Below, piece by piece: positions 1 to 32,000 of a stretch of DNA of 32,000 bases (within the stretch, counting starts at the first letter, position 1; every line of letters begins with the position of its first letter). The DNA is from an uncultured Alphaproteobacteria bacterium (GTDB lineage: Bacteria > Pseudomonadota > Alphaproteobacteria > Geminicoccales > Geminicoccaceae): NCBI GenBank assembly GCA_963840925.1, contig CAWJAY010000028.1:43919-75918 (forward strand), written 5' to 3'. Under the pieces are notes generated by a model. That model searched no databases. It was given only the letters and a program-made list of their open reading frames with translations, and was not told the DNA's origin. A program made the translations under genes and the position numbers.

Positions 1-726
1 GCAGCCAAAAACCGGGTCAGCGAGCTCGAGCGCGGCGCGCTGGTGGCCGAAGGCTTCGAGACGCTCGAGGCGAAGGTCGAGGCTGAGCGCGCGGCGGCAA
101 TCGCCGCCCAGGCAGCCGTTGCGCAGATCACCGCCGACCTCCGGCAGATCGAGGCCGAGCGGGAGCAGGCGCTTGGCGCCGGAGAGGATGCCGCCTACGG
201 TGGCGCCGTCGAGATCCTGGTTCAGGCCCTCGCACGGGAGGACCTGCGCGAGCTCTATCAGGAGGCGGTCCGGACCCGGACCGACGCGGACGACCAGGCG
301 ATCACGTCAATTACCGCTGCGCGGGAGGCGCTGCAGAAGGCCGACGGCGAGATCGCCCAGATCCGCGCCGAGATCCGCGAGCGGGCGCGGCGCCGGACCG
401 AGCTCGAAGGCGCCCGGGACCGCGCCCGCAGCGTCGGCTATGACAACCCGATGGGGACCTTTGGCAGCCAGGTGGTGATCGGCGAGGTGATCGGCGGGAT
501 CCTGCGCGGCGCCATGCGCGGCGACGCTCTCGACCGCGTGCTGCGCGACAACTACCGCGGTCCCCGCCAGCGCGCCGACATCGACTTCGGCGGCTGGCCG
601 AGGGGAGGCGGCGGGGCGAGTGCGCCCTCCTGGCCCTCGCCCGGGGGCGGCGGTTCGGGCCGGCGCGGCGGCTTCGGCAGCGCGGGCGGGGCCGGGGGCG
701 GCTGGCGGACCGGCGGGAGCTTCTGA
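1..726 (+). CDS. hypothetical coiled-coil protein with Gly-rich C-terminal tail (5' end outside window)
   Basis: Frame 1 is open from nt 1 (AAKNRVSELERG...), so the listed GTG at 43 may be internal. An Ala/Glu/Arg-rich helical region is followed by a GGGxG-rich tail, with stop at 724-726. No family recognised. Confidence 0.55.
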   Translation, partial: AAKNRVSELERGALVAEGFETLEAKVEAERAAAIAAQAAVAQITADLRQIEAEREQALGAGEDAAYGGAVEILVQALAREDLRELYQEAVRTRTDADDQAITSITAAREALQKADGEIAQIRAEIRERARRRTELEGARDRARSVGYDNPMGTFGSQVVIGEVIGGILRGAMRGDALDRVLRDNYRGPRQRADIDFGGWPRGGGGASAPSWPSPGGGGSGRRGGFGSAGGAGGGWRTGGSF

Positions 727-751
727 GCCCCGCAGCTCCCGACCGTTGGCC

Positions 752-1669
752 TCAGGCCTTGGTCGCGCCCGCGGTCAGGCCCGAGACCATGTACTTGCGG
801 ACGGCGTAGTAGAGTGCTGCCGGCGGCAACGAGTAGATGATCGCGGTCGCCATCAGCAGGCTCCAGGGAGCGTCGTCGGTGACCAGGAAATAGCCCATCG
901 CGACCGGGATCGTATGCTGCTTCTCGGTCGAGAGCAGCAGAAACGCGTACAGATACTCGTTCCAGGCGAGCAGGAGCGCATAGGTGCCGATCGCGATCAG
1001 GGCCGGCCGCAGCAGCGGAATGTAGACCAGGTAAAAGATCTGCAACGGGGTCGCGCCGTCGACCTTGGCCGCCTCATCGAGCTCGTACGGCACGCTCTCG
1101 CCGTACTGGCGCAGCACCCAGATAGCGTAGGGGATGGCGAAGGTCGACATCGCGAAGACCAGCGCCCAGAGCGTGTTGATGAGCCCGTAGTCGGACATGA
1201 CGACGTAGAACGGAATCGCGACGAAGGCGGCCGGGATCAGGTACGTGAGGAGCGCCGTATTCGAGATCACGTGACCGTAGCGCAGCTTGAGGCGGCCGAT
1301 GGCGAAGCTCGCGAGACTGGCCACGACCAGCACCATGACCATCGTGGCGAGCGCGACGAAGATGCTGTTCCAGAGCTGTCGCCAGAAGTCCTGCAGGAAG
1401 AAGTGATCCTCGGCAAAGACGATGCGAAAATTCTCGAGCGTCGGGCGGTCCGGCCAGAAGCGGCCGGCGAAGGAGTTGGAGAGCGGGGTCAGCGAAAGCA
1501 TCACCATGTGGTAGAGCGGCAGGAGCGTCCAGATCAGGATGACCACCCCGAAGAGCAGGAAGGCGCCTTCCGAGACCACGCGCCGGCCGGCGTAGACGGC
1601 GCCGCTGCGGATCGTCGACGAGCGGGCCCTGGGGCTGTCGCCGGGGATGGCAGGGGAACGGGCAATCAT
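752..1669 (-). CDS. carbohydrate ABC transporter permease (MalG/UgpE-like)
   Basis: 305-aa multi-TM ORF with the EAA-loop motif 'LDEAAKVDGATPLQIFYLVYIPLLRPAL'. It overlaps the upstream permease gene by 4 nt (1666-1669). Confidence 0.9.
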   Translation of the reverse strand: MIARSPAIPGDSPRARSSTIRSGAVYAGRRVVSEGAFLLFGVVILIWTLLPLYHMVMLSLTPLSNSFAGRFWPDRPTLENFRIVFAEDHFFLQDFWRQLWNSIFVALATMVMVLVVASLASFAIGRLKLRYGHVISNTALLTYLIPAAFVAIPFYVVMSDYGLINTLWALVFAMSTFAIPYAIWVLRQYGESVPYELDEAAKVDGATPLQIFYLVYIPLLRPALIAIGTYALLLAWNEYLYAFLLLSTEKQHTIPVAMGYFLVTDDAPWSLLMATAIIYSLPPAALYYAVRKYMVSGLTAGATKA

Positions 1670-2547
1670 GTCTCGGCCCTCCGTCCCAGCCGGCGCAGGA
1701 GCAAGATGACGAGCGGGATCAGGATCGGCAGCGCCGTCATCACCGTCGCCACACCGGTTCCTAGCTGCTGCAGGCTGAAGGCGTAGCGTATGCCAAGCGT
1801 GGCCAGCACGTGGGTCTTGTCCGCGGGGCCGCCACCGGTGAGCAGATAGACGCTATTGAAGTCGCCGAGGCTCCAGATCGTCGAGAGCAGCAGGCTCGTG
1901 ACGTAGAGGTTCTTGAGCTGCGGCCAGGTCACGTACCAGAATTGCTGCAACGGCGAGGCGCCATCGATCCTGGCCGCCTCGTACAGATCGGTCGGGATCG
2001 CCATCCGACCGGCGAGCAGGATCAAGGTCCAGAACGGCAGGTATTTCCAGATGTGGACGAAGATCACCGAGCCGAAGGCGAGGTCCGGCTTGACCAGCCA
2101 CCATGGCCCCTCGATGCCGAACAGGCTCCAAAGCAGGTTGTTGAACATCCCCCACTCGGAGTTCAGCATCCAGCGGAACGAGAAGATGGTCGGAATCGAG
2201 GGCACCGCCCACGGCAGGATGAAGATCACGCTGAGCCAGCGGATCCACGGGCGCACCGACGCGAAGTAGCCCGAGAGCAGAAGCGCCAGGAACATCTTGA
2301 GATTGATGCCGACACCGAGGAAGATCACGGTGTTCCACACCGTGTCAAGGTAAATTGGATCCGAGAGCAGGGTACGGTAGCTCGCCACGGAGGAGCCCAG
2401 CCAGACCCCGTAGGCGACCGGCCACACCACCAGGACCAGGAAGACCATCACGTAGGGGATGACGAAGATCGTACCCCAGACCATTTCAGGCGACCAGCGG
2501 TGGGCGCTGGCCTGCCGGCTGGGAAGGGTAACGGCCGTTACCGCCAT
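1666..2547 (-). CDS. carbohydrate ABC transporter permease (MalF/UgpA-like)
   Basis: 293-aa multi-TM ORF with the EAA-loop 'LYEAARIDGASPLQQFWYVTWPQLKN'. Same strand as, and adjacent to, the binding-protein gene. Confidence 0.9.
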   Translation of the reverse strand: MAVTAVTLPSRQASAHRWSPEMVWGTIFVIPYVMVFLVLVVWPVAYGVWLGSSVASYRTLLSDPIYLDTVWNTVIFLGVGINLKMFLALLLSGYFASVRPWIRWLSVIFILPWAVPSIPTIFSFRWMLNSEWGMFNNLLWSLFGIEGPWWLVKPDLAFGSVIFVHIWKYLPFWTLILLAGRMAIPTDLYEAARIDGASPLQQFWYVTWPQLKNLYVTSLLLSTIWSLGDFNSVYLLTGGGPADKTHVLATLGIRYAFSLQQLGTGVATVMTALPILIPLVILLLRRLGRRAET

Positions 2548-2625
2548 CTGAGATCTCCCCGATCTCGCTCGTGCGAGCAGAGGTGGCAGGAGGGAGCCTC
2601 GGGCTCCCTCCCTTGATCTATCCCG

Positions 2626-3966
2626 TCAGGTGCCGGCGACCTGCTTGATGCGCTCGATCAGCTCATCGACCGCGTCCTCCGCCGACCAATCCTCGAGGAC
2701 GACACGGCCGACCGCCTTGCCGTAGGCGTTCTCAGCGTTGATGTCGATGAGCTTGTAATTCACGTAGTGCGGCCAGACGGTCTGCGGCCGCTGCGTGTAC
2801 TGCTGCACCTCGACGATCCGGTGCGGGTCGTCCGTCTGCTGCCAGTACGGCGTGGCGATGATCCGCTTGTCCACCGGGAACCAGCGGGCGAGCGCGCCCT
2901 CGAGCTGCGGGCCGAGATTCTCCGGCTTGAGGAAAAAGCGCATGAACTCCTTGGCCGCTTCCTTGTTCTGCGCGTCTTTGAAGATCACCGCGGTCTTGAT
3001 CGAGGTGACGTACTCGATCGGACTGCCGTCCGGCTTGTCCGGCCATTCGATGGTGACCATCTGGTTCATGTAGCGATCCTTCTCGGCGTACTCCGAGGCC
3101 GGGATCGACAGCGACGGATTGGGCACCATGAAGGAGATCTGGTTCTTGAAGTTGACGTTGTTGTCGCCGTCTTGCCAGTTCACGGCACCGGGCGGGACGC
3201 AGCCGTCGAGATAGGGTTTGGTGTAGCTCTCGAGCGCCTTGATCATGCCCTCACGCGTTTCCGGCTGATCGACCAGCAGGTTGCCCTGGTCGTCGACAAG
3301 CTTCGTGTCGAAGGCGTTGAGGAACATCATGTAGGCGAAGACCGTGTCCGAGGCCGCGGACGACATCGGCTGGCCGACGCCAAACTTTTGGCGGTCGCCG
3401 GTCGCCTCGCGCACCGCCGGTTGCGCGGTCGTGCACCACCAATCCCACCACTCGTTCCAGGTGTTGGGAACATCATCAAGGCTGAGCCCAGCCTCCTCGA
3501 TCATGCTCTTCCAGACGTGGATGTGCTCGACCTGCTGCGCCACCGGGATCGCGTAAATGGAGCGCGCGCCCGTCTGCCCGTTGAGCAGGGTCACGGCCTG
3601 GATCGCGGTCGGCAGCAGGTGCTCTTTGATCGGCTCGACCACATCCGACACGTCCTCGAGGACGCCGTCGAATGCCCAGCGCGAAGTGTGCGACAGATCG
3701 AACAGGAACCCGTAAGACAGGTCCGGCGGGTCGCCGGCGGTCAGCGCCGCCAACACCTTACGCGGCACGTCCTCGTTGGTGTAGTAGACGTACTCGACGT
3801 CGATGCCCGCCTCCTTCTCGAACGCAGCCACCGTCTTGTCAAACTGCTGATCCTCCTCCGGATAGTAGCTCTTGTTCCACCAGATCACGAGATCGGCGGC
3901 GTACGCCGGCACCGACAGCGTGATCAGAAAGGTTGTGGCGAGTATGCCTCGCGCCAGCCTGGGCAT
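2626..3966 (-). CDS. ABC transporter extracellular solute-binding protein (family 1, sugar type)
   Basis: The ORF extends to 4002, but the ATG at 3966 has a strong SD (GGGGAGGAG about 7 nt upstream). It yields a signal peptide MPRLARGILATTFLITLSVPAYA. Size (~446 aa) and operon context fit CUT1 binding proteins. Confidence 0.85.
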   Translation of the reverse strand: MPRLARGILATTFLITLSVPAYAADLVIWWNKSYYPEEDQQFDKTVAAFEKEAGIDVEYVYYTNEDVPRKVLAALTAGDPPDLSYGFLFDLSHTSRWAFDGVLEDVSDVVEPIKEHLLPTAIQAVTLLNGQTGARSIYAIPVAQQVEHIHVWKSMIEEAGLSLDDVPNTWNEWWDWWCTTAQPAVREATGDRQKFGVGQPMSSAASDTVFAYMMFLNAFDTKLVDDQGNLLVDQPETREGMIKALESYTKPYLDGCVPPGAVNWQDGDNNVNFKNQISFMVPNPSLSIPASEYAEKDRYMNQMVTIEWPDKPDGSPIEYVTSIKTAVIFKDAQNKEAAKEFMRFFLKPENLGPQLEGALARWFPVDKRIIATPYWQQTDDPHRIVEVQQYTQRPQTVWPHYVNYKLIDINAENAYGKAVGRVVLEDWSAEDAVDELIERIKQVAGT

Positions 3967-4065
3967 GTCCCTGCTCCTCCCCAATGCGAATTCACCGAGC
4001 ACCCCGCGCGCGCCTGGCGGGCGGGGCGGCGTGCAACCGAATCGTAGCCCGCTTCGCAGGCTCCG

Positions 4066-4419
4066 TCACCCCGATTTCGCGACCAGCGCGGCGTTCTGGC
4101 CCGCGACCTTTGCGCGCCGGGTGCGAGGCCCGGCACGTGGTGGCTGTGGAGGCTCGGGCGCGGAGGAATTCACGCTGCGGCCCGTGCCACCGCAGGTCTT
4201 GCACCGCTTCCGGCCGAAGCGGCCAGTGCCCCCGCAGTCTTGACAGACGCCGGCACCTGCCCCGGGGGTGCCGGCCAGTCCGTTGCTGTCGGGGAGATCG
4301 GCGACCTCCGCCTCGGCCCGCAACCAGTATTCATGCTCGCGGCCGTGCAGTCGGCCCTCCTGTTCCCAAAGCTGATAGGCGCGCTGCCTGATCCGTTCGT
4401 GCCGATCGTCGTCAGTCAT
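4066..4419 (-). CDS. DUF2934-like small protein with C-terminal DnaJ-type CxxCxGxG zinc-finger repeats
   Basis: The N-terminus 'RIRQRAYQLWEQEGRLHGREHEYWLRAEAE' matches the DUF2934 signature as I remember it. The C-terminal half has 'CQDCGGTG' and 'CKTCGGTG'. SD AGAGGG lies upstream of the ATG at 4419. Confidence 0.7.
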   Translation of the reverse strand: MTDDDRHERIRQRAYQLWEQEGRLHGREHEYWLRAEAEVADLPDSNGLAGTPGAGAGVCQDCGGTGRFGRKRCKTCGGTGRSVNSSAPEPPQPPRAGPRTRRAKVAGQNAALVAKSG

Positions 4420-4589
4420 CTTGGCGGCCCTCTTGGTTCACTCGTGGCGCAGCGCCCGGGCCAGCGCCTCGCAAACGAGCGCGCTGCTTTCTCCTTTTGG
4501 GAGGACAGCGGCACCGGACGCTCTCCATCGATGGTCGACCATGCCTCCGATAACCGGTGCCGGTCGCCAGAGTTCCGCCCGGCACAGGC

Positions 4590-5882
4590 TCAGCCCCGCG
4601 CGCGGCGCGGGCCGTCCCTATAGGCTCCGCTCGCGGAGCCCCCGCCTACGTCCTCCGCGCGCGGGCCACGGCTGCCCGGGTGCTCGGGCGTCAGCCGGTA
4701 GGCCAGCAGTGCCACCAGCAGCATGCCGGCGAGCAGCGCGAACACCAGCCGGTAGCCGAGCGCCGAGCCGAGCGCCTGGCCCGCCCCGGTCAGGCCGACC
4801 AGGAGGCCGGACAGCCATTGCGCCAGGAACGCCATTCCGAGCGCCGAGAGGTTGATCGTCGTCACCAGCCGCCCGGCGCGCTCGAGCGGCACGAAGCTCC
4901 GGCCGTGGGCGGTCAGCGTGACGTAGAACGGGCTCGCCAGGCCCAGGCCGAGCAACAGCGCCACCGCCAGCCAGAGCGGCGGCTCGGGCAAACCGGCAAG
5001 CGCGGCCAGGATCAGCATGCTGGCGCCGGCGCCCGCGAGCACGATGCCGCGCCGGGTGCTGAACCAGCGCTCGAGCGGGCCGTACCCGAGCGTGCCGAGG
5101 TTGAGCATCAGGACCATGCCGAGCAGCACGTAGCTCGCCTGGTCGCGGCTGAGATCGTGGACGTCGTGCAGATACGGCCCGGCCCAGAGGCCGCCGGTGC
5201 ACATGAACGGCGCGATCGTGCAGGCGGCCATCGCGAAGATCCGCTGCAGGTCGGGATCGCCGAGCATGGCCCGCAGCCCGGCCAGATTCTGGGCAAGGCT
5301 CTCGCGGCCGGCGCTGCGCACCGTGGCGCCGGTCGGCGAGTCCCGGATCAGGATGCCGGCCGCGATGATCACAAGCGCGCATAGCAGGGCGACCGCGAGG
5401 AAGGTCGGGGTCCAGCCGTACGCGTTCAGCGCGACTGCGAGCGGCGTGGTCGCGAGCAGGCCGCCGCTCAGGCTACCGAGCGCCAGCACGGTCGCGGCGA
5501 TTGTGGCGTAGCGCTCCGGCGGCGCCCAGTGCATCGCGAGCAGCATGATGCTCGTGACCACGCCGGCGAAGCCCGCGCCGATCAGAAACCGGGCAAGGGC
5601 GAGGCCGAAAAACCCGGTCGCGCCCGCCAGCATCAACGTGCCGAGCAACGCCAGCACCGCCATGGCGGAGACGGTCCGGCGAGCGCCGAAGCGATCGAAA
5701 GCCAGGCCAGCCGGCAGCTGCACGACTGCGGATGCGAGCATCATCGCGCCGATCACGACGCCGATCTGGGAAGCGCTGAGGCCAAAGCCGCGATCGAGCT
5801 CGAGCGCCACCACCCCGCCCGAGGCGCGATGCAGCTGTGCGATCGCGAGCAGCGCGCCGGCAACGGTCAGGACCCGTAGCAT
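4590..5882 (-). CDS. MFS transporter
   Basis: 430 aa, about 12 hydrophobic segments, MFS motif-A-like 'FDRFGARRTV' after TM2. Confidence 0.85.
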   Translation of the reverse strand: MLRVLTVAGALLAIAQLHRASGGVVALELDRGFGLSASQIGVVIGAMMLASAVVQLPAGLAFDRFGARRTVSAMAVLALLGTLMLAGATGFFGLALARFLIGAGFAGVVTSIMLLAMHWAPPERYATIAATVLALGSLSGGLLATTPLAVALNAYGWTPTFLAVALLCALVIIAAGILIRDSPTGATVRSAGRESLAQNLAGLRAMLGDPDLQRIFAMAACTIAPFMCTGGLWAGPYLHDVHDLSRDQASYVLLGMVLMLNLGTLGYGPLERWFSTRRGIVLAGAGASMLILAALAGLPEPPLWLAVALLLGLGLASPFYVTLTAHGRSFVPLERAGRLVTTINLSALGMAFLAQWLSGLLVGLTGAGQALGSALGYRLVFALLAGMLLVALLAYRLTPEHPGSRGPRAEDVGGGSASGAYRDGPRRARG

Positions 5883-5918
5883 CGGGTCAGGATCGTCCCG
5901 GGTCTGCCGCTCCGACCA

Positions 5919-7148
5919 TTACCGGCTGGCCGCGACCGGGGCCGGCGCGGCCGGACGGGCGCCAACGAAGACCACGATCAGGGTCAAGAGGCTGAGCCCG
6001 GCGATCGCCCAGAACAGATGGCCGGGATCGCCCCAGTCGAGCACCAGGCCGAACAGCAGTGGCCCGGCGATGCCGCCGATGCTGAACCCGGTCGTGACGA
6101 AGCCGAACACCTTGCCGCTCGAGCCGGGAGGCGTGACCGCGCGCACCATCATGTCCCGCGAGGGCGCGACCGCGCCCGAGAACAGCCCGGCGCAGGCGAA
6201 CAGCGCGCTGACCATGAGCAGCGGCGGCAGCAGCAGCGGAATTGCGGCCGAGAACAGCGCGATCAGCACGAAGCAGATCGCGACCACCTGGTGGTGCTGC
6301 TGGGTCCGGTCGGCGATCCAGCCACCGAGCAGCACGCCCAGCGTGCTGGCCGTGAGGTAGGCAGTCAGCGGCACCGTCGCGGCCGCCAGATCGACCCGAT
6401 AGATCGCCTCGATCGCGGCCACGCTGAAGCTCGTATAGCCGCCGAGGCTGATCGCCAGCATCACGAAGAACAGCAGCGCCATCAGGATCGGCGGGCTCAG
6501 CAGCAGCCGCCAGCCCGGGGCAGCAGCACCGCTCTCGGCCTGCCGGCGCCCGGCGTCGGCCGCGGTGCGCAAAACCTTGCTGTTGGCGAGCATCAGCGTG
6601 GCCACGACCAGCCCCGCAATGCCGGCGAGCAGCAACGCCAGACGCCAGCCGAGCGCCGCCGCCAGCGCCACGATCACCGGCGGCGCGGCCGCAAAGCCGG
6701 CGTAGCCGCCGAAGGTGTGGATCGAGAACGCCCGCCCCATCCGTCGGCTATCGATCGTCGCCGACAGGATCGCGTAGTCGGCCGGGTGAAAGACGCTGTT
6801 GCCTAGACCGGCGATCACCATCAGCAGCAGCAGCATCGGATAGCTCGGCCGGACCCCGACCAGGCCGACCCCGAGGCTGAACAGCGCGAGCCCGGTGACC
6901 AGGATGCCGCGCGCGCCGAACCGGTCGACCAGGAAGCCGACCGGCGCCTGGGTCAGCGCCGTGACGCCGTTCAGCACCGCGATCGCAAGGCCGAGCTGCA
7001 CGTAGCCGACCCCGAGCTCGTGCTTGAGCAGAGGGAACAAGGGCGGCAGCAGCAGGATATAGAAATGGCTAAAGAAATGCCCGACACCGATCAGGCCCAT
7101 GACCTTGAGGTCGCGGCGCGCGGGCGGGGCGGTCTCGAGCGCGGTCAT
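5919..7148 (-). CDS. MFS transporter
   Basis: 409 aa, multi-TM, 'LVDRFGARGILV' motif-A-like loop. In tandem with the preceding MFS gene. Confidence 0.85.
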   Translation of the reverse strand: MTALETAPPARRDLKVMGLIGVGHFFSHFYILLLPPLFPLLKHELGVGYVQLGLAIAVLNGVTALTQAPVGFLVDRFGARGILVTGLALFSLGVGLVGVRPSYPMLLLLMVIAGLGNSVFHPADYAILSATIDSRRMGRAFSIHTFGGYAGFAAAPPVIVALAAALGWRLALLLAGIAGLVVATLMLANSKVLRTAADAGRRQAESGAAAPGWRLLLSPPILMALLFFVMLAISLGGYTSFSVAAIEAIYRVDLAAATVPLTAYLTASTLGVLLGGWIADRTQQHHQVVAICFVLIALFSAAIPLLLPPLLMVSALFACAGLFSGAVAPSRDMMVRAVTPPGSSGKVFGFVTTGFSIGGIAGPLLFGLVLDWGDPGHLFWAIAGLSLLTLIVVFVGARPAAPAPVAASR

Positions 7149-7235
7149 CCGGGTCAGACTGGCAGATCGCGCGGGCGCGGAAAAGCGGCTGCGGCCTTCG
7201 ACCTCACTCCATATATCGCGCGCCGCCGGCCGCGC

Positions 7236-8057
7236 TCAGCCGCCCGGCAGCACCAGGATTTGGCGATAGGGCAGCGTGGCGCGCGCGAGCGTCACGACCG
7301 GGATCTCGCTGACCACGACGTCGTAGCGGTCGCGGACCAGATCGAGAAAACGGCCGAGCGTGAACGAGCTGAAGTAGTGCATCGGGATCACCAGCGCTGG
7401 CTGGATCTGCTCGATCACCTCGATCATCAGCTCCTGGGCGAGCGTAAAGCTGCCGTCGACCGGCACCAGCAGGACATCGATCTGGCCGAGCTCGCCGAGG
7501 TGGTCGTCGGTCAGCAGGTGGTGCAGATGGCCCAGATGAGCGACGCACAGATCGGCGGTCTCGAACACGAAGATCGAGTTGCCGTTGATTCGCGCGCCGC
7601 CGATCTCGCGGACGTTGGTCGGCACATTGCGAACGTGCAGGTCGAGATAGGTGAGGTCGTGGAGGGCGACGCCGCCGCCCGGGTCCCAGCCGCGCAGCAC
7701 GTGCTCGATCTTGGGCTCGGGATAATCGGTATAATGGGTCGAGTGGGCGTTGTTCATGGTCGCGATATCGGGCGGTTCGGCATCGCCGAGCCAGCCGTTG
7801 TAGTCGGTGACCGCGCTCGCTCCGGCCGGGGTCTCGATCAGGAAGCTGGAATGGCCGATGAAGCTCAGCCGCACGCTGCCCGCCGGCACCCCGGCTGGCC
7901 GGTAGGCGGCCGGCTGGACCGCCGCCGGGCGCTGCGCGATCGGGAAGCATTGCGCGGCCGCGGCGCCCGCGGCGAGCGCCGGCCACAGCGTAGCAAGGCC
8001 CGCGAGCAGCCAGCGCCAGGTCAGCGGCAAGTGAGCAGCGGCAACACGGCTTGGCAT
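7236..8057 (-). CDS. secreted MBL-fold metallo-hydrolase family protein
   Basis: Signal-peptide-like N-terminus. 'LSFIGHSSFLIETP' and 'HLGHLHH' segments resemble the UlaG-like / Zn-dependent hydrolase branch of the MBL fold. The overlapping ORF 7204..8097 is an Arg/Pro-rich alternative frame. Confidence 0.7.
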   Translation of the reverse strand: MPSRVAAAHLPLTWRWLLAGLATLWPALAAGAAAAQCFPIAQRPAAVQPAAYRPAGVPAGSVRLSFIGHSSFLIETPAGASAVTDYNGWLGDAEPPDIATMNNAHSTHYTDYPEPKIEHVLRGWDPGGGVALHDLTYLDLHVRNVPTNVREIGGARINGNSIFVFETADLCVAHLGHLHHLLTDDHLGELGQIDVLLVPVDGSFTLAQELMIEVIEQIQPALVIPMHYFSSFTLGRFLDLVRDRYDVVVSEIPVVTLARATLPYRQILVLPGG

Positions 8058-8155
8058 GATCGTCTCCCGATTTCCGACGAGCTGCGGCCTTGTCCAAGCC
8101 TAGCCGCTATGCTGCGCAGAACAAGCCCGCGCTGATCGAGCCGGAAGGATCACCG

Positions 8156-9112
8156 ATGCCTGAGCTGAACCCGCAGATGGCCGCCATCCTTGCCCTGATC
8201 GCGGACGCGATGAAAGGCCGCCCGGAGCGCACGTCGCTCTCGGCGGTCGAGGCGCGGGCGCAGACCAGCGCCACGACCGAGGCGTTCTGGACCGCCGACC
8301 GGCCGGTCCTCTGGGCGATCTACAACCACGAGGTCCCGGGCCCGGGCGGGCCCATCCGGGTCCGCCTGTACGATCCAGGCGTCGCGCGGCCGGCGCCCTG
8401 TCTCGTCTACCTCCACGGCGGCGGCTGGGTGATCTGCAATCTCGAGACCCACGATGGCGTCTGCCGGCGCCTGGCCCGCGCGGGCGGCTTCCTGGTCGCG
8501 AGCGTCGATTATCGGCTGGCGCCCGAGCACAAGTTCCCGGCCGGGCTCGAGGACTGCCTGGCCGCGGTCCGCTGGCTCGAGGAGCAGGGCGGCGCCTGGG
8601 GCATCGACACCGCGCGGCTCGCGGTCGGCGGCGACAGCGCCGGCGCCAATCTGGCGCTGGCGACGCTCCTCAGCCGGCGCGATGCCGGCGCCAGGCCGCT
8701 GCTCGCGGGCCTGCTGATCTATGGCGCCTACGCGGCCTACACGGCCGAGTTCGAGAGCGCCTCGCAACGGGCATTCGGCGATGGCAGCTACATCCTGTCG
8801 GCCGCCGACATGCGCTGGTTCTGGCACCACTACATCAAGGACCCGGCTGACAACCGCAATCCCCTCGCGGTGCCGCTGCTGGCCGACCTCGCCGGTCTGC
8901 CGCCACTGCTGGTGACCGCGGCCGAATTCGACCCGCTGCTCGACGACACGACCGCGCTGATCGCCAGGCTCGAGGCCGCGGCGGCACCCCACCGCTACGT
9001 CCTCTGGCCGGGCGTCACCCACGCCTCGATCCAGATGACCCGAATGCTCGACGTCGCCCAGGACCACATCGAGGACATGGCCAGCTGGGTCAAAGCGCAG
9101 CTCGACTTGTAG
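8156..9112 (+). CDS. alpha/beta hydrolase, HSL-family esterase/lipase (fold-3)
   Basis: Oxyanion motif 'YLHGGGW' and nucleophile elbow 'GGDSAGANLA'. The ATG at 8156 is preceded by GGAAGGA. The ORF-track start at 8090 is probably too early. Confidence 0.9.
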   Translation: MPELNPQMAAILALIADAMKGRPERTSLSAVEARAQTSATTEAFWTADRPVLWAIYNHEVPGPGGPIRVRLYDPGVARPAPCLVYLHGGGWVICNLETHDGVCRRLARAGGFLVASVDYRLAPEHKFPAGLEDCLAAVRWLEEQGGAWGIDTARLAVGGDSAGANLALATLLSRRDAGARPLLAGLLIYGAYAAYTAEFESASQRAFGDGSYILSAADMRWFWHHYIKDPADNRNPLAVPLLADLAGLPPLLVTAAEFDPLLDDTTALIARLEAAAAPHRYVLWPGVTHASIQMTRMLDVAQDHIEDMASWVKAQLDL

Positions 9113-9200
9113 GAATCGCGGCAGCCCGCGCTGGAAGGCCCTCGATCATCCTGTTACGTTCTTCGGCATCGATCGAATTATCTCTGGACGCGGAGGTCCC

Positions 9201-10592
9201 ATGACAGCACCCAGCCATCGCATTACCGAGGTGCGAAGACGCGACGGCACCAGTCGCGCGATCCTGTTCCTCCATGGCTTCGGCGGCAGTCATCAAAGCA
9301 CCTGGAGCTGCTTCCCGTTCATCGCCGGCACGGATCCGGCGCTCAACGACTGGGACATCTTGAACCTCGGGTTCAGCACTAACCTGCTGCCCGACATCCG
9401 GCGCATCTGGTCGGCCGATCCGGATCTGCCGGGGCTCGCCCTCCATTTGAAGACCCGCCTGGAAAATGCGCCCCTGGCTCAATACCAGTCGCTGGCGATC
9501 GTCGCCCACAGCATGGGCGGCCTCGTCGTGCAGCGGGCCTTGCTCGATGATCTGGCGATCGGCCCACGCACGTCTCACCTGCTGATGTTCGGCACGCCGA
9601 GCAAGGGCCTGCGCAAGGCCGGGTATTTTTCGTTCCTGAAGCCGCAGCTCAAGAACATGGCAGACGACAGTCCCTTCATCTTACAGCTGCGGGACAGCTG
9701 GACGAGCCGCTACCCCAATCCGGTGTTCAAGCTCCTCGCGATCGCGGGCGATCGGGATCAGTTCGTGCCGGTCGAGTCCTCGATCTACCCGTTCGCGGAT
9801 GCTCATCGACGGATGGTCGCGGGCGATCATCTCTCGATGGTCAAGCCCGACGACGCGAGGGCGGAAAGCGTCGGTCTGCTGGTCGGCGCGCTGACGGCGA
9901 AGGCTGAGCCTGCGGCCCCTTCGGCGCCTCTGCGGACCAGCTCTGCCGAGATGTCTGAAAACGAGGTCCGCCAGGAGCTGGTGAACCGTGCGGACAAGTT
10001 GACCGAGACGGAAGTCGTGAACGCGGCGCTCGAGCTCGATCTGAAGGGCCGACGCGAAGAGGCGATCGCAATGTTGCAGGCCCATCTCGGCCGCAGCACC
10101 GACATCAGCGGCACCTTGGCCGGTCGCTTCAAGCGTCGTTGGCTCGCGACCGGCGATCAGGCGGATGCACGGCGGGCGTTGCAGCTCTACCAGAGCGCGC
10201 TCGACACATCCTCAGCGGCGAACGACCATCAGCAGGCGTTTTATCACGCGATCAATGTCGCGTTTTTGCGCTTCGTCGTCTGGGACCAAAGGGAGGAGGC
10301 GATGCGCCTCGCGCAGCTGGCGCTCGGTCATTGCGCGCAAGCGCCTGACACGTTCTGGCGGGTCGCCACGGAAGCAGAGGCCTACCTTTATCTGGGCAAG
10401 GTCGGGCTGGCGCTCGCGACCTACGGCCGGCTGTTCGCGATGGGCGCCGGGCCCGGACAACTGCAGTCTGCCGGCCAGCAGGCGTATCAAGTCGCGCATA
10501 AGCTCGGCGACGCCGAGCTTGAGGCGACTCTGCTGACCCTCTTCAACCCGGAAACCCACCAGTCGGAACAGCCGGCGGGCGGCCTGCGTTAG
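9201..10592 (+). CDS. lipase-like alpha/beta hydrolase (DUF676/PGAP1/sesB-SERAC1 type) fused to a DUF4071 (ASK1-type TPR-like) C-terminal module
   Basis: SD GGAGG lies 5 nt upstream of the ATG. Hydrolase motifs are 'LFLHGFGGS', 'AHSMGG' (Ser104, nt 9510-9512), 'GDRDQFV' and 'GDHLSMV'. The C-terminal 'GRFKRRWLATGD...ALQLYQSAL...AFYHAINVAFL...FWRVATEAEAYLYLG' follows the DUF4071 pattern as I remember it. Confidence 0.8.
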   Translation: MTAPSHRITEVRRRDGTSRAILFLHGFGGSHQSTWSCFPFIAGTDPALNDWDILNLGFSTNLLPDIRRIWSADPDLPGLALHLKTRLENAPLAQYQSLAIVAHSMGGLVVQRALLDDLAIGPRTSHLLMFGTPSKGLRKAGYFSFLKPQLKNMADDSPFILQLRDSWTSRYPNPVFKLLAIAGDRDQFVPVESSIYPFADAHRRMVAGDHLSMVKPDDARAESVGLLVGALTAKAEPAAPSAPLRTSSAEMSENEVRQELVNRADKLTETEVVNAALELDLKGRREEAIAMLQAHLGRSTDISGTLAGRFKRRWLATGDQADARRALQLYQSALDTSSAANDHQQAFYHAINVAFLRFVVWDQREEAMRLAQLALGHCAQAPDTFWRVATEAEAYLYLGKVGLALATYGRLFAMGAGPGQLQSAGQQAYQVAHKLGDAELEATLLTLFNPETHQSEQPAGGLR

Positions 10593-10622
10593 CCACTGGG
10601 ACCCAGGCAATGGAAACCGGAT

Positions 10623-10910
10623 ATGAGCACCTACGAGCCGCGGCCGATCGACACCTCGACGGTCGAGTTGGCTGACGAGCTCCAGCTGTTGACCGAACAG
10701 CTGGCCGAGAATGCCCACGACCACTGGGCCAAGCGACGGATTGCGGAGGGCTGGACCTTCGGCCCCTGCCGCGACGAGGCGGCGATGAGCCATCCGGATC
10801 TCGTGCCTTATGCGGAGCTGTCCGAGGGCGAGAAGGAGTACGACCGCGAGACCGCCATGCAGACGCTGCGCGCGATCATCGCGCTTGGCTGGCGGATCGA
10901 GCGGGGCTGA
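10623..10910 (+). CDS. stand-alone RyR (ryanodine-receptor repeat) domain protein
   Basis: The 95-aa ORF lies 30 nt downstream of the previous gene. 'LAENAHDHWAKRRIAEGWTFGPCRDEAAMSHPDLVPYAELSEGEKEYDRETAMQTL' matches the RyR-domain (PF02026) consensus pattern from memory. Confidence 0.8.
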   Translation: MSTYEPRPIDTSTVELADELQLLTEQLAENAHDHWAKRRIAEGWTFGPCRDEAAMSHPDLVPYAELSEGEKEYDRETAMQTLRAIIALGWRIERG

Positions 10911-10920
10911 GGCCGAGCCG

Positions 10921-11925
10921 TCACATCGAGGTCAGAGGCCGGGCCTCCTCCGCCGCGGCGGCCGAGCGCTGCTGGCGCGCAAGCCGCGCCTCGCGTTGGG
11001 CGATGTAGATCGTCGAGGCGAAGATCAGGCCGCCGCCGAGCCAGGTCCAGAGGCTCGGCACCTCGGCGAACCAGAGGTAGGCGACCAGCGCCCCGAACGG
11101 CAGGCGCAGGAACTCGAACGGCACCACTGCGGATGCCTCCGCGAGGTGGACCGAGCGGGTGAGCGTGAGCCAGCTGAGCGTGCCGAAGCCGCCGATCGCG
11201 ATCAGCAGCAGCCAGCCCGAGAGGTCCGGGGTGCGCCAGTGGAGCAGGGCCAGCGGCAATGAGAGCAGGGTCGCGAACAGCGCCTGGTACCAGACGATGG
11301 TCGGGACCCGCTCGGTCAGCGTCAGGCGCTTGATCATCAAGGTGACGACCGCGGCGAGCAGGGCGCCGAGCAGCACGAGCCCGGCGAACGGCGAGATCGC
11401 CGCAGCGCCCGGCCGGAGCACGATCAGGACCCCCGCCAGGCCCAGCCCGACCGCGGCCCAGCGCCGGCCACGCACGACCTCGTGCAGGACCAGCGCCGCG
11501 CCTACGGTCGCGAACAGGGGCTTGGAGAACGCGAGCGCGATCACTTCGGCAAGCGGCAGATAAGCGATCGCGACGAAATAGCAGATCATGCCGGCGACGT
11601 GCCCGACGCTCATCAGGAGCAGCCGCCCGGGGCGCCGCGCCCGGAACATCTCGAGCCGCAGCCCGCCCATGAACGGCAGCATCGCGAACAGGCCGAACAG
11701 GTTGCGGAAGAACACGACCTCGAAGGCGTGGACATCGGCGGACACGACGCGGATCATGCCGTTCTGGATCGCGACGCAGACCGCGCCCAGGACCATCAGC
11801 AGCGCCGCCTGGACGATCGGCGACCGGCTGCGATAGGCGGTGGCGAGTGCCCGCACCGTCGCGCTCAGGCGGGCGGCGCCCGATCGCGCCGCAGGTATGC
11901 CTCCGGCAGCGTCCCGCCGCAGCAA
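10921..11925 (-). CDS. DMT-superfamily (EamA-like) transporter
   Basis: 334 aa with about 10 hydrophobic segments in two halves typical of EamA repeats. The exact start is uncertain. Confidence 0.8.
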   Translation of the reverse strand: MLRRDAAGGIPAARSGAARLSATVRALATAYRSRSPIVQAALLMVLGAVCVAIQNGMIRVVSADVHAFEVVFFRNLFGLFAMLPFMGGLRLEMFRARRPGRLLLMSVGHVAGMICYFVAIAYLPLAEVIALAFSKPLFATVGAALVLHEVVRGRRWAAVGLGLAGVLIVLRPGAAAISPFAGLVLLGALLAAVVTLMIKRLTLTERVPTIVWYQALFATLLSLPLALLHWRTPDLSGWLLLIAIGGFGTLSWLTLTRSVHLAEASAVVPFEFLRLPFGALVAYLWFAEVPSLWTWLGGGLIFASTIYIAQREARLARQQRSAAAAEEARPLTSM

Positions 11926-11985
11926 CCGAGCGCGCGCCGGTGCACCGAGCCGAACCGCAGCAGGATCGGGCGCATCGCCTGCGGC

Positions 11986-13038
11986 TCAGCGCTCGAGGAA
12001 CGCCTGCACCGCGCGGATCAGCAGCGGCGCCCGCTTCTCGAGGCTGAGGAAATGGGTGGCGTTGCCGATGACCAGGTATTGCTTGTCGGCGGCGCCGAGC
12101 CGCTCGAACAGGCCGAACGCGTCATCGTGCGTGGACTCGGTATCATCGCCACCGCGAATGACGAGGGTCGGCACGTCGATCCGGCCGGCGTCGTAGAGCG
12201 GCCGGCCGTGCAAGATCTCCCAGAGGTCGACCAGCACGCCGTTCGGCGCCCGCACCACCTTGGTGCCCTCGGGCTCGGCCGCGAGCAGCGCATCGAACCA
12301 GGTCTGGAGGACCTTGTCCTCCCGCCACTCGGTCTTGTCCTCGGGAACGATCTGGTCTGCCCACCGGCCGCTCGCCCGCTCGAAGTCGACCGTGCGGTAG
12401 GCGCCCAACGGCTTGAGCCGATCCGGGTCGGCCGGATCGGCCAGCCACGCGCCATCCTCTGGGTCCTGATGGCTGTAGACCGGCGCGTAGAGGACGAGCT
12501 TCTCGACCCTGCCGGCGTGCGCCGCCGCATAGCTCCCGACGATCACCGTGCCCCACGACCAGCCGACCAGATCGACCTTGTCGGCGCCGGTGCGGCACCG
12601 GATGAACTCGACCGCGTCGCCGACGTCGACCACCGCGTCCTCGGCCCGTGAGAAGGGCGCATTCTTCTCGGGCGGGTCGGACATCGCGGCCGGCCGCGTC
12701 GAGCGGCCGTAGCCGCGCAGATCGAGCGCGTAGGCGGCCAAGCCGCGGTCGGCGACCTGCGTCATCCAGTCGTAGCCCGCGAGCTCGAGATCGAACGTCG
12801 CCCCCGGGTAGGTCGCACCGTGCACGAACAAGACCGCTCTCTCGAGCTTTGCGGGGTCCATCCCGGCGGGCAGCCGCTCGCGGACAGAGACCCGGGCGCC
12901 GGGATCGGCGGAGCTCGCGACGAGGTGGTCGCTCACGGAAGTCTGTCCCGCGCAGGCGGGCTGTGCCATGACGCTCGGGAGAGCGGCCAGGAGGAGGACG
13001 GCCCCGATCGAACCGAGGCGGCCAGGGAAGCTGGTCAT
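11986..13038 (-). CDS. secreted alpha/beta hydrolase
   Basis: Signal peptide 'LLLAALPSVMAQPACA', 'FVHGATYPG' oxyanion region, nucleophile elbow 'LVGWSWGT', C-terminal 'GNATHF' His region. Confidence 0.8.
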   Translation of the reverse strand: MTSFPGRLGSIGAVLLLAALPSVMAQPACAGQTSVSDHLVASSADPGARVSVRERLPAGMDPAKLERAVLFVHGATYPGATFDLELAGYDWMTQVADRGLAAYALDLRGYGRSTRPAAMSDPPEKNAPFSRAEDAVVDVGDAVEFIRCRTGADKVDLVGWSWGTVIVGSYAAAHAGRVEKLVLYAPVYSHQDPEDGAWLADPADPDRLKPLGAYRTVDFERASGRWADQIVPEDKTEWREDKVLQTWFDALLAAEPEGTKVVRAPNGVLVDLWEILHGRPLYDAGRIDVPTLVIRGGDDTESTHDDAFGLFERLGAADKQYLVIGNATHFLSLEKRAPLLIRAVQAFLER

Positions 13039-13150
13039 TTCGGGTTCCCGAGTGGGAGTTCGAAGACAGCGGCTCTCATCTATAGTTCAACCGATCGCAA
13101 CCGTGAAGAAAACGAGGGCGCCGGGGCAACGCATCGATAAGGAGGACCAT

Positions 13151-14027
13151 ATGAGCAGGCGGATCGGCTTCATCGGCGCCGGCCTGATGGGCCATGGCAT
13201 GGCCAAGAACATTGCCCTGAAAGGCTTCGAGCTGGCCGTGCTCGGGCATCGCAACCGGCAGCCGGTCGAGGACCTGCTCGGCCACGGCGCGACCGAGGCA
13301 GCGAGCCCCGCGGCGCTGGCGCGCGCCAGCGAAGTGCTGATCCTCTGCGTGCCGTCCTCGGCCGAGGTCGAGGCCTGCGTGTTCGGCGAGGACGGCATCC
13401 TGGCCGGCGCCCACGACGGGCTGATCGTAGTCGATGCCACGACCGCCGAGCCCGCCTCGACCGAGCGGGTCGCGCGGGCGCTCGCGGACGAGGGCGTGGG
13501 CTTCGCCGATGCGCCGCTCACCCGCTCGCCCAAGGACGCCGAGGCCGGGCGGCTGAACACGCTGGTCGGCGCGGACGACGCAACGCTGGCCGCGATCCGA
13601 CCCGTTCTGGAAGCGTATTGCGAGAACATTTTCCACGTCGGTCCAGTGGGTTCCGGGCACAAGATGAAGCTGATCAACAACTTTCTGAGCCAGGGCACCG
13701 CAGCACTGGTCGCCGAGGTGGTGACGACCGCGACCAAGGCCGGCGTCGACCTTGCCAAGCTGTTTGAGGTCGTGAGCGAAGGCGGCGCCAACTCGGCGGT
13801 GTTCCAGCGCTTCATGCCGTGGGTGCTCAGCGGCGAAGGCGGCATGATCTTCAAGCTCAAGAACGGCCAGAAAGACGTCCGCTACTACACCCATCTGGCC
13901 GAAGCCGTGGGCGCCACGGCGTTCCTCGGCGCGGCGATCCATCAGGTCTTCACGCTGGCGGCAGCGCAGGGCGAGGGCGACAGCTACGTGCCGGCCCTCG
14001 CGCGCGCGCTCGGCAAGGTCAACGGCG

Positions 14028-14050
<23 letters not shown>
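13151..14050 (+). CDS. NAD(P)-dependent beta-hydroxyacid dehydrogenase (3-hydroxyisobutyrate dehydrogenase family)
   Basis: The ATG at 13151 is preceded by AAGGAGGA. Rossmann motif 'IGFIGAGLMGHGMA', family-typical 'DAPLTRSP' and 'GSGHKMKLINN'. The ORF-track start at 12968 is upstream read-through. Confidence 0.9.
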
Positions 14051-14827
<777 letters not shown>

Positions 14828-14913
14828 GCTCACCACCTCCCCAGGCTTGCTGATCTGCTGCCAGATCGAGCACATTCCATGCTTGGCGCAGCTCAGGCAA
14901 GTGGGGGAAAACG

Positions 14914-15609
14914 ATGGCGCTGTCAGGGAAAGGAGCGCTGGTCATCTGGCACGACCCGGCGCCCGGGATCGAGAGCGATTACAACGAGTGGCACTCGAAG
15001 GAGCACATGTTCGAGCGGGTCGCCGTGCCCGGCTTTCGGCGCGGCCAGCGTGCGGTCGCGATCAGCGGCGGGCCCCGCTATTTCAACTTCTACGAGGTCG
15101 ACGGCCTCGAAACGCTGACGTCCAAGGCGTATCTCGATCGCCTCAACGATCCGACGCCCTGGACTCGGCGGGTGTCGCCGCACATGCGCAACAACAGCCG
15201 GACGCTTTGCCGTGTCGTGGCGAGCTTCGGCGCTGGCGGCGTGCCGGTTTTCTGGACGATGATCCTGCTCTCGCCCGCGACCGGGCGGGGCGACGGCCTG
15301 CGCGCCTGGCTCGCCGGTGACGCGCTGCCGAAGCTGATCGGGCAGCCGGGCATCCTCAGCGGCCATCTGCTCGAGGGCGAGCCGACCACGAGCGGCCAGG
15401 AGACCGTGGAAAAGCGGCTGCGCGGCGACAAGAACGAGTACGTCGACTGGCTGATCATGGTCGGCGGCTACGACAGCGAGGCGCTGGCGGCGATCCGGAA
15501 CGAGCCGCTCTCGGAAGCCGATCTGGCCCAGCGTGGCGCTGCCGCGAGCGAGGTCCGCGGCATTTATCGGCTCGTGCACTGCGTGACCGCAGCCGATCGC
15601 CCGGCATGA
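14914..15609 (+). CDS. conserved hypothetical protein
   Basis: 231-aa ORF with ordinary amino-acid composition and GGGGGA upstream of the ATG. Divergent from the methyltransferase. No family confidently recognised. Confidence 0.6.
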   Translation: MALSGKGALVIWHDPAPGIESDYNEWHSKEHMFERVAVPGFRRGQRAVAISGGPRYFNFYEVDGLETLTSKAYLDRLNDPTPWTRRVSPHMRNNSRTLCRVVASFGAGGVPVFWTMILLSPATGRGDGLRAWLAGDALPKLIGQPGILSGHLLEGEPTTSGQETVEKRLRGDKNEYVDWLIMVGGYDSEALAAIRNEPLSEADLAQRGAAASEVRGIYRLVHCVTAADRPA

Positions 15610-15708
15610 GTTCGATCAGCGGCTGCGTGACGTCAGCCCCGGAATCGGCCAATGTCCCGATCGCGTCGTCTGAATGCAGCTCGCCGGGCTGCGGAGGGAC
15701 CGAGCGCG

Positions 15709-16869
15709 ATGACCGTCCAGCTCGATAGCGTCGAAGCCGCGATCGCCGAGATCGCGGCCGGCCGGGTCGTGATCGTGGTCGACGACGCCGACCGCGAGAA
15801 CGAGGGCGATCTGATCATGGCCGCCGCCAAGGCCGAGGCGCCGGCGGTCGCGTTCATGATCCGGCACACCAGCGGCATCCTGTGCACGCCGTTGCCGGCG
15901 GAGACCGCGCGCCGGCTGCGCCTCGACCCGATGGTGGCGCTGAACGATGCGCCGATGGGCACCGCGTTCACGGTCTCGGTCGACTACCGCTTCGGCCTGA
16001 CCACCGGCATCTCGGCTCACGAGCGCAGCAACACCGTGCGGGCGCTCGCCAACGCCAACGCCGGCGCCGACGACTTCGTCCGGCCCGGCCACATCTTCCC
16101 GCTGATCGGCCGCGACGGGGGCGTGCTGGTGCGCTCGGGGCATACCGAGGCGGCGATCGACCTCGCGCGGCTCGCCGGCCTGCCGGCGGTCGGGCTGCTG
16201 GCCGAGCTGGTCAACGACGATGGTACCGTCAAGCGGCTGCCGCAGCTGGTCGAGTTCGCCGCCGAGCACGCCCTCAAGATGATCTCGGTCGCCGATCTGA
16301 TCGCTTACCGGCAGCGGCGCGAACAGCTGATCGAGCGGATCGGCGAATACGAGGTCGCAACCGAGGCCGGCCCGGCGCGCGTGGTCGCCTACGCCACGCC
16401 GTTCGATGCCGTCCACCACCTGGCGTTGGTCTTGGGCGAACTCGCAGGCGGCGAGGACGTCCTGGTCCGGATCCATCGCGAGCAGGTGATCAACGACGTG
16501 TTCGCGCGCCGCGACGGGTCGGGCCAGCTGATCCCGAAGGCACTGGCGCGACTGGCGGCGCAGGGCAGGGGCGTCCTGATCTATCTCCGGGAGGGCACGG
16601 CCGGGGTGCCCGCTGCCGGCCAGACCGATCCGGCCGAGGCCAATCCCGAGGCCGCTGGCGCTGGCAGCGAGCTCGCCCGCAGCCAGCAGTGGCGGGACGT
16701 TGGCATCGGCGCTCAGATCCTGCGCGATCTCGGGGGTCAGCTCGATCCGCCTGCTCGCGACCCGGCACCGGCACTATGTCGGGCTGGCCGGCTTCGGGAT
16801 CGACATCGCGGCGACCGAGCTGATCGACAGCTGACGCCCGGGCCGAGTGTGGCGGCATCGCCCGCCTAG
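15709..16869 (+). CDS. ribB: 3,4-dihydroxy-2-butanone-4-phosphate synthase with degenerate GTP-cyclohydrolase-II-like C-terminal domain; apparent +1 frameshift near the 3' end
   Basis: ATG 15709 with SD GGAGGGA. RibB motifs are 'DDADRENEGDLI', 'RHTSGILC' and 'RSGHTEAAIDLARLAG'. After the G5 run at 16732-16736 the family-typical C-terminus 'VSSIRLLATRHRHYVGLAGFGIDIAATELIDS*' continues in another frame and ends at 16834. Confidence 0.85.
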   Translation: MTVQLDSVEAAIAEIAAGRVVIVVDDADRENEGDLIMAAAKAEAPAVAFMIRHTSGILCTPLPAETARRLRLDPMVALNDAPMGTAFTVSVDYRFGLTTGISAHERSNTVRALANANAGADDFVRPGHIFPLIGRDGGVLVRSGHTEAAIDLARLAGLPAVGLLAELVNDDGTVKRLPQLVEFAAEHALKMISVADLIAYRQRREQLIERIGEYEVATEAGPARVVAYATPFDAVHHLALVLGELAGGEDVLVRIHREQVINDVFARRDGSGQLIPKALARLAAQGRGVLIYLREGTAGVPAAGQTDPAEANPEAAGAGSELARSQQWRDVGIGAQILRDLGGQLDPPARDPAPALCRAGRLRDRHRGDRADRQLTPGPSVAASPA

Positions 16870-16925
16870 CCAAAAAAGCAAAATAATAAGGGTTGCAACT
16901 TAACCTCAAGTTGATAGAACCGAGG
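16868..16925 (+). promoter_or_regulatory. AT-rich promoter-like island upstream of the 16960 ORF
   Basis: The 60-nt block 16861-16920 is 40% GC by hand count. TTGCAA at 16893-16898 is followed 16 nt later by TAGAAC. No experimental support. Confidence 0.25.
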
Positions 16926-16959
16926 GCCCCACCGTCGATTCTTCGCAGGAGTCCCACCG

Positions 16960-17436
16960 GTGCCATCTGCCGCCCCACCCGATGCCGCTCTGGCCCCAGC
17001 CGCGCCCGCTGCCGCCGCCCAGGTCGATGACCAGCCGCTCCGTTTCCTGCTGATCCGCACCAAGCCGGGTGAGCTGCCCTGGCTCGCGCGGACCATGGCC
17101 CAGGTCATGGCGCCGGTCGAGATCGTGCAGGTGGTCGGCATGGCCAATGCGCTCTGGCGGCTCGGCCACGAGCGCTTCGATTCGGTCCTGCTCGACGTCG
17201 ATCTGACCGATCGCTGGGTGGTCCGCCGCTGCCGCGAGCAGATCGCCGACATCGCGGCGGTGCCGGTGCTCGATCTCGCCGACCGGCCCGAGGCCAAGGC
17301 TGAAGCGCCCGCGGTCGTCGAGCGGCCGAGCCGGCGGCGCGAGGCGTGGGATGACCAGGAGCGCCAGATGCTGCGCCTGCCCTGGCAGCGCCGCCCCAGG
17401 CGGCCCCAGGACCCGGCCCGGGCCGAAGTCGCCTGA
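16960..17436 (+). CDS. hypothetical protein with receiver (REC)-like N-terminal region
   Basis: GTG start with AGGAG 8 nt upstream. 'LRFLLIRTKPGE...FDSVLLDVDL...VPVLDLAD' resembles REC beta1/beta3/beta4, but the N-terminal acidic pair is missing. Confidence 0.45.
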   Translation: MPSAAPPDAALAPAAPAAAAQVDDQPLRFLLIRTKPGELPWLARTMAQVMAPVEIVQVVGMANALWRLGHERFDSVLLDVDLTDRWVVRRCREQIADIAAVPVLDLADRPEAKAEAPAVVERPSRRREAWDDQERQMLRLPWQRRPRRPQDPARAEVA

Positions 17437-17447
17437 CCTGCTGGCTC

Positions 17448-17465
17448 GGCCCGGGCGTCCGGGCC
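17448..17465. terminator. GC hairpin between convergent genes (possible bidirectional terminator, no U-tract)
   Basis: GGCCCGG-gcgt-CCGGGCC is a perfect 7-bp stem with a 4-nt loop. It sits in the 35-nt gap between the stops at 17436 (+) and 17472 (-). Confidence 0.3.
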
Positions 17466-17471
17466 TCATGG

Positions 17472-18275
17472 TCAGCTTTCCGGCCGGCGGGCGACCAGAG
17501 CGCCGCCCTGGAGGACGTAGGCTTCGCGCCGGCGACCCGAAGGGCAGCACTCGAGGTCGCCCTGCTGGCGGACCTCCAGCATGAGCTCGATCGCGCCGTC
17601 CTCGATCCGCTCGATGCCGCTCGCCAGCACGTCCGTGTTGGCGCCGCCGACGTAGGTCTTGGCGGCCGGCTGGAAGCTGTCGCCGGCGAACCGATATGCC
17701 ATCAGAAACTGGGAGCTGCCGGGCTGATCGGTCTGGAAGCTCAGCAGCACCGCCGCATCGGCGCGGCCGTCCTGATCGAGGTCGCCGAGCTCGGCGCTTT
17801 CGATCTCGAAGCGGCCGCCCGACGACGTGAGCTGCGCCAGCCGGGCCAGGTCGCGCGCCAGCGCCTCGGCAAGCCTGGCCCGATCGGCACCGCTGGCGGT
17901 CGGAAGCGCGCTCGGCGCGAGTGCCGGGATCGTCTGCATCTCGACCCGTGCCGGGCCGGCCTTCTGGCAGGTCCAGCCTGACCCCGCCAGACGCTGGACC
18001 AGGTCGCGGGTGCGCTCGACGCAGAAGCCGAAATCGTGCGCCGCCTCCCAGATCGCCTCGCGGTCGTCGGCACGGTTGGCGTCGCGCCAGTACATGACCT
18101 GGCAGGGCAGGCGATTGGGCGCGTCCGCGCGCTGCAGCTCGATCCGGCGCTCGCGCTCCCCGTTCCGGCACATGTAGGCCTGATCGGTAGCAGCCCGAGC
18201 CGCAAACGGCGCGCTGATCGCCAGCAGCGCCAGGCTCCAGACGGTCGCGCGCCGGTAGATCGTCCGCCGGTCCAT
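17472..18275 (-). CDS. secreted hypothetical protein (Cys-containing N-domain, DxDxDG-like motif)
   Basis: ATG 18275 with SD GGGAGGAGG. Signal peptide 'LALLAISAPFAARA', four Cys in the first ~100 mature residues, 'GDLDQDGRADAAVLL' motif. Confidence 0.7.
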   Translation of the reverse strand: MDRRTIYRRATVWSLALLAISAPFAARAATDQAYMCRNGERERRIELQRADAPNRLPCQVMYWRDANRADDREAIWEAAHDFGFCVERTRDLVQRLAGSGWTCQKAGPARVEMQTIPALAPSALPTASGADRARLAEALARDLARLAQLTSSGGRFEIESAELGDLDQDGRADAAVLLSFQTDQPGSSQFLMAYRFAGDSFQPAAKTYVGGANTDVLASGIERIEDGAIELMLEVRQQGDLECCPSGRRREAYVLQGGALVARRPES

Positions 18276-18466
18276 GGACTGCCTGACCTCCTCCCAAGCC
18301 GTTCCGCTTAGCTTAGCGCAACGCGCGCCGCGCTCAACAGCAATTCGATGCCGGCGCGAACGGGTCCCCGCCGCGAGTCTGCCTCGTCTCTCCTTAAGCT
18401 AGATTTAGTGCGGCTCGCGGCCGTCAGACAATCGCCGGAATTTGATGCCGGCGTCAGACACGGAGC

Positions 18467-19239
18467 TCAGGCGGGCGCGACCAGACCTGCCCGCCGGTCC
18501 TGGTCGAGCGCATCGCGATCGCGCTCCGCTGGTGGCCCGTAGCCGCCGCCGCCCGGCGTGTGCACGATCAGCCGGCGGCCGGGCGGGATCTCCTGATAGC
18601 CCTTGCCCGCGAGCGGGGTGCCGTCGTCGAGCTCGATGCGCCGGGCGCCACCCGGCGCGCCGCCCGCCCGCCCGCGCGGCGGATGGTCGAGGCGGTCGAG
18701 CGCCGCCCAGATCCCGAACGGCGCGCGGTCGAGCGCCTCGATCTCGATGATCTGACCGTCGCCGCCGCGCTGGCGACCGGCGCCGCCGGAGCCCGGCCGC
18801 AATTCGCGCCGTCGGTAGACGAGCGGCGCGATCTGCTCGGTGATCTCGACCGGGGTGCCGCGCACGCCTGACGGATAGGCGGTCGCCGACAGGCCGTCGG
18901 CGTGCGCCCGCGCGCCCGTGCCGCCATTGTGGACCGCCCGAGCCAGGGGTCGTTGGTGATGTAGACGTCGCCGGGCTGCATCTCTGCGAGCGGAAAGGCG
19001 ACGAGGAAATGGCCGACCGACCTCGCCATCGAGTTGACGTGGCCGGGCGTGCCGGTGACCGCCTGGGCGAGCATCCGTCCCTGCAGATCGAACAACCCGG
19101 CCGAGAGATCGCCGCATTCGCGCACGATCGGGCTGAATGCGGTCCGGAGCAGCGTCATGGCCTGCTCCTCGACCACCGCGATCAGCCGCTGCCACCTCAC
19201 CTGCCGGCGCAGCTCGGCAAGGGCTTCCGTCCGGTTCAC
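18467..19239 (-). pseudogene. hyuB: hydantoinase B/oxoprolinase family gene remnant (internal deletion plus frame change)
   Basis: The N-terminal ~100 aa '...LRTAFSPIVRECGDLSAGLFDLQGRMLAQA...GDVYITNDPWLG' joins directly at ~18935-18937 to 'VHNGGTGARAHADGLSATAYPSGVRGTPVEITEQIAPLVYRRRELRPGSGGAGRQRGGDG...HTPGGGGYGPP', which is in a different frame. The total is 773 nt, whereas this family is ~1.7 kb as I remember it. GTGA start/stop overlap with hyuA. Confidence 0.75.
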
Positions 19240-21389
19240 GGTCGGGCCTCCGCTGGCTGGCGCTCGAGCCAGACATGGCCCTGGCGATCGACCCGGGCGG
19301 CGCAGGCCGGCGGCACCAGGATCGTCGTGTCGGCCTCGGCGATGATCGCCGGACCGTCGAGCGCGGCGCCGGCAGCGAGGTCGTCTCGCCAGTAGACCGG
19401 GACCTTTGCCGGCTCCCCCGCCGCCGGATCGAGCAGCCGCCTCCGTTCAACGCTGCCCGGCACGAACGCTGCCGGCGTCGTCTCTGCCGGCGGCAGCGGC
19501 TCAGCGGCGCTCGCGAGGCTCAGCCCCCAGCTCAGAACCTCGATGTCGAGCCCCGGGATCAGCCGGCCGTAGAGCCTTTCGTAGGCGGTCGCGAAGGCGC
19601 TCTCGAGCCGCGCGCGATCCCCGGCTTGCAGCTCGCGCACCGGCAGGTCGGCCACGATCTCGTGGCCCTGGCCGACATAGCGCATATACGAGATCCGGCT
19701 CTGCTCGAGCCTGGCCCCGGGCGCGGCTGCGCTGACCACGGTCCGCGCTTCGCGCTCCAGCGCTCCGAACACGGCATTGACCGGGCCGGGATCGAAGGCC
19801 GAGAGACGGAGCGGCAGCGAGCGCGCGGCCTGGTAGGCGGCGGGCGCCCGCAGGAAGCCCACCGCCGAGCCGACCCCTGCCGCGGTCGGCACCAGGATCC
19901 GCCGGATGCCGAGCTTCTCGGCGAGCCGCGCGGCATGGATCGGGGCGGCGCCGCCGAAGGCGATCAAGGTCCGCTCGGCGACGTCCTTCTGGGTGTGTGA
20001 GCGTCGTTGGGCGGCGCCGCGCTCGACCGCGTGCACCCGGGCGGCATTGGCCATGGTTTCGTCGACGACCTCCGCGACGCCGAGCGCGGCCAGGCTCGGC
20101 TCGAGGCCGAGCGGGGTCCCGATCTGAGCCTGCAGCGCTTGTCTGGCCAGCTCCGGATCGAGCGCCAGGCGGCCGCCCGCGAAGCTCGCCGGATCGATCT
20201 GGCCGAGCGCCACGTCGGCATCGGTCACGGTCGGCGCGGCGCCGCCCCGGCCATAGCAGGCGGGGCCGGGCTCGGCGCCGGCGCTGGCCGGTCCGACCCG
20301 GATCCGGCGGGTCGTGTCGAGGCGGGCGCTCGCGCCGCCGCCGGCGCCGATCTCGACCATCTCGATCACCGGGATCCGGAGCGGCAGCCCGCTGCCTTTG
20401 ACGAACCGGGCCTGGCGGTCGATCTCGAAATGGCGGGCCGTGGTCGGCTTAAAGTCGTCGATCAGGCAGATGTTGGCCGTGGTCCCGCCCATGTCGAACG
20501 AGAGCACGCGCGGCAGGCCGCATTCGGCGGCGATCCGCGCCGCCAGCACGGCGCCGCCCGCGGGCCCGGACTCGATCAGCCGGATCGGCGCGCGCGCCGC
20601 GTGCGCCACCGTCGTCAGACCGCCGCCGGAGGTCATCAGGAACAACGGGCAGCTCAGGCCGGCGCCGGCCAAGCCCTGCTCGAACCGTTCCAGGTAGCCG
20701 GCGATCCGAGGCTGGACATAGGCGTTGGCGGCGGCGGTCGTGAAGCGCTCGTACTCCCGGATCTCCGGGCAGACCTCGGCGGACAGTGTGAGCCAGAGGC
20801 CCGGCAGCGCGGCGCGCAAAATCTCGGCGCAGCGCCGCTCGTGGGCCGGATTGACGTAGCTGTGGAGAAAACCGATCGCGACGCTCTCGACCTCGAGCGC
20901 CTCCAGGGCTGGCACCAGCGCCTCGACCGCGGCCTCGTCGAGCGCCACCAGGACGGCGCCGTCGGCGGTCAGCCGCTCGGGCACCGTGAGGCGCCGCTCG
21001 CGCGGGATCAGCGGCGGCGTCTTGACCAGATCGAGATCGTACTGGTCAAAGCGGCTCTCGTCGGCGATCGCGAGGACGTCGCGAAACCCCTCGGTCGTGA
21101 CCAAGGCGGTCACCGCACCGGTGCGCTCGAGCACCGCGTTGGTCGCAAGCGTCGTGCCGTGGATCACGAGCCCGACGTCGCTCGGCCGCAGCCCGGCCGC
21201 CTGGAGCACGTGGTCGATGGCCTGCAGGACCGCGCGCTCGGGGGCGGCCGGCGTCGTCAGCACCTTGGCGGTGGTCCGGCGCTCGCCGACCTCGACGACG
21301 AGGTCAGTGAAGGTGCCGCCGATGTCGACGGCAAGTCGCGCCGACGCGCCTTGCTGATGCCCCAACCGGACGCTCCCGATGGTCGCCAC
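19236..21389 (-). CDS. hyuA: hydantoinase A/oxoprolinase family protein
   Basis: 717 aa. 'LAVDIGGTFTDLV', 'SFDMGGTTANICLI' and 'IAFGGAAPIHA' are typical of the hydantoinase_A/ASKHA fold. Confidence 0.9.
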   Translation of the reverse strand: MATIGSVRLGHQQGASARLAVDIGGTFTDLVVEVGERRTTAKVLTTPAAPERAVLQAIDHVLQAAGLRPSDVGLVIHGTTLATNAVLERTGAVTALVTTEGFRDVLAIADESRFDQYDLDLVKTPPLIPRERRLTVPERLTADGAVLVALDEAAVEALVPALEALEVESVAIGFLHSYVNPAHERRCAEILRAALPGLWLTLSAEVCPEIREYERFTTAAANAYVQPRIAGYLERFEQGLAGAGLSCPLFLMTSGGGLTTVAHAARAPIRLIESGPAGGAVLAARIAAECGLPRVLSFDMGGTTANICLIDDFKPTTARHFEIDRQARFVKGSGLPLRIPVIEMVEIGAGGGASARLDTTRRIRVGPASAGAEPGPACYGRGGAAPTVTDADVALGQIDPASFAGGRLALDPELARQALQAQIGTPLGLEPSLAALGVAEVVDETMANAARVHAVERGAAQRRSHTQKDVAERTLIAFGGAAPIHAARLAEKLGIRRILVPTAAGVGSAVGFLRAPAAYQAARSLPLRLSAFDPGPVNAVFGALEREARTVVSAAAPGARLEQSRISYMRYVGQGHEIVADLPVRELQAGDRARLESAFATAYERLYGRLIPGLDIEVLSWGLSLASAAEPLPPAETTPAAFVPGSVERRRLLDPAAGEPAKVPVYWRDDLAAGAALDGPAIIAEADTTILVPPACAARVDRQGHVWLERQPAEARP

Positions 21390-21606
21390 GCAGCCGGTTC
21401 GGCCCGGCCGCGCGGACCATAGCGGCCCTCTTGCGCTGCCGGCAAGCGGTCAGCCCGGCCCGCCTTCAAGCGTCCGCTCTGCCGACGACAAGGGCAGCGC
21501 CGGTTTCCGCGCCAGGTCCGGTTCGACCTGCGAGCTTTTCGCGCGCGGCCTCCCCGGCCGGCCGACGTCCGCCCGAGCGCGGGCGGCGGGGCGAATGCTC
21601 GGGATC

Positions 21607-22122
21607 TCAGCCGGCGTCGAGGCGCGTGCGTTGCAGCAGGCTGCTCAGATCGCTCTGGACGCGCTCGAGCAACGCCAAAAAGCGCGCCTCGCCATGATCA
21701 TAGAAAACATCGTCGGGGTCGGCGACGATGATGTCGCGAAAGCGGTCGACCGCCAGGCGAAGCACCGCCTCGATCTCGTCCAGGCTGTGCGTCGGGGTCG
21801 CGACCACGACGTTTTCCAGATCCTCGACCTGGCGGTCCAAATCCTCGAGATCGGCCTCGATCTGGCTCAGGCCGGCCTCTGCCTCGGTGGTCGACAGGTT
21901 GGCGACCAGGCTGCGGATCTCGTCGTTGGTGAGCCCGACCAGCCGCAATGGCTCGACCGCCCACTCCGGCAGCTGCGCCCGGACCTGCTCCTGGCGACTG
22001 ACCAGAGCCTGACGCCGGCGCTGCAACTCGCGGATGCGCCGCGTCAATAGAATTGAGTTGGTGATCACGCTCGTCCGATCCCCGGTTGGCAACTTGCGGG
22101 ACCGACCCTCGGCGATAGTCAT
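21607..22122 (-). CDS. hypothetical protein
   Basis: The ORF-track GTG at 22128 has its SD too close. The ATG at 22122 has GGAGGA about 7 nt upstream. Normal amino-acid composition, no family recognised. Confidence 0.55.
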   Translation of the reverse strand: MTIAEGRSRKLPTGDRTSVITNSILLTRRIRELQRRRQALVSRQEQVRAQLPEWAVEPLRLVGLTNDEIRSLVANLSTTEAEAGLSQIEADLEDLDRQVEDLENVVVATPTHSLDEIEAVLRLAVDRFRDIIVADPDDVFYDHGEARFLALLERVQSDLSSLLQRTRLDAG

Positions 22123-22726
22123 GGCCACATCCTCCCTACGATGCTGACCCTCTGGCGCTCCGGCGGCTCTGATCGCAATTTACACTTGCCGCCGCTAGTT
22201 CCGTGCCTTGCCGATCAGCTCTACCGCTCTCGGCTCGGTCGAAGACCTGGTTGCGAACCGATGCGCGCTCAACATCCGGAACTCATCGTTGCCTTAATCA
22301 AATCCGTCGGCACAACTTGTTCAAGAGAATTTTTGCTCCTTGGTTTTATTGCTTGAAACTTCGAAAAATTTGATACAAATCCGGCTCTAACGCTTTATGA
22401 CATGACAACGAAAAACCGAGAGATCACACCACGTTACAGTGAGTTCGTGCCGACGGCGGGCGCGATCGGGGCGACGTTCAAGGTCGAGATGGCCGCGTGC
22501 CGCCGGCACTCATCAACTACTGATTGGTCGCAACTCGGATTGCAAATCGCTCGTTTGAACAATCGATGGCGCGCCACCCGGCGCCACCAGTCGCAGCTGG
22601 ACGAAGCCTGAGGCTCTGCCTATTGTCCCGCTCGCCGCCGGCGATCGGTCCGTCCGGCAGGCTGCTGTCCGCGACGATTGACGGTCATCGAATGACGCCG
22701 CCGTCGGGGCCGGAAGGCCCGGAACC

Positions 22727-22808
22727 TGCGAAGTCCGAAGCCGCCCCCGGGGCGGCTTTCGCGTGCCCGAGCGTGCCCCGCCGCTGAGCGGCCTCACCGG
22801 ACTTCGCA
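22727..22808. repeat. nested inverted-repeat / multi-hairpin element
   Basis: The 11-nt perfect inverted repeat TGCGAAGTCCG (22727-22737) / CGGACTTCGCA (22798-22808) encloses two hairpins. One is AAGCCGCCC-ccg-GGGCGGCTT (22738-22758). The other is GCCGC-tga-GCGGC (~22780-22792). Confidence 0.5.
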
Positions 22809-23113
22809 CCTACTTCTGACCGGGGTCATCGTGACTGGCCCAACCAGTATTAGGTTCTTCTTGGTCTGGCGGTTTGGACCTTACTCGACACTCAGGTCAA
22901 AGGACTGTTGCCGGCGCGCTACAGTCCCCAGAGCGATCTGCCGCTCAGCCTGCCTGATCTGGTCCACCTCGACATGTCGATCGAAGACGGGAAGAAGCTC
23001 GTGCACTCGGGCGGCCTCGTCGGGCCGCCCCAGCCGGCGCTGGTCGGCACGCGCGAGCCGCGCTCCCAGCCACCCGTCGGCGACCAGCCGCAGCGCGCGC
23101 CGATCCCGGCGGG

Positions 23114-25312
23114 CTAGCCGGAGCCGAGATAGGCGCTCCCCGCTGGCGGCTCGAACAGCCGCAGCAGCTGGCGCAGCGCCCGTCCGCGCGGGCTCTCCAG
23201 AGCGGGGTCGCGTGCGAGACAGAGGCGGACGTCGGCGCGCGCCGGCGCCAGCAGGTCAGCGTGGGCGGCAAGATCGGCCAGACGCAGCGCCGGCAGGCCG
23301 CTCTGGCGGGCGCCCAGCACCTCGCCCGGGCCGCGCAGCCGCAGGTCCTCCTCGGCGATCCTGAAGCCGTCATCGGTCGCGCGCATGACCTGCAGGCGCG
23401 CCGCGGCGCGATCGGCCCGAGCGGCGGCCATAGAGCAGCAGGCAGGTCGACGGCCGCGGCGCCGCGCCCGACCCGGCCGCGCAGCTGGTGCAGCTGGGCG
23501 AGCCCGAAGCGTTCCGCCTGCTCGACCACGATCACCGTCGCGGCGGCCACGTCGACCCCGACCTCGATCACCGTGGTCGCGACCAGCAGACGGGTCTCGC
23601 CGGCTGCGAAGCTCGCCATCGCCCGCGTCCTTCCGGCCGCCCGCGCAGACGGCCGTGCACCAGCCCGACGATCGGCCCGAACTCGGCCCGGAGCGCCTGA
23701 TAGCGCTGCTCGGCGGCCGCCTGATCGCCTCTGCGGCCGGCTCGCCGCTGCCGATCAGCGGGCAGACCCAGTACAACTGCTCGCCCCGCCCGAGCGCGCG
23801 CGCGACCGCCGCCACAATCCGGTCCAGGCGTGCGAGCGGCAAGGCGCGCGTGCGGATCGGCTGCCGGCCGGGCGGCTTTTGCCGCAGTTCCGAGACCACC
23901 ATGTCGCCATAAAGCGCCAGCACCAGCGTGCGCGGGATCGGGGTCGCGGTCATCACCAGCAGGTCCGGGCATGAACCCTTGGCGGCGAGCCCGAGGCGCT
24001 GATGGACGCCGAAGCGGTGCTGCTCGTCGATCACCGCCAGCGCGAGGTCGGCGAACCCGACGCCCTCTTGGAACAGCGCGTGGGTCCCGACCACGATCCG
24101 GCTCTCGCCGTCGGCAATGTCGGCGAGGCGCCGGGCGCGTTCGGCGCCGCGCTCGCGGCCGGTCAGCAGGGTCGGGTGCAGCCCGGCCGGCGCCAGCAGC
24201 CGGGCGAGCGTTGCCTGATGCTGGCGCGCCAGGACCTCGGTCGGCGCCATGATCGCCGCCTGGCCGCCGGCCTCGACCGCAGTCAGCATCGCCAGCACCG
24301 CGACCAGGGTCTTGCCGCTGCCGACATCACCCTGGAGCAGGCGGAGCATCCGCTCCGGGCCCGCCATGTCGGCCCGGATCGCGGCCAGGACCCGGCGCTG
24401 ACCGGCCGTCAGGCGAAAGGGCAGGGCGCTCACGACCGCCGCGCTGAGCCGGCCATCGCCCGCAAGCGAGCGGCCCGCCCGCGCCGTCGCGCGGCGCCGG
24501 ACCAGTGCCAGCGCCAGCTGGTTGGCGAGCAGCTCGTCGAAGGCCAGGCGCTGGCGCGCCGGCGCATCGAGCGCGACGTCGGCGGCGGTCGTCGGCTGAT
24601 GCAGGCGCTCGAGCGCGGCCTTGAAGCTCGGCCAGCGCCGTTGCTCGAGCCAGGCGCTGCCCTGCCATTCCGGCAGCTCGGGCAGGTCCTCGAGCGCCCG
24701 GCGGACCAGGCTCGCCAGCACCCGCGTGCTCAGGCCCTGGGTCAGCGGGTAGACCGGCTGCAGCGGGCTGCTGCCCTCGTACACCGCCGGCGTCAGGATC
24801 AGCTCAGGATGGACGATCTGCCAGTCGTGCCCGAAGCGGCTGAGCGGCCCGCTGACGATCCGCCTGGCGCCGGCGGGCAGCGCCTGCTGCAGATAGGCGG
24901 CGCGGGCGCGAAAGAACACGAGCTGCAGAGCGCCCGCCGCGGCCCGGCAGCGCACGCGGTAGGGCTGGCGCAGTGCGGCGTTCGGACGGTAGCTGGACTG
25001 CGGCCCTGGCTGGTGCCGCTCGACCACGACCTCGAGCGTCACAAGCTCGCCTTCATGCGCATCAGCATGGCCGGGACGGAGCCGGCGATCGACGACCGCA
25101 TGAGGCAGATGCCAGAGCAGGTCGAGCCGGCGCACGCCGCTATCCGGCAGGCCGACCAGGCGGGCGAGCGTGCGCTCGAGGCTTGGACCCACGCCCTTCA
25201 ACGCGCGCGCCGGCGTGAGCCACGCCAGCAGCGGATCGGGCGGGGTCGGGGCGGCCGCTCCTGCCAGCTCGGCCTTTGAATCCAGCTTCCGATCCGCTAC
25301 ATGCTTGGCCAT
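23114..25312 (-). CDS. recG: ATP-dependent DNA helicase RecG; helicase C-terminal region scrambled by multiple frame changes (possible pseudogene or assembly errors)
   Basis: The ATG at 25312 gives 733 codons. Wedge and helicase motifs include '[11 protein letters not shown]', '[10 protein letters not shown]' and '[11 protein letters not shown]', with the C-terminus '[34 protein letters not shown]'. Between ~23395 and ~23725 the conserved segments '[24 protein letters not shown]', '[24 protein letters not shown]...[16 protein letters not shown]' and 'STCLLLYG' lie in the other two frames. Confidence 0.85.
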
Positions 25313-25356
25313 CGATCCCGGCAACCCCGCCGGCCTCGGAACCTCACGGAACTCCC

Positions 25357-25626
25357 ATGAGCGAGCCGCTCCCGGTGCGTCGCAAGCGGCTCCTGCATCA
25401 GAGCCGATATCGCGGGCCGGTTGGAAGGCGACCTGCTGCTCGGCCAATTCGCCAGGCAGCACCTCGCCGGCCTTGACCGGATCGGCCTCGATCGCTACGA
25501 GGCGCTGCTCGGCGAGACCGATCAGGACCTGCTCGACTGGGTCTCCGGCCGGGCGCCGGTACCGGCCCGCCACGACCACGACCTGTTCCAACGGCTGCGG
25601 ACCTTCCGGTTCGTCGACGCACAGGA

Positions 25627-25630
<4 letters not shown>
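25357..25630 (+). pseudogene. sdhE: FAD assembly factor SdhE (DUF339), frame-disrupted
   Basis: 'MSEPLPVRRKRLLHQSRYRG' (ATG 25357) is in one frame. 'LEGDLLLGQFARQHLAGL...YEALLGETDQDLLDWVSGRAPVP' continues in another frame to the stop at 25630. Length is 274 nt (3n+1), with the junction at ~25411-25421. Confidence 0.75.
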
Positions 25631-29169
<3,539 letters not shown>

Positions 29170-29226
29170 GGCGAGGCTTGGCTTCCGCCGCCAGTTGCGC
29201 AAGGTTCAGATCCTGGAGGAACCTGG

Positions 29227-29682
29227 ATGGCAAAGGTGCTCGAACGGGAGGAGTCGCTGCACGAGCAGGATCTGCTGGCCTGGGCCGAGCAGCAGGCGGC
29301 GCATCTGCGGGCGGGCGATCTCGACCGGGTCGACGTGGCGCATCTGATCGAAGAGCTGGACGCTATGGCGGGCAACCTGCGGCGTGAGCTCAAAAACCGC
29401 CTGCGGATTCTGCTGGCGCACCTGCTGAAATGGCAGTTTCAGCCCCGACGGCGTTCCCGCAGTTGGGCAGCGACGATCGCCGAGCAGCGCGCTCAGATTG
29501 AGGACCTGCTGGAAGAGAGCCCGAGCCTCAGGCGCGAGCTTGAGGCTGCAGCGCGAGCCGCTTGGCCGCAGGCGCGCAAACGCGCGGCGATCGAGACCGG
29601 GCTGCCGCTGGAGAGCTTTCCGATCGATCTGCCGTATGCTTTGCGCCGGATTCTGGAGGACCAAGGCGAGGGCGTCACCTGA
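29227..29682 (+). CDS. DUF29 domain-containing protein
   Basis: SD GGAGGA lies 6 nt upstream of the ATG. 'EQDLLAWAEQQAAHLRAGDLDRVDVAHLIEELDAMAGNLRRELKNRLRILLAHLLKWQFQPRRRSRSW' matches the DUF29 signature as I remember it. Confidence 0.85.
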   Translation: MAKVLEREESLHEQDLLAWAEQQAAHLRAGDLDRVDVAHLIEELDAMAGNLRRELKNRLRILLAHLLKWQFQPRRRSRSWAATIAEQRAQIEDLLEESPSLRRELEAAARAAWPQARKRAAIETGLPLESFPIDLPYALRRILEDQGEGVT

Positions 29683-29684
29683 AG

Positions 29685-30812
29685 TTGAGCGCGCGCTCCG
29701 GGCGGGTCGGGCTTGCGGATCTGCCGCTGCACAGCGGTCGGGCGCCGGCCTGGCTGTTCGGGCGCATGGTCGCCCTCGCGCGCGAGGTTGTCGGACATGT
29801 GGTCGCGGACTACGGGCCGGGCGACGTGCTGGCGCGGCTGTCCGATCCGTTCTGGTTCCAGGCGTTCGGCTGCGTGCTCGGCTTCGACTGGCACTCGAGC
29901 GGCGTCACGACCACGACCTGCGGCGCGATCAAGGAGGCGGTCAAAGGGCTCGAGCACGATTTCGGCCTGTTCGTCTGCGGCGGCAAGGGTGCTGCCTCGC
30001 GCAGGACACCCGCAGAAATCGAGCGCGCCTGCGAGCGTCTCGGAAAAGACCCGGCGGCGCTGGTGCGGGCGAGCCGGCTCGCGGCCAAGGTCGACAACAC
30101 CGCCGTCCAGGACGGCCATCAGCTCTACCACCACTGCTTCCTGTTCACGGCCGACGGCAGCTGGTGCGTGGTCCAGCAGGGCATGGCGGACGCGACCCGG
30201 AGCGCGCGGCGCTATCATTGGCTGGGTGATCGGGTGACCAGCTTCGTCGAGGAGCCGCACGCCGCCGTCTGCGCCGATCGCGAGGCGCCGACCTTGAACC
30301 TGGTCGCCGCCGAAAGCGCTGCCGCCCGCCTTGCCACGACCGAGGTCGCAACCCAACCGCCGGCCGACATCCTGGCCGAGCTCGAACACCTGCCACTGCT
30401 CCGGATGCCCGCGCGCCATCCGCTCCTCGCAACCGCCGATGTCGACCCCAAGCGGCTGCACCAGACCCTGCTTTTGACCTACGAGCGGGCGCCCGCGGAC
30501 TTCGAAAGCCTGCTCGGCACGCCGGGGCTCGGCCCCAAGAGCCTGCGCGCGCTGACGCTGGTTGCCGAGCTGATCCATGGCGCTCGCGCCAGCACGCGCG
30601 ACCCGGCGCGCTTTGCCTTTGCGCACGGCGGCAAGGACGGCACGCCGTTCCCGGTCGAGCGGGCGACCTACGATCAGACCATCGAGCTTCTGCGCGGCGC
30701 GCTCGGCCGCGCCCGCCTCGATGATCCCGAACGGTCGCGCGCGCTCAAACGTCTGGCTGCGTTCGCCGCCGATGCCCGCCCAGACCCCGGCTCAGCTACG
30801 ACAGCAACTTGA
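29685..30812 (+). CDS. DUF763 domain-containing protein (with C-terminal helix-hairpin-helix-like motif)
   Basis: In-frame TTG at 29685 lies 2 nt after the DUF29 stop. 'GLADLPLHSGRAPAWLFGRMVALAREV...LSDPFWFQAFGCVLGFDWHSSGVTTT' matches the DUF763 N-terminal signature from memory. 'LLGTPGLGPKSLRALTLVAELIHG' is HhH-like. Confidence 0.8.
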   Translation: MSARSGRVGLADLPLHSGRAPAWLFGRMVALAREVVGHVVADYGPGDVLARLSDPFWFQAFGCVLGFDWHSSGVTTTTCGAIKEAVKGLEHDFGLFVCGGKGAASRRTPAEIERACERLGKDPAALVRASRLAAKVDNTAVQDGHQLYHHCFLFTADGSWCVVQQGMADATRSARRYHWLGDRVTSFVEEPHAAVCADREAPTLNLVAAESAAARLATTEVATQPPADILAELEHLPLLRMPARHPLLATADVDPKRLHQTLLLTYERAPADFESLLGTPGLGPKSLRALTLVAELIHGARASTRDPARFAFAHGGKDGTPFPVERATYDQTIELLRGALGRARLDDPERSRALKRLAAFAADARPDPGSATTAT

Positions 30813-31067
30813 TCAGAGCGACGATCAGGCCGGTCTGGCCGAGCATGAGCGGCACGAGCCATTTGACGATGCGCATCTCCAGCGCCGAAAGGTCGGCTTT
30901 GATTTCCATGCGGAGGGCGGCGAGATCGGCTTTGGTCGCGACGTCGGCCAGATCCGTCGCCCGGCTTTCGCCGGAAATGTCCGTCACCGTCTCGGCCTGA
31001 GAGTCGGTGAAGCCGCGTCCTTCAGGCGCTTGACGATCCGGTGCGTGTCCATGGTCAGCGTCGCCAT
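30796..31067 (-). pseudogene. DUF1640-family small membrane-anchored coiled-coil protein, frame-disrupted
   Basis: 'MATLTMDTHRIVKRLKDA' (ATG 31067) is in one frame. 'GFTDSQAETVTD...ATKADLAALRMEIKADLSALEMRIVKWLVPLMLGQTGLIVALIKLL' is in another. Length is 272 nt (3n+2). Adding one G at ~31012-31017 restores 'KDAGFTDSQAE'. Confidence 0.65.
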
Positions 31068-31185
31068 GGAATCCATGTAAGCGCTTGGCGGCCTCAGCTG
31101 CAAGCGCGGCCACAGCCGGGCAGCGACCAGATCCGCGCTTAACGGCGCGCGCCTTAGGATGCTAGAGCTGGACGCGGAGGCGCCG

Positions 31186-32000
31186 ATGACCACGCTGCTC
31201 TACACCCACCCGTCGTCCGCCGAGCACGACACTGGCCCGGGCCATCCCGAAGCGCGCGCCCGGATTCGCGCGATTTGGGCACTGCTCGAGCGCGAGGAGC
31301 GCAAGGGCGGGCTGACCGGGGTGCAGCGCGAGGAGGCGCCGCGCGCGAGCCGGGTGCAGCTCGAGCGGGCGCACAGCGCTCGCTACGTCGAGGCGATCCT
31401 CGGCGCCGAGCCCGCGTCCGGCTACGTCCGGCTCGATCCTGACACGGTGATGTCGCGAGGTTCGGCCGAGGCGGCGCTGCGCGCGGCCGGCGCCCCTTGC
31501 GCCGCGGTCGGCGCCGTGGTCGGCGGCGAGGCCCGCAACGCCTTCTGCGCGCTTCGCCCGCCCGGCCACCACGCCGAGCGCGAGCGCGCCATGGGTTTTT
31601 GCCTGTTCAACAGCATCGCGATCGGCGCGCTCGAGGCGCTCGCAACCCATCGCCTCGCGCGGGTCTCGATCTTCGACTTCGACGTCCATCACGGCAACGG
31701 CACCCAGGCGATCTTTGCCGCCGAACCGCGGGTGCAGTATCTCTCGACCCACCAGTGGCCGCTCTACCCGGGCACCGGGGCGCGCGCCGAGACCGGCGTC
31801 GGCAACATCGTCAACCGGCCGCTGCCCGCCGGCACCGGCTCGGACGACTGGCGAGCCGTGGTCGAGGCCGACATCCTGCCGGCGATCGACGGTTTCGCGC
31901 CCGAGCTGATCATGATCTCGGCCGGGTTCGACGCCCATCGGGCCGATCCGCTGGCCATGCTCGAGCTCGAGGAGGCGGACTATGCCTGGGTCACCCGTGA
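31186..32000 (+). CDS. histone deacetylase-family protein (acetoin utilisation / acetylpolyamine amidohydrolase-like), 3' end outside window
   Basis: Not in the supplied ORF track. My own translation from ATG 31186 is stop-free to the window end. It contains 'ALRPPGHHAE', 'IFDFDVHHGNGTQ' and 'ISAGFDAHRADPL', the classical HDAC/arginase-fold motifs. GGAGG is upstream. Confidence 0.9.
   Translation, partial: MTTLLYTHPSSAEHDTGPGHPEARARIRAIWALLEREERKGGLTGVQREEAPRASRVQLERAHSARYVEAILGAEPASGYVRLDPDTVMSRGSAEAALRAAGAPCAAVGAVVGGEARNAFCALRPPGHHAERERAMGFCLFNSIAIGALEALATHRLARVSIFDFDVHHGNGTQAIFAAEPRVQYLSTHQWPLYPGTGARAETGVGNIVNRPLPAGTGSDDWRAVVEADILPAIDGFAPELIMISAGFDAHRADPLAMLELEEADYAWVTR

Follow-up and report, generated by a model that had tools for sequence, protein, structure and literature searches.

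A hydrolase-TPR-S gene and its RyR-repeat neighbour as a probable derivative of a Thoeris-like TIR signalling module

The two-gene cassette described here, which couples a lipase-like hydrolase fused to a TPR-S repeat module with a stand-alone RyR-repeat protein, probably goes back to a Thoeris-like conflict module based on nucleotide signalling by TIR, in which the RyR protein serves as a host-encoded binder or cleaver of the signal, most plausibly a buffer; the probability of this reading is put at roughly 0.55. In the ancestral chain, still present in syntenic relatives, the N-terminal lipase-like serine hydrolase would be the effector, TPR-S would sense an ADP-ribose-derived signal made by the TIR, the receptor role that has been proposed for the TPR of ThsI, and the C-terminal ThsB-like TIR would act as signal generator or NADase. 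The adjacent RyR protein, probably a homodimer, would act on the TIR product in the manner of phage RyDEP proteins, by binding or hydrolysing it. As a host buffer or off-switch, it would define the threshold at which a protein that combines generator and receptor becomes active. In the window, meaning the whole 32-kb stretch of DNA analysed, the TIR segment has been deleted, which leaves an orphan effector-sensor protein and an RyR gene with an apparent ECF-type promoter of its own; gene 1 may answer a signal made in trans, and the gene 2 protein may bind or clear adenine-nucleotide signals. The identity of the ligand, the substrate of the lipase, the sign of RyR regulation, an antiphage role and the function of the promoter are inferred within this reading.

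Gene 1 (positions 9201..10592, forward strand) is an ORF of 463 aa, followed after 30 nt by gene 2 (10623..10910, forward strand), an ORF of 95 aa. An Abhydrolase_3 esterase (8090..9112) lies upstream of gene 1, and a convergent EamA/DMT ORF (10921..11925, reverse strand) begins 10 nt past gene 2, exactly the layout given in the original prediction. That each gene has its own SD, as was also claimed, is true of gene 1, where GGAGG stands 5 nt before the ATG, but gene 2 has only a weak GGAAA-type sequence. No sigma-70-like promoter was found in 8900-11100, and neither a sigma-70 promoter nor a terminator was found between the two genes. The 3' end of gene 1 contains GGAAC-N17-CGTT (10565..10590, forward strand), a motif resembling ECF/EcfG-type sigma-factor promoters. 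It ends 33 nt before the start codon of the RyR gene, is the only match on both strands of the 32 kb (0.24 expected), and is kept at -58 to -63 in L002, L063, L145 and the RyR-only locus L144. Gene 2 appears to keep its own putative ECF-type promoter. Upstream of gene 1, a conserved block, CTGG … TACGTTC (9131..9161, forward strand), is invariant in five syntenic loci and is a candidate regulatory element.

The surroundings of the cassette are housekeeping and metabolic genes, vertically syntenic and chromosomal, and do not constitute a defence island: no mobile-element, tRNA or defence genes occur within the 32-kb window, and tRNA and Rfam searches of it returned zero matches. The pair recurs across other genomes, as predicted, and at least seven related contigs have the cassette in one shared syntenic slot. 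The GC content of gene 1 is 64.9%, against 68-71% in the flanking genes, and its GC3 is 0.81, against 0.87-0.93; gene 2, with a GC3 of 0.895, resembles the flanks. The GC dip previously counted by hand is thus real for gene 1 and does not extend to gene 2. As a hint of foreign origin it is weak, given that gene 1 is about 10 points low in GC3 but sits in this shared slot; foreign origin as a strong claim was rejected, the GC3 of gene 1 being its one support and conserved synteny opposing recent acquisition. The esterase was likewise dismissed as a system component, since it stays beside RyR even where gene 1 is missing and so belongs to the conserved flank.

Purifying selection acts on both genes. 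The dN/dS of gene 1 is 0.24 against its counterpart in L001 (dS 0.69), equal in both domains, and that of gene 2 is 0.19-0.37; both are similar to the values of flanking genes. Since both are under such selection, the two genes probably still work. Among the PADLOC-DB v2 protein models, gene 1 had no match and gene 2 matched only PDC-S05 (E 0.038 over 27 aa), so that neither protein is covered by any model; an NCBIfam search yielded nothing useful.

The original prediction that gene 1 fuses a lipase-like effector hydrolase to a sensor-type repeat module was borne out. Its first domain (aa 1-235; 9201..9905, forward strand) is assigned to the alpha/beta-hydrolases by an invariant triad, an AlphaFold model and Foldseek. 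The motifs LFLHGFGGS, AHSMGG with Ser104, GDRDQFV and GDHLSMV are all found in the translation. Ser104 of the nucleophile elbow (9510-9512), Asp186 (9756-9758) and His210 (9828-9830), all on the forward strand, are invariant among 84 aligned homologues, and the sm-x-Ser-x-sm elbow is followed by Asp and His in the canonical order of the fold. The AHSMGG elbow recalls Bacillus LipA-type lipases. The AlphaFold model of gene 1 (pLDDT 88.7) displays alternating strands and helices in the hydrolase part, and its top Foldseek matches, at modest E values of 3e-5 to 2e-4, are CALB lipase, the Legionella phospholipase PlaB, the Bacillus lipase BlEst2 and PGAP1. In Pfam, all alpha/beta-hydrolase matches to the N-terminal half are sub-threshold, with Abhydrolase_6 at 24.8 bits (cut-off 26.3) and PGAP1 at 19.8 bits (cut-off 24.3), the latter over only 42 residues around the elbow; PF05057 (DUF676) had no match. 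The effector of gene 1 is described as lipase-like, with a putative lipid substrate. Other RyR/TIR loci encode a patatin or an LCAT/PGAP1-like lipase.

The second domain of gene 1 is a TPR-S module (aa 262-450; 9984..10550, forward strand; PF20308), the proposed receptor for a TIR-derived nucleotide. TPR-S was reportedly defined by Burroughs and Aravind in 2020. The PF20308 match covers aa 261-356 (E 1.8e-13, 51.4 bits against a cut-off of 27.6). The repeat motifs GRFKRRW, YQSAL, AFYHAINVAFL and FWRVATEAEAYLYLG are present in the translation as originally quoted; their assignment to DUF4071 gave way to TPR-S, with PF13281 (DUF4071/MAP3K_TRAF_bd) unmatched in gene 1 even at E <= 1. TPR-S paralogues encoded on plasmids or adjacent to the gene 1 family match both PF20308 and PF13281, which indicates that the two models are related, and NCBI labels these paralogues 'TRAFs-binding/DUF4071'. 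The TPR-S profile did not retrieve ASK1 from the PDB sequences at E <= 10, so the likeness to ASK1 is not directly confirmed. Within the module, G308-R309-x-K311-R312-x-W314, Y330, Q345, Y348 and I351-N352 are invariant and W386/A389/T390/E393/A394 nearly so; this high conservation, with a basic KR-W/YY-N motif block, favours a constant small ligand over a fast-evolving phage protein.

The TPR-S module of gene 1 is also homologous, by profile comparison, to that of ThsI-like effectors. Profile-profile hhalign of the two gave a probability of 98.5% (E 2.3e-15, 157 columns), and single-sequence hhalign against one ThsI-like protein gave 1.4%. On plasmids, ThsI-like TPR-S proteins have ThsB_TIR genes and a SLATT gene as immediate neighbours, which is the layout of type VIII/VII Thoeris. 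The TPR of ThsI has been proposed, as a hypothesis only, to be a cADPR sensor (bioRxiv 10.64898/2025.12.03.692087). Neither TPR-S nor RyR is mentioned in Kaur 2020/2021 or Iyer 2022.

The search for gene 1 homologues returned 811 proteins, most of about 610 aa with a C-terminal TIR_2 domain. A C-terminal TIR is present in 59 of the 84 aligned homologues and keeps the catalytic-type Glu in 58 of them, and the TIR part of the family matches the PADLOC ThsB model at 6.7e-15. In three loci (L010, L130 and L137) TIR is a separate neighbouring gene, which indicates functional coupling. About 30% of the family is TIR-less, and these forms include whole basal clades. The C-terminal TIR of most family members had been overlooked in the original prediction.

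Neither gene 1 nor any other part of the 32-kb window contains a TIR domain, and the signalling circuit is therefore incomplete here. DNA alignment reveals a clean deletion of about 440 nt of TIR-coding sequence common to the window and L001, the closest relative of the window copy, which has the same deletion junction; relative to L002 and L145, the window lacks this TIR-coding segment after codon F448. L002 is syntenic and 63% identical, and possesses both the TIR and a 95-aa RyR gene. The junction and the new C-terminal tail occupy 10545..10592 (forward strand). From about aa 452, this tail (…THQSEQPAGGLR, up to the stop) is a read-through of DNA that is intergenic in TIR-bearing relatives, and it is modelled with a pLDDT below 50. 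In a neighbour-joining tree, the window copy and L001 nest within the TIR clade. Judged by alignment and tree, the window copy is one that lost its TIR by deletion. In L145, AAYCCGG flanks the TIR segment on both sides, and the loss presumably occurred by microhomology-mediated deletion. The single syntenic slot holds a series of states: the full system (L002, L063), TIR deleted (window, L001), frameshifted (L145) and gene 1 absent (L144, L152). Frameshifts also occur elsewhere (L079/L081).

Gene 2 is essentially a single RyR repeat, as predicted. It matches PF02026 from end to end, covering model positions 1-91 of 91 (E 1.1e-35; score 122.2 bits, cut-off 27.4), and by phmmer it matches each animal repeat among the PDB sequences at E 1e-17. 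Its structure model (pLDDT 96.4) superposes on 3NRT of B. thetaiotaomicron with a TM score of 0.91 and an rmsd of 1.2 A (54% identity), and on human RyR3 Repeat12 with TM scores of up to 0.90 (41% identity). Structures of RyR3 Repeat12 have been solved with ATP and with ADP, marking it as a nucleotide-binding fold. A May 2026 preprint (PMC13232231) shows that PF02026 proteins from phages either cleave TIR-made 2'/3'cADPR or sequester it; there, six of eight phage homologues bind signals without cleaving them, conserved residues do not separate cleavers from sponges, and RyDEP passes ADPR into NAD+ resynthesis. The residues H32, W35, H57 and D74 of gene 2 correspond, with identical spacing, to H75, W78, H100 and D117 of RyDEP. 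These four ligand/catalytic residues are invariant in 12 sequences, which include DyoEdafos gp78 and 10 partner RyR proteins, and are invariant or at least 90% conserved among 60 gene 2 homologues. The earlier statement that bacterial RyR domains have no known function is outdated by this biochemistry, gene 2 keeping the residues involved; the biochemistry covers phage proteins only, about 34% identical to gene 2 (PMC13232231). RyR is also found fused into larger proteins, namely TrkA_N-RyR, RelA_SpoT-SLOG-RyR and a 958-aa protein.

Of 81 dereplicated clusters, 15 have an RyR gene near the family gene, against none of 48 control loci (p = 0.001). The controls were the 48 non-family loci from an alignment-based contig rescan, which was dominated by the generic AHSMGG hydrolase motif and contained only 9 true family loci; a contig search with the single gene 1 protein had given no matches. 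About 80% of family members have no RyR neighbour. A direct count, with RyR beside 5 of 18 TIR-fused and 4 of 30 TIR-less members, is not significant (p = 0.27); by tree, RyR is enriched in the TIR clade (11/27 vs 2/24, p = 0.010), at least seven RyR gain or loss events are required, and gene order is variable. Nine stand-alone RyR genes were sampled, three of them in the syntenic slot of the window itself, which leaves six independent contexts: five beside TIR genes and one beside a RelA/SpoT-SLOG-RyR protein. These counts suggest that bacteria, too, encode RyR proteins beside their own TIR genes. Retention of RyR without gene 1 in L144 and L152 implies some RyR function independent of gene 1. 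In addition, some distant RyR/TIR loci adjoin STAND NTPases. The literature that could be searched contained no description of a host RyR-TIR link and no report of a host-encoded 2'cADPR/3'cADPR hydrolase.

The RyR protein could alternatively be a positive ligand-sensing subunit or adaptor, which binds the TIR product, docks on the lipase-type effector and activates it. L146 fits such a role, with a patatin phospholipase that has no SLOG or TPR-S sensor, then RyR after 1 nt, then a TIR protein; so do the 4-nt overlaps of the RyR start with the preceding gene in L147 and L001, which suggest a stoichiometric complex, the fusions of RyR to larger proteins, and the phage homologues, six of eight, that bind without cleavage. 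However, gene 1 already has the sensor-type TPR-S, a 95-aa protein offers no domain beyond the ligand pocket, the catalytic His/Asp dyad is invariant, and the roughly 80% of the family without an RyR neighbour fit a modulator in an accessory role more readily than a receptor that is essential. A positive subunit is unlikely.

Still less probable is an arrangement with no conflict role at all, in which gene 1 would be a cytosolic esterase or lipase with a housekeeping or stress-related task, using its TPR for protein-protein interactions, and gene 2 an ECF-sigma-induced binder of adenine nucleotides (ATP, ADP or ADPR) in NAD/ADPR metabolism. The chromosomal, syntenic and metabolic setting, the zero mobile or defence genes in 32 kb and the missing TIR would all accord with it, as would RyR standing alone yet under purifying selection in L144 and L152, the ECF-type promoter-like motif ahead of RyR, the binding of ATP and ADP by solved RyR repeats and the supply of ADPR for NAD+ resynthesis by phage RyDEP. 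It has to contend with a family whose members are mostly fused to or beside catalytically intact TIR domains, with a TPR-S otherwise found in Thoeris-type effectors beside ThsB, and with stand-alone RyR genes that adjoin TIR or STAND genes in five of six independent contexts. The decay-like series in the syntenic slot, from full system through TIR deletion and frameshift to absence of gene 1, might further be taken to mean that the cassette is a remnant, non-functional after TIR loss and heading for deletion, its conservation reflecting recent common ancestry. This is very improbable: between two TIR-less copies dN/dS is 0.24 over a dS of 0.69 and flank-like, the ORFs are intact with all catalytic and ligand residues kept, the TIR-less state is shared by some 30% of the family, whole basal clades included, and long-read assembly errors may explain the frameshifts of L145.

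Beyond derivation from a Thoeris-like module with an RyR buffer, a wider proposal is advanced only tentatively: RyR proteins may be built-in bacterial attenuators of TIR-derived cADPR-type signals, from which phage RyDEP and perhaps animal Repeat12 descended, with the single-chain lipase-TPR-S-TIR protein, a Thoeris-like system absent from earlier lists, as their most common partner. If true, it would show how bacteria restrain a self-damaging signalling pathway, explain the source of phage anti-Thoeris RyR proteins and make evolutionary sense of the long-debated connection of cADPR with the animal ryanodine receptor; according to the RyDEP preprint (PMC13232231), hydrolysis of 2'cADPR or 3'cADPR had not been known for any protein before. 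With the hydrolase-TPR-S-TIR family, the Thoeris repertoire gains a lipase-type layout on a single polypeptide, one that the published Thoeris survey probably missed because it left out standalone TIR proteins (10.64898/2025.12.03.692087). Natural TIR-less and RyR-only variants of the family are ready-made controls. The window itself is a more modest case, a derivative that has lost its TIR by deletion and lies in ordinary chromosomal surroundings.

The claim that no named system has this architecture holds only by half: an effector-TPR-S protein beside TIR, with homologous TPR-S, is type VIII Thoeris, defined by Yirmiya et al. as a ThsI effector, 'CMP hydrolase and TPR', plus a ThsB TIR (bioRxiv 10.64898/2025.12.03.692087). 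Both have an N-terminal effector enzyme fused to homologous TPR-S (PF20308). The effector is a lipase-like alpha/beta hydrolase in gene 1 and a CMP hydrolase in ThsI, and the TIR partner, a separate gene in ThsI loci, is in most gene 1 relatives of TIR_2 type and on the same polypeptide; the window copy is TIR-less. The TIR signal generator that Thoeris systems encode is absent from the window, and the RyR partner is absent from every described Thoeris type. Type I Thoeris (ThsA SIR2-SLOG plus ThsB) and CBASS CapV share the same logic, in which a generator makes a small-molecule signal that passes through a sensor to a cell-damaging effector. Phospholipase-type effectors occur in CBASS (patatin CapV), and 'SLOG Patatin' is a candidate Thoeris effector; here, by contrast, TPR-S takes the place of SLOG as sensor, an alpha/beta hydrolase that of patatin or SIR2 as effector, and the ancestral form of gene 1 carries all three parts on one chain.

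MAP3K_TRAF_bd/DUF4071 (PF13281), the central regulatory TPR region of ASK1, is a related helical-repeat family that gene 1 does not match. Fungal NLR lipases of the sesB/SERAC1/DUF676/PGAP1 type are similar in that a small cap-less alpha/beta hydrolase is the N-terminal effector of a repeat-containing sensor, and PGAP1 is among the weak sequence and fold matches of gene 1; gene 1 differs in lacking a NOD/STAND NTPase, with PGAP1 below the cut-off and DUF676 unmatched.

Like phage RyDEP (Mycobacterium phage DyoEdafos gp78), gene 2 has the PF02026 fold, equivalents of the four residues and little beyond its small ligand-binding domain. Gene 2 is only 34% identical to RyDEP, does not have its N-terminal extension of about 40 aa, and is chromosomal beside a (former) TIR gene, whereas RyDEP belongs to a phage NARP1 operon. 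In structure it is closer to the B. thetaiotaomicron and animal repeats than to RyDEP. The nearest solved structures are the B. thetaiotaomicron 'putative ryanodine receptor' (PDB 3NRT, 4N05, 6UAG), a single repeat deposited as dimers, with human RyR3 Repeat12 (6UHH, 9L90) nearby; animal repeats are tandem modules within a 5000-aa channel, and gene 2 is single. RyDEP acts in anti-defence, whereas the role proposed for gene 2 is self-regulation, and under the attenuator proposal RyR proteins would play in Thoeris the part that ring nucleases play in shutting off type III CRISPR signalling.

Gene 1 (9201-10592, forward strand, 463 aa) and gene 2 (10623-10910, forward strand, 95 aa) are separated by 30 nt and lie between an Abhydrolase_3 esterase gene on the 5' side and a convergent EamA/DMT gene 10 nt downstream. 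Both ORFs fall exactly at the positions given in the original prediction, and all the peptide motifs quoted there occur in the sequence. The Pfam hydrolase matches of gene 1 are slightly below threshold; Ser104, Asp186 and His210 show no variation in an alignment of 84 homologues, and the confident AlphaFold model (pLDDT 88.7) has lipases and esterases as its top structural matches, with CALB, the Legionella phospholipase PlaB, Bacillus BlEst2 and PGAP1 among its neighbours. The least confident loop of this model (residues 61-71, window 9381-9413, pLDDT ~44) contains W70, D73, P74 and P77, which are invariant in the family (motif WSADPDLP), and could serve as a mobile lid or regulatory loop by the active site. 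Searches of PADLOC and NCBIfam with both proteins returned no match for either.

The C-terminal half of gene 1 matches Pfam TPR-S (PF20308, E 1.8e-13), and the Pfam search gave no match to PF13281, the DUF4071 model originally named. Adjoining TPR-S paralogues with different N-terminal domains match both models, and therefore the superfamily had been recognised correctly and the model incorrectly. Full-length relatives of one of these paralogues occur on 72 plasmids under the annotation 'TRAFs-binding/DUF4071 domain protein'. On the E. coli plasmid pKMi029_2, two ThsB_TIR genes and a DUF4231/SLATT gene lie downstream of this ThsI-like TPR-S protein, an arrangement that Yirmiya et al. describe for type VIII (plus type VII) Thoeris (bioRxiv 10.64898/2025.12.03.692087). 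According to their preprint, ThsI is a 'CMP hydrolase and TPR' effector whose signal is canonical cADPR, and its TPR is put forward, as a proposal, as the signal sensor. Profile-profile comparison aligned the gene 1 TPR-S with ThsI-like proteins over 157 columns (98.5% probability, E 2.3e-15), with the blocks G-L-G--KR-W, YY--IN-A and W--AT-AEA common to both; such strongly conserved residues would fit a constant small ligand. The IncP conjugative E. coli plasmid NZ_CP147111.1 (L153:3013-6209) carries a TPR-S protein of the ThsI-like kind together with a DUF4231/SLATT gene and two ThsB_TIR genes, which looks like a combined type VIII and VII Thoeris locus.

Relatives of gene 1 number in the hundreds, and most are ~610 aa long, with a TIR_2 domain C-terminal to TPR-S. 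This domain is present in 59 of the 84 aligned homologues, retains the catalytic-type Glu in 58 of the 59, and is matched by the PADLOC ThsB model at 6.7e-15. The metagenomic contig L002 has the gene order of the window (MFS, Lactamase_B_3, esterase, gene 1, RyR, EamA), and its gene 1 encodes 600 aa, TIR included. DNA alignment revealed that a ~440-nt TIR-coding segment has been cleanly deleted from both the window and its closest relative, L001 (76% identity); the window copy is a TIR-deleted derivative. Its final dozen or so residues are translated from formerly intergenic DNA and form a tail that is disordered in the AlphaFold model. A tree built from 68 family cores places the TIR-fused proteins in a single derived clade with at least three TIR losses, that of the window and L001 being one. 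The TIR-less proteins at L010, L130 and L137 have a separate TIR gene adjoining. A further route to TIR inactivation is seen in two independent metagenome contigs (L079:4137-6016 and L081:2-1368), where an identical frameshift breaks the TIR domain and the downstream RyR is intact. At L145:2371-4931, a syntenic gene 1 of full length, TIR included, is split across three reading frames, either a pseudogene or a long-read assembly indel error.

Gene 2 was rightly called a RyR repeat, the Pfam RyR match covering its full length (E 1.1e-35). Its model (pLDDT 96.4) superposes on a single-repeat protein of B. thetaiotaomicron at 1.2 A and also fits human RyR3 Repeat12, a structure with ATP/ADP; phage RyR proteins are further from it than either. 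Phage PF02026 proteins ('RyDEP') either split TIR-made 2'/3'cADPR at its ribose-ribose bond or sequester it, using H75, W78, H100 and D117 (PMC13232231, May 2026 preprint). H32, W35, H57 and D74 of gene 2 align with these residues of DyoEdafos gp78 at identical spacing; their equivalents do not vary in any partner RyR protein and are invariant or at least 90% conserved among 60 homologues.

Of 81 dereplicated clusters, 15 have a RyR ORF adjoining the family gene, compared with none of 48 hydrolase-only control loci spanning 471 kb (p = 0.001). It may lie downstream, upstream or divergently, or form part of a fusion with TrkA_N or another protein; the tree requires seven or more gains or losses, and all six members of the window's subclade possess it. 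RyR is commoner in the TIR clade (11/27 vs 2/24, p = 0.010), and fused-TIR status itself showed no significant association (p = 0.27). For a reciprocal test, nine stand-alone RyR genes were sampled from long contigs; three of them lie in the same syntenic slot as in the window, with gene 1 absent in two and full but frameshifted in one. In two contigs that share the window's synteny (L144:5001-5288 and L152:5001-5288), the slot after the esterase holds a RyR gene alone, intact and under purifying selection.

TIR genes adjoin RyR in five of six independent contexts, which include patatin-RyR-TIR, RyR-TIR beside STAND NTPases, RyR-SIR2/TIR, and RyR among TIR-TPR-S, an LCAT-like lipase and trypsin-TPR-S; in the sixth, RyR adjoins a RelA/SpoT-SLOG-RyR fusion. 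No description of a host RyR-TIR linkage was found in the literature searched. The Phycisphaerales triad at L146:3794-6878 (CP070744.1), comprising a patatin phospholipase, a 95-aa RyR after a 1-nt gap and a TIR_2 protein, is possibly a distinct RyR-containing TIR system without a TPR-S or SLOG sensor. L147:1-10285 is a TPR-S cluster with varied effector domains (TIR-TPR-S, trypsin-TPR-S). It also includes a lipase resembling LCAT/PGAP1, a further TIR gene, and a RyR gene sharing 4 nt with an unknown 370-aa ORF. At L151:2371-5300, an 875-aa RelA_SpoT-LSDAT(SLOG)-RyR fusion directly precedes a stand-alone RyR gene of 99 aa, tying RyR to other nucleotide-signalling domains.

The GC dip behind the suggestion of foreign origin applies to gene 1: its GC3 is 0.81, ~10 points lower than its neighbours, and likewise in L002. 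That of gene 2 is not lowered. Because synteny is conserved and no tRNA, mobile or defence genes were found in the window, recent foreign origin is unsupported. GC also falls to 0.61-0.66 at 1001-4000, which encodes two permeases and the solute-binding protein of an ABC transporter; GC3 there is still ~0.9, which makes amino-acid composition a likelier cause than foreign origin. At 22200-22399 a sharp dip to 0.48 interrupts the 70% GC window, and no confident ORF, tRNA or Rfam match was found there.

The motif GGAAC-N17-CGTT, which we take to be the ECF/EcfG-type promoter consensus, has its sole match in the window (0.24 expected) at 10565-10590, within the 3' end of gene 1 and ending 33 nt upstream of the RyR ATG. 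It is kept in four syntenic relatives (L002, L063, L144 and L145) and is degenerate in L001, where RyR overlaps the gene 1 stop by 4 nt. As this lone motif upstream of RyR is conserved even in the RyR-only locus L144, it suggests that RyR can be transcribed independently from a putative promoter. Upstream of gene 1, a 'CTGG … TACGTTC' block (9131-9161) is invariant in five syntenic loci and matches neither sigma-70 nor strict ECF spacing (19 nt, GGAAG to CGTT).

The best reading, with a probability of about 0.55, is a Thoeris-like module that has lost its TIR and is accompanied by a host-encoded RyR protein. The lipase-like domain would be the effector, presumably acting on lipid, TPR-S would be the receptor of a putative signal ligand, and the TIR, lost in the window copy, would have generated that signal. 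The RyR protein would bind or cleave the TIR product, buffering or resetting the system if the presumed sign of regulation is right; any antiphage role would be that of the module. RyR might instead be a positive receptor subunit, which the patatin-RyR-TIR loci and the overlapping start codons favour, although we consider this unlikely. A pairing of a non-immune esterase with a stress-induced nucleotide binder seems more doubtful still. That the window cassette is a non-functional remnant is very improbable, as dN/dS counts against it: gene 1 (0.24, between the two TIR-less copies) and gene 2 (0.19-0.37) are both under purifying selection, with flanking genes at 0.25-0.34.

Compared with known systems, a single chain joining lipase, TPR-S and TIR and partnered by a chromosomal RyR is absent from PADLOC and the 29-type Thoeris survey. 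Taken separately, its parts are of known kinds: signalling by TIR, the TPR-S effector found in type VIII Thoeris, and the cADPR binder with a RyR domain. The family-wide association of RyR with TIR is a more interesting result than the window's own TIR-deleted copy.
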